In this document: positions 1 to 10,730 of the stretch, piece after piece
How positions within the stretch are numbered: position 1 is the first letter of the stretch
How the letters are laid out: each line of letters opens with the position of its first letter
Virus genome (UHGV): UHGV-1357920
Reading direction: 5' to 3' (one strand)
DNA length: 10,730 nt
Source: a virus
The notes under the pieces: model-generated
Databases searched by the model: none
Told to the model about the DNA's origin: nothing
The model's input: the letters and a program-made list of their open reading frames with translations, nothing else
Made by a program: the position numbers and the translations under genes

Positions 1-282
1 AGCGCCATAGCGTGAGCGGTAATTACGCAGGCGCGGGTCGATATATTCAGGGAAGTGGGTATATGTGGCTTTGCGGAATGGTCGGATTGATGTCTGGTAA
101 ATTCGCTCGCGTTCTTCTTTCTCTGCAAGCCATATACAATGGCGAAATTCCTTTTCCTCTTTCGTTTCCTGCGGTAGCGACATTATCCGGTCGTAGTTTT
201 TTCTGAATTTATCCAGCACCTCCGATACGGAATTGCCGGAACAGCGGCGCGCGTCATCCGCACCATACAGAGGCGCTGGCAT
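1..282 (-). CDS. Hypothetical protein, partial (N-terminal 94 codons; 3' end lies beyond the left edge)
   Basis: Hand translation of the minus strand from ATG at 282-280 gives an open frame with no stop to position 1 (MPAPLYGADDARRCSGNSVSEVLDKF...). It is absent from the ORF track, presumably because it has no stop in the window. It lies 23 nt downstream of the DUF669-like gene in the same orientation. The SD is weak (AAGG). No family recognised. Confidence 0.4.
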   Translation of the reverse strand, partial: MPAPLYGADDARRCSGNSVSEVLDKFRKNYDRIMSLPQETKEEKEFRHCIWLAEKEERERIYQTSIRPFRKATYTHFPEYIDPRLRNYRSRYGA

Positions 283-305
283 AATGGGAGCCTTATTTTC
301 AGTAA

Positions 306-893
306 TCAGAAAGCAGGGTAATCGTTCTGGCTGTAACCATAATCATCTGCATGATTCTGGCTTACGTTTTTAGAGCGATTGTCTTTATCTTTGAGATTGG
401 CAACCATGTTGGCGATAGTTTCTGGTTGCTTGCCTTCTGCCTTTTCTTTAAGGGTTTGACCTGTTTGTGCAATAAACGGGATGCGTATTTCCATCTGGTA
501 GCTGTCTGCGCCAGTCTTTTTGTTTGTGGTTAATACTTTCTGGAGCACTAACCCGATTTTCTTTCCATGAAATTCAGGTGCAACAAATTTACTGGCGGAA
601 ACCATATGCTGCGTTAATTGTCCAATCCCGGCACACCCCATCATGGCGTGAACGACATTTGCGCCAAATTTGTTTTCCGTTCCGTCATTTTTCTGAACAC
701 AGACGCTAAGATATTGGATTTTACGTCCGTCGTCGGATTCTCCAGAAAACTCAATAAATTTGGCTCCTTTTTCTGATTGCTTTAGTTCTGCTTCAGTAAT
801 GGTAATGATATGGGCGCCAGTTTCGTTAATAAAACCACCTTGCCCTGCGGTCAGTGCTGCTTCTTCGTTATAAGTAAAAATCACGTTGCTCAT
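306..893 (-). CDS. Phage SSB-like protein (DUF669-type partner of Sak4), 195 aa
   Basis: ORF of 195 aa whose ATG (893-891) overlaps the stop of the upstream Walker-A ATPase (ATGA overlap), implying translational coupling. The C-terminus ends in an acidic/aromatic tail (...DDYGYSQNDYPAF) reminiscent of the SSB C-terminal tip. The family call rests on gene context (Sak4-type ATPases are usually paired with a DUF669/SSB-like gene), not on a search. Confidence 0.5.
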   Translation of the reverse strand: MSNVIFTYNEEAALTAGQGGFINETGAHIITITEAELKQSEKGAKFIEFSGESDDGRKIQYLSVCVQKNDGTENKFGANVVHAMMGCAGIGQLTQHMVSASKFVAPEFHGKKIGLVLQKVLTTNKKTGADSYQMEIRIPFIAQTGQTLKEKAEGKQPETIANMVANLKDKDNRSKNVSQNHADDYGYSQNDYPAF

Positions 894-1570
894 GCGGCGT
901 TTTCCTTAATTTGATGAACATTATTGATGCCGTAGTAATCACAAACAGTGGCATCGACGAAAGAGAGATCGTTATCAATCTCATTGGAATCAAACATTCC
1001 CATTGGGGATTTGACAGTGTCTGCACCGTTGTTTTTCGTGGTGAAAAAGAACTGGTCATCGCGGGTAAGAGTGCGAAGAACTATAGTAAACATGCCTTCG
1101 ACAGTGATTTTCTCGTCCAGCATTTTGCCGATAGTTTTCATTTTCACGCGCCCCATAGGGGTTTCTTCGGTATGTGCAAGAAAATAGACTCTCAGGTCAT
1201 CAGGTGCATCCTGTGCAGCCTTAATCACCTCCCATGCGTGGCGGCCTATCTCAGTAAATTTATCAAACGATTTTTCTTCTGAGCGGCGCATAAACTCATT
1301 GCTCATCACATACTGGAAGTCATCAACAATAACGATTCTTTTTCCGTATTCGTGAGCACGCTTAATTACAGCAACTATTACGTCCCATTTGTCAGTGGTA
1401 ACTACGGTTCCTTTTTTTGCTCTGGCATCCCATGCAAGCCAGTCTTTTGATTTAAATGGTAGCGGCTTGCCTATTGGTTTTATAAGTATTGCTTCCTCTG
1501 GATTGATATTTCTCATGCTGGTTGATTTTCCGGTGCCAGATTCACCGAGTATTAATGTCGCAGTTCCCAT
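890..1570 (-). CDS. Sak4-like RecA-fold recombination ATPase (AAA_24-type), 226 aa
   Basis: Walker A GESGTGKST at residues 9-17 and Walker B-like IVIVDD; size and N-terminal P-loop topology fit phage Sak4-type single-strand annealing ATPases. SD GAGG 5 nt upstream of the ATG. It occupies the position of lambda bet/exo in the pL operon. Confidence 0.65.
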   Translation of the reverse strand: MGTATLILGESGTGKSTSMRNINPEEAILIKPIGKPLPFKSKDWLAWDARAKKGTVVTTDKWDVIVAVIKRAHEYGKRIVIVDDFQYVMSNEFMRRSEEKSFDKFTEIGRHAWEVIKAAQDAPDDLRVYFLAHTEETPMGRVKMKTIGKMLDEKITVEGMFTIVLRTLTRDDQFFFTTKNNGADTVKSPMGMFDSNEIDNDLSFVDATVCDYYGINNVHQIKENAA

Positions 1571-1578
1571 AATTTGCC

Positions 1579-1767
1579 TCAGAATGGTAATTCGGATGGG
1601 CAGGAAAGAAATTCGCGCTCATTCATGCGCTCTCTTTGCGCCTGCCATAAACAAAGTTGTTTCTTTGATTTATCTCCCGCTTTACGCCAGTAACGAGCCT
1701 CAGCAATGTGATATTCTCTTTTTAATCGACTTAACTCTGGAGTTTTCGCCAGTTCTACCGGAATCAT
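1579..1767 (-). CDS. Small hypothetical protein (62 aa from ATG 1767; ORF track gives 1579..1779)
   Basis: The ATG at 1767-1765 is preceded by GGAGG at 5-nt spacing and overlaps the kil-like stop (ATGA). The earlier ATG at 1779 has no SD. No family recognised. Confidence 0.45.
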   Translation of the reverse strand: MIPVELAKTPELSRLKREYHIAEARYWRKAGDKSKKQLCLWQAQRERMNEREFLSCPSELPF

Positions 1768-1877
1768 TTTGACCTCCATTTTCTGTAGGCTTCTACGGCT
1801 TCACGAAACATCTTTTCATCGCCAATAAAAGTGGCGATAGTGAATTTAGTCTGGATAGCCATAAGTGTTTTATCCAT
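1764..1877 (-). CDS. kil: Kil-like small protein (37 aa)
   Basis: Internal start of track ORF 1764..2003, giving MDKTLMAIQTKFTIATFIGDEKMFREAVEAYRKWRSK. It has an AGGAG SD at 8-nt spacing, and its start overlaps the 3' end of cIII, as lambda kil does. The N-terminal sequence resembles what I recall of lambda Kil; this is memory only and the protein is shorter than lambda Kil (47 aa). Confidence 0.5.
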   Translation of the reverse strand: MDKTLMAIQTKFTIATFIGDEKMFREAVEAYRKWRSK

Positions 1878-2010
1878 TTTTGGGAACTCCTGGCTGATTA
1901 AGTATGTCGATAAGGCGTTTCCATCCATCACGTAATTTACGTGTGATTCGTTCAAGTAAAGATTCGGAAGGGCAGCCAGCAACAGGCCACCCTGCAATGG
2001 CATATTGCAT
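1870..2010 (-). CDS. cIII: CIII (FtsH inhibitor that stabilises CII), 46 aa
   Basis: MQYAIAGWPVAGCPSESLLERITRKLRDGWKRLIDILNQPGVPKNG matches lambda CIII as I remember it almost residue for residue, but ends 8 aa earlier. Strong SD AAGGAG precedes the ATG at 2010. The 80-aa track ORF (1870..2112) is an N-terminal over-extension into the terminator region. Confidence 0.8.
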   Translation of the reverse strand: MQYAIAGWPVAGCPSESLLERITRKLRDGWKRLIDILNQPGVPKNG

Positions 2011-2071
2011 GGTGTGCTCCTTATTTATACATAACGAAAAACGCCTCGAGTGAAGCGTTATTGGTATGCAT

Positions 2072-2097
2072 ATAAAAAAGCCCTCACACTGGAGGGC
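2072..2097 (-). terminator. Rho-independent terminator (minus strand) upstream of cIII
   Basis: Stem GCCCTC (2080-2085) / GAGGGC (2092-2097) with a 6-nt loop; on the minus strand it is followed by a U6 run (plus-strand A-run 2074-2079). A second weaker hairpin, AACGC/GCGTT (2040-2059) followed by U4 on the minus strand, sits just downstream. Confidence 0.6.
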
Positions 2098-2203
2098 AAA
2101 GAAGATTTCCAATAATCAGAACAAGTCGGCTCCTGTTTAGTTACGAGCGACATTGCTCCGTGTATTCACTCGCTGGAATGAATACACAGTGCTTATTCGC
2201 AGC

Positions 2204-2530
2204 CTACATAATCATTCCGGTTATTATTACCATTTCAATATCACTATCTTTCATAATGATTGGAGTTGAGTTATCAACTTTACTTTTACTCCATTTTCCT
2301 GCATCAGTTTTTACCGCTCCACAATAAGAAAGCCAATCATCATCACAATGTTCTGGATCACTAATTCTGACAAGAACACGTGATAGTGCTTTTTCGATAC
2401 TTTCATCACAATTAGCATTTGTGTAATTGCCGTGAGACGATTTCAAATCGTTAACTTCATCTTCATTGGCATCAAAAATATAGATTTCAGTCGACTCTGG
2501 AACATTTTCATAAACCATTAAAACTTTCAT
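2204..2530 (-). CDS. Hypothetical acidic, Cys-containing cytoplasmic protein, 108 aa (AT-rich gene)
   Basis: Intact ORF with a GGGG SD 5 nt from the ATG. The sequence is visibly AT-rich relative to the core phage genes. Acidic protein with three Cys; no motif recognised. Confidence 0.55.
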   Translation of the reverse strand: MKVLMVYENVPESTEIYIFDANEDEVNDLKSSHGNYTNANCDESIEKALSRVLVRISDPEHCDDDWLSYCGAVKTDAGKWSKSKVDNSTPIIMKDSDIEMVIITGMIM

Positions 2531-2552
2531 TTTTACCCCATATTGTTTATGC

Positions 2553-2579
2553 CAAAAATAAAGGCCGACTATGCGGCCT
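2553..2579 (-). terminator. Rho-independent terminator (minus strand) after the 149-aa membrane-protein gene
   Basis: Stem AGGCCG (2562-2567) / CGGCCT (2574-2579), loop ACTATG; on the minus strand it is followed by UUUAUUUUU (plus 2553-2561). Confidence 0.7.
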
Positions 2580-2583
2580 GAAA

Positions 2584-3033
2584 TTACTTAACCAATGATG
2601 CTGCATATTCGATAAGGTAAAGCTTTGGGGCCAGCCAAATTTTTAACCAAGTCATATTGGTTACTGCACCAATAATAAAAATCCCCCACAGAGTCAAAAC
2701 TCCAACCAATGGCACGATAAGAAGATTAATATCACCTTTGCTATCCCAAACCATTGTCGGCCTGTATTTGGGATTTCCTTTCTCCCATGAATATCCTTCA
2801 TCACCGATTTTACCTGTTTCAACTCTTTGCCACTGCTTCTTCATAAACCATAAAACCAGAGGGATTGTTAGAATGGCCATTAATGTTTTAATCAGACTGT
2901 CAACAATATTCCATAGCAGCAACTGATGAACAACATCAGGAATCTGTGCCTGGCTAAATGAAACAGCCGCGTCTATTCCATTGCTGGCTTTTTGCAGTAG
3001 TTCTACGAGAATCTTGTTTGCTTGTTCTTCCAT
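2584..3033 (-). CDS. Hypothetical two-TM inner-membrane protein, 149 aa (AT-rich gene)
   Basis: Intact ORF with SD AAGGTG. Two hydrophobic helices (about LIKTLMAILTIPLVLWFM and INLLIVPLVGVLTLWGIFIIGAV). AT-rich; its own terminator lies immediately downstream. No family recognised. Confidence 0.6.
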   Translation of the reverse strand: MEEQANKILVELLQKASNGIDAAVSFSQAQIPDVVHQLLLWNIVDSLIKTLMAILTIPLVLWFMKKQWQRVETGKIGDEGYSWEKGNPKYRPTMVWDSKGDINLLIVPLVGVLTLWGIFIIGAVTNMTWLKIWLAPKLYLIEYAASLVK

Positions 3034-3179
3034 ATATCACCTTAAATAGTGGATTGCGGTAGTAAAGATTGTGCCTGTCTTTTAACCACATCAGGCTCGG
3101 TGGTTCTCGTGTACCCCTACAGCGAGAAATCGGATAAACTCTATTCACCCCCTACAGAGAGAATGATGGAGATTCACCG

Positions 3180-3719
3180 ATGAGTAACTGGTGGCAGGAA
3201 CTATTACGTTTCTTCCTGCGTGGTCTTACGCTACAACAGTTAATTCATATGCTTATTATTTTAATTGCCTTGATAATAATCACCCCCGCATCAATTAAAG
3301 AGTGGGTAGATATAAGGAACCCAGAAATACTTCCAGATCACTGGATGTATTACGCAATGCTTTTGTGTATCAGTTATGTTCTGAACAGGGTGATGGAGTT
3401 TATATTTCTGGCATCTTCAGACAGATATAAAAAATATCTCAGTAAGAGAGATGAGGCTAAAGTAATTGTGGAGACTGAGCGCCTGTTCAATTCTCTGAGT
3501 ATTCAGGAAAAAGAGGTTTTAGCATTTGCTGTTATGGCAAATAACAAAATCGTACTTAAGCACGGCGATCCGGTCGCTTTATCTCTTATGAGAAAAGGCC
3601 TTCTCCATCGCTCAGGTGTGACTTACAGCGCGTCAGGTAAAGAGAAATTTGTTATACCTGACGTCTGGTTCCATGAGTGTTATATGCGCTTTGCTGGTAA
3701 AGCTGATGAGCTAATTTAG
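3180..3719 (+). CDS. sieB: SieB-like superinfection exclusion membrane protein, 179 aa
   Basis: Plus-strand ORF embedded among leftward pL-operon genes and convergent with N (its 3' end is 22 nt from the N stop), the arrangement I recall for lambda sieB. N-terminal hydrophobic helices (LIHMLIILIALIIITPA; YYAMLLCISYVLNRVMEFIFLA); SD GGAG 8 nt upstream. The call is based on position and membrane topology, not on a verified alignment. Confidence 0.5.
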   Translation: MSNWWQELLRFFLRGLTLQQLIHMLIILIALIIITPASIKEWVDIRNPEILPDHWMYYAMLLCISYVLNRVMEFIFLASSDRYKKYLSKRDEAKVIVETERLFNSLSIQEKEVLAFAVMANNKIVLKHGDPVALSLMRKGLLHRSGVTYSASGKEKFVIPDVWFHECYMRFAGKADELI

Positions 3720-3725
3720 TTCCTC

Positions 3726-3753
3726 GACGGCGGGGGATCGTCACCTCGCCGTC
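3726..3753. terminator. GC-rich hairpin at the convergent sieB-like / N junction (possible bidirectional terminator)
   Basis: Inverted repeat GACGGCG (3726-3732) / CGCCGTC (3747-3753), extendable to about 10 bp with a G-U pair. It overlaps the N stop codon and is followed on the plus strand by a partly T-rich tract (AGTTGTTTGGATTT). Confidence 0.4.
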
Positions 3754-4124
3754 AGTTGTTTGGATTTCCGGTAGCCTGCCGCGTAAATGGCTACGTTTGG
3801 AAGACATACACCAGTTTCTGGTTGCTTATGTCCAAACTCATTCGCGTACACAATGGCCGCTCGCTCCAGATTGCGTCTGTATTCTTTCTGTTGCCAGATC
3901 ACGTCCTGTGCCATGAACTTAATTGGCTTAGCGTCTTCTATGCGCTCAGGCGTTTCGTGAGTACCTTTAGCCTGAATCTGCGCTCTGCTTAGAGTAGGGC
4001 GGTGTAATACTTCTGAACTTATTGCTTCTTCGCGGGCCAGCACGCCGTTAGCTAATGCCTTTGCCTTTAAACGCTCACGACGACGAGAACGTGAATTGCC
4101 TTTGAACTGAGTTCTGCGTGTCAT
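3741..4124 (-). CDS. N: N-type transcription antiterminator, 127 aa
   Basis: N-terminal arginine-rich motif (GNSRSRRRERLKAKALANG). The C-terminus ...AIYAAGYRKSKQLTAR closely resembles the C-terminus of P22 gp24/N as I recall it. SD AGGAGG upstream; a P22-type boxB lies in the leader. This is the first gene of the leftward early operon. Confidence 0.8.
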   Translation of the reverse strand: MTRRTQFKGNSRSRRRERLKAKALANGVLAREEAISSEVLHRPTLSRAQIQAKGTHETPERIEDAKPIKFMAQDVIWQQKEYRRNLERAAIVYANEFGHKQPETGVCLPNVAIYAAGYRKSKQLTAR

Positions 4125-4289
4125 ATAGACCTCCTGATGAACTTTGGTGGTGTGGTAGGTGGGAGACCCATTTCGACCTGTTTCGGCCTACTTCAATTCG
4201 GCAATAGTCCCGCAGGCCTCGCCGCTTTACGTGCGACATATTCCCGTCCATGAACCCTTCACCACACCCCAAAGTTCACTTTGGTTATT

Positions 4290-4304
4290 GCGCTTTGTCA
4301 GCGC
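4290..4304 (-). promoter_or_regulatory. nutL boxB hairpin (GCGCUGACAAAGCGC on the transcript)
   Basis: Plus-strand gcgctttgtcagcgc is the reverse complement of GCGCTGACAAAGCGC, which matches the P22 nutL boxB as I remember it. It sits about 60 nt downstream of the proposed pL start and about 165 nt upstream of the N start codon. No convincing boxA (CGCTCTTA-like) was found next to it. Confidence 0.7.
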
Positions 4305-4372
4305 CGTAGATTCATATTCGAATCGTTGTATATTCACCGCCCTGGTGAGTAGTGCGTCCTGCTGATGGGTGA

Positions 4373-4416
4373 ACTTTATCGAAATGATAAATTAATGGCA
4401 ATAGCAAAATGATAAA
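4373..4416 (-). promoter_or_regulatory. pL promoter with OL operators (17-bp TTTATC-N5-GATAAA palindromes)
   Basis: OL1 at 4375-4391 is the perfect palindrome TTTATCgaaatGATAAA; OL2 at 4400-4416 is AATAGCaaaatGATAAA. On the minus strand the candidate -35 is TTGCCA (plus 4401-4396), followed by a 17-nt spacer and -10 TAAAGT (plus 4378-4373). The layout closely mirrors PR on the other side of cI. Confidence 0.5.
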
Positions 4417-4596
4417 TTTTCTTGGTTTTCAAATATCGTATTGATTCTTATGGTGTTTTATTTTGTTGTAGGAATTCGACAGGATAAATAAAGAGATTTG
4501 AGGGAGATCTGGATTGCGTTGTTTAGCAAGTTGTATCTATCAATTTTTCAACAAATACAATTGGTTATGTGTTTTTAGGTGTGGGGATCGTCAGGC

Positions 4597-4622
4597 AAAG
4601 AAAACCCGGCGCGGAAGCCGGG
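4597..4622 (-). terminator. Rho-independent terminator (minus strand) ending the cI / 341-aa-gene transcript (lambda tImm equivalent)
   Basis: Stem CCCGGC (4605-4610) / GCCGGG (4617-4622), loop GCGGAA; followed on the minus strand by UUUUCUUU (plus 4597-4604). It lies 14 nt past the stop of the 341-aa gene. Confidence 0.7.
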
Positions 4623-4635
4623 GTTAGATTTTCTG

Positions 4636-5661
4636 TTATGGGCGAGTGATGGTTGATGCGTTTCCGTTTTCTATTACACCTGCTCGTATCGTGTAGCTTC
4701 CCAAGATTTTTACTGTCCTGTTTTCTTTCATTGCATCAAACAGTATGGCGATCTCGTCTTTATCATCTATGAACGACGTGTCCACCGAAACAGGGAAACT
4801 GTCTTCACTAGATGGTTCGCGGCAGCTTAGGGTTATCTTTTCCGCAGTACGCTTGATTCCATCAATGACTAATTCAAGGTTTCTTTCTTCTTTTTTTGCT
4901 TTTTCGATAGGGTTTTTGATTAGTTCGTGGATTTCTTTGTTAGACAGTTCAACTGTGCTTGCGCCTGATATGACAATTTTGTCAGCATCAGACGCGCCTT
5001 TTAATACCCCTGTATACGCTTTTGCAGTATGCTCTTGAATCCCTTCGGCGCGCTCTACTGCATCTATGCCCGCTTTAGCTCTAATCGCCTCAAGCATTCC
5101 GTCCCTTAATATCGTCATGCGCTCGTTTTCTGATTTAATCTTGGCTTCTTCGAGCTTTGTTTCTTCTTGCTTGACTTCTACTTCGGCTTTTTTCTCTAAG
5201 TATGATGTACCAACCCATGCACCGCCTATAACGGTGACAGCAAACAAGAAGCATAATGTTTTTTGGCTAGGACTCATACCGTGTGTTACCTTCTCAAAGG
5301 CTTTACCGAATGCTTCAAAAAGCTCTGTTAATGCAGCAAGTATATCAGTACAACCTTCATTAATGGTAAAGATGATCTCTGCTTCTTCTTTATCTTTACC
5401 GGTTAACCTTTGAAGGTTGTCAGTTTTATATTTTATTAGTGTGAAAACTTTATAAATTTCAGTCTGAAATTCGCATAAACCCTGAGCTAGAGGAGATGGA
5501 AGCGTTCCGTTGTAGCGAGAAGGATCACCATAAATCTTAAAATTCACATTATTGAAGAGGTCTAACTTGATCCTGTCGATAGTGATCTCTTCGCCACCAT
5601 CTAACCTTGCAAACAAAGATTCAATGTCGTCCAGACTTGAAACATTAATAATATCTTTCAT
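4636..5661 (-). CDS. Hypothetical 341-aa single-pass membrane protein in the cI-downstream (rexAB-equivalent) slot; candidate lysogen-expressed exclusion/defence protein
   Basis: Intact ORF with SD AGGTG 5 nt from the ATG, immediately downstream of and co-oriented with cI. One predicted TM helix (about LCFLFAVTVIGGAWVGTSYL), a soluble N-terminal region of about 130 aa and a K/E-rich, probably helical, C-terminal region. AT-rich; followed by a strong terminator. No known motif recognised. Confidence 0.75.
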   Translation of the reverse strand: MKDIINVSSLDDIESLFARLDGGEEITIDRIKLDLFNNVNFKIYGDPSRYNGTLPSPLAQGLCEFQTEIYKVFTLIKYKTDNLQRLTGKDKEEAEIIFTINEGCTDILAALTELFEAFGKAFEKVTHGMSPSQKTLCFLFAVTVIGGAWVGTSYLEKKAEVEVKQEETKLEEAKIKSENERMTILRDGMLEAIRAKAGIDAVERAEGIQEHTAKAYTGVLKGASDADKIVISGASTVELSNKEIHELIKNPIEKAKKEERNLELVIDGIKRTAEKITLSCREPSSEDSFPVSVDTSFIDDKDEIAILFDAMKENRTVKILGSYTIRAGVIENGNASTITRP

Positions 5662-5741
5662 TACAACACCTTCGGCACAACCTTGCTAGTTAAATTAGTG
5701 ATTATAAAAATTGGATACTTACCAGCTATGTGACGATGAAG

Positions 5742-6446
5742 TCACGAACTTTTCAGCCATTCCCTTGCCTCGATGTCATCCAGATGGCGAGACTGCTTCA
5801 GAATACCAGCAACATACTCCACCTTTGCTACTTGATGATAAGGCAACGTTATTGGCCTGTGGTCCTGGTTGATGCTTGTAAATTGGTATTCTCCATCTCT
5901 GTCATAGCCAAGAACCTTAATCATGTTGTGTCCTTCAACGGTTCTGACAAACACCTCATCACCCGGGAATACTTTGGTGTTAGGCTCAATGAGTACATAT
6001 TCTCCTGATTTTATTCTGGGCCACATGCTGTCTCCTTTCACACGAAGACCAAAGGCATCTGGATCATCGCTATAAATTTTGAGCCACCCATCGCGCTCTT
6101 CGGTCATCTCGATGGCACCATCAACACCAAGAATTGCCTCACCAACCACGCGCACTAACCCTTTTCTTACCTGACCGACAAAAGTTAAAGAATCTGAGCA
6201 TGATGCAATTGGTGTTACATCATGTACCAAATCAAGCCACCCATTAGGTAACCCAAGCGCGGCTTCAAATTTTCTTGCTAGTTTATCCCCTATGTTTCGA
6301 GTGCTTTTTTCACCGGAGACTTGCGTGAGTTGAGAAGGGCTAACCCCAAGCTTATCGGCAAAGCTTGCATTAGTGTTACCCGCGATTTTTTTATGCTCAT
6401 CTAGCAAAAACGCCAGATTCGATTTGCGAATATCTTTGTTTTCCAT
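5742..6446 (-). CDS. cI: CI-type prophage repressor (N-terminal HTH plus C-terminal S24/LexA-like autocleavage domain), 234 aa
   Basis: The N-terminus has an XRE-type HTH (...ASFADKLGVSPSQLTQVSG...). The C-terminal domain carries the S24 peptidase signature GDSMWP (Ser nucleophile) and a downstream Lys (MIKVL). It is divergent from the cro-like gene across an operator-rich 113-bp spacer. Confidence 0.85.
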   Translation of the reverse strand: MENKDIRKSNLAFLLDEHKKIAGNTNASFADKLGVSPSQLTQVSGEKSTRNIGDKLARKFEAALGLPNGWLDLVHDVTPIASCSDSLTFVGQVRKGLVRVVGEAILGVDGAIEMTEERDGWLKIYSDDPDAFGLRVKGDSMWPRIKSGEYVLIEPNTKVFPGDEVFVRTVEGHNMIKVLGYDRDGEYQFTSINQDHRPITLPYHQVAKVEYVAGILKQSRHLDDIEAREWLKSS

Positions 6447-6464
6447 CTCACAATTTTCCCTCTA

Positions 6465-6532
6465 TTTAGCAAATGGATAAATACGCAATATGATAAATTT
6501 ACATTGCGGTTGATTTATCAAAATGGTAAAGT
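6465..6532 (+). promoter_or_regulatory. OR operators and PR promoter (PRM presumably in the same region, not mapped)
   Basis: Palindromic sites TTTAGCaaatgGATAAA (6465-6481) and TTTATCaaaatGGTAAA (6515-6531), with a further GATAAA half-site at 6492-6497. PR candidate: -35 TTGCGG (6504-6509), 17-nt spacer, -10 TAAAGT (6527-6532), followed by SD GGAGG (6550-6554) and the cro ATG at 6560. Confidence 0.5.
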
Positions 6533-6559
6533 TGTTCTGTGTGATAAACGGAGGCACTA

Positions 6560-6793
6560 ATGAGTAATGAACTACTACGCTGGCGAAAAGAGGCTTCTAG
6601 TGAGGAATGGAAGCGACTCGCCGCATTAGCGAAAACTTCAGTTGGCTATCTTGACCAGATTGCATATGGATTTCGAAGAGCTTCCCCTGATAAAGCGAAT
6701 GCAATCGAAGAAGCTACTCGTAATTTCACGGGTTATAAACCTGTGAAAAAGGAAAACCTGGTGTTCGTATCGCGTAGAGCATCGGCTGCATAA
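6560..6793 (+). CDS. cro: Cro-like early repressor (small HTH protein), 77 aa
   Basis: First gene of the rightward operon, divergent from cI, with strong SD GGAGG at 5-nt spacing. It contains a probable HTH (LAALAKTSVGYLDQIAYG). It is not lambda Cro by sequence; the call rests on position and size. Confidence 0.6.
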   Translation: MSNELLRWRKEASSEEWKRLAALAKTSVGYLDQIAYGFRRASPDKANAIEEATRNFTGYKPVKKENLVFVSRRASAA

Positions 6794-6831
6794 GTAACAC
6801 CGCTATTTTCACAATGGACATTCGTCCTACG

Positions 6832-6846
6832 TCGCTGACAAAGCGA
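6832..6846 (+). promoter_or_regulatory. nutR boxB-like hairpin (UCGCUGACAAAGCGA)
   Basis: TCGCTGACAAAGCGA has the same loop (UGACAAA) and a near-identical stem to the nutL boxB, and lies between cro and cII where nutR is expected. A weak boxA-like CGCTATTTT sits at 6801-6809, but the 22-nt spacing is atypical. Confidence 0.55.
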
Positions 6847-6931
6847 GTCCCAATATATCTGACCAACTAAGGCCATATGCGTTTCCACGCATACCTTTCA
6901 ACTAACTATTCACTATTGGAAATCTTAAGAA

Positions 6932-7231
6932 ATGGAACAAACAAGTTACAGCAAACTATCACAGCGTGACGTTGATCGCGCAGAAACAGATTTACTCATC
7001 AACCTGTCAACTATTACCCAGCGCGGTCTGGCAAAGATGATTGGCTGTCATGAATCGAAGATAAGCAGAACGGACTGGCGGTTTATTGCTTCGGTCCTGT
7101 GTGCTTTCGGAATGGCATCAGACATCAGTCCGATTAGCAGGGCTTTTAAGTATGCGCTTGATGAAATCACCAATAAAAAACGCCCGGTGTGCAAGACCGA
7201 GCGTTCTGATCAAATACAAATGGAATTTTAA
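6932..7231 (+). CDS. cII: CII transcriptional activator, 99 aa
   Basis: The C-terminus ...ITNKKRPVCKTERSDQIQMEF matches the lambda CII C-terminus (...LTNKKRPAATERSEQIQMEF) as I recall it. Central HTH region present; located downstream of cro and nutR. Confidence 0.85.
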   Translation: MEQTSYSKLSQRDVDRAETDLLINLSTITQRGLAKMIGCHESKISRTDWRFIASVLCAFGMASDISPISRAFKYALDEITNKKRPVCKTERSDQIQMEF

Positions 7232-7253
7232 TAACATCCAACGAGGTAATTAT

Positions 7254-7397
7254 ATGCGAAAAACGCAGGAAAATAAACGCGTTAATCACCGAAAAGATGT
7301 GCTACGTGACCAGTTTTATCAGGGGGTTAATCCAGCAATAGCTGTGCCACTGAGAGAAATACTTAACAGGTACAAAACTTCGGAGAAGTCAAAATGA
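7254..7397 (+). CDS. Small basic hypothetical protein, 47 aa (internal start of track ORF 7086..7397)
   Basis: ATG at 7254 is preceded by SD GAGG (7243-7246); its stop overlaps the start of the O-like gene (ATGA at 7394-7397), suggesting translational coupling. Sequence MRKTQENKRVNHRKDVLRDQFYQGVNPAIAVPLREILNRYKTSEKSK. Could be a spurious ORF. Confidence 0.4.
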   Translation: MRKTQENKRVNHRKDVLRDQFYQGVNPAIAVPLREILNRYKTSEKSK

Positions 7398-8191
7398 GCA
7401 TGAATCTTATGGCTAAGGCCATGAATATAAAGGTTGGCAACCCACTGAGAAAACTGGTTCTGATTAAACTTGCCGATAACGCCAATGATAATGGCGAATG
7501 CTGGCCTTCATATCAACATGTCGCTGACCAGTGTGAGGTGAGCAGATCGACAGTAAAAAGTCACATTAGGGCACTGGAAGAGATGGGGCTTTTGAAAAGG
7601 GAATTCAGAAGAAAAGGAGAGCTTAACCAGTCAAACGTTTTTTATCTGACGCTGGATAATGCACAACAAATCCAACCAGAATCAGGTGGGGCAGGAGCTG
7701 CCCGGGGTGGGGCAGGAGCTGCCCGGGGTGGGGCAGGAGCTGCCCTAGGGGGTGGGGCAGGAGCTGCCCCCAGAACCTATCACTCTTTTGAACCAGTCAA
7801 TGAACCTAAAAACATTATGTTCGAACATGTCCGAACGGAGTGTGAAAAAACTCCTGACCGTCACGAAGAAACCGACAAGGCATTCGAGGAAATATTCTGG
7901 TGTGCAGGCATGCGGAAAGCCGGGAAGAAAAACGCAGCTTCGGCATTCAGAACACAGTTCAGGGAATGGCGTAAAACTACCAGGGGTACGGCAAGCGAGT
8001 TTGCCACGATGCTGGCAGAAGACATCGCATGCAGGAGTGGTAAGCAGTTCGGATTCGACAGGTTGTTACCATCGAGCTACCTGAACGGTCAACGCTGGAA
8101 CGACGAGAAGCCAGAAACTATTCAACCGCAACCCAAACCATCATCCGCAATCACCGTATCGAAAACTGGCTACGTGTTTTTCGACAGGTGA
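7394..8191 (+). CDS. Replication initiator (lambda O-like role) with N-terminal winged-HTH and an iteron-encoded Gly/Ala-rich linker, 265 aa
   Basis: The N-terminal HTH region (CWPSYQHVADQCEVSRSTVKSHIRALEEMGLLKRE) is typical of phage replication-initiation proteins. The central peptide repeat GGAGAAR is encoded by four tandem DNA iterons. The gene sits after cII, where lambda O and P22 gene 18 lie. Confidence 0.7.
   Translation: MSMNLMAKAMNIKVGNPLRKLVLIKLADNANDNGECWPSYQHVADQCEVSRSTVKSHIRALEEMGLLKREFRRKGELNQSNVFYLTLDNAQQIQPESGGAGAARGGAGAARGGAGAALGGGAGAAPRTYHSFEPVNEPKNIMFEHVRTECEKTPDRHEETDKAFEEIFWCAGMRKAGKKNAASAFRTQFREWRKTTRGTASEFATMLAEDIACRSGKQFGFDRLLPSSYLNGQRWNDEKPETIQPQPKPSSAITVSKTGYVFFDR
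7686..7769. repeat. Four tandem iterons (GTGGGGCAGGAGCTGCCC; period 21, 21, 24 bp), putative phage origin inside the initiator gene
   Basis: Directly visible copies at 7686-7703, 7707-7724, 7728-7745 and 7752-7769, followed by a relatively AT-rich stretch (about 7775-7835). This is the same architecture as lambda ori inside O. Confidence 0.7.
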
Positions 8192-8301
8192 ACCATGAGA
8201 TCCAGAATCAAATCGTTACTTATCGCTGGCTATAACCATGGCTGGCTTAGTTCTGCATTCGTTGAGTTCTGGTTTAACCGTCTCGATCTGAGGTCAGCGT
8301 A

Positions 8302-10182
8302 ATGACTCCAAGTGAACTGAGCGACCTGCTTTGGGCGCAGGTTGACAGGGTGGCTCCGCACCTGTTGCCAAACGGCAAGAAAGAGGGGCATGAGTGGGTT
8401 GCCGGTAATGTCAACGGTGACAAGGGAAACAGCCTTAAGGTCAACCTTAGCGGCAAGAAAAAATGGGCTGATTTCGCCGAGGGAGACGGCGGTGACATGC
8501 TTGATTTGTGGATGGCATGTCGTGGAATTAACCTGCATCAGGCTATGCAGGAAGCGAAAGCATTTCTCGGTATCAAGGATGACGATCACCATTTCGATGC
8601 CAGACGTGAGAAAAAATTCTCCAGACCTGATCGCAAGAAAATCGCCCGCTACGTTACCAGAACAGAATCCCATCTTGAGTACCTGCAATCGCGTGGCATA
8701 TCGCCAGAAATCGTAAAGCGCTACGAGGTTGTCAGCGGCAAGGTGTGGAATGGAGAGCGGGAACTGGATGCTCTGGTGATTCCGTACAAACGCGATGGTG
8801 AGTTGTTGCAGGTCAAGCGAATCAGCACTGAGCGCCCGGACGGGAAGAAAGTCATTATGGCAGAAGGTGATTGCGAACCTTGCCTGTTCGGATGGCAGGC
8901 TCTGGACGCTGGCGTGAGGGCGGTTGTACTTTGCGAAGGCGAAATTGATTGTATGAGCTATGCGCAATACGGCATCTCGGCGTTATCCGTACCGTTTGGT
9001 GGAGGGAAAGGCGCTAAGCAACAGTGGATTGAGTTTGAGTATCACAACCTCGACAGGTTTGAGGAAATATTCATCTCGATGGACGTTGATGATGTTGGTC
9101 GTGAAGCCGCAAGGGAAATCGCAAGCCGACTCGGTGAACATCGTTGCCGTCTTGTTACTCTGCCGTGCAAAGACATCAACGAATGCCTGATGAACGGTGT
9201 TACCGAGGATGAAATCTGGCAGTACATCGGCACGGCATCCTACTTCGATCCTGAAGAACTCTACAGCGCGCGAGAGTTTTACCAGGACACTATCAACGCT
9301 TTCTACGGCAAGCAGCAGTATCTGTTTAATCCACCGTGGGAATCTCTGGCAGATAAATTCCAGTTCCGTGAGGCAGAGTTGACGCTGGTCAATGGTGTGA
9401 ACGGTCACGGAAAAACGGAGGTTGTCGGGCATATGGCACTTGAGGCAATGCGTCAGGGTGTGAAGACGTGCATCGCGTCACTTGAGCTGAAGCCTGGTAT
9501 TCTCCTTAAGCGCCTTACCCGTCAGGCGACGTGCTGCAAGATGCCACCAGTGCTGGAAATTGACTCTGCATTTAAATTTTATGACGAAAGACTTTGGGTG
9601 TTTGGCCTGACCGGAACGGCGAAAGCCGACAGGCTGATCGAAATATTCGACTACGCTCGCCGCCGATACGGGATCCAGTTATTCATCATCGACAGCCTGA
9701 TGAAATGTGGCATAGGCGACGATGACTATAACGGGCAGAAGGCGTTTGTTGACTCGATTTGCGACTTCAAAAACAAAACAAACTCCCACGTCATTCTCGT
9801 TACTCACTCGCGAAAAGGAGACAGCGAAGAAAAACCAACCGGGAAAATGGACGTAAAAGGCTCTGGAGCGATAACAGACCTGACAGACAACCTTTTCATC
9901 ATCTGGCGTAACAAGGCTCGCGAGAGAGCGTTACAGAGAGTTCAGAGTGGTGAAAAGATGTCAGAGAAGGACGAACAGCTACTGGCATCTCCGGCATCTG
10001 TTTTGATGCTTGAAAAACAACGTAACGGCGAAGGTTGGGAAGGTGGTGTCCCGTTGTTCCTTGACGAGCAATCGCACCAGTTCCTGCAACTTGAATCAGG
10101 ATCGCCATATAGCTACATCGCCAATATGCCGAAATCGGAATATGACGAGGCGTGGCGACAGGAAAACGTGACGGAGTATTAA
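8302..10182 (+). CDS. Bifunctional primase-helicase (degenerate zinc-ribbon-like N-terminus, TOPRIM primase, DnaB/gp4-like RecA-fold helicase), 626 aa
   Basis: TOPRIM motifs (VVLCEGEIDCMSY with the conserved Glu; ISMDVDDVG with DxD). Helicase Walker A (NGVNGHGKTE) and Walker B (LFIIDSLMK). The N-terminal segment aligns by eye to the DnaG/gp4 zinc-binding domain but lacks the Cys/His ligands. Confidence 0.85.
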   Translation: MTPSELSDLLWAQVDRVAPHLLPNGKKEGHEWVAGNVNGDKGNSLKVNLSGKKKWADFAEGDGGDMLDLWMACRGINLHQAMQEAKAFLGIKDDDHHFDARREKKFSRPDRKKIARYVTRTESHLEYLQSRGISPEIVKRYEVVSGKVWNGERELDALVIPYKRDGELLQVKRISTERPDGKKVIMAEGDCEPCLFGWQALDAGVRAVVLCEGEIDCMSYAQYGISALSVPFGGGKGAKQQWIEFEYHNLDRFEEIFISMDVDDVGREAAREIASRLGEHRCRLVTLPCKDINECLMNGVTEDEIWQYIGTASYFDPEELYSAREFYQDTINAFYGKQQYLFNPPWESLADKFQFREAELTLVNGVNGHGKTEVVGHMALEAMRQGVKTCIASLELKPGILLKRLTRQATCCKMPPVLEIDSAFKFYDERLWVFGLTGTAKADRLIEIFDYARRRYGIQLFIIDSLMKCGIGDDDYNGQKAFVDSICDFKNKTNSHVILVTHSRKGDSEEKPTGKMDVKGSGAITDLTDNLFIIWRNKARERALQRVQSGEKMSEKDEQLLASPASVLMLEKQRNGEGWEGGVPLFLDEQSHQFLQLESGSPYSYIANMPKSEYDEAWRQENVTEY

Positions 10183-10211
10183 ATGACAATCTACATCACT
10201 GAGCTTGTAAC

Positions 10212-10243
10212 AGGCCTGCTGGTAATCGCAGGCCTTTTTATTT
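10212..10243 (+). terminator. Rho-independent terminator after the replication genes (tR2 equivalent)
   Basis: Perfect 8-bp stem AGGCCTGC (10212-10219) / GCAGGCCT (10228-10235) with an 8-nt loop, followed by TTTTTATTT (10236-10244). Confidence 0.75.
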
Positions 10244-10271
10244 GGGGGAGAGTAATTGGAGGCTTTAAGAA

Positions 10272-10487
10272 ATGAGTTCGATGACTGAGCTTGTCCGCGC
10301 CGACTTTCAGGAGAACATTGGTCGTGCAAAGCGGTACTGGTCTGCTTCCAGACTTCCGACTGGCGAGAGACAGAAAAACGCCCCTAAGCCACGGAGCTAT
10401 CCGCGTGACCGCGTTCTTCGCCGGTTGGTTAAAATCGATACTGATTTTCAGTGTGACAGAATTATCCGTATCCTGGATTTAAAGTGA
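10272..10487 (+). CDS. Hypothetical nin-region protein, 71 aa
   Basis: ATG at 10272 is preceded by GGAGG (10258-10262) at 9-nt spacing. Basic protein with no family recognised. The overlapping 63-aa ORF in another frame (10291..10482) lacks an SD. Confidence 0.4.
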   Translation: MSSMTELVRADFQENIGRAKRYWSASRLPTGERQKNAPKPRSYPRDRVLRRLVKIDTDFQCDRIIRILDLK

Positions 10488-10497
10488 AGGAGTGAGC

Positions 10498-10680
10498 ATG
10501 AGCGAGCAAATATTCAGAGAGATTAAGCCACGGTTTTATCGCAAGGTAAGGGTAGTTTATCAGGACGAAAACAAGACCTGTGCATACGCCATTCATAATG
10601 GTCGGTGGTCAGTGTTCGACACCAAAAACTTCGAGAAGAACTTCGAGAGGATTAAGGGTGATGAGGAAACTAACATTTGA
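10498..10680 (+). CDS. Hypothetical nin-region protein, 60 aa (the ORF track starts it at GTG 10492)
   Basis: ATG at 10498 is preceded by AAGGAG (10487-10492) at 5-nt spacing. Sequence MSEQIFREIKPRFYRKVRVVYQDENKTCAYAIHNGRWSVFDTKNFEKNFERIKGDEETNI. Confidence 0.45.
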   Translation: MSEQIFREIKPRFYRKVRVVYQDENKTCAYAIHNGRWSVFDTKNFEKNFERIKGDEETNI

Positions 10681-10730
10681 ACTAAGAAGCCCCATCCATC
10701 AGCAGAACGCCATTCAAGCTATCCAGCAAA
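10661..10730 (+). CDS. ninB: NinB (Orf-family recombination mediator), N-terminal fragment running off the right edge
   Basis: Hand translation from ATG 10661 gives MRKLTFELRSPIHQQNAIQAIQQ..., matching the lambda NinB N-terminus (MKKLTFEIRSPAHQQNAIHAVQQ...) as I recall it. It is not in the ORF track because it has no stop in the window. Confidence 0.7.
   Translation, partial: MRKLTFELRSPIHQQNAIQAIQQ

Follow-up and report, generated by a model that had tools for sequence, protein, structure and literature searches.

Two neighbouring genes in the ral region of a lambdoid phage are probably independent accessory cassettes

When a gene for a small membrane protein and a gene for a small soluble protein lie side by side in a phage accessory slot, do the two form a functional unit? 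This question is raised by two adjacent ORFs in the virus genome UHGV-1357920, from which a stretch of 10,730 nucleotides (the window) was analysed. An initial annotation, made from the sequence alone, had placed both ORFs on the minus strand in the slot where lambda carries ral and ea10, between a sieB-like gene and cIII, and had seen in them a moron-like acquisition that might encode an exclusion, abortive-infection or toxin-antitoxin-like module. Our results indicate that the two genes are independent cassettes and not a paired module.

ORF calls together with Pfam and PHROG profiles identify the window as the immunity and early region of a lambdoid phage. The two ORFs, encoding proteins of 108 amino acids (2204-2530, minus strand) and 149 amino acids (2584-3033, minus strand), are co-oriented, 53 nt apart, and lie between sieB/N and cIII in the early-left (pL) operon, so that both the coordinates and the flanks initially assigned to them were borne out. 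The downstream anchor of this variable slot is cIII (1870-2010, minus strand; Pfam Lambda_CIII, E=9e-31), and this call is confirmed by a cIII thermoregulator RNA that overlaps the start of the gene (1965-2023, minus strand; Rfam RF01804 Lambda_thermo, 88.5 bits). The upstream anchor is an N-type antiterminator (3741-4124, minus strand; Pfam N_peptide, E=2e-15), and the immediate upstream neighbour on the opposite strand is sieB (3180-3719, plus strand; Pfam SieB, E=3e-20; phrog_1301). The minus strand also carries a cI-type repressor (5742-6446) and, beyond cIII, kil, a Sak4-like annealase and an SSB-like protein, and the rightward genes are cro, cII and replication genes.

Two other genes of the window deserve mention. 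Between the cI-type repressor and N, in the place of lambda rexAB, lies a 341-aa ORF (4636-5661, minus strand) that matches phrog_6191, a family with no assigned role; it yielded no Pfam, PADLOC or meaningful NCBIfam match and is a candidate prophage-expressed defence gene. In the replication-initiator-like protein (7394-8191, plus strand), which is of the HTH_36 type in related loci, the peptide GGAGAAR is repeated three to four times at about 7690-7790; this implies tandem DNA repeats within the gene, which recall the origin iterons within lambda O.

Both genes of the slot had been described as AT-rich, and this holds for one of them. The 108-aa gene, with 33.0% GC and a GC3 of 22.9%, falls in the lowest 0.24% of windows of the same length, whereas the 149-aa gene, with 39.6% GC, stands at the 12.7th percentile and is no different from sieB (39.6%) or the 341-aa ORF (40.4%).

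The distribution of the two genes was then compared. The adjacent pair was found in none of 5,426 complete E. coli genomes, of which 112 contain the core of the 149-aa allele and 16 the 108-aa gene, and in no phage record. In the reverse direction, among the 76 IMG/VR loci that have the 149-aa allele plus enough downstream sequence, three carry the 108-aa gene. Exact copies of the 108-aa protein occur widely (325 index blocks). In a set of 31 distinct lambdoid loci, the gene upstream of it is an allele of the membrane protein family in 10, Ral in another 10, and at least six others or none in the remaining 11. Altogether at least nine kinds of upstream neighbour were seen (the 149-, 140- and 121-aa membrane alleles, Ral, and proteins of 81/105, 156, 207, 210, 72 and 62 aa), and five kinds downstream (cIII or a protein of 322, 103, 122 or 138 aa). 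Since the membrane family is present at approximately 235 of 2,501 cIII-bearing places in E. coli, a base rate of about 9%, roughly 1.5 of the 16 complete genomes that carry the 108-aa gene are expected to have it upstream by chance; two do. In the IMG/VR sample a membrane allele lies upstream in 5 of 19 108-aa loci, two to three times the rough base rate, and there may be a weak association between the two, the samples being small and phylogenetically non-independent. At distant loci, 21 of the 108-aa family and four of the membrane family, the other family was never nearby (0/25).

A single functional module, with a membrane effector and a soluble partner acting in superinfection exclusion, abortive infection or as a toxin-antitoxin system, would be in keeping with the tight, co-oriented arrangement of the genes, with the constant order in which a membrane allele of 149, 140 or 121 aa directly precedes the 108-aa gene in 10 of the 31 lambdoid loci, and with the presence of sieB next door. 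Its distribution largely refutes this reading, which we regard as very improbable: the pair is absent from the complete genomes and rare in the reverse direction, the 108-aa gene has many alternative upstream neighbours, the 2 of 16 compare with a base rate of about 9%, and linkage is lacking at distant homologue loci. In addition, a terminator separates the genes, phages with an empty site retain the membrane gene without the 108-aa gene, and neither protein has a PADLOC match. The initial annotation had proposed a check of co-occurrence in other prophages; in this survey the pair did not behave as a linked unit.

In the E. coli genomes H133-H135 and H139, the gene directly 5' of the 108-aa gene is annotated as an 'Nmad5 family putative nucleotide modification protein'. 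It may equal the 207- and 210-aa upstream genes of loci L028 and L035, and is another accessory cassette of the N-to-cIII slot.

If the genes are not partners, how did they come to be adjacent? The anatomy of the slot suggests an answer. Between them, a terminator scan detected an intrinsic-terminator-like hairpin, AGGCCGCATAGTCGGCCT, with the T-run TTTATTTTT (2553-2579, minus strand). The hairpin and T-run had been recognised initially and assigned to the 149-aa gene as its own terminator, but at each of the 31 lambdoid loci the element lies before the 108-aa gene, whatever gene comes further upstream, and it is therefore not private to the 149-aa gene. It exists in two sequence variants, with pairing kept in both, and is also present in Gally and Sf6, neither of which has the 108-aa gene. 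It is a shared cassette-boundary linker.

Gally and Sf6 represent the empty site. They match positions 2543-3043 and 2074-2192 of the window, with flank identities of 87-98% overall (96% in Gally), and keep the membrane gene, but have nothing of 2193-2542. The 108-aa gene is thus an AT-rich insertion of 350 bp (2193-2542, minus strand) that comprises only its RBS and ORF. This insertion is bounded on one side by the conserved terminator and on the other by a sequence annotated in Sf6 as a mosaic boundary. The latter (2074-2192, minus strand), the equivalent of Sf6 'bsq4', is 97.5% identical to Sf6 24148-24268, a segment that largely overlaps the annotated bsq4 (24156-24268) and the terminator tL2A (24147-24175). 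It holds a hairpin at 2158-2189 and a tL2A-like terminator (2072-2097, minus strand); a second terminator-like hairpin was found by the scan just upstream of cIII (2032-2059, minus strand). With any neighbours, homology around the 108-aa gene starts inside the upstream terminator (2566-2579) and ends just past the downstream one (2070-2074).

The hairpin at 2158-2189 (minus strand), with a stem of 9-11 bp (GTGTATTCA / TGAATACAC), lies just past the stop codon of the 108-aa gene, within the bsq4-like sequence. In the diverged locus L033 the equivalent hairpin has a wholly different stem (TATCGACT / AGTCGATA); in L032 and L099 the hairpin is kept though the remaining 3' region is deleted, and it also occurs in the empty-site phages. 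It is possibly an mRNA-processing or stabilising element.

The annotated order in Sf6 is N - gene 36 - ral - gene 34 - bsq4/tL2A - gene 33 - cIII - kil, and Ral holds the same slot in related prophages. In the slot, optional cassettes follow one another in a set order (sieB, ral, the membrane protein, the 108-aa protein, and the 322-aa protein and others) up to cIII. They are joined by short conserved linkers, namely the terminator hairpins and the bsq4 boundary sequence, at which they are exchanged.

The distribution and the empty-site comparison indicate independent cassettes, and we consider it probable that the two genes are unrelated single-gene accessory cassettes, neighbours by chance in the hypervariable N-to-cIII ('ral') region of the lambdoid early-left operon. 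Cassettes are swapped at the short linkers (terminator hairpins, bsq4), and the 108-aa gene is an insertion between two of these. The 149-aa gene is an allele from a family in which the core, but not the constrained termini on either side of it, is replaced. Both genes would be transcribed from pL, with N-modified RNA polymerase reading through the intervening terminators into them.

When would such genes be expressed? A crude scan, which also misses the promoter that sieB must have, found no sigma-70-like promoter site upstream of either gene. Because both genes are in the pL orientation without a promoter-like site, we infer on the lambda/P22 paradigm that they are delayed-early lytic genes and not lysogen-expressed morons. 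Homologues of the two families likewise lie in early or early/middle regions, as in the rIIB-ndd...t region of T4-like phages and in N4-like and phi92-like phages.

One or two classic morons, expressed from the prophage and each benefiting the lysogen alone through phage defence or lysogenic conversion, would be an alternative. The 108-aa gene is compositionally foreign and resembles the lambdoid morons in being a presence/absence insertion between conserved flanks with markedly lower GC, and the region has other lysogen-expressed exclusion genes (sieB). However, it lacks a promoter-like site of its own and its flanking terminators are also found in empty sites; with no promoter-like site and no private terminator at either gene, the classic moron anatomy is absent. 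What stands of the moron-like acquisition proposed initially is exchanged accessory cargo, with the 108-aa gene as a foreign insertion. Furthermore, members of both families are frequent among strictly virulent phages (T4-like, N4-like, phi92-like and 48-kb Klebsiella phages), in which a benefit to the lysogen is meaningless.

T4 Imm and P22 SieA are examples of small phage membrane proteins that exclude superinfecting phages, which would favour a moron role for the 149-aa gene. Its product resembles them in being a small two-TM phage membrane protein, with virulent carriers as for Imm. In contrast to Imm and SieA, the conserved parts of the membrane family are the extramembrane termini, common to phages with quite different virions, and the 121-aa allele that was tested is not among the reported exclusion hits. 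That allele is orf47 in Supplementary File 3 of Silas et al. (bioRxiv 10.1101/2023.04.06.535777), with two TM segments by TMHMM, and is absent from the genes reported there with a counter-defence, cell-death-trigger or exclusion phenotype; the exclusion challenge phages were T2-T7, P1 and lambda, and Imm and SieA were used as controls. On balance, the moron reading is unlikely.

The 149-aa product has two hydrophobic segments (about residues 43-65 and 102-126), in agreement with the two-TM protein initially described. It matches phrog_3054 over its full length (E=1.1e-62, residues 1-149 on profile positions 1-137 of 137), and a word-sharing search gave 516 homologues. The nearest named relatives are the Sf6 gene 34 protein and SPN9CC AEW47744.1 (orf47) of PHROG 3054, two-TM proteins from the same ral-cIII slot. 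These 140- and 121-aa alleles are 51-52% identical to the 149-aa protein overall and near-identical to it only in the N-terminal 40 or so residues and the C-terminal 21, whereas the TM1-loop-TM2 core is replaced and varies among the three alleles. Codon comparisons with diverged alleles gave 9-10 synonymous changes and one non-synonymous change in the C-terminus, against about 12 synonymous and about 28 non-synonymous changes in the core. These counts indicate termini under protein-level constraint and a fast-evolving core.

The architecture and motifs recur in Pseudomonas, Vibrio, N4-like and phi92-like phages, and the contrast between near-invariant termini and a core with more than two non-synonymous changes per synonymous one extends over these and the lambdoid phages (the window and loci L001, L004, L116 and L132-L137). 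In phi92 and in N4-like and Vibrio phages, the gene is surrounded by replication and nucleotide-metabolism genes of the early/middle class, not by lysis genes, and in the virulent phages it has no recurrent partner, the downstream gene encoding an AAA ATPase, a collagen/YadA-like protein or an unknown product. A holin was considered and rejected, as the 149-aa gene belongs to the early-left operon and its homologues lie outside lysis cassettes. No Pfam match was obtained, including SieB (PF14163) and Imm (PF14373), in a search that recovered the neighbouring sieB (E=3e-20). The AF2 model is weak (pLDDT 68.7), and the charge distribution is ambiguous as to topology. Tentatively, the protein may be read as a factor of the inner membrane that acts early: its conserved helices at the N- and C-terminus would bind a conserved partner, and the TM core would serve as a fast-evolving anchor or specificity element.

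On the related IMG/VR contig L120 (4001-4450), the 149-aa gene is disrupted by an indel and an in-frame stop after about residue 20. Such a case might suggest that the ORFs of this recombination hotspot are non-functional remnants or annotation noise. This is almost certainly not so for the pair in the window: both families are large, with motifs conserved over a wide diversity of phages, the 108-aa protein gives a confident structural model, and synonymous changes far exceed non-synonymous changes in the termini of the membrane protein.

Family and defence scans placed neither protein. Pfam gave no family for either at E<=0.01, Ral (PF11058) included, NCBIfam gave noise only, PADLOC gave no family at E<=1, and a literature search by accession and PHROG identifier found nothing on either family. 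The initial statement that neither protein is recognisable was therefore upheld. Sequence-profile searches of the PDB with the 108-aa and 149-aa families also gave noise only. Both genes share with lambda ral the slot, the pL orientation and the behaviour of a single-gene cassette, but their products have no sequence or family relationship to Ral.

The 108-aa product is acidic (pI 4.36, net charge -11, 21 D+E against 10 K+R) and contains three Cys, as had been noted. Although a word-based search with this protein found almost no relatives, it matches phrog_4658 end to end (E=2.9e-38, residues 1-108 on profile positions 2-109 of 109), and a profile search at E<=1e-3 recovered 737 representatives of the family. 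All 74 diverse relatives that were sampled match phrog_4658, and none of them has a Pfam match. The acidity is shared family-wide (median pI 4.4-4.5, median net charge -10 to -11), and phrog_4658 is a phage-only, consistently acidic and widespread family. The emphasis initially laid on the Cys was misplaced, since the three are not conserved across the family, and a Cys-based metal or redox site was rejected on that ground.

Homologues detected by tblastn, 27-35% identical, occur in virulent phages, namely 48-kb Klebsiella phages, T4-like phages (Straboviridae) and a phi92-like phage (Stephanstirmvirinae). The 108-aa protein is only 27-40% identical to the virulent-phage members of PHROG 4658, and shares with them the acidity, the predicted fold and the motifs MK.L.IYENIPE, HG.Y.N and ID.VV.TG. 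In T4-like phages the homologue lies in the early accessory region rIIB-ndd...t, between ndd and the holin gene t, and in FBKp34 among Ter genes. The lambdoid version is a near-clonal cassette (97-100% identical).

Structure prediction, which the initial annotation had recommended together with remote homology, gave a confident model for this protein and a weak one for its neighbour. The model of the 108-aa protein (pLDDT 94.6) is confident over the fold, which is alpha/beta and for which no solved-structure match was found; the modelled fold is apparently new. Across the 74 diverse members only P11, N38 and G105 are conserved at 90% or more, which argues against an enzyme, a candidate that was rejected because the broad family has no invariant catalytic-type residues. 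Identity with orf184 of Silas et al. was likewise rejected, the two being unrelated (hhalign probability 0.1%), and no member of the 108-aa family is present in the accessory-gene library of that study (bioRxiv 10.1101/2023.04.06.535777).

An anti-restriction protein that mimics DNA, of the Ocr/ArdA/Arn type, would account for the small size and strong acidity of the family, and for the position of the gene directly 3' of ral in 10 of the 31 lambdoid loci and in the early accessory region of T4-like phages. However, the modelled fold resembles no solved mimic, and we find this reading improbable. The best candidate, though still a doubtful one, is a counter-defence or host-takeover factor that binds or inhibits a host protein stoichiometrically: the protein is small, acidic throughout its family and without an invariant catalytic-type residue set, and its gene belongs to the early genes of temperate as well as virulent phages, often beside ral.

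Silas et al. (bioRxiv 10.1101/2023.04.06.535777) treat the ral-containing region as accessory and rich in counter-defence genes; it also contains cell-death-trigger genes, and orf184 of that region triggers gop-beta-cII. In a more far-reaching reading, which we think somewhat unlikely, phrog_4658, with the 108-aa protein as its representative, would be a class of small acidic inhibitors with a fold not recognised before. It would be common to lambdoid, T4-like, phi92-like and Klebsiella phages and would neutralise a defence or housekeeping protein that enterobacteria have conserved. With the same reserve, and as a separate matter, the Sf6-gp34-type membrane family could represent membrane factors of a new class that phages make early and that take part in an arms race.

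Overall, the situation is a common one, in which two uncharacterized accessory genes occupy a variable slot that is well known; one comes from a moderately interesting orphan family and the other from a membrane family whose pattern of conservation is unusual. Our findings indicate that a small membrane protein need not form a module with a small soluble protein encoded beside it in a phage accessory slot, and they provide a clean example of how accessory genes of the lambdoid early-left operon are exchanged at linkers made of terminators and 'boundary sequences'. The membrane family, with its constrained termini and a core that changes rapidly, is a second, weaker lead. The 108-aa family is the practical lead: it is large, phage-only and uniformly acidic, has a confident model without a PDB match, and occurs in temperate and virulent enterobacterial phages. 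Anti-defence proteins that are now coming to light have such a profile, and the family is a reasonable candidate for functional screening.

Follow-up and report, generated by a model that had tools for sequence, protein, structure and literature searches.

Organization of the leftward operon

The window analysed here is the whole 10,730-nucleotide stretch of virus genome UHGV-1357920, and its features are collected in Table 1. Minus-strand genes for SSB, a Sak4-like annealase, Kil, cIII, N and a cI-like repressor lie within positions 1-6446, and a plus-strand gene, here called sieB, converges with N. When PHROG and Pfam profiles were applied to this interval, family support on the plus strand was limited to sieB. 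Five further ORFs on that strand, which overlap minus-strand genes, had no PHROG or Pfam family match, and sieB is therefore the only supported plus-strand gene in the leftward operon. The original prediction had described it as the only plus-strand gene, which holds for family-supported genes.

Table 1. Features of the sieB locus and its surroundings in the window
Feature	Position	Strand	Details and basis
SSB	306-893	-	Family match
Sak4-like annealase	890-1570	-	Family match
66-aa protein		-	PHROG match
Kil		-	PHROG match
cIII		-	PHROG match
PHROG 4658 gene	2204-2530	-	108 aa, function unassigned; PHROG match; ral-side position as in lambda/P22
PHROG 3054 gene	2584-3033	-	149 aa, hydrophobic helices; PHROG match; ral-side position as in lambda/P22
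Conserved cassette, ~130 bp	3030-3165	.	Shared at 95-100% identity with P22, lambda and 117 phage records
sieB promoter (by identity to P22)	3110-3140	+	31/31 identical to the annotated P22 promoter (P22 29690-29720)
Candidate sas-like RNA	3140-3283	-	Promoter-like GTGATT-17-AATAAT (3283-3255); possible start ~3248; hairpin ~3166-3145 followed by UUUAUCC
Shine-Dalgarno (SD) GGAG	3168-3171	+	8 nt 5' of the sieB ATG; read from the sequence
sieB CDS	3180-3719	+	179 aa; stop TAG 3717-3719; ORF list, family matches
Putative Esc-like in-frame product	3249-3719	+	156 aa from Met24; correspondence to P22 esc
Terminator-like hairpin and tail, AGTTGTTTGG	3726-3763	+	Hairpin 3726-3753; 10 bp, 8 of them G-C; loop of 8
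N antiterminator	3741-4124	-	Convergent with sieB; Pfam N_peptide, E 2.1e-15; PHROG 271
nutL boxB-like hairpin, GCGCTGACAAAGCGC	4304-4290	-	Same 15-mer in the annotated P22 nutL
pL-like promoter	4401-4373	-	TTGCCA-17-TAAAGT; upstream of N
PHROG 6191 gene	4636-5661	-	341 aa; between the cI-like repressor and pL
cI-like repressor	5742-6446	-	Family match

Taken together, the pL-like promoter and the boxB-like hairpin, both upstream of N, define the leftward operon that sieB opposes. Motifs of the form TTTATCATTT, which look like operators, are repeated around this promoter (4373-4440, minus strand). By BLAST, the N protein aligned with P22 gp24 only over its last 30 residues, with 67% identity. 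An antisense position in the pL operon, convergent with N, is also that of sieB in P22 and in lambda, in agreement with the lambda/P22-like arrangement originally proposed: the P22 gene (P22gp44/45) is likewise flanked by the ral-side genes on one side and the N homologue on the other, and the lambda gene (lambdap48, 34482-35036) abuts the end of N as it does in the window.

On the ral side, the left edge of the cassette shared with lambda and P22, which is where orf28 of lambda starts, carries the SD and ATG of the 149-aa gene; no defence model matched this gene or the 108-aa gene. Further left, Rfam gave a full-length match to Lambda_thermo, the cIII thermoregulator element, at 1965-2023 on the minus strand (88.5 bits, E 5e-21). 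On the repressor side, the 341-aa gene sits where lambda has rexAB and is followed by a strong two-way terminator-like hairpin (4605-4622). Its product has one central hydrophobic segment, occurs with exactly the same sequence on 559 contigs, where it is always named hypothetical, and had no Pfam or PADLOC match. PADLOC also had no match for the two AT-rich genes. Reading the 341-aa gene and the AT-rich pair as exclusion functions would be a guess from position alone. In the O-like replication gene (7394-8191), a GGAGAAR motif (SGGAGAARGGAGAARGGAGAALGGGAGAAP) is repeated in the translation of window positions ~7700-7800 (plus strand); this would mean tandem repeats in the DNA of the O gene, as expected for origin iterons.

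Assignment of the plus-strand gene to the SieB family

The sieB reading frame is preceded by an in-frame stop, after which the first start codon is the one that opens the ORF. The gene has a GC content of 39.6%, compared with 44.7% across the window, and we read this low value as moron-like. A second possible start was considered at Met72, since PHROG 37662 (108 aa) matches SieB residues 72-179 exactly (window 3393-3719, plus strand; E 1.2e-73). This start was rejected: no gap separates AGGGTG from the ATG, and fragments of the SieB protein, 90-133 aa long, are frequent among database entries. These entries look like mis-called starts or truncated contigs, with no separate product.

The 179-aa protein matched the Pfam SieB model PF14163 with 72.8 bits (E 3e-20), against a cut-off of 26 bits, and PHROG 1301 over residues 1-179 (E 3.6e-94). 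The comparison by alignment and HMM with lambda and P22 SieB, proposed at the outset, gave a divided result. P22 SieB aligned by BLASTP without gaps at 87 of 178 identical residues (49%, E 2e-57), and the profile match was clear; pairwise BLASTP with lambda SieB gave no significant similarity, only a spurious alignment with an E value of 0.10. Both P22 and lambda SieB match PF14163 (lambda, E 1e-29), and in a multiple alignment lambda SieB is 21% identical to the window protein. The pairwise non-match sets P22-type and lambda-type alleles apart, with the window protein of the P22 type, and does not exclude membership in one family; kinship with the lambda protein is visible only through the common Pfam profile and a common promoter cassette. 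A weaker match was obtained to PHROG 6399 (E 9.6e-6), which is annotated as SieB and which we presume may be the lambda-type family. NCBIfam and the PADLOC models had no match for the protein, and a sequence search of the PDB returned nothing meaningful.

Antisense ORFs are often spurious, and this general caution is all that speaks for the view that there is no real gene here, or an unrelated small membrane protein lying by chance antisense in the pL operon. The strong matches to PF14163, PHROG 1301 and P22 SieB count as having refuted that view already, and the promoter and the position are conserved in P22 and lambda; its probability is negligible. A protein devoid of SieB similarity and homologous to some unrelated family, the outcome named beforehand as the one that would speak against SieB, is clearly not what was found. 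The gene is very probably the P22-type sieB of a lambdoid E. coli prophage, with the usual signals in the usual place. P22 SieB has been tested for function, whereas the window protein is known here from its sequence; exclusion by the window allele is putative, and expected by analogy with the tested protein.

Along its length, the window protein follows P22 SieB unevenly. Identity reaches 77% over residues 2-27 and is only 23% in the region of residues 81-110, and 13 C-terminal residues of the P22 protein are missing. At the DNA level, the ~125 bp upstream of the gene are almost identical to P22, and the SD region differs.

Predicted structure

For structural analysis of the protein, an AlphaFold2 model (mean pLDDT 82) and hydropathy were used. 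Hydropathy peaks were located at about residues 16-38 and 55-79, in keeping with the N-terminal membrane helices that had been proposed and with the two such helices of P22 SieB. In the AlphaFold2 model, a short N-terminal helix precedes membrane helix 1 (~18-34). A short helix in the loop leads to a long one (55-104) that combines membrane helix 2 with a stalk, and a compact domain follows at 108-171. The weakly conserved residues 81-110 fall in the stalk region. The C-terminal domain is predicted to be winged-helix-like, and a BFVD fold search returned SieB relatives only. Because positive charges follow helix 2 and lie near the N terminus, both ends would be cytoplasmic; the model suggests an N-in/C-in topology.

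The internal Esc-type start

In P22, esc is annotated from codon 25 of sieB, and the gapless alignment places P22 Met25 on Met24 of the window protein (ATG 3249-3251). This residue is invariant among nine P22-type proteins, and each of the 22 family members in the alignment, that of lambda among them, has a methionine no more than 2 residues away from its position. A search of the 22 nt before ATG 3249 found no SD; the P22 Esc start equally lacks one, so the prototype itself is not defined by an SD at this place. An in-frame internal start with an SD had been anticipated, and of these the in-frame start is present and the SD is absent, as in P22.

Conservation of the internal methionine across the family could also mean that the gene is mainly an antidote of the Esc type, whose Met24 product protects the phage against the SieB of other resident prophages, the gene being no exclusion factor itself. 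On the proteins of the window, P22 and lambda alike, the Pfam SieB model begins near the Esc start; several database representatives start at the Esc methionine (P0011, P0017 and P0029), and P22 Esc has been reported to overcome lambda SieB. However, the full-length ORF is intact, Met1 is preceded by a good SD whereas Met24 has none, the first 23 residues lie in the segment well conserved with P22 noted above, the lysogen-type promoter is intact, and the arrangement is that of the exclusion-proficient P22 gene. We consider the antidote interpretation improbable, and treat the gene as a sieB encoding both a full-length protein and a putative Esc-like product.

Upstream cassette and paired repeats

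Besides the promoter, the cassette upstream of sieB contains two CCCCTACAG repeats; its left end also holds the SD and start codon from which the next gene runs leftward. Lambda shares the cassette with the window, both repeats included. Promoter function is proposed from identity to the annotated P22 promoter, whose RNA start corresponds to window position 3147. Ranade and Poteete (J Bacteriol 1993) reportedly identified the lambda sieB promoter by the same homology. Assignment of the cassette to the lambda sRNA PreS/LPR1 was considered and rejected, as LPR1 lies between ea10 and ral.

The CCCCTACAG repeats are exact direct copies at 3114-3122 and 3149-3157 (plus strand), 35 bp apart. Copy 1 overlaps the promoter as annotated in P22, and copy 2 begins 2 nt past the equivalent of the RNA start. 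Eight sieB loci from Escherichia, Salmonella, Yersinia, Phytobacter, Serratia and Arsenophonus were compared. Both copies occur in all eight loci, and the core (T/C)ACCCCTAC hardly varies across these six genera, though the flanks diverge; a related-locus comparison with a narrower alignment gave five loci. No description of either the winged-helix-like fold of SieB or the paired promoter repeats was found in the sources consulted. One conceivable scheme is that SieB is a membrane-tethered winged-helix protein whose cytoplasmic domain binds nucleic acid, possibly the paired CCCCTACAG repeats themselves, which bracket the sieB promoter and RNA start in all loci compared, and that exclusion, antagonism by Esc and autoregulation would be facets of one membrane-anchored DNA- or RNA-binding switch. 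We regard this as a long shot.

Candidate antisense RNA

The sas RNA of P22 is a cis-antisense RNA of 105 nt (PMC12197685), and it switches translation from SieB to Esc (PMC10461980, PMC10002423, PMC12197685). On the minus strand of the window, promoter-like hexamers within the 5' part of sieB scored 8 of 12, which is weak, and Ile-Ile codons automatically produce the -10-like hexamer. The corresponding offset holds ATAACA-17-GATGAT in P22 and comparable weak hexamers in four further loci. If transcription started at ~3248 and ended at the hairpin and UUUAUCC, the RNA would be ~105-110 nt long, in agreement with the listed length of sas, and would cover the SD and start codon of sieB and not the Esc start. 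These features are suggestive only, and the RNA is a candidate. No sas annotation was found among the 60 matches listed of the 90 phage records that match the P22 sieB 5' region. When the window was searched with Rfam, no family covered the sieB region, and the cIII thermoregulator was the only match.

The sieB/N junction

Downstream, sieB ends at 3719 and the stop codon of N occupies 3741-3743, leaving a spacer of 21 nt (3720-3740). Convergence with N was as originally described; the distance of 22 nt given there is the difference between coordinates. The 5' arm of the junction hairpin lies in the spacer, and its 3' arm is formed by the last N codons. For folding, a 56-nt segment (3715-3770) was used: the plus strand gave -22.2 kcal/mol, with z = -3.1 relative to shuffled sequences, and the minus strand -17.8 kcal/mol with no U tail. 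A pL terminator was rejected as an identity for the hairpin, given the weaker minus-strand fold and its lack of a U tract. On the plus strand, the hairpin probably terminates the sieB transcript, and would most likely keep sieB transcripts from running antisense into N.

The sieB/N junctions of P22, lambda and a further locus (L007) were also inspected, and the hairpin was absent from all three. Locus L007 has the same N end and a P22-type sieB, yet no hairpin. The hairpin is therefore specific to the window allele: the GC-rich structure originally noticed at this junction is real, with its 10 pairs, and is not a general feature of sieB/N junctions.

Distribution of the allele and existing annotation

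The exact window protein is present on 575 public contigs, under the name "super-infection exclusion protein B", and a locus of 99.4% identity carries the same SieB name in RefSeq. The identity of the protein is already known and annotated in public databases, and this name joins the Pfam, PHROG and P22 matches in bearing out the original call of a SieB-like product. With the exact protein already named and the gene in its usual place opposite N, this is an ordinary sieB gene. Searched exhaustively with HMMER, 1.84 billion representatives yielded only 37 clusters, so the SieB family is small; a word-indexed homologue search found only six relatives.

Among phage records, 91 matched SieB, all below 60% identity, and alleles above that value are absent from sequenced phage isolates. 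This, together with the 49% overall identity to P22 SieB, the 23% of the stalk and the absent C-terminal tail, could be taken to mean that the gene is a diverged homologue, carried by mosaic recombination, in which exclusion has been lost or retargeted. Against this stand the exact protein's 575 contigs, 179-aa versions that carry the SieB name in E. albertii and E. marmotae, and the occurrence of the locus in about 70 of 5426 complete E. coli genomes, with 98.6-99.4% identity among the matches listed; promoter, SD and terminator are all present. Taken together, this pattern suggests that the gene is maintained, and loss or retargeting of exclusion appears decidedly improbable.

Proposed action of SieB and significance

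[quoted passage not shown] Following the P22 and lambda literature, sieB of the window would be transcribed in a lysogen, where pL is silent, from a repressor-independent promoter belonging to the gene itself, and the transcript would yield full-length SieB together with the shorter Esc from Met24. On superinfection by a heteroimmune lambdoid phage, SieB would halt macromolecular synthesis in the middle of the lytic cycle, an abortive infection, and Esc, without the first 23 residues, would antagonize it. The phage's own cis-antisense RNA would shift translation from SieB to Esc, so that the phage escapes its own system. We infer that the C-terminal domain of SieB would most likely sense a phage product and that the membrane part would execute the arrest; in our working model, Esc would poison the assembly.

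RexA and RexB of lambda resemble SieB in being expressed from the prophage, acting at the membrane and aborting the development of superinfecting phages, with no block to entry. Rex consists of two proteins encoded in the cI operon, whereas SieB comes from one gene, which lies antisense in the pL operon and also specifies an internal antidote product. To our knowledge, there is no sequence relationship between the two.

The winged-helix-like C-terminal domain and the invariant promoter repeats could help with the long-unsolved mechanism of SieB, and neither is particular to the window. The main use of the finding is correct annotation: the prophage has a standard sieB module. With such a module, infection of the host by some heteroimmune lambdoid phages may be aborted, a point that bears on the ecology of Stx phages and, in E. 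coli, on phage typing or therapy.

Follow-up and report, generated by a model that had tools for sequence, protein, structure and literature searches.

The window, by which we mean the whole stretch of 10,730 nucleotides analysed from the UHGV virus genome UHGV-1357920, covers the immunity and early-left region of a lambdoid prophage of the Shiga-toxin type. Over bases 3700–4650 the identity to Stx1a-converting phages is 98–99% and that to H-19B 97%. The gene for the antiterminator N (127 aa) occupies positions 3741–4124 on the minus strand; it was taken from the ORF list and assigned by Pfam (PF25694, N_peptide, E = 2e-15), and its ORF shares 97–99% DNA identity with the annotated N of H-19B and of Stx phages. 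A consensus scan placed a sigma-70-like, pL-like promoter on the same strand at 4373–4401 (-35 TTGCCA, 17-nt spacer, -10 TAAAGT). The transcript would start at A4366, and the start AUCAGCAGGACGCAC is identical to the +1 region of lambda pL. This position agrees with the GenBank annotation of HK106, which was transferred to the window through an ungapped match of 98.5%.

All elements of the N leader lie on the minus strand. The mapped HK106 annotation and the sequence together mark nutL, with a boxA-like CGCACUACU (4348–4356) and a boxB GCGCUGACAAAGCGC of the P22/H-19B type (4290–4304), which is identical to the nutL boxB of P22. The spacer dyad GAUUCGAAUAUGAAUC between them (4309–4324) forms a perfect 5-bp hairpin, GAUUC GAAUAU GAAUC, within nutL and is present in all folds. 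The Shine-Dalgarno (SD) sequence of N, AGGAGG, is found at 4130–4135 and its AUG at 4124–4122.

A second boxB, UCGCUGACAAAGCGA, is present on the rightward side (6832–6846, plus strand). No CUUUGG...CCAAAG frame, which characterizes the N leader as described below, was found at 6800–6931 (plus strand) ahead of the cII-like gene; the nutR-cII leader of lambda is likewise without this frame and the lambda N leader has it (NC_001416). Like its lambda counterpart, the stem is confined to the N leader.

An ORF of 341 aa (4636–5661, minus strand) lies between the S24-type repressor gene (5742–6446) and oL/pL, in the position of lambda rexAB, and is followed by a strong terminator-like hairpin (4605–4622). 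It had no Pfam match. Its counterpart in PhiR12_1, of equal length and in the equal position upstream of pL, is annotated as 'T2SS GspM containing protein'. This ORF may be a prophage-expressed moron.

Helix P1 and the upstream hairpin P0

In the leftward (pL) transcript, G4279–U4261 pairs with A4156–U4137 to form a helix, here called P1, which consists of 11 bp, a bulged A4148 and 8 bp, in total 19 bp with one terminal G:U. The 5' arm, GUGAACUUUGG GGUGUGGU (4261–4279, minus strand), contains a boxC-like GGUGUGG, and the 3' arm reads ACCACACC A CCAAAGUUCAU (4137–4156, minus strand) including the bulged A4148. P1 encloses 104 nt (4260–4157), and C4136 separates its end at 4137 from the SD at 4135–4130, which therefore begins 1 nt downstream of the helix. 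A sequence-only reading of the window had proposed an inverted repeat at this site, with arms complementary apart from a single-nucleotide bulge and with the 3' arm ending 1–2 nt from the SD of N, and recomputation of the pairing bore out both points. Its duplex of about 16 bp enclosing about 105 nt was also recovered, except that the helix is slightly longer than had been proposed.

P1 was present in the MFE and centroid structures of folds of 201, 311 and 282 nt (z = -3.0 and -3.6), with pair probabilities of 0.86–1.0 in the partition function. Folding of the pL leader thus favoured the long-range duplex, as the sequence-only reading had anticipated. The longest helix of the leader is 19 bp, compared with a maximum of 17 and a mode of 8–9 among 300 dinucleotide shuffles, and the arm-to-arm duplex has an energy of -34.3 kcal/mol as against a mean of -16 and a best value of -23 for shuffled 3' arms. 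An extended stem of about two helical turns, 19 bp and a bulge, is therefore the dominant structure, and it is situated in the pL transcript between nutL and the ribosome-binding site of N.

A very stable structure in leader RNA would also be expected of a transcription attenuator or terminator ahead of N. The 3' arm is followed by CCAAAGUUCAUCAGGAGG, which has no U-tract, the loop would comprise 104 nt, and N must be made without antitermination. A terminator scan detected no intrinsic-terminator-like (Rho-independent) site at the repeat, and we consider termination at this stem very improbable. Scanning of positions 3500–4800 against Rfam (E <= 10) returned no relevant family, with two chance-level matches only (E = 0.55 and 7.7). 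A small ORF of 65 aa runs through the element (4075–4272, minus strand); it was rejected as a gene, as its phi80 version stops in frame after 19 codons and its substitutions follow the pairing and are not codon-like.

An additional copy of CCAAAG, the 'anti-arm', is located at 4279–4284 (minus strand); 4 nt lie between it and the CUUUGG downstream in the 5' arm. Pairing of CCAAAG (4284–4279) with CUUUGG (4274–4269) around a UGAA loop gives a hairpin, P0 (4269–4284, minus strand), which is mutually exclusive with P1. In the partition function P0 has a probability of 0.99 as long as the nascent RNA lacks the 3' arm, and this falls to 0 once the leader is complete. P0-like hairpins, with loops varying in both length and sequence, are seen in most of 53 upstream contexts, those of lambda and P22 included. 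In two loci the 5' arm covaries with the upstream copy and not with the 3' arm (CCGAAG/CUUCGG in L018 and CCAAAC/GUUUGG in L036). These observations suggest, as a hypothesis, that P0 is a selected folding intermediate or else the 3'-end hairpin of a cleaved NUTL fragment.

Conservation of the frame and exchange of the interior

BLAST searches with the leader gave an unusual pattern of matches. In phi80, phage Louie and VT2phi_272-type phages only the segment bounded by the repeats was matched, and H-19B and Salmonella phages aligned in two pieces, the outer stem being kept and the interiors being different. The matched segment sits between the nutL boxB and the N start, and the N genes are unrelated among these phages: Louie has a lambda-type N, phi80 its own N, and several further N types occur. 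Viral contigs were then covered by three scans, one for the conserved interior of the window and two for the frame CTTTGGGRTGV...CAYCRCCAAAG. The scan for the interior yielded 120 loci with 44 unique variants. Over all types, the loci reduce to 58 distinct arm sets; their interiors fall into at least 12 clusters, and the proteins encoded downstream begin with about 30 different hexapeptides. N leaders with the frame include those of P22, phi80, H-19B, 933W and HK97. P22 gene 24 has the same layout.

Compensatory change among related phages, which the sequence-only reading had named as a check on its proposal, is evident in the arms. For sequences with the interior of the window, called type W (31 distinct sequences), all 19 of the 19 P1 pairs are supported, 97% of cells are paired and changes on both sides occur at 5 pairs; sliding the register by 1–3 columns as a control left 35–48% of cells paired. 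Across the 58 arm sets, 20 positions of P1 (11 outer and 9 inner) are paired in 81–100%, with up to 6 pair types at the variable positions. Beyond the ninth inner pair the pairing falls to 22–28%, which serves as a built-in control. A core of 10 bp, CUUUGG/CCAAAG plus G(G/A)UG/CA(C/U)C, is essentially invariant, and the bulged residue is a purine in 58 of 58 arm sets (A in 42, G in 16). The arm duplexes of the different loci measure 18–26 bp and have energies between -26 and -42 kcal/mol; for shuffled arms the range is -11 to -20 kcal/mol. In most loci the CCAAAG core ends 6–11 nt before an SD-like motif. The terminal pair 4279:4137 of the window is G:U, as is this column in 23 of the 31 type W sequences; since such frequent G:U pairs fail in DNA and in the opposite strand, the structure is specific to the N-sense leftward RNA.

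These data bear on the possibility that the repeat is a feature of the DNA, be it a mobile insert of the MITE kind, a junction where mosaic exchange takes place by recombination, or a palindrome bound by protein. The repeat-bounded segment does match alone within otherwise unrelated phage sequence, breakpoints of inter-phage homology fall in or near the arms, and CCAAAG is directly repeated on both sides. Against this, the segment holds a constant functional position between boxB and the SD of N, and both its compensatory changes and its G:U pairs make sense solely in RNA of the N-sense strand. A target-site duplication is contradicted by the flanking CCAAAG copies, which differ where the hairpin covaries (L018 and L036). 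Type W was found in 578 of 5,426 complete E. coli genomes, in which it is unannotated, with a median of one copy per positive genome, which also speaks against a DNA-level feature. A mobile insert in particular was rejected, as every copy lies in an N leader and the pairing is specific to the RNA sense. We give hardly any credence to an explanation at the level of DNA.

Genome contigs were also scanned with GCACGTAAAGCGGNGNGGC, which gave 111 matches; three of them have the other conserved blocks of the element, and the remaining 108 are taken as chance matches in unrelated bacteria.

The interior domain of type W (4157–4260, minus strand; 104 nt) is a conserved structured module whose internal fold is partly resolved. 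A hairpin is located at alignment columns 50–71, and a helix GGCCUG/CAGGUC contains two compensatory pairs. An RNAalifold model and a manual model of the interior each pair in 98% of cells, with two-sided changes only in the manual helix 72–77:110–115 (compensatory at 75:112 and 76:111). In the records of 933W and 24B, nutL is the sole annotation of the leader and the interior is unannotated. Louie (CDS0041) and PhiR12_1 (XSB41591.1) carry a 'hypothetical protein' annotation over the interior region (L002 1503–1637, L127 483–617); the interior of PhiR12_1 is of the H-19B type. These 'proteins' are probably artefacts of gene callers on structured RNA.

Several features of the interior raise the idea that it is itself a product: cuts in the closing helix would free a type W RNA of about 105–125 nt, which would have a function of its own by acting as a decoy, in trans or as a module that binds protein. 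Type W is 90–100% identical in the N leaders of phages with unrelated N genes and differing boxB, its manual helix carries the compensatory changes just described, its hairpin loop motif GAAGAUAAG is common to other interior types, and it is present in VT2phi_272-type phages without a downstream N ORF. On the other hand, at least 12 interior types share the same frame, so no specific interior is required, and a high identity can stem from recent modular exchange. Neither an Rfam match nor a record in the literature searched was found for such an RNA, it has no terminator or Hfq-type features, and the known prophage sRNAs map elsewhere. We regard an excised, functional interior as distinctly unlikely.

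Two further observations on the interiors were made. Four loci with otherwise different interiors (L241, L244, L126 and L003) have a common hairpin with the loop (G)AAGAUAAG, the stem of which covaries (CCGG/CCGG, CCAG/CUGG and GCC/GGC), and UGAA follows most 5' arms. These features hint at a common ancestral core or at a sequence-specific contact. In VT2phi_272 (L004 1500–1960) and in ArgO145- and PA2-like phages, type W follows a phi80-like nutL with no N-like ORF downstream; its place is taken by a promoter-like TTGACT-17-TATATT, after which a structured stretch, containing a terminator-like hairpin and a U-run, leads up to a gene of the Rha family.

Relation to the lambda N leader and to other systems

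The N leader of lambda (NC_001416) reads boxB, ...AAGG CUUUGGGGUGUGUG, 92 nt and CACACACC-A-CCAAAG CUAACUGACAGGAGAAUCCAGAUG. The arms of the window, CUUUGGGGUGUGGU...ACCACACC-A-CCAAAG, are thus to be compared with CUUUGGGGUGUGUG...CACACACC-A-CCAAAG in lambda, and a short form, CUUUGGGGUGUG / CACACC-A-CCAAAG, is common to both. Since the lambda N leader has the same arms and the same bulged A, the arms of the window are sequence homologues of the lambda N-leader stem, which is the only long duplex in the fold of the lambda leader.

The two leaders agree in the location of the stem in the pL transcript between the nutL boxB and the SD of N, in their near-identical arms with the same bulged A, and in a long-range helix that closes a structured domain of about 100 nt. 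A competing CAAAGC...GCUUUG hairpin precedes the stem in lambda as well. They differ in the sequence of the interior, which is unrelated and measures 104 nt in the window and 92 nt in lambda, and in the base of the helix, which is extended in the window to within 1 nt of the SD, whereas the conserved CCAAAG core of lambda ends 9 nt before an SD-like motif. They also differ in the N protein and boxB, which are of the H-19B/P22 type in the window. The suggestion of the sequence-only reading that the repeat is the equivalent of the RNase III-sensitive structure of the lambda N leader is supported by the homology of the arms, the shared bulged A, the shared position and the covariation.

The RNase III-sensitive structure of the lambda N leader was reportedly described in work by Steege and colleagues in 1987, Kameyama and colleagues in 1991, and Wilson and colleagues in 1997 and 2002. 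The cuts in lambda reportedly fall at about +88 and about +197, within a stem of +83–96 / +187–201. To our knowledge, cleavage by RNase III and regulation of N through such a leader stem have been demonstrated solely for lambda. The experimental RNase III site of lambda is taken to be the stem predicted by our fold, on the grounds of position and of review statements. Reviews describe the lambda N-leader stem as cleaved by RNase III. According to PMC5725501, which cites Wilson 1997 and 2002, N translation is repressed by N/Nus bound at NutL, with a highly structured leader in between. Searches of the literature found no RNase III cleavage or expression data for leaders of the H-19B/933W type, and a full-text search that included three sequence strings (one of them also as RNA) found no description of the element.

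The stem also invites comparison with other systems. We take the 5' arm of P1 to correspond to the G/U-rich 'boxC' of nut sites. In the rRNA operon as in the N leader, an antitermination site with boxA and boxB is followed by a G/U-rich boxC, which is the 5' strand of a long-range helix. The rRNA boxC helix closes only after the long intervening RNA has been made (PMC10250234), and the leader-trailer stem for 16S processing is cut by RNase III (PMC4807359). In the Nus-tethering model of the rRNA system, boxC is kept close to the channel through which RNA exits, where it can meet its partner. The rRNA helix differs in that it encloses the 16S rRNA (about 1.5 kb) as against 55–105 nt in N leaders, in that it serves ribosome assembly and not the translational control of a downstream gene, and in that its sequence likeness is restricted to a GUGUG-type motif. 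The boxC-like 5' arm and the rRNA leader-trailer helix form a close functional parallel.

Another dyad is known from the same phage family and the same leader. The hairpin at 4324–4309 is presumably the spacer dyad of the H-19B nut site, for which Neely and Friedman in 2000 reportedly found that its pairing and not its sequence matters and that it affects antitermination by N. That dyad lies between boxA and boxB, unlike P1, which is downstream of boxB and beside the SD of N. The RNase III sites of adhE, S. aureus cspA and lambda cIII resemble P1 as helices in a 5' UTR beside a ribosome-binding site, and RNase III processing there shortens the leader and raises translation. In these cases the ribosome-binding site is usually base-paired, in contrast to the window, where the SD is outside the helix.

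Proposed role in N translation

By homology with lambda, the element is probably an RNase III-sensitive N-leader structure of the lambda type that controls translation of N, with cleavage and translational effects both inferred. P1 closes a structured domain of 142 nt in the pL leader between the nutL boxB and the ribosome-binding site of N. During transcription of the leader, the upstream CCAAAG would first hold the 5' arm in P0, a role that we infer for this hairpin, and on emergence of the 3' arm the far more stable P1 would displace it. Positioned 1 nt from the SD, P1 could hinder binding of the 30S subunit sterically, and it could put the NUTL-bound N/Nus complex beside the N start, by which N would repress its own translation. 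Cutting of P1 by RNase III would leave an N mRNA with a short unstructured leader and NUTL detached, and translation of N would consequently rise with the RNase III activity of the cell.

Sequestration of the SD by base pairing was unsupported by the partition function. The unpaired probability of the SD is 0.53 before and 0.47–0.59 after simulated processing, and that of the 30S footprint (-20 to +19) goes from 0.42 to about 0.54. Since the SD is neither newly base-paired nor freed in the model, an effect on translation would therefore be steric or would act through the proximity of NUTL, as proposed for lambda.

It is also conceivable that the stem acts by RNA architecture and needs no cleavage, either compacting the leader such that the N/Nus/RNAP complex bound at NUTL is brought onto the N ribosome-binding site for autoregulation or guiding co-transcriptional folding, RNase III being incidental. 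The leader domain is compact and conserved, and a structured leader has been considered possibly important for the compactness of the NutL-RNAP loop (PMC5725501). Binding and cleavage by RNase III are separable in the regulation of N, as rnc70 affects it by binding without cleavage (PMC8708148), and in the rRNA boxC helix structure outweighs sequence (PMC10250234). However, the lambda stem to which this stem is homologous is, according to reviews, a target of RNase III cleavage, and a regular duplex of 19–26 bp is a canonical substrate of this enzyme. We consider a purely architectural role unlikely; such a role would complement rather than exclude processing by RNase III.

A simple processing-site model does not account for the sequence conservation of the bulged purine, of the 10-bp core and of the interior module. 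A more elaborate model, possible rather than probable, is that the stem is one state of a conserved two-state P0/P1 device built on the invariant 10-bp core and bulged purine (the nut boxC), which frames exchangeable interior cassettes. After cutting by RNase III, P0 could re-form as a 3' hairpin protecting the NUTL RNA, which stays tethered to the antiterminating polymerase, and type W would become a separate RNA that serves a role of its own.

As a lambda-type N-leader structure, the element belongs to a known kind of control element, to which leaders of the H-19B/933W/HK97 type add a member of modest interest. Worth pursuing are the definition of the frame across phages, the hairpin that competes with the stem from upstream, and the interior cassettes that can be exchanged. 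Of the regulators, N is made first upon infection or induction, and it drives the cascade of Shiga-toxin phages that ends in toxin expression; if RNase III gates N as it does in lambda, the growth state of the host would tune the early decision and the induction of toxin phages through this stem. The definition of the element by its invariant core, purine bulge, exchangeable interiors and upstream hairpin could aid annotation in hundreds of prophages whose records at present either omit the element or mistake it for a small ORF. It also gives the old, poorly understood boxC of nut sites a concrete structural role, in parallel to the rRNA leader-trailer helix.

Two leaders with a lambda-type N (L251 and L056) are natural broken-stem variants, in which the 5' arm, or else the element's 5' half, has given way to unrelated sequence; the arm duplex of L251 reaches only -16.7 kcal/mol. 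Both could be used as natural tests of the function of the stem.

Follow-up and report, generated by a model that had tools for sequence, protein, structure and literature searches.

A lambdoid prophage immunity region of probable H-19B specificity and its candidate operator sites

Relation of the window to H-19B and other lambdoid phages

The operator sites of phage lambda are evenly spaced, at roughly 23-24 bp, and the lambda PRM message is leaderless. The operators of H-19B, the closest described system, are said to have been characterised by Shi and Friedman in 2001, and repressor binding was reportedly shown. We used the GenBank record of this Stx1 phage (AF034975; Neely & Friedman, 1998; Shi & Friedman, 2001) and its repressor CI (AAD04644) as the reference. 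One sentence of a review (PMC8065619, citing Shi & Friedman, 2001) gives H-19B four operator sites in OR, and the same review sets against this phage 933W, with an OR of three sites and an OL of only two. The experimental standing of each site comes from this review sentence and from GenBank feature notes; searches of literature text found no operator sequences. H-19B-type and 933W repressors have their C-terminal domain in common, and the 933W repressor has been reported to be non-cooperative (PMC3202840). At the DNA level, 933W is unrelated to the locus described here in the part encoding the N-terminal DNA-binding domain, in the operators and in cro.

The window, that is, the whole stretch of 10,730 nucleotides that was analysed, carries the following early genes and related features, numbered from its first letter.

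3180-3719, plus strand: sieB (ORF layout and domain matches)
3741-4124, minus strand: N antiterminator gene, first in the PL operon (Pfam PF25694 N_peptide, E = 2e-15)
4605-4622, unstranded: G+C-rich hairpin with T runs on both sides (terminator scan)
4636-5661, minus strand: orf341, an ORF of 341 aa between cI and PL
5742-6446, minus strand: cI repressor gene, 234 aa (Pfam Peptidase_S24, E = 4e-16)
113 nt between cI and cro, unstranded: OR intergenic region (ORF layout)
6560-6793, plus strand: cro gene, 77 aa, first in the PR operon (PHROG 35 'transcriptional repressor', E = 4e-7)
6932-7231, plus strand: cII, downstream of cro (Pfam Phage_CII)

The cI and cro genes diverge across the short OR, cII lies 3' of cro, and on the opposite side N follows PL (ORF layout, Pfam and PHROG); PL/OL occupies the intergenic region between N and orf341. 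The ORF layout and domain matches identify the locus as a lambdoid early regulatory region. CI is composed of an N-terminal HTH domain followed by a C-terminal S24 self-cleaving peptidase domain; it matched PHROG 4 'transcriptional repressor' (E = 6e-38), and its residues 23-67 gave a weak HTH_3 match that falls under the Pfam cut-off (E = 0.005). A PDB sequence search with CI returned matches to pseudoazurin only, in the C-terminal domain (E = 5e-4 to 8e-3), which were judged spurious. A Pfam search with Cro gave no match. The hairpin at 4605-4622 is probably the terminator of a cI-orf341 transcript, which it would set apart from the PL region. The window shares with lambda the divergence of cI and cro, the placement of N after PL and of cII after cro, a CI made of HTH and S24 autopeptidase domains, and 17-bp pseudo-palindromic operators, three of them in OL, that overlap PL and PR. 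It differs from lambda in operator sequence and hence in immunity, in the four OR sites, instead of three, that annotation and the review assign to this type, in the uneven spacing of its sites, in the presence of a Shine-Dalgarno sequence for cI, and in the 933W type of its CI C-terminal domain.

We are highly confident that the window holds the lysis/lysogeny switch, or immunity region, of a lambdoid prophage whose immunity specificity is that of H-19B. All 234 CI residues are identical to those of H-19B CI, as are 76 of the 77 residues of Cro and 124 of the 127 of N. The 113-nt OR differs from that of H-19B at one nucleotide (6510, between the -35 hexamer and OR1 and outside all sites), and OL1 differs at one central nucleotide (4382). 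Megablast against phage records gave 99.2% identity over 1059 nt between the cI-OR-cro segment and that of ST2-8624, BP-4795, AU5Stx1 and many Stx1a/Stx2a-converting phages; OL and OR of the ST2-8624 immunity region (GQ499358) align to the window with 1-2 substitutions. The same OR was found in 155 of 5426 complete E. coli genomes. Because CI and the operators are identical, the prophage is predicted to be homo-immune with H-19B; given its immunity group, it should be so with BP-4795 and ST2-8624 as well. A previous reading of the window, made from the sequence alone, had taken the operator consensus to define a candidate immunity type and had suggested a comparison with known immunity groups. 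Run here, that comparison returned H-19B (by CI, OL1 and OR identities); with a CI identical to that of H-19B and operators already annotated in GQ499358, the type is not a new one.

The window is a mosaic, and the modules next to its immunity region differ from those of H-19B: it has orf341 between cI and PL, and the distance from N to cI is 1618 nt in the window versus 1949 nt in H-19B. The cII gene is about 80% identical to that of H-19B, and the O/P replication genes of H-19B are replaced in the window by a module consisting of an HTH_36 initiator and a Toprim/DnaB primase-helicase. Stx phages with H-19B-type immunity likewise differ from the window in the gene occupying the cI-PL slot and in the replication module. 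When complete E. coli genomes were searched with the whole window, none covered at least 80% of it. The cI gene, too, is a mosaic. The C-terminal domain is encoded by 428 nt at its 3' end that are 96-98% identical to repressor genes of the 933W/phi24B type; the N-terminal part is specific to the H-19B type, as are OR and cro. PADLOC, applied to orf341 and neighbouring ORFs, returned nothing for five of the six; the ORF at 890-1570 gave two weak matches, to mad8 (E = 2.3e-5) and PDC-S19 (E = 0.0015).

Operator sites and promoters in OL and OR

Reading of the sequence, motif statistics and conservation revealed multiple 17-bp pseudo-palindromes in OL and OR that overlap the -10 and -35 elements of PL and PR. 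The sites, which are unstranded, and the promoter elements are as follows; mismatches are counted against the half-sites of TTTATC-N5-GATAAA.

4375-4391: OL1, TTTATCGAAATGATAAA, perfect half-sites (0 mismatches), across the PL -10; annotated OL1 in GQ499358
4400-4416: OL2, AATAGCAAAATGATAAA, 3 mismatches, all in the left half; annotated OL2 in GQ499358
4432-4448: OL3, AATATCGTATTGATTCT, a weak third left operator, 5 mismatches; annotated OL3 in GQ499358
6465-6481: OR3, TTTAGCAAATGGATAAA, 1 mismatch, adjoining the cI ribosome-binding site; annotated OR3 in GQ499358
6481-6497: OR2 in the favoured register, ATACGCAATATGATAAA, a consensus half-site (6492-6497) plus a weak left half, with one base common to OR3
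6514-6530: OR1, TTTATCAAAATGGTAAA, 1 mismatch, across the PR -10; annotated OR1 in GQ499358
6532-6548: OR0, TTGTTCTGTGTGATAAA, a fourth right-hand site, 2 mismatches, in the cro leader 1 bp downstream of OR1; annotated OR0 in GQ499358
4373-4378, minus strand: PL -10 hexamer TAAAGT, overlapping the left half of OL1 (sequence reading and promoter scan)
4396-4401, minus strand: PL -35 hexamer TTGCCA, overlapping OL2 by 2 bp (sequence reading and promoter scan)
6504-6509, plus strand: PR -35 hexamer TTGCGG (sequence reading)
6524-6532, plus strand: PR extended -10, TGgTAAAGT, with TG at 6524-6525 and TAAAGT at 6527-6532 (sequence reading)

GQ499358 is noted as similar to H-19B and bears the misc_features OL1, OL2, OL3, OR3, OR2, OR1 and OR0, which map to window positions 4375-4391, 4400-4416, 4432-4448, 6465-6481, 6489-6505, 6514-6530 and 6532-6548, respectively. 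The 17-bp consensus proposed by the sequence-only reading agrees with both the sequence and the motif statistics, and its coordinates for OL1, OL2 and the upstream OR site are exact; its OR1, at 6515-6531, has to be moved by one base to 6514-6530. The upstream OR site, which is OR3, had been described as weaker, but it has one mismatch, the same as OR1. Only two clear sites had been seen in each region. That is an undercount, with four of about seven sites found: GQ499358 annotates three in OL and four in OR, the review sentence on H-19B gives four in OR (PMC8065619), and our comparative data back a third site in OL (OL3, 4432-4448) and another in OR (6481-6497). The further sites OL3, OR2, OR3 and OR0, annotated or inferred, would bring OL to three sites and OR to four. 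Sites are spaced by 25 bp (OL1-OL2), 32 bp (OL2-OL3), 49 bp (OR3-OR1) and 18 bp (OR1-OR0). The order by mismatch count against the consensus is OL1 > OR1 = OR3 > OR0 > OL2 > OR2 > OL3.

PL/OL and PR/OR had been described as near-duplicates, and they are indeed built alike, with the common layout TTGCnn-17 bp-TAAAGT and an operator across each TAAAGT -10. The spacer between the hexamers is 17 bp in PL as well as in PR, and the two promoter 30-mers are identical at 22 of 30 positions, counted from the sequence. A consensus promoter scan found PL independently (9 of 12 positions); PR, matching the sigma-70 consensus at 7 of 12 positions only, was uncalled in the scan. Neither this consensus nor inspection by eye of the minus strand from OR1 to cI located PRM, no convincing -35/-10 pair being seen there. 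A plus-strand consensus match, TTAGCA-17-TATGAT at 6466-6494, lies inside OR3/OR2 and was taken as chance in AT-rich operator DNA.

Matches to TTTATC-N5-GATAAA with at most one mismatch occurred three times in the 10.7 kb, all in OL or OR, compared with 0.049 expected under a first-order Markov model of the window (0 of 2000 simulations reached three) and 0.005 under the AT-richer composition of intergenic sequence. With up to three mismatches allowed, 19 matches were observed versus 7.4 expected from dinucleotide shuffles, none of 200 shuffles reaching 19. The motif is therefore not equally frequent in AT-rich DNA, by comparison with either the window or the intergenic model, and a chance origin in AT-rich DNA is excluded. 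There was a mild excess outside the operators, where four sites at up to two mismatches were counted against about 0.8 expected; the 2-mismatch matches at 1032, 2546, 7315 and 10556, in or between unrelated genes, were treated as chance. Scanning the window with a symmetrised position weight matrix (PWM), built from the four sites of the sequence-only reading as that reading had proposed, set those sites apart, at scores of 18.7-22.6 with everything else at or below 11.2, and it brought up 6481-6497 as a further top match outside the training set. By motif alone OL3 was non-significant (PWM rank 10, about seven such scores expected per window), as was OR0 by its PWM score; a site with two mismatches, as OR0 has, is expected 0.07 times in intergenic sequence.

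This operator set is therefore a correct rediscovery of one that has been characterised and is already known. It carries little weight as a discovery: the H-19B module recurs in the 155 E. coli genomes and in many Stx1 and Stx2 phages. Its practical value lies in the assignment of an immunity group to the prophage, in a single coherent set of coordinates for seven candidate operator sites and in flagging a disagreement between two GenBank annotations of OR2. In Stx phages, operator layout and repressor level bear on the ease with which a toxin prophage is induced, so a correct site map is useful for modelling the switch.

Conservation among near-identical loci and in Pantoea relatives

A scan of IMG/VR with the CI N-terminal domain yielded 55 loci, 51 at 99-100% identity and four at 51-65%. 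Full-length alignment to the window was obtained for 50 loci in OL and 53 in OR, and the polymorphism of the two regions acts as a natural footprint. Of the 101 OL positions, 24 differ among the 50 loci: one of the 36 half-site positions of OL1-3 versus 23 of the 65 elsewhere (Fisher p = 1.5e-4). Variation within OL1 is confined to central bases (4381, 4382 and 4384), OL2 is invariant in all 50 loci, and OL3 keeps its half-sites while the centre positions 4438 and 4440 vary. Among the 53 OR loci, OR3 is invariant save one singleton and OR1 save one central singleton; the left half of OR0 varies at 6533-6535 in 7 to 18 loci. The invariant blocks of OR are 6457-6483 (the cI Shine-Dalgarno sequence, at 6458-6463, and OR3), 6491-6498 (TGATAAAT), 6503-6507 (the -35 TTGC), 6514-6532 (OR1 and the -10) and 6542-6547. 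Within the PR -35 hexamer the loci differ at 6508 and 6509, TTGC being the same in all. For OR, the Fisher test gave p = 0.04 with OR3 and OR1 only and was non-significant with all four sites in either OR2 register (p = 0.34 or 0.63).

The more diverged relatives, Pantoea prophages (immunity regions L056-L062) and IMG/VR contigs, have an OL and OR collinear with those of the window and a CI N-terminal domain only 51-65% identical to the window's. A contig scan for more diverged CI relatives returned only three Pantoea loci, of the same group as in IMG/VR, so the co-variation series grew no wider. The half-sites of these relatives are mostly TTTAGC-N5-GCTAAA, compared with TTTATC-N5-GATAAA in the window, and the recognition-helix region of their CI reads ASQFSQLLG where the window's reads PSQLTQVSG. 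OL2 lies at +25 from OL1 and is kept with GCTAAA or GATAAA; OL3 lies at +33 (+32 from OL2 in the window), and the relatives have a stronger site, TTTAGCAgAATGATTTA, at this homologous position. OR1 lies at +49 from OR3, whose half-sites are identical to the window's, and a further site abuts OR3; the relatives are without OR0. Their promoter elements, -35 TTGnnn and -10 TAAACT or TAAATT, occupy the same places with the same 17-bp spacing: PL has TAAATT with TTGCTA or TTGCCA, and PR has TAAACT 17 bp from TTGnnn. Cro is closely similar to that of the window, the stretch TSVGYLDQIAYGFRRAS being identical. Co-variation of protein and site in relatives is a prediction of true operators, and OL3 is thus credible despite its non-significant motif score. 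As to the count of four sites in OR, OR3, OR1 and 6481-6497 are well supported, whereas OR0 has a variable left half and is absent in Pantoea; OR0 is backed by annotation and the review rather than by the data of this analysis.

The OR2 register, the number of sites and the working of the switch

The only point left to explain is the register of OR2. The 17-mer at 6481-6497 is the best untrained PWM match in the whole window (rank 5, 0.4 such scores expected per window), whereas the registers given in GenBank rank 418 (6489-6505, GQ499358) and 7834 (6486-6502, NC_049922). Its core, TGATAAAT at 6491-6498, is invariant in the 53 loci, and in the relatives the sequence at precisely this 17-bp register is ATATGCAAAATGCTAAA, with the same change from GATAAA to GCTAAA as in their OL1, OL2 and OR1. 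We favour 6481-6497 for OR2 because of this PWM rank and of the register conserved in relatives. For OR2, GQ499358 and NC_049922 thus give different registers, and neither agrees with the motif and comparative data.

OR2 could instead lie at 6489-6505, as in GQ499358, with the 6481-6497 register being wrong; we consider this unlikely, though still a serious possibility. Three of the four OR sites of GQ499358 agree exactly with the motif, and its OR2 may copy a published experimental assignment. Placed there, OR2 would restore an even, lambda-like spacing (24 bp from OR3 and 25 bp from OR1, compared with 25 bp between OL1 and OL2) and would mirror OL2, lying 25 bp from OR1 and overlapping the PR -35 by 2 bp as OL2 does the PL -35. 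The favoured register, by comparison, calls for an unusual arrangement of OR3 and OR2, with one base pair in common and 16 bp between their centres. However, the 17-mer at 6489-6505, TATGATAAATTTACATT, has mismatches at 8 of its 12 half-site positions and a PWM rank of 418. It is not in phase with the invariant block 6491-6498, and variation falls in its right half, at 6499, 6501 and 6502. In the relatives the homologous 17-mer is neither conserved nor palindromic, whereas the sequence in the 6481-6497 register is both. The use of a third register in NC_049922 also weakens the appeal to annotation.

Returning to the favoured register, the full proposition would be that OR2 has been mis-registered publicly, lying at 6481-6497 and not at 6489-6505, and that OR consists of two tight pairs, OR3/OR2 and OR1/OR0; we rate this as quite improbable. 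If it were true, centres would be 16 bp apart in OR3/OR2 and 18 bp apart in OR1/OR0, with the pairs separated by 33 bp. Such a paired geometry would be unlike that of lambda and would fit a repressor that has a 933W-type C-terminal domain and is without adjacent-site cooperativity. The mis-registration would be new only if the footprints of Shi and Friedman did not already show 6481-6497.

A bipartite switch, in which OL1/OL2 and OR1/OR3 are the only functional operators and the other motif-like sequences are non-functional, seems very improbable to us. It would account for the gap in PWM scores between these four sites and everything else, for the non-significance of OL3 and OR0 by motif alone, and for the variable left half of OR0 and its absence in Pantoea; the two OL sites that the review gives the related phage 933W offer a precedent (PMC8065619). 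It is at odds with the three left and four right sites annotated in GQ499358 and with the four OR sites of the review sentence on H-19B (PMC8065619). Nor does it explain why the half-sites of OL3 are kept amid a variable centre and variable flanks, with a stronger site at the homologous position in relatives, or why 6481-6497 is the top untrained PWM match and is kept in relatives with a co-varying half-site. We give practically no weight to the repeats being AT-rich promoter-associated sequence or sites of a host factor such as Fur (GATAAT-type boxes). The GATAAA half-site is similar to the Fur hexamer GATAAT, elsewhere in these phages Fur regulates Stx1 expression, and 2- and 3-mismatch matches are in mild excess outside the operators. 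However, matches with at most one mismatch are confined to OL/OR even against the AT-rich intergenic background model, the relative orientation of the half-sites is the reverse of that in the Fur 7-1-7 motif, their sequence co-varies with the CI recognition helix in relatives, and the best Fur-box matches in OL/OR reach 11-12 of 19 with 43 equal or better places elsewhere in the window, so that the best of them, at 12/19, equals background and the Fur-box hypothesis was rejected.

With the repeats read as operators, the sequence and the database identities suggest that CI dimers would recognise 17-bp pseudo-palindromes of the consensus TTTA(T/G)C-N5-GATAAA. By analogy with lambda, CI would cover the PL and PR -10 elements when bound at OL1 and OR1 and would touch the PL -35 from OL2, excluding RNA polymerase and thereby shutting off N on the left and cro, cII and replication on the right. 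OR3 presumably mediates auto-regulation of cI transcription, down-regulating cI, since it adjoins the cI ribosome-binding site. As in other members of the family, RecA-stimulated self-cleavage of CI through its S24 domain would lift repression, and Cro would then occupy the same sites. Because the C-terminal domain of CI is shared with the non-cooperative 933W repressor (PMC3202840), occupancy may depend mainly on the intrinsic strength of each site. The uneven spacing of the sites (25, 32, 16 or 24, 33 or 25, and 18 bp) would be compatible with occupancy set by intrinsic affinities.

Mosaic composition of the prophage and its repressor gene

A mosaic junction lies within the repressor gene cI (5742-6446, minus strand), where positions 5742-6169 and 6170-6446 differ in distribution. 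The 3' 428 nt, which encode the C-terminal oligomerisation/cleavage domain, share 96-98% identity with 933W/phi24B-type and some 'Lambda_ev' repressor genes, whereas the CI N-terminal domain, the right operator region (OR) and cro are restricted to H-19B-type phages. This junction is consistent with the C-terminal domain being common to the H-19B and 933W repressors (PMC3202840). Mosaicism also extends to the whole prophage. H-19B carries lambda-like O/P replication genes; the corresponding module here is of a different kind:

7394-10182, replication module encoding an HTH_36 initiator (265 aa) and a Toprim/DnaB-type primase-helicase (626 aa)

Because no complete E. coli genome was found to cover at least 80% of the window, we regard the prophage as a mosaic bearing the H-19B immunity cassette.

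Operator register and a sister immunity group

Public records place OR2, one of the candidate 17-bp repressor operators in OR, differently: at 6489-6505 in the ST2-8624 immunity-region record GQ499358 and at 6486-6502 in NC_049922. Motif scoring and the Pantoea relatives both point to a register of 6481-6497. These diverged relatives (L056-L062), comprising Pantoea prophages and IMG/VR contigs, are a sister immunity group. Their CI N-terminal domains are 51-65% identical to that of the window and their Cro proteins are very similar to its Cro; their operators read TTTAGC-N5-GCTAAA in an OL/OR layout collinear with the window, although OR0 is absent from the group. The window and its sister group offer a ready pair for studying a shift in repressor specificity of one base per half-site.

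The interval between cI and PL

The slot between cI and PL, filled by rexAB in lambda, is occupied by an open reading frame followed by a hairpin:

4636-5661, minus strand, orf341, 341 aa, function unknown
4605-4622, G+C-rich hairpin with T runs on either side

H-19B and ST2-8624 carry other genes in this position. orf341 matched PHROG 6191 ('unknown function') with an E value of 1e-98 and gave neither a Pfam nor a PADLOC match; its counterpart in PhiR12 phages is labelled 'T2SS GspM containing protein'. It may be an accessory gene expressed in the lysogen and cotranscribed with cI.

An extra lone GATAAA half-site (gGATAAAt) is located at 4483-4488, 35 bp past OL3, the candidate operator at 4432-4448; it is probably a chance occurrence, and no recognisable partner half was present in 4472-4488, where GAATTC stands in its place. 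In 2 of the 50 related loci aligned to the window, both from IMG/VR, the substitution A4373G converts the PL -10 element from TAAAGT to TAAAGC with loss of the conserved last T, which may be a sign of decaying prophages.

Follow-up and report, generated by a model that had tools for sequence, protein, structure and literature searches.

The gene at 4636..5661 on the minus strand of the window (the whole 10,730-nt stretch of viral DNA analysed here) encodes a 341-aa single-pass membrane protein and is a self-contained accessory ('moron') cassette inserted downstream of cI and ahead of the immunity terminator in a lambdoid prophage of H-19B immunity. The flanks of four E. coli prophages carrying other cargos stop and resume at 4622/4623 and 5719/5720, and the 341-aa gene is the sole ORF filling the cassette between these junctions. 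Behind an identical repressor (WP_000428098.1) and within the same flanks, E. coli carries at least six other cargos, or a remnant or almost nothing; the cargos include a HigB-toxin/HTH module, a DUF3024 module, an SDH/Clp-fold protease and two pairs of small genes. In the cI-N stretch a single repressor backbone shows no fewer than seven interchangeable states with exact junctions; this region is described as a mosaic hotspot that carries rexAB and bstA (PMC8585504). The earlier note had called this slot a recognised place for prophage cargo, and both the alternative cargos and the literature (PMC8585504) support that view. The complete 341-aa gene was found in 3 of 5,426 complete E. coli genomes. 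In other E. coli the slot holds DUF3024 followed by proteins of 162 aa and 206 aa; these were considered as a split version of the 341-aa protein and rejected (hhalign probability <1%).

The cargo slot downstream of cI

The elements of the locus are as follows.

3741..4124, N gene (N_peptide match)
4373..4417, minus strand, OL operators with an overlapping pL-like promoter (ATTTATCAT at 4384-4392 and 4409-4417; promoter scan 4401..4373)
4605..4622, minus strand, intrinsic terminator hairpin of the cI/immunity transcript, then UUUUCUUU (scan; fold; within the conserved flank)
4623..5719, minus strand, swappable cargo cassette of 1,097 bp (gene, Shine-Dalgarno and 58-bp 5' leader), delimited by the four E. 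coli prophages with other cargos
4636..5661, minus strand, coding sequence of the 341-aa single-pass membrane protein, PHROG 6191 family (stop codon 4636-4638; ORF list, PHROG match, homologues, dN/dS)
5667..5673, minus strand, Shine-Dalgarno-like GAAGGTG, 5 nt upstream of the ATG at 5661-5659 (read from the sequence)
5742..6446, minus strand, cI repressor of LexA/S24 type (HTH + Peptidase_S24; Pfam PF00717, E=3.8e-16; PHROG 4)
6560..6793, cro
6932..7231, cII (Phage_CII match)

The gene thus occupies the rexAB-equivalent slot that had been proposed for it: the cI stop at 5742 is followed by the gene, the terminator at 4622..4605 and then OL/pL. A motif search found ATTTATCAT exactly three times in the window, twice in 4384-4417 (OL) and once at 6490 (OR), and in GenBank GQ499358 OL2 and OL3 are annotated on the homologous stretch. 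The terminator consists of a G+C hairpin and a U-tract, and the 56-nt stretch around it folds at -14.6 kcal/mol (z=-1.7), indicating that it is canonical and not exceptionally strong. It is part of the phage backbone, common to phages with other cargos, and not of the cassette. The terminator and OL/pL of the earlier note were found in place, but the strength ascribed to the terminator was not borne out.

The scan called no terminator-like site between cI and the 341-aa gene. Given that the gene lies upstream of pL with a terminator between them, and that no terminator follows cI, the only promoters able to reach it would be those of cI (pRM in the lysogen, pRE during establishment) or a weak one of its own, the cI promoter being the likely source of cargo transcription. 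Such transcription would place the protein in the lysogen and not under the lytic early promoter, so that the layout points to lysogen expression. cI ranks among the most transcribed prophage genes (PMC8585504). The gene has its own Shine-Dalgarno sequence, as had been noted (GAAGGTG at 5673-5667). The promoter of its own that had been thought possible is doubtful: the TATAAT at 5706..5701 has a poor -35 (2/6 matches), the scan did not pick it up, and some of the homologous cassettes have lost it or keep only a degenerate form.

The 341-aa protein and its family

The open reading frame is a real gene, given that residues 5-340 of its product match positions 8-333 of the 338 in the PHROG 6191 profile (E=1.3e-98), that it has 59 homologue clusters and that dN/dS over unsaturated homologue pairs is ~0.06. 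PHROG 6191 is a family of unknown function. The homologues in the 59 clusters come from many enterobacterial genera and share 44-100% identity, and the broad family comprises 721 clusters at 50% identity, all of about 310-380 aa, spread across many gamma-proteobacterial lifestyles, with STEC, Salmonella, Yersinia, Cronobacter, Xenorhabdus and Arsenophonus among the hosts. A scan of genome contigs returned three loci only, and a second homology search, run with the distant alignment and a capped number of candidates, contributed hardly any further members. The cultured phages PhiR12_1 to _5 encode the protein at 100% identity; they grow on E. coli K-12 and C. The earlier note had called the candidate function undescribed. 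This holds insofar as a cargo family of more than 700 sequence clusters is without name, domain entry or solved relative, but the protein is deposited in the PhiR12 records as 'T2SS GspM containing protein' and belongs to PHROG 6191. A literature search for PhiR12, the accessions, PHROG 6191 and DUF3024 found nothing. The AT-richness ascribed to the gene is modest, its GC content being 40.4% versus 44.7% for the window.

An AlphaFold (AF2) model of the protein (pLDDT 82, pTM 0.70) and its hydropathy divide it into four parts.

5272..5661, minus strand, N-terminal alpha/beta domain, residues 1-130, predicted cytoplasmic (AF2 secondary structure, pLDDT 80-95)
5197..5259, minus strand, TM helix, residues 135-155, TLCFLFAVTVIGGAWVGTSYL (Kyte-Doolittle 19-residue score 1.65; uncharged)
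4987..5196, minus strand, charged linker and helical hairpin, residues 156-225 (41% charged; AF2 helices 166-196 and 199-222; low-confidence linker 153-167)
4639..4986, minus strand, C-terminal beta-rich region ending in an OB-fold-like barrel, residues 226-341

Conservation was followed in an alignment of the query with 65 distant relatives (A2, 66 members), to which a second alignment (A1) contributes 30 more sequences, 96 in total. Across A2 the N-domain is the best conserved part (mean identity 28%; the remaining parts reach 18-22%). In 66/66 A2 members the 19-residue window that scores as most hydrophobic within the searched range lies at about residues 115-160 (Kyte-Doolittle 0.9-3.1), and an uncharged stretch with a median length of 21 residues occupies the TM position in all 96 sequences; in A2 it is usually preceded by GM(T/S)GxQK and usually followed by D/E. 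These data agree with the soluble N-terminal region of about 130 aa and the single TM helix described in the earlier note. The long K/E-rich, probably coiled-coil, C-terminal region described there was overstated: only residues 156-225 are K/E-rich and helical, and residues 226-341 are beta-rich and OB-fold-like.

The net charge of the TM flanks is +0.4 (N side) and -1.1 (C side), with equal K+R counts on both sides, and the protein has no signal peptide. Because there is no signal peptide and a basic residue precedes and acidic residues follow the TM helix family-wide, the N-domain is probably cytoplasmic. The topology would then be N-in/C-out, with the charged hairpin holding the OB-fold-like domain in the periplasm. 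At pTM 0.70 the model might pack both halves together, which would fit poorly with domains on opposite sides of the membrane. Purifying selection on the C-domain is strong (dN/dS 0.026); diversifying selection was not seen there, and the value fits a conserved binding partner. An internal start at the nearly invariant Met129 just ahead of the TM helix, by analogy with sieB/esc and holin/antiholin pairs, was found unsupported because the AAGG upstream of it follows from the K-V codons and the 45% identity group lacks it.

Neither the protein nor the 66 relatives had a Pfam match at E<=0.1. In NCBIfam the protein gave only a sub-threshold match to HP1233 (15 bits against a cut-off of 50), and the 66 relatives gave nothing. 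Comparison of the locus with PADLOC, suggested by the earlier note, returned 0 families for the protein (PADLOC-DB v2.0, 2023) and, for the 66 relatives, only four single-member, chance-level matches. Consistent with the earlier statement that no nuclease, ATPase, kinase, TIR or Sir2 motif is seen, the protein has no recognisable enzymatic domain in these databases; across the wide family not one polar residue is invariant, and an enzyme is therefore not indicated. PDB sequence searches gave PDCD5 as the only match of profile A1 (E=0.38) and anchors of MotB, ATP synthase b and PBP5 for profile A2 (E ~0.01-0.03). We read these matches as compositional (TM helix plus charged helix) and not as homology.

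Structural comparison of the C-domain with OB folds (RPA/SSB/Stn1-Ten1, tRNA-synthetase anticodon domains, B subunits of AB5 toxins and YhhM) gave identities of 3-23% and Z <7; ligand-binding residues are not transferable from these domains, from which the C-domain also differs in its predicted periplasmic location. OB folds bind nucleic acids, sugars or proteins, and the fold therefore names no ligand. The sole full-length structural match was Q6NE06 of Leptospira phage LE1 (Foldseek BFVD, E=4e-5, 384 aligned columns), which like the 341-aa protein comes from a temperate phage and is uncharacterised; it differs in having 10% identity and a TM-score of 0.27-0.29, indicating that the domains are arranged differently. 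The Gifsy GiPD474 protein was rejected as a relative, as it has an ATPase domain and is unrelated.

In 29/52 homologue loci the gene lies directly downstream of a cI-type repressor and is co-oriented with it. The repressors of these loci fall into two sequence clusters of S24 type, one of them lambda-cI-like, and in 3 of these loci the homologue stands behind a 128-aa Rac-type HTH repressor without an S24 domain (128-aa ORF call, cluster c1). Repressor linkage is also seen for homologues with only 39-47% identity. Other relatives lie at the ends of Mu/P2-like prophages, adjoining a tail-fibre invertase; one adjoins a giant polyvalent protein at an element edge, another lies upstream of a satellite-type integrase and 2 kb from AbiD, and a remote member is found close to Bro-N/SSB genes, on a contig that also carries a type I HsdR gene ~3.5 kb away. 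In two unrelated phage backgrounds a homologue has DUF3024 directly upstream; DUF3024 corresponds to the PADLOC candidate PDC-S43 (E=2e-42). In Yersinia aldovae a 132-aa gene separates cI from the homologue; it was considered as a divergent DUF3024 and proved not to be one.

Comparison with known exclusion systems

Lambda rexA-rexB share with the 341-aa gene the slot downstream of cI and before the immunity terminator and OL/pL, as well as the expected expression in lysogens from the repressor promoters, and RexB, like the 341-aa protein, is located in the membrane. They differ in being two genes that encode a sensor and a multi-pass channel (RexB has four TM helices), whereas here one gene encodes a protein with one TM helix, predicted to have large soluble domains on either side of it. 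The single ORF, the one hydrophobic segment and the lack of matches in Pfam (E<=0.1) and PADLOC bear out the claim that the protein is neither RexA nor RexB. BstA of Salmonella prophage BTP1 is likewise encoded by a single accessory gene directly downstream of the repressor and followed by its terminator, and its synteny with repressors, as in the case of the 341-aa gene, is conserved across genera; BstA acts where phage DNA replicates (PMC8585504). The 341-aa protein differs from BstA in having a TM helix, and PADLOC and Pfam gave no match to BstA models or to the N-terminal DNA-binding domain of BstA. PADLOC-DB v2.0 presumably holds a BstA model.

SieB proteins are, as would be the 341-aa protein, lysogen-expressed membrane exclusion proteins of lambdoid phages. 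The SieB profile (PF14163) did not match the 341-aa protein; the window also holds a SieB homologue, the neighbouring ORF 3180..3719 on the plus strand (PF14163, E=3e-20), which belongs to a different transcription unit. P22 SieA, T4 Imm and Sp, HK97 gp15 and lactococcal Sie2009 are phage or prophage inner-membrane proteins acting at genome entry, and Sie2009 genes also adjoin the repressor. The 341-aa protein has no detectable homology to them, and they differ from it in being small and in having neither a conserved cytoplasmic domain nor an OB-fold ectodomain. Rex, SieB, BstA and every PADLOC system were accordingly rejected as the identity of the protein.

Candidate functions

From position and guilt by association we lean towards an anti-phage function of some kind; defence is the step of the explanation with the least support, drawn from the slot and the neighbours of the gene. 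The specific reading that we tentatively prefer is that of a lysogen-expressed envelope protein blocking the entry of superinfecting phages. The periplasmic stalk and OB module would bind a conserved part of the genome-delivery path, of host or phage origin, such binding would block productive DNA entry, and the conserved cytoplasmic domain would serve assembly or coupling. The exact shared junctions of the cassette slot, the repressor linkage, the accessory positions of relatives and the conserved TM segment argue for defence. Against it stand the lack of homology to any known exclusion or defence protein (PADLOC) and the rarity of the gene among complete E. coli genomes; genes for virulence, stress or toxin-antitoxin functions are also found in accessory slots. 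The injection blockers known so far, such as T4 Imm, HK97 gp15 and Sie2009, are small, and a conserved 130-aa cytoplasmic domain, superfluous for a simple plug, argues against an entry block. If phage exclusion holds true, the protein would represent a new architecture of prophage immunity (cytoplasmic domain, one TM helix, stalk, OB-fold) and a handle on what happens at the envelope as the genome enters, a step for which few defence proteins are known.

An abortive-infection effector contained in one chain is an unlikely but serious alternative. The protein would lie inert in the inner membrane until a phage cue, sensed by the cytoplasmic N-domain or the periplasmic OB domain, caused the TM helices to assemble a lesion, and collapse of the membrane potential would kill the cell before phage release. 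By analogy, it might resemble a fusion of RexA and RexB with a topology like that of T4 holin T, which has one TM helix and a large periplasmic domain. The conserved cytoplasmic domain is better explained by sensing or regulation than by a plug, the membrane is the only obvious effector because the protein has no enzymatic motif, and the recurring small cytoplasmic neighbour DUF3024/PDC-S43 could be a partner or regulator in some lineages. Both characterised occupants of the slot, rexAB and bstA, are abortive systems (PMC8585504). However, a lethal pore-former co-transcribed with cI, with no antidote gene in the window, would need very tight self-inhibition; the protein has one TM helix only and, in Pfam and PADLOC, no similarity to holins, RexB or other membrane effectors. 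No result here separates abortive infection from the preferred entry block.

A lysogenic-conversion gene, benefiting the lysogen through envelope stress tolerance, adhesion, colonisation or virulence, or nutrient uptake, seems to us improbable, though worth weighing. Such genes follow the same logic of lysogen-expressed cargo and also occupy accessory slots, pathogens and symbionts are among the hosts listed above, and strong purifying selection fits a host-directed function. However, the neighbours at sites away from cI are defence-type genes (AbiD, PDC-S43/DUF3024) or end regions of phages and satellites; such end regions are known defence hotspots in P2/P4 elements (PMC9122126). The protein has, moreover, no similarity to adhesin, toxin or transporter families in Pfam and NCBIfam, and the spread over many gamma-proteobacterial lifestyles argues against a niche-specific virulence trait. 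If it is not a defence protein, it would still be a widespread envelope protein, apparently lysogen-expressed, worth a name.

Less probable still is a single-chain transmembrane immune receptor, in which the periplasmic OB-fold on its stalk would sense phage genome delivery and signal via the TM helix to a cytoplasmic output domain. The cue, perceived while the genome is still outside the cytoplasm, would be ejected DNA, ejection proteins or damage caused by these. Such a receptor would add a periplasmic sensing layer to immunity, portable among lambdoid, Mu/P2-like and satellite elements of Gammaproteobacteria and, by fold, a spirochaete phage.

We consider it very unlikely that the protein regulates the life cycle of its own prophage, either as an RseA-like TM signal transducer informing the lysis-lysogeny switch of the envelope state or by aiding the lytic transition. 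The tight linkage with three kinds of repressor genes favours such a role, and the domains predicted on both sides of the membrane would suit signalling; a preprint (10.1101/2021.04.19.439022) reports that RexA and RexB assist the transition from lysogeny to lytic growth, the analogous role proposed for them. However, relatives also adjoin tail-fibre genes at prophage ends or a satellite integrase, or lie in other elements where no repressor is near, indicating that the function is portable and independent of the switch. Sibling phages with an identical repressor lack the 341-aa gene, so that the gene is dispensable for the switch.

It is hardly credible that the protein is a GspM-type part of a type II secretion or pilus machine. 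The deposited PhiR12 annotation suggests this, and the overall shape is similar (one pass through the inner membrane, then a helical segment in the periplasm and a small domain), but we rejected the label for want of profile and fold support. The Pfam T2SS M family matched neither the protein nor any of the 66 relatives (E<=0.1), and no secretion genes lie near the gene at any locus examined. GspM has a short cytoplasmic N-terminus and a ferredoxin-like periplasmic domain, whereas the 341-aa protein has a 130-aa N-domain and an OB-like barrel.

An immunity region with a cargo gene behind cI

The window is a lambdoid prophage immunity and early region with the following features, the minus-strand ones being read from right to left:

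306-1570 and 1764-2003, minus: leftward early region with an AAA_24 ATPase (890-1570), an adjacent 195-aa ORF without a Pfam match and a Kil homologue (PF06301, E=6e-21)
within 2204-3033, minus: conserved 149-aa ORF of the pL operon with hydrophobic stretches (PHROG 3054, E=1e-62, unknown function)
within 2204-3033, minus: conserved acidic 108-aa ORF of the pL operon (PHROG 4658, E=3e-38, unknown function)
3180-3719, plus: SieB-family superinfection-exclusion gene (PF14163, E=3e-20; PHROG 1301, E=4e-94)
4124..3741, minus: N (N_peptide, E=2e-15)
between hairpin and N, minus: operator and promoter sequences
4622..4605, minus: G+C hairpin and U-tract (terminator), between the cargo ORF and the operator and promoter sequences
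5661..4636, minus: cargo ORF, 341 codons, left of cI
5742..6446, minus: cI (Peptidase_S24, E=4e-16; PHROG 4)
6560..6793, rightward: cro
6932..7231, rightward: cII
7394-8191, rightward: HTH_36 replication initiator
rightward, with cro, cII and the initiator: Toprim/DnaB primase-helicase

A motif search found exactly three copies of ATTTATCAT in the window: a pair at 4384-4417 that overlaps a pL-like promoter, and a single copy at 6490, between cI and cro; OL2 and OL3 are annotated on the homologous stretch of GenBank GQ499358. The cargo ORF carries GAAGGTG 5 nt upstream of its ATG, and scanning of the interval between cI and the ORF revealed no terminator-like site. Given that the gene lies upstream of pL and that the terminator insulates it from pL, it would be transcribed by read-through from pRM/pRE; in lysogens few promoters are more active than that of the repressor (Owen et al., PMC8585504).

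The cargo ORF is a functional gene. Its product matched PHROG 6191, a family of unknown function, over the full length (E=1.3e-98), and a word-indexed search returned 59 homologue clusters of 44-100% identity from Escherichia, Citrobacter, Cronobacter, Pantoea, Dickeya, Yersinia, Serratia, Klebsiella and Salmonella. In eight unsaturated homologue pairs dN/dS was 0.06 overall, and 0.15, 0.03 and 0.03 in the N-domain, helical part and C-domain, respectively. The product is a conserved single-pass membrane protein, and the gene is under strong purifying selection. What the earlier note had read here, a 341-aa membrane-protein gene in the slot that rexAB occupies in lambda, is confirmed. Its GC content is 40.4%, versus 44.7% for the window. 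When 1.84 billion representatives were searched with a profile, 721 clusters passed E<=1e-3, and 276 of these also passed E<=1e-10. The 150 matches listed include shorter fragments; those of full length measure about 300-415 aa. Named relatives, from Xenorhabdus, Aeromonas, Arsenophonus, Oceanimonas, Vibrio/Photobacterium and Vreelandella, were all annotated 'hypothetical'. Some STEC prophages carry the gene in a truncated or recombinant form, a 245-aa variant seen in E. coli STEC1585 (P0039, hit H30; 96% identical over 56% of the protein, 53 contigs).

The cargo gene is a portable cassette of a swap site

The flanks of four E. coli prophages that have other contents here are 90-99% identical to the window, and in all four the common flanks stop at window position 4622 and restart at 5720. 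The cargo gene is thus a portable single-gene cassette, the cargo of a swap site, while the terminator hairpin, located in the common flank, belongs to the backbone. That backbone is itself mosaic, since E. coli M15, whose cassette is identical, differs in its replication module (DnaB-type helicase) and carries an IS3 within recT. The complete cargo gene was present in 3 of 5,426 complete genomes (M15, RM10740 and LZSFT34). Comparison of slot contents behind the repressor WP_000428098.1 or its near-identical variant WP_021572762.1 revealed at least six other cargos with the same repressor and flanks (E. coli loci L052-L055, L068 and L069):

HigB-family toxin, HTH protein and a third gene (134-aa): O26:H11 11368, O157 86-24 and strain H19; the usual state among the listed O26 and O157 strains
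DUF3024 with 162-aa and 206-aa genes
SDH/Clp-fold serine protease
two different pairs of small genes, one pair per slot
pseudogene remnant

Except for DUF3024, which is the PADLOC candidate PDC-S43 (E=2.4e-42), these cargos had no PADLOC match; a defence label 'FS_HP_SDH_sah', which might extend to the serine protease, is present in DefenseFinder output (PMC13532340). The cI-N interval is a known hotspot of mosaic diversity, holding rexAB in lambda and bstA in BTP1 (Owen et al., PMC8585504).

Relatives preferentially reside where prophages and satellites keep lysogen-expressed cargo. At 29 of the 52 loci examined the gene directly follows a cI-type repressor in the same orientation. These repressors form two sequence clusters, one very close to lambda cI, and the linkage persists down to 39-47% protein identity (Arsenophonus, Raoultella). 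Look-ups of additional homologues placed one behind a Rac-type 128-aa HTH repressor, one in Yersinia aldovae separated from the repressor by one extra gene, and a repressor-linked one in Pantoea. Elsewhere, homologues adjoin tail-fibre genes (Serratia; IMG/VR loci L039-L046) or, in Yersinia ruckeri, a tail-fibre invertase at the end of a Mu/P2-like prophage. The Salmonella homologue sits at an element edge with different host flanks, next to a ~2,900-aa protein with LPD5, LPD1, MuF_C and LPD38 domains. Another is located just upstream of a satellite-type integrase, with an AbiD/Abi_2 gene (AbiD E=1.5e-59) at a distance of 2 kb. A 24%-identical member has Bro-N and SSB genes nearby, and its contig also carries a type I HsdR at about 3.5 kb.

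A 113-aa DUF3024 protein (L007-L010, 4596-4937; L065-L067, e.g. L065 6504-6845; L068, 1654-1995) immediately precedes the homologue in the Mu-like Y. ruckeri prophage and in one lambdoid prophage, where the order is cI, DUF3024, homologue; these two copies are 67% identical. DUF3024 also occupies the same cI slot of other E. coli with different partners and is absent from the window's cassette; it could be a recurrent partner or another tenant of the hotspot. In L039-L046 a 252-aa protein lies downstream of the homologue (e.g. L041 1134-1892); it combines a hydrophobic N-terminal segment with a charged helical region of some length. Pfam and PADLOC returned nothing for it, and it may represent a further accessory gene for a membrane protein.

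Architecture and relationships of the cargo protein

An AlphaFold2 model built on a 31-sequence alignment (mean pLDDT 82, pTM 0.70) comprises:

residues 1-125: alpha/beta N-domain
residues 131-151: helix
residues 153-167: low-confidence linker
residues 166-196 and 199-222: helical hairpin
residues 228-249: small beta unit and helix
residues 256-339: barrel of strands

The earlier reading as a defence candidate is partly supported: the slot and the membrane anchor hold, and the protein matched nothing in Pfam, NCBIfam or PADLOC. Its long coiled-coil C-terminal region does not hold, as charged helices span only 70 residues of the model and the last 116 are beta-rich.

The hydrophobic helix is a genuine membrane anchor. 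Residues 135-155 are free of charge (Kyte-Doolittle 19-residue score 1.65), and in all 66 members of an alignment of distant relatives the most hydrophobic window falls at about residues 115-160, with variable sequence. The uncharged stretch (median 21 residues) usually has a GM(T/S)GxQK-like motif ahead of it and, again usually, Asp/Glu directly behind it. Its N-side flank carries a net charge of +0.4 and its C-side flank one of -1.1, although K+R counts are equal, and the N-domain has no signal peptide; we therefore infer an N-in/C-out topology, which would put the stalk and the OB-like domain on the periplasmic side. Against this topology, a pTM of 0.70 could reflect packing of the two halves together in the model. 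Across the wide family only four residues come close to invariance, G45, L86, G103 and M129, and as none is a catalytic-type polar residue, an enzymatic function appears unlikely. M129 (window 5275-5277) lies six residues before the TM helix, within GM(T/S)GxQK; an internal start there, yielding a TM-plus-periplasmic product, was rejected, the 45%-identity group having no conserved upstream ribosome-binding site.

Scanned singly against Pfam, NCBIfam and PADLOC, 66 distant relatives gave no consistent match. Profile searches of PDB sequences returned only weak matches to MotB, ATP synthase subunit b and PBP5 (E about 0.01-0.03), covering the membrane anchor and charged helix, which we read as compositional. 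A BFVD structure search had one significant match, an uncharacterised Leptospira phage LE1 protein in a full-length alignment (E=4e-5, TM-score about 0.28); the N-domain was covered by none of the structure matches listed. The GenBank label 'T2SS GspM containing protein' (PhiR12_1 to _5) found no profile or fold support, and identity with Rex, SieB, BstA or GspM was rejected. The family is new, in a known kind of place.

Candidate functions and other accessory genes

The cargo protein is a well-founded candidate of unusual architecture. Defence is argued from context, and an anti-phage role of some kind is slightly better than an even bet. Among such mechanisms we tentatively and slightly prefer exclusion of superinfecting phage at genome entry, because the larger share of the protein would lie on the periplasmic side, the high conservation of that part would fit a conserved target in the host or delivery path, and no antidote gene lies alongside. 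An abortive membrane lesion would account better for the conserved cytoplasmic domain and is in line with the slot's known occupants; we consider it rather improbable, and a conversion function outside defence about equally so. A role in the prophage switch is very doubtful, as the family also occurs at sites without any repressor. The candidate is open to direct testing, since the cultured phages PhiR12_1 to _5, which grow on laboratory E. coli, carry an identical gene.

The SieB-family gene, just past N and opposite in direction to the pL transcript, is likely a second lysogen-expressed exclusion gene in the window. The minus-strand region 2204-3033 is the window's most AT-rich part (34-40% GC), and its 149-aa and 108-aa ORFs may be further accessory cargo. 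Within the HTH_36 initiator ORF, 7685-7769 holds 3.9 tandem copies of the 21-bp unit GGTGGGGCAGGAGCTGCCCGG, which encode repeated GGAGAAR peptides and are probably origin iterons.

Follow-up and report, generated by a model that had tools for sequence, protein, structure and literature searches.

A putative iteron array inside the gene for an HTH_36-type replication initiator related to those of Shiga toxin phages

The window, by which we mean the whole 10,730-nucleotide stretch of viral DNA analyzed here (UHGV-1357920), contains a tandem repeat array that, judged from its sequence and at a probability of roughly 0.8, is the initiator-binding (iteron) part of a prophage replication origin located inside the initiator's own gene. 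This arrangement is expected for lambda-like phages, and it is apparently undescribed for the HTH_36 type of initiator carried by Shiga toxin phages. The evidence consists of the anatomy of the array, its conservation as DNA across the initiator family, its co-variation with the DNA-binding domain of the initiator, and its position, which is equivalent to that of annotated lambda-type origins.

The original prediction was of four repeat copies, spaced by 21, 21, and 24 bp, lying within an O-like gene and translated as a low-complexity GGAGAAR linker. A repeat search recovers this array, with 4 copies of the unit GGTGGGGCAGGAGCTGCCC at start-to-start spacings of 21, 21, and 24, and Tandem Repeats Finder describes 7685-7769 as a repeat of period 21 with 3.9 copies, 95% matches, and a score of 143. 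The array occupies nt 292-376 of a 798-nt ORF, and its translation, GGAGAARGGAGAARGGAGAALGGGAGAAP, consists of GGAGAAR peptide repeats.

7685..7769, no strand assigned: putative iteron array of four units, spacing 21/21/24
7689-7703, 7710-7724, 7731-7745, and 7755-7769: dyad cores GGGCA-GGAGC-TGCCC
7394..8191, + strand: replication initiator gene, 265 aa, O-like in position and role (ORF, Pfam, PHROGs)

Each unit is a dyad with 6- to 7-nt arms and a 3-nt center, which can alternatively be written in the 5-5-5 form GGGCA-GGAGC-TGCCC, and the centers of the half-sites GGGCA and TGCCC are ~10 bp apart, which is one helical turn. The 15-nt core GGGCAGGAGCTGCCC is found exactly, and at only the four array positions of the 10.7-kb window even when 3 mismatches are allowed. 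This gives 8 matches over both strands against 0.12 expected, a number equaled in 0 of 200 shuffles. No second iteron set or other repeat array was found in a search of the whole window, an Rfam search gave nothing relevant at E values up to 1, and promoter and terminator scans gave only chance-level results. An AT-rich segment had also been proposed to follow the array. The GC content does fall, from 0.70-0.83 within the array to 0.33-0.38 at 7780-7839, but the segment is only weakly AT-rich and does not resemble the lambda A/T tract of ~40 bp.

The initiator is composed of an N-terminal winged-HTH domain, the repeat-encoded linker, and a C-terminal domain.

7394..7684, + strand: predicted N-terminal DNA-binding domain coding region, aa 1-97 (family alignment)
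7807..8188, + strand: C-terminal domain coding region, 92-97% nt identity to initiators with other N-domains and iterons

Residues 17-67 match Pfam HTH_36 (PF13730; E=5.5e-14, 52.1 bits against a cut-off of 25), and PHROGs 4617, 270, and 8540 (replication initiation/O-like) match the protein. There is no match to Phage_rep_O or to NCBIfam TIGR01610 (phage_O_Nterm), which does match ES18 gp59 (E=1.5e-38), and there is no Pfam Rep_3 match. The N-domain thus differs from that of lambda O, as had been suggested. When the N-domain alignment was compared by hhalign with the lambda-O-type N-domain of ES18, the probability was 0.5%, which is not significant, the alignment being shallow; a remote HHpred similarity between lambda O and HTH_36 has been reported (PMC5509034). 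A search for solved structures related to the initiator by sequence found none. At the DNA level, the gene is 96-97% identical to the "O" genes of the Stx2 phages phi24B, Min27, and Stx2a_F403, and the identity to Stx2a_F403, the Eru5 representative, is 96.0% across the whole gene. Within the family, aa 1-48 of the N-domain are almost invariant and aa 49-80, which comprise the recognition helix and wing, are variable.

Homologous initiator genes retain the repeat: of 84 non-redundant genes for HTH_36 initiators, 74 contain an array of period 21-24 at nt 230-480, and no array of this period was found elsewhere in those genes. Among the hosts in this survey are Pseudomonas, Vibrio, Aeromonas, Shewanella, Xenorhabdus, Aggregatibacter, and enterics. 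The density of perfect 5-5-5 dyads is 1.44 per 100 nt within the arrays, against 0.16 for the remainder of the gene. The peptides that the arrays encode are wholly different between lineages (GGAGAAR, PVPPKST, GMPADST, and GSVRETPGVVSERH). Because successive units are read in different frames in some genes (mEp554, Pseudomonas L153/L163, L069, Erwinia L151, L179), it is the DNA repeat and not the peptide that is conserved. For four classes, the share of invariant columns is 64-89% in the array, compared with 12-31% for third codon positions in the N-domain.

These values bear on a plainer explanation, that the repeat is merely slippage-prone coding sequence for a Gly/Ala linker with no function as DNA, the origin lying elsewhere. 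Gly/Ala-rich low-complexity peptides are typical linkers, and the units are identical; close relatives have anywhere between 1 and 10 of them, with lengths differing by increments of 21 or 24 nt, a pattern that looks like neutral slippage with no fixed number required. Four complete genes in the window's lineage have arrays of a single copy, so multiple units are dispensable, at least for the reading frame. However, a linker alone would not account for a period, dyad, and position that are kept family-wide while the peptides are unrelated, for units in different frames, for the stronger conservation of array nucleotides relative to third codon positions in the N-domain, or for the lambda-type iterons found at the equivalent position in recombinant genes (see below). 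We consider this explanation very unlikely.

The variation in copy number between related prophages had itself been anticipated. Most sampled O157:H7 genomes have 3 copies and there are up to 10 elsewhere; the homologues retrieved for the window initiator are all near-identical length variants. A common GCTGACC allele in the relatives carries one arm mismatch, and its palindrome is weaker in every unit. Across the family, the arm sequences GGGCA, TGCCA, GTGCA, GTGAA, and GTGAC sort with recognition-helix classes, an association in which tight physical linkage and shared descent are confounding factors. Within one array the arms are constant and the 5-nt center is variable, which is the pattern that would be expected of a site for a dimeric HTH protein. 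The proposal of a distinct initiator/iteron specificity fits these data well, with the repeat kept in kind across the HTH_36 family and its sequence tracking the recognition helix, and such a specificity is probable.

Two finer-grained associations were rejected. Co-variation of an E63D substitution in the recognition-helix region with the C/A allele of the iteron (TGCCC/TGACC) is broken by L032, L024, and L039, and mixed C/A arrays exist. Apparent cases of the same iterons with a different N-domain (phiKp_30 and E. coli matches beginning at query position 292) are artefacts, caused by a record end and by how BLAST places matches in 8- to 10-copy arrays; the N-domains are identical.

Immediately to the right of the array lies a second conserved DNA segment.

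7770..7806, no strand assigned: family-wide conserved DNA element of ~33 nt, CC AGA ACC TAT CAC TCT TTT GAA CCA GTC AAT GAA CC
7807..7838, no strand assigned: A-run and imperfect palindrome GTTCGAAC-ATG-TCCGAAC (7819-7836)

The family consensus of the element is CCAGAACCAGTCACTCTTTTGAACCAGTCAAnGAACC, with 2-3 direct GAACCAGTCA repeats inside it. Among 85 non-redundant genes, a single codon is used in 96-100% of cases at each of its 11 codons, compared with a mean major-codon fraction of 0.54 at 50 conserved N-domain columns. In 139 phage records the element occurs once per genome and always within the initiator gene. From this conservation, we regard 7770-7806 as a candidate origin core, a site of unwinding or loading. 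The segment at 7807..7838 is the start of a module common to the lambda-O-type initiators of ES18, epsilon34, and Sf101. A possible extra GAACCAGTCA copy upstream of the array, TAACCAGTCA at 7624-7633, is not significant, since at least 2 hits were obtained in 24 of 200 shuffles.

The repeats might alternatively bind the initiator mainly for control, by autoregulation, titration, handcuffing, or a pR roadblock, with unwinding and loading at a separate site. Plasmid iterons serve both replication and control, and a highly variable copy number would suit dosage tuning. The separate conservation of the 33-nt element also indicates that the cis-acting region extends beyond the array. Yet the element and the last iteron are directly adjacent in all family members, an arrangement that parallels the unwinding region of lambda, and the window contains no second iteron set or other repeat array. 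A role chiefly in control is, in our judgment, unlikely.

The original prediction compared the arrangement with that of the lambda origin, and mosaic relatives of the window bear this out. The gene order is cI, cro, cII, a small ORF, the HTH_36 initiator gene, a small ORF, and a primase-helicase gene.

8195..8302, + strand: 35-codon ORF between the initiator and primase-helicase genes, homologous to ES18 gene 60
8302..10182, + strand: Toprim and DnaB-family primase-helicase, 626 aa (Pfam Toprim_2, AAA_25, and DnaB_C)

The primase-helicase, which matches PHROG 239 (DNA primase/helicase, E=7e-172) and is 94% identical to ES18 gp61, is presumed to be the partner loaded at the origin. ES18 gp59 and epsilon34 gp50 have in common with the window both the primase-helicase and the C-terminal half of the initiator, from a joint that megablast places at query position 414, which is window position 7807; their N-domains are of the lambda O type. 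These phages carry four lambda-type iterons in an 85-bp stretch ending ~38 bp before the shared segment, and the depositors annotated this stretch as rep_origin and as a gene 50 binding site. The window array has the same length, 85 bp, and stops 37 bp short of the shared segment. At the equivalent place, Sf101 carries iterons of a third type. SI5 has the N-domain and iterons of the window with a different C-domain, SI5 and S135 have a C-domain in common with different N-domains and iterons, and the window and ES18/Sf101 likewise have a C-domain in common with different N-domains and iterons. The iterons lie at the junction of the N- and C-domains, and in the mosaics they travel with the N-domain.

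The array and its flank could be recombination or module-junction sequences, or sites for some other protein such as a host factor: just to their right are the mosaic joints with genes of the ES18 and S135 types, and the 33-nt element is roughly as long as homologous exchange requires. The arms, however, co-vary with the recognition helix of the initiator and not with host taxon or C-terminal module, and a host factor would not need lineage-specific sites. We judge this explanation to be extremely unlikely.

If the array is the initiator-binding part of the origin, a working model follows the lambda scheme. Dimers of the N-terminal winged-HTH domain would bind each palindromic unit. Because the units are spaced 21-24 bp apart, or two turns, the bound dimers would lie on one face of the DNA, where they could assemble, with bending of the DNA, a nucleoprotein complex like the lambda O-some. 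This complex would destabilize or mark the adjacent conserved 33-nt element at 7770-7806, leading to unwinding, and the C-terminal domain of the initiator, to which we assign primase-helicase recruitment by inference, would bring in the Toprim/DnaB-type primase-helicase encoded downstream for loading. The Gly/Ala repeat peptide would be a by-product, tolerated as a flexible linker between the two protein domains. Literature searches on the iteron and core sequences, on HTH_36, and on phi24B combined with iterons yielded no description of the window's origin, and experimental binding or origin activity was found in the searchable literature for no HTH_36-family member.

More tentatively, and at somewhat less than even odds, HTH_36 initiator genes in general may contain a two-part origin made up of lineage-specific dyad iterons and a universal ~33-nt core, with iteron number tuning its strength. 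In such an origin, the iterons would co-evolve with the recognition helix, and the core would be kept unchanged as nucleotide sequence in phages ranging from those of Pseudomonas through Vibrio to E. coli, regardless of the helicase or loader used. The core would then be an obligatory unwinding or loading site, recognized sequence-specifically either by a universal host factor or by the initiator's invariant part. A literature search found no description of an invariant core of this kind for phage origins.

The module is the replication unit ("Eru5") of the Shiga toxin 2a phage group that includes phi24B, Min27, and Stx2a_F403, for which our literature searches likewise found no described origin. 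With a probable origin and predicted binding sites located, Eru5 replication becomes directly testable. Iteron number can serve directly as a strain marker, is a candidate modifier of phage replication, and, by extension, could affect toxin dose; if the two-part origin is real, iteron number would adjust origin strength from strain to strain and, with it, the replication of Stx phages. The family also supplies dozens of initiator/iteron pairs from which a winged-helix recognition code might be read, and the invariant 33-nt element flags candidate origins in 139 matched phage records.

The winged-helix initiators of iteron plasmids (the Rep_3 initiators RepA, RepE, and pi, and TrfA) bind iterons of ~19-22 bp at a spacing of ~22 bp, and the iterons adjoin an unwinding element with short conserved repeats. 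In contrast, these plasmids have their iterons outside the rep gene, where monomers bind them, while the window iterons are inside the gene and their dyad form implies that they are bound by dimers, like those of lambda O.

The lambda ori and O gene are similar to the window in having iterons within the initiator gene at the boundary of the N- and C-domains, units of ~18-20 bp with an internal dyad and a repeat of about two turns, and an initiator gene that follows cII in the early right operon (background on lambda in part from PMC8022706 and PMC7466680). The differences are that the window N-domain is Pfam HTH_36 rather than Phage_rep_O/TIGR01610, that the window iterons are G+C-rich and identical whereas lambda iterons are diverged, that a conserved 33-nt element takes the place of the lambda A/T tract of ~40 bp, and that iteron copy number is polymorphic (1-10) in the window's relatives. 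The partner also differs, being a phage Toprim/DnaB-type primase-helicase in the window, with no lambda P-type helicase loader downstream of the initiator, and P plus host DnaB in lambda. Related systems also include the "O" genes of ES18 (gp59), epsilon34 (gp50), Sf101, and mEp043, which have in common with the window the C-terminal half of the initiator from 7807 (92-97% nt identity), the gene-60 ORF, the gp61-type primase-helicase (94%), and the iteron position. These genes differ in having lambda-O-type N-domains and iterons, of the lambda type in ES18 and epsilon34 and of the GTCACC type in Sf101, that an A-rich tract follows, and in having no GAACCAGTCA element.

For P22 gene 18 and phage L gene 18 as well, an origin was inferred from repeats within the initiator gene, and the repeat sequence differs for each initiator type (PMC8022706). 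Unlike the window, they belong to other initiator families with other repeat architectures (phage L has six imprecise 11-bp repeats), and their partner is the DnaB-type helicase gp12. Also among the closest known systems are the Eru5 phages Stx2a_F403, phi24B, and Min27, which, besides the near identity of their initiator genes noted above, have the same iteron in 3 copies and a primase-helicase 96-98% identical over the aligned parts. Eru5 was defined solely as an HTH_36 protein plus a primase, with no mention of iterons or an origin, by authors who stated that nothing was known about the replication of Eru phages (PMC8951638). The phi24B primase-helicase differs in having a 342-aa insertion in its Walker A motif, which the window lacks.

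The window covers the part of a lambdoid prophage that holds its immunity and replication genes, with the following features:
3180-3719, SieB-like gene
5742-6446, minus strand, cI (S24 peptidase)
6560-6793, cro-like gene
6932-7231, cII
7254-7397, 47-codon ORF, whose stop overlaps the initiator start (ATGA)
7394-8191, initiator, 265 aa
8195-8302, 35-codon ORF homologous to ES18 gene 60, ending in TAATG with the primase-helicase start
8302-10182, Toprim and DnaB-family primase-helicase, 626 aa
The small ORFs on both sides of the initiator, which overlap the neighbouring starts or stops, suggest translational coupling along the replication operon. A 20-nt inverted repeat (7309-7328 and 7439-7458; 90% complementary, arms 110 nt apart) flanks the initiator start codon at 7394, and pairing of its arms in the mRNA could affect initiator translation.

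The initiator, labelled "replication initiation" or "O-like" in PHROGs, has an N-terminus that is Pfam HTH_36 (aa 17-67; E=5.5e-14, 52 bits against a cut-off of 25). As had been predicted, this domain differs from that of lambda O: the lambda O N-terminal models miss it, and a profile comparison of the initiator N-domain with the lambda O type was negative. ES18 gp59 matches the lambda O N-terminal model TIGR01610 (E=1.5e-38). One study reports that HHpred links lambda O remotely to HTH_36 (PMC5509034).

The repeat itself is real and lies where it was originally placed. Tandem Repeats Finder detects an array at 7685-7769 (period 21, 3.9 copies, 95% matches, score 143), and a separate repeat search bears out four copies spaced 21, 21, and 24 nt, with the 15-nt core GGGCAGGAGCTGCCC starting at 7689, 7710, 7731, and 7755. 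No further copy of this core is present elsewhere in the window, even when three mismatches are allowed (0.12 expected by chance). Every unit is a dyad, GGGCA-GGAGC-TGCCC, and the array is translated as part of the initiator (nt 292-376 of ORF 7394-8191), giving the peptide GGAGAARGGAGAARGGAGAALGGGAGAAP. The more AT-rich segment noted after the array is borne out, though weakly: GC is ~0.8 across the array and falls to 0.33-0.38 over 7780-7839.

To test whether the repeat is missing from, or nonconserved in, homologous initiators, HTH_36-type initiator genes were gathered from annotated phages, IMG/VR contigs, and one genome per bacterial species, and were thinned to 85 genes with <90% nucleotide identity in the N-domain, 84 of them complete. 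Far from that, tandem repeats with a period of 21-24 that reach into nt 230-480 are present in 74 of the 84, and none of the 84 has an array of this period outside that region of the gene. Array regions contain 1.44 perfect 5-5-5 dyads per 100 nt, versus 0.16 in the remaining gene. Both the repeat sequence and the encoded peptide vary by lineage.

Dyads and encoded peptides by lineage
Window: dyad GGGCA-GGAGC-TGCCC; peptide GGAGAAR
mEp460, Aeromonas phages: dyad GTGCA-GGAGA-TGCAC
Shewanella phages: dyad GTGAA-GGAGA-TTCAC
Erwinia, Vibrio D290: dyad GTGAC-ACAGA-GTCAC
Klebsiella RothD: dyad TGCCA-CCAGA-TGGCA
mEp554: dyad GTGTC-AGAGA-GACAC; peptide GSVRETPGVVSERH
ZF40: peptide PVPPKST
S1249: peptide GMPADST

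Selection on the array acts at the DNA level, as three results show. First, the spacing from one unit to the next is 22, 23, or 25 nt in mEp554, Pseudomonas prophages L153 and L163, Erwinia L151, and the relatives L069 and L179, which puts neighbouring units in different reading frames; for example, the same DNA unit is read once as GSVRETP and then as VVSERHR. Second, in a comparison of four sets of related genes, the share of invariant columns is 64-89% in the array but only 12-31% among third codon positions of the N-domain, which is itself well conserved. An unconstrained linker would be less conserved than any other part, not more. Third, within one array the 5-nt arms are constant while the central 5 nt vary (e.g., GTGCA-GGAGA/AATAA/GCAAA/GGAGT-T(G/T)CAC and GGGCA-AATAA/GGATT/GGAGC-TG(A/C)CC), a pattern characteristic of a helix-turn-helix dimer that contacts two major grooves separated by one turn. 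In Pseudomonas class F arrays (L152-L180, gene nt ~323-337), the inter-iteron spacer switches between GGGGG and CCCCC in otherwise near-identical arrays; Gly or Pro is encoded, and a G/C tract is kept on either strand.

Within the N-domain, aa 1-48 are almost invariant and aa 49-80, comprising the recognition helix and wing, are variable. Iteron arm classes sort with recognition-helix classes:
helix RSTVK.H, arm GGGCA
helix KSAVR.H, arm TGCCA
helix KRSVMNH, arm GTGCA
helix RRSVM.HV, arm GTGAA
helix KR(S/T).MRH, arm GTGAC
Mosaics agree with this pairing: Salmonella phage SI5 combines the N-domain and iterons of the window with the C-domain of S135, which itself has a different N-domain (71% identical) and different iterons. 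The association is suggestive rather than proof, since helix and array are adjacent and inherited together.

Copy number varies among related prophages, as anticipated, from 1 to 10 units, although counts from short-read assemblies are unreliable because the array breaks assemblies.

Array copies by source
Stx2_16002: 1
EH2086, phage SI5: 2
phi24B, most O157:H7 genomes sampled: 3
Window, three complete E. coli genomes: 4
Other genomes: 5 and 6
phiKp_30: 6
EH2085: 7
Strain S51: 8
Strains 2009C_3689, UTAK-8: 10

Among 23 complete window-type genes, 4 have one copy, 9 have two, 3 have three, and 2 have four; 5, 7, and 8 copies occur once each and 10 copies twice. The protein database likewise holds many initiator length variants in 7-aa steps. 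Units within one genome are identical, which indicates that the array is being remade by slippage in the window lineage. SI5 (2 copies), phi24B (3), and phiKp_30 (6) were deposited as complete phage genomes, two of the three from water or sewage; this is suggestive evidence, short of proof, that phages can grow with 2-6 units. Draft IMG/VR contigs L022, L023, L025, and L032 and the deposited phiKp_30 record (L005) break off inside the array. In another IMG/VR contig (L026, gene position 1-369), a window-type initiator stops at codon 123, directly after a two-unit array, which is either a frameshift arising in the repeat or an assembly error.

Nearly all family members share one DNA element of ~33 nt, CCAGAACCAGTCACTCTTTTGAACCAGTCAAnGAACC, immediately downstream of the last iteron; it encodes (P/T)RTSHSFEPVxEP. 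The window copy spans 7770-7806, its first repeat having TAT for AGT, and the same element lies at the same position in relatives L011-L017 and most of L040-L181. Across the 85 nonredundant genes, its hosts are phages of Pseudomonas, Vibrio, Shewanella, Aeromonas, Aggregatibacter, and enterics, and at each of its 11 codon positions one codon accounts for 96-100% of cases (AGA for Arg in 78/78, GAA for Glu in 85/85 and 79/79, and GTC for Val in 82/84). In the N-domain, by comparison, the commonest codon at 50 conserved columns makes up 54% on average, with 3.6 codons per column; Arg there is chiefly encoded by CGC or CGT, and Glu chiefly by GAG. The rare changes in the element are mostly nonsynonymous (T to I, F to S or L). 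The element is thus under purifying selection at the nucleotide level. It contains two direct GAACCAGTCA repeats 18 nt apart (three in many genes), occurs once per genome in 139 phage records, inside the initiator gene in every match listed, and is independent of the C-terminal domain and of the partner, be it primase-helicase, DnaB-type helicase, or lambda P-like loader. It is absent from lambda-O-type initiator genes, and no relevant literature match was found. The element is probably part of the origin and most plausibly serves as its unwinding or loading site.

The initiator gene shares 96-97% identity with the "O" genes of the Stx2 phages phi24B, Min27, Stx2a_F403/F451, and others. The "Eru5" replication unit, whose type example is Stx2a_F403, is described solely as an HTH_36 protein plus a primase in PMC8951638, which states that nothing is known of how Eru phages replicate; neither that paper nor the second paper on Eru units mentions iterons, repeats, or an origin. 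The primase-helicase of the window is 94% identical to ES18 gp61 and, outside a 342-aa insertion, 96-98% identical to phi24B "P". The phi24B/O157:H7 protein (L001 4888-7794; 968 aa) equals the 626 aa of the window plus this insertion, which falls exactly within the Walker A motif (GHGK / ACPLNE ... VATHN / TEVVG) and is missing from the window and ES18 proteins. Its C-terminal His-Asn followed by Thr is intein-like.

The last ~17 initiator codons (8138-8188) encode a tail, PSSAITVSKTGYVFFDR, common to all examined initiators that precede the Toprim/DnaB primase-helicase. It is kept even where other parts of the C-domain differ (the window and relatives L013 and L006) and is missing from relatives paired with P-like loaders; identity is 100% over the final 59 nt of S135, S107, and S137. 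The tail may be a helicase-docking motif.

From 7807 on, the initiator gene is 92-97% identical in nucleotide sequence to the "O" genes of ES18, epsilon34, g341c, Sf101, mEp043, and others, whose N-terminal halves are of the lambda O type. ES18 has a depositor-annotated rep_origin "similar to lambda ori" of 85 bp with four lambda-type iterons, which stops 38 bp short of the segment common with the window; the 85-bp array of the window stops 37 bp short. The equivalent annotation in epsilon34 is "putative origin ... site of gene 50 protein binding," and Sf101 has four GTCACC...GGTGAC-type units at the equivalent position. One C-terminal module with one helicase partner is thus naturally joined to at least three different N-domain/iteron cassettes, and the window repeat fills the iteron slot. 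At 7807-7838, the common module opens with AAAAACATTATG and then an imperfect palindrome, GTTCGAAC-ATG-TCCGAAC, whose ES18 counterpart is GTCCGAA-AGTG-TTCGGAC. This region may belong to the origin as a right-hand component that moves together with the C-terminal domain and primase-helicase.

The original observation is confirmed, and its reading as an iteron origin inside the initiator gene is supported. The analysis shows the anatomy and conservation of the arrays, their covariation with the recognition helix, and their positional equivalence to annotated origins. By analogy with lambda, initiator dimers would bind the dyad iterons and bend the DNA, and the two-turn spacing would put the dimers on one DNA face in an O-some-like complex. 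The adjacent conserved core would then be opened or marked, and the C-terminal domain would recruit and load the primase-helicase, a step suggested by the tail common to initiators preceding that protein. The literature searched describes neither an origin for initiators of the HTH_36/Eru5 type, nor their arrays across the family, nor the invariant core element after the array; iteron origins within initiator genes, with sequences specific to each type, have been familiar from lambdoid phages for decades (PMC8022706).

Follow-up and report, generated by a model that had tools for sequence, protein, structure and literature searches.

A DnaG-type zinc-binding-like domain without metal ligands in the predicted primase-helicase of an ES18-type lambdoid replication module

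Background

How does a primase recognize its initiation sites when the domain expected to read them has lost the residues that hold zinc? The question is raised by a gene at 8302..10182 on the + strand of a 10,730-nucleotide stretch (hereafter the window) from the UHGV virus genome UHGV-1357920. To our knowledge, every studied primase of this class (T7 gp4, bacterial DnaG and plant Twinkle) is considered to need a zinc motif in order to recognize its template. A preliminary description of the window, made from its letters alone, proposed that the gene encodes a single-polypeptide primase-helicase standing where lambda P would be expected, and that the metal ligands of its N-terminal domain have been replaced. 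Here we compare the protein with primases of known type, model its N-terminal domain, and consider the replication module around it.

The phages in which such genes occur have been partly described. The replication region of epsilon34 and ES18 is described as encoding a protein that binds the origin and a putative helicase (PMC2629481), and Stx2a_F403 is the reference phage of the Eru5 type, in a paper that reports nothing to be known of the replication proteins of Eru phages (PMC8951638).

Identity and distribution of the gene

Starting at an ATG, the coding sequence specifies 626 amino acids plus a stop; it was identified from the open reading frame listing, its PHROG and T7 gp4 matches, and the codon positions at which it varies. 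The frame matches PHROG 239, 'DNA primase/helicase' (E 7e-172), Pfam places Toprim_2 at aa 209-296 (E 3.5e-12) and AAA_25 and DnaB_C at aa 355-594, and phmmer against the PDB retrieves T7 gp4 (E 7e-25, q192-539) and Twinkle (E 6e-14). The gene is 87% identical in DNA to its homologue in phage SEN22, and 200 of the 243 differences between them fall at position 3 of the + frame codons. By these sequence matches the product is a T7 gp4/Twinkle-like bifunctional primase-helicase in one polypeptide; the TOPRIM primase and gp4-like RecA-fold helicase that had been read by eye are thus confirmed by Pfam, PHROG and phmmer alike, and the strings quoted for them are present, NGVNGHGKTE at aa 364-373 (with K371) and LFIIDSLMK at aa 460-468 (with D464), as is the quoted N-terminal stretch GHEWVAGNVNGDKGNSLKVNLSGKKKWADFAEGDGGDMLDLWM at aa 29-71. 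Some sources label some family members 'twinkle protein'.

This is an ordinary prophage gene, already catalogued and annotated as primase/helicase, and its protein is known in kind. At the DNA level it is 98-99% identical to annotated genes of Sf101, mEp043 and the Stx2 phages 24B, Min27 and F403, and it is present in 296 of 5426 complete E. coli genomes. The N-terminal 95 residues are 97-99% identical to those of the ES18 (gp61) and epsilon34 (gp52) homologues and 100% identical to those of SEN22 (aa 1-95). More widely, the N-terminal 200 residues have matches in 2748 clusters at 50% identity. The gene in the window lacks the 342-aa LAGLIDADG intein that interrupts the P-loop in the alleles of the Stx2 phages.

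The catalytic domains

The RNA-polymerase (primase) domain, at 8662..9195 (+), comprises an N-subdomain (aa 121-200) and a TOPRIM domain (aa 205-298), and was delimited by hhalign to T7 gp4 and by residue mapping; the core at aa 123-329 aligns with T7 gp4 residues 76-274 with a probability of 99.6%. In this alignment the acidic residues E212/E214/D216/D261/D263/D291 correspond to T7 E157/E159/D161/D207/D209/D237, and the N-subdomain supplies the basic residues K172, R178 and K182, of which K172 and K182 correspond to T7 K122 and K128. Across 75 family representatives E212, E214, D261 and D291 never vary, and conservation of D216 and D263 is at least 90%; K172 reaches the same level among representatives that share 26-60% identity, while K182 is invariant in the close family alignment (A1), to which its conservation refers.

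The SF4 (gp4/DnaB-type) helicase domain occupies aa 355-594 (9364..10083, +) by alignment to T7 gp4, with the Walker A lysine K371, catalytic E395, Walker B D464, sensor H502 and arginine finger R574 at the positions of T7 K318/E343/D424/H465/R522, each at least 90% conserved in the family. Taken together, the 11 catalytic positions, K182 apart, are either invariant or conserved to at least 90% across 75-89 representatives with identities of 26-60%, and, as mapped onto T7 gp4, both the TOPRIM active site and the SF4 motor are complete. The protein therefore resembles T7 gp4 in domain order, in being one polypeptide and in keeping all the catalytic residues.

Beyond the helicase lies a conserved C-terminal tail, SPYSYIANMPKSEYDEAWRQENVTEY (10084..10179, +), in which A607, N608, M609, Y614 and V623 are invariant in A1 and for which pLDDT is below 50. 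The string 'SHQFL' at aa 591-595 was considered as a beta-clamp-binding motif and rejected: judging from the T7 gp4 sequence, it appears to correspond to the region of the last strand in the helicase core of gp4 ('...TGWLEP').

The N-terminal domain

When a profile of the family was aligned with E. coli DnaG by hhalign, residues 26-271 matched DnaG 30-319 with a probability of 96.8% (E 2.4e-10). The N-terminal domain taken alone matches the zinc-binding domain of DnaG at E 3e-5 with the register unchanged, and aa 26-143 match positions 27-155 of the dnaG model TIGR01391 (E 2e-5). In this register the four ligands of E. coli DnaG fall on residues that are neither Cys nor His: C40 on G35 (codon 8404-8406), H43 on N38 (8413-8415), C61 on D57 (8470-8472) and C64 on E60 (8479-8481), all within 8404..8481 on the + strand. 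There is no Cys in aa 1-72, and aa 26-72 hold a single His (H30). The preliminary description was right that all four ligands are gone, although it named the replacements as Gly/Ala/Asp/Glu and they are Gly/Asn/Asp/Glu.

It had also likened the domain to those of DnaG and T7 gp4 together, and only the first likeness holds. The resemblance is to the CHC2 type of bacterial DnaG (PDB 2au3, 1d0q; PF01807), whose C40/H43/C61/C64 stand against G/N/D/E here; similarity to the zinc-binding domain of T7 gp4 (residues 1-70) is not detected by hhalign (probability 0.2%), and gp4-type zinc-ribbon families, such as PF08273, are absent from the listed Pfam matches of the frame and of 75 family members. T7 gp4 has a short C4 zinc ribbon (C17, C20, C36, C39), as opposed to the longer, ligand-less DnaG-type domain of this protein. 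DnaG itself differs in carrying a C-terminal domain that binds DnaB, whereas here the N-terminal domain is fused to the helicase.

Structure prediction points the same way. A full-length AlphaFold model that drew on a shallow alignment of 26 sequences (identity 69% or more) had a mean pLDDT of 69, with aa 30-63 below 50, and is unusable for the question of fold. A profile of distant representatives was then used to search for further homologues, giving a 145-row alignment of aa 1-110, on which the confident N-terminal model rests. It places helices at 3-12, 14-21, 66-74 and 78-89 and strands at 26-28, 31-34, 45-48, 55-57 and 62-64, the predicted elements of a DnaG-type zinc-binding-domain fold without metal ligands at aa 1-95 (8302..8586, +). 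A linker to the primase core follows at aa 91-120 (8572..8661, +), with pLDDT below 60 in both models. By register and predicted fold, then, the N-terminal domain is homologous to the zinc-binding domain of primases but holds neither Cys nor His at the four ligand positions, and, given the missing ligands, it is probably zinc-free.

The loss is not peculiar to one gene. In an alignment of 141 sequences (the query plus 140 family representatives), position 35 is Gly in 135 and position 57 Asp in 135, and Cys or His occurs at neither position in any of them; positions 38 and 60 are variable. The invariant or near-invariant residues of the domain are W32, G35, G39, G42, S44, G51, W55, D57, F58, G64, D65 and L69. 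An alternative Cys/His cluster was sought and rejected: Cys appears at 33, 34, 48 or 56 in some members, in no consistent combination, and 14 of the 141 sequences have no Cys or His anywhere in aa 26-72. Ligand loss characterizes the family as a whole, and the protein is very common in prophages. The pattern of conservation, together with the complete identity of aa 1-95 in SEN22 despite only 87% identity of the gene in DNA, indicates that purifying selection maintains the ligand-less state throughout a very large family of proteins from proteobacterial prophages and mobile elements.

The replication module

The gene order in the window is cI, cro, cII, an O-like gene and the primase-helicase gene. 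The O-like replication initiator (7394..8191, +), identified by Pfam and PHROG matches, has an HTH_36 N-domain and a C-domain at aa 125-265 that is 84% identical to that of SEN22 O and 49% to that of Proteus O; the N-domains do not align. The same C-domain is common to other initiators that precede the primase-helicase, where it follows unrelated N-domains. Within the O-like gene, at 7685..7769, Tandem Repeats Finder and inspection of the sequence reveal four iterons of about 21 bp (GGTGGGGCAGGAGCTGCCC; period 21, 3.9 copies, 95% matches), which form the probable origin of replication. Between the two genes lies a small frame of 35 aa (8195..8302, +) whose TAA stop overlaps the ATG of the primase-helicase gene (TAATG). 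It matches phrog_21848 (E 1.7e-27) and is conserved in both SEN22 and a Proteus prophage, where the O N-terminal domains that precede it are unrelated; it is co-inherited with the primase-helicase.

The order of O-like initiator and primase-helicase recurs in phage 24B, SEN22 and the Proteus prophage, and the Eru5 reference phage Stx2a_F403 has a primase-helicase gene 99% identical to the one in the window. In the ES18-type/Eru5 phages at large (ES18, epsilon34, Sf101, mEp043, F403, 24B, Min27) the same gene fills the same slot after an O-like initiator, and the initiator N-domains differ between phages. By gene content and homology the module is an ES18-type, or 'Eru5', lambdoid replication module. 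Compared with T7, which brings its own DNA polymerase, it has none in the window, and it sits behind a lambda-style O-like initiator.

The likeness to lambda O/P lies in the genomic slot, in iterons contained within the initiator gene and in a partner-specific C-terminal domain of the initiator. The difference lies in the partner: lambda has P, whereas here no P homologue is found, lambda-P families being absent from the Pfam, PHROG and NCBIfam matches of the primase-helicase frame and its neighbours, and the partner combines a helicase and a primase of its own. The earlier proposal that the primase-helicase takes the place of lambda P is therefore borne out by its position directly after the O-like protein in a cI-cro-cII-O layout. 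In phage 24B the label 'P' is positional only. Because the gene follows an O-like initiator with iterons, its product would replace both lambda P and host DnaB/DnaG; with a partner that is helicase and primase at once, hijacking host DnaB is presumably unnecessary.

Discussion

The reading that we favour, and consider fairly probable, is that the product is the replicative primase-helicase of an ES18-type ('Eru5') module, recruited by the O-like protein and self-priming, with an N-terminal domain that works independently of metal. The difficulty is that T7 gp4 and plant Twinkle require the zinc motif for template recognition and primer synthesis (PMC7231222, PMC10557236), sequence recognition by T7 gp4 in particular being said to require it in work that PMC7231222 cites. 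In human Twinkle, the one well-known case in which cysteines have been lost, primase activity has been lost with them (PMC7231222, PMC9860392), so a ligand-less domain could mean that there is no sequence-specific priming.

Human Twinkle suggests what the protein would then be: its N-terminal half would be a module for binding single-stranded DNA, for loading or for regulation, serving the helicase, with no working template-directed primase, and host DnaG would prime. Human Twinkle is gp4-like, its zinc-binding-like domain has likewise lost zinc-binding cysteines (PMC7231222), and with three of the four gone it has lost primase activity and kept an N-terminal domain that binds DNA and is needed for processive synthesis (PMC7231222, PMC9860392); in the present protein all four ligands are missing. 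Metazoan Twinkle, human Twinkle included, has however also lost the Mg-binding residues of its TOPRIM domain (PMC9860392), whereas the phage family has lost the ligands only and retains the TOPRIM acidic residues. That E212/E214/D261/D291 should be invariant, and D216/D263/K172 conserved at 90% or more, among proteins at 26-60% identity is hard to explain without catalysis. Nor is a DnaB-type surface for interaction with DnaG evident, the helicase being gp4-like and not DnaB-like. We therefore think a helicase primed for by the host unlikely.

A second possibility, which we judge to be quite unlikely as well, is that the domain does bind a divalent cation (Mg, Mn, Ca or even Zn) through conserved carboxylates such as D57, E60/D62, D65, E31 and D/E40. 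D57 stands exactly at a former Cys position, D57 and D65 are almost invariant (135 of 141 each), and several other positions are mostly acidic (E31 in 113, D/E40 in 116, D/E62 in 93 and D68 in 117 of the 141). Yet position 35 is a Gly, which cannot be a ligand, positions 38 and 60 vary, and D65 and D68 correspond to the N and D of the canonical 'GN.ID' of E. coli DnaG, an enzyme that contains zinc, so that their conservation calls for no new metal site.

That the alignment by eye was offset, or that the N-terminus belongs to an unrelated fold, so that the ligands lie elsewhere or the question is moot, could find encouragement in the match to Pfam Zn_ribbon_DnaG (PF01807), which falls below the gathering score (12.3 bits vs 24.9; E 0.16) and is reached at E<=1 by only 3 of 75 family members, but the family-profile and domain-only alignments to DnaG, which agree on one register, together with the predicted fold and the lack of Cys in aa 1-72, refute it, leaving it next to no credence. 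Just as little can be given to a real overlapping gene in the antisense frame at 8230..8967 (- strand): although it is open over 245 aa in the window, 33 of the 37 substitutions in the overlap relative to SEN22 fall at position 3 of the + frame, i.e. position 1 of the antisense codons, and SEN22 carries a stop in that frame, which refutes such a gene and confirms the original view of it as a shadow frame.

In the self-priming, metal-independent reading, the O-like initiator would bind the four iterons in its own gene and open the adjoining DNA, and its conserved C-terminal domain would, by analogy with lambda O/P and T7 gp4, recruit the primase-helicase, perhaps together with the co-translated 35-aa protein. 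By the same analogy the enzyme would assemble as a ring on the lagging-strand template and translocate 5'->3' on NTP hydrolysis, and its TOPRIM site would make RNA primers for the host polymerase. Since it would both move and prime by itself, the phage should need no lambda-P-type loader, no host DnaB and probably no host DnaG. The N-terminal domain would be held together by a hydrophobic and aromatic core (W32, L45, L49, W55, F58, L69, W70) and by tight Gly turns (G35, G39, G42, G51, G64) in place of a Zn(Cys)3His centre, a packing that we infer, and, as a module on a flexible linker, would go on contacting the template and handing off the primer without the help of metal. In a more specific form, which we offer tentatively and hold to be possible, if somewhat short of probable, the family primes RNA on its template with a metal-free domain of the DnaG fold, and the O C-domain, the 35-aa micro-protein and the primase-helicase make up an origin-loading cassette independent of host DnaB, DnaC and DnaG.

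Conclusions

In the literature searched we found no paper on the ligand-less domain in this primase-helicase family or on the biochemistry of any member, an absence that is not proof; the combination of an intact primase active site with a ligand-less zinc-binding domain appears to be undescribed, metazoan Twinkle being the closest precedent. The significance is limited, in that the protein is already annotated as primase/helicase, otherwise behaves as expected and overturns no model. The gene nevertheless drives the replication of common prophages of E. coli and Salmonella, among them Shiga-toxin phages of the Eru5 type. Because the ligands are lost completely while the domain and the TOPRIM site are strictly conserved, the family could reveal whether the structural role of the metal can be filled otherwise, and which residues apart from the ligands read the template. 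If the proposed reading is true, the zinc ion would be dispensable for recognition and hand-off, and the family would offer a naturally metal-free model of initiation-site reading by primases.

Genomic context

The window is the immunity/replication region of a lambdoid E. coli prophage: SSB (306..893, minus strand), a Sak4-like annealing protein (890..1570, minus), a SieB-like exclusion protein (3180..3719, plus), an N-like antiterminator (3741..4124, minus), cI (5742..6446, minus), a cro-like gene (6560..6793, plus), cII (6932..7231, plus), an O-like initiator (7394..8191, plus) and the 626-aa primase-helicase (8302..10182, plus). This last ORF, and the sequence strings quoted from it in the preliminary description, were located in the window. 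Its DNA is 98-99% identical to annotated genes of Sf101, mEp043, APC_JM3.2 and the Stx2 phages F403, F451, 24B and Min27, and 87% identical to its counterpart in Salmonella phage SEN22; the gene is found in 296 of 5426 complete E. coli genomes. Codon position 3 takes 200 of the 243 substitutions relative to SEN22, and the plus frame is therefore the coding frame. The antisense ORF at 8230..8967 (minus) was rejected as a gene: in the overlap of the two ORFs, 33 of 37 substitutions relative to SEN22 fall at its codon position 1, and SEN22 has a stop within its frame, so that the earlier view of it as a shadow ORF holds.

Between the N-like antiterminator and cI lies a 341-aa ORF (4636..5661, minus) without a Pfam hit, whose sole match is phrog_6191 (unknown function); it may be a moron or a defence gene. 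A Ser/Thr kinase gene (stk) is present in the aligned early region of related Stx2 phages.

Primase and helicase halves

Pfam (Toprim_2 at aa 209-296, E 3.5e-12; AAA_25/DnaB_C at aa 355-594), PHROGs (phrog_239, 'DNA primase/helicase', E 7e-172) and phmmer against the PDB (T7 gp4 over aa 192-539, E 7e-25; human Twinkle, E 6e-14) agree with the proposal of a single polypeptide uniting a TOPRIM primase and a gp4-like helicase. The primase metal ligands E212/E214/D216, D261/D263 and D291 correspond to E157/E159/D161, D207/D209 and D237 of T7 gp4, and the basic residues K172 and K182 of the RNA-polymerase subdomain to K122 and K128; likewise the Walker A lysine K371 corresponds to K318, the catalytic glutamate E395 to E343, the Walker B aspartate D464 to D424, the sensor histidine H502 to H465, and the arginine finger R574 to R522. 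Among 75-89 aligned family representatives, each of these residues is either invariant or kept in at least 90% of the sequences, except K182, whose invariance is confirmed only in an alignment of close family members. As they are kept at only 26-60% identity to the query, both enzymatic halves look functional.

The alleles of Stx2 phages 24B, Min27, F403 and F451 are 968 aa long and carry a 342-aa insert in the Walker A loop after K371 (between GHGK and T), as in the 24B gene 'P' (3001..5907 of its locus, L001). Two LAGLIDADG-like motifs and a terminal HN identify the insert as an intein that includes a homing endonuclease. No intein interrupts the allele in the window; a 968-aa Cronobacter homologue may have the same insert. 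The C-terminal tail (aa 595-626; 10084..10179) is conserved, acidic/aromatic (SPYxYIANMPxSEYDEVW..NVTEY) and predicted to be disordered, reminiscent of the acidic tail through which T7 gp4 binds its polymerase; with no phage polymerase gene in the window, it could be a contact to the host replisome.

A DnaG-type domain without zinc ligands

By three profile methods, aa 26-90 fall on the CHC2 zinc-binding domain of DnaG in one register: aa 26-88 match model positions 26-88 of Pfam PF01807 (12.3 bits, below the cutoff of 24.9), aa 26-143 match positions 27-155 of TIGR01391 dnaG (E 2e-5), and in hhalign a 104-sequence family profile aligns with E. coli DnaG (probability 96.8%, E 2.4e-10, aa 26-271; E 3e-5 for the N-terminal domain alone). 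The E. coli ligands C40, H43, C61 and C64 align with G35, N38, D57 and E60; no Cys occurs in aa 1-72 of the query, and H30 is the sole His within aa 26-72. The by-eye alignment of the preliminary description was thus not offset from ligands actually present, and its register stands; the domain is of DnaG type rather than "DnaG/T7 gp4", and the substituting residues are G/N/D/E, not Gly/Ala/Asp/Glu. Over this domain, a full-length AlphaFold model built on a shallow alignment could not be relied on. A second N-terminal model, from a 145-row alignment including homologues at ~45% identity, gave aa 1-90 at pLDDT 92-95 and predicted first a pair of helices, then a five-stranded ribbon-like sheet and finally another pair of helices; together with the profiles, this confident model speaks against an unrelated fold.

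When aa 1-200 were searched against 1.84 billion representative proteins, 2748 clusters matched at E<=1e-3, 706 of them also at E<=1e-10. Among 141 aligned sequences (the query and the best 140 representatives of at least 180 aa), position 35 is Gly in 135 and position 57 Asp in 135, positions 38 and 60 are variable, none has Cys or His at 35 or 57, and no consistent alternative Cys/His cluster was found; in 14 the segment is wholly free of both. The domain is nonetheless strongly conserved (consensus LLPxGK..G.EW..GS..GE.G.SLKV.L.G.KA.W.DFA.G..GDLLDLW), and SEN22 matches aa 1-95 with 100% identity, against 87% DNA identity for the whole gene: the fold has been retained, the ligands have been lost, and the domain is under strong purifying selection. 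Because the Pfam CHC2 model matches just 3 of 75 family members at E<=1, databases annotate nothing here.

The ligand-less domain occurs in ES18, epsilon34, g341c, SEN22, Vibrio, Pseudomonas and Ralstonia phages, and Wolbachia phage WO. It is present in Legionella too, where a homologue of 45% identity (5001..6833 of a Legionella contig) lies in a small tyrosine-integrase island without an O-like gene, and the family therefore also serves non-lambdoid integrative elements. The N-terminal region matches PRK07078, a 759-aa 'hypothetical protein' family (E 1e-17), and, more weakly, aa 40-123 (8419..8670) match positions 1590-1674 of the NCBIfam conjugative relaxase/helicase TraI_TIGR (E 4e-5); to judge from these matches, proteins of conjugative elements may also carry the domain.

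Replication cassette and proposed mechanism

The O-like protein consists of an HTH_36 N-domain, a GGAGAAR repeat linker and a C-domain (aa 125-265). The linker is encoded by four tandem ~21-bp iterons, GGTGGGGCAGGAGCTGCCC (7685..7769), each carrying a GGGCAG/CTGCCC dyad; a moderately A+T-rich stretch follows the array. This is a probable lambda-style origin within the initiator gene. Compared with other initiators (L004 2093..2890 and L005 4026..4883), the C-domain is 84% identical to that of SEN22 O and 49% to its counterpart in the O of a Proteus mirabilis prophage, whereas their N-domains belong to an unrelated type, that of lambda O, and do not align with the HTH_36 domain. A shared C-domain behind differing origin-binding N-domains suggests a partner-specific interface for the primase-helicase.

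Between the two genes lies a 35-aa ORF, MRSRIKSLLIAGYNHGWLSSAFVEFWFNRLDLRSA (8195..8302, plus), with a stop codon that shares bases with the start codon of the primase-helicase (TAATG). The ORF falls into phrog_21848 (unknown function; E 1.7e-27) and is conserved in SEN22 and the Proteus prophage, where the preceding initiators have unrelated N-domains; it is uncalled in the 24B record and the Proteus contig, and no CDS is listed for it in SEN22. It may encode an accessory protein whose translation is coupled to that of the primase-helicase. The shared C-domain and the conserved ORF indicate that O C-domain, micro-protein and primase-helicase are inherited as a unit behind interchangeable origin-binding domains, the same logic as the modularity of lambda O N-domain/ori and O C-domain/P.

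We propose that the initiator would open the origin and, through its C-domain, recruit the primase-helicase, which would work in the manner of gp4, as a ring helicase that encircles the lagging-strand template and brings its own primase. So equipped, the phage could do without a P-type loader and without host DnaB, and probably without DnaG as well.

Within the N-terminal domain, an aromatic/aliphatic core and invariant Gly turns may serve as a structural staple in place of the metal, and the domain would still keep its role in template contact and primer hand-off. Cysteine loss has a precedent in metazoan Twinkle, and the human protein lost primase activity together with its cysteines (PMC7231222, PMC9860392); a similar loss of priming is unlikely here, as the TOPRIM Mg site, also lost in Twinkle, is invariant in this family. 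A substitute carboxylate metal site around D57, D65, E31 and D/E40/62 we regard as about equally unlikely.

Databases and the literature already contain the gene, its family label and its module, the module being catalogued as an ES18-type replication region (PMC2629481) and as 'Eru5' in Stx phages (PMC8951638). Our literature search found neither an account of a DnaG-type zinc-binding domain that lacks all its ligands throughout a family and accompanies an intact primase active site, nor biochemistry on any family member. While no model-changing surprise, the ligand-less primase-helicase offers primase specialists a clean, testable question.
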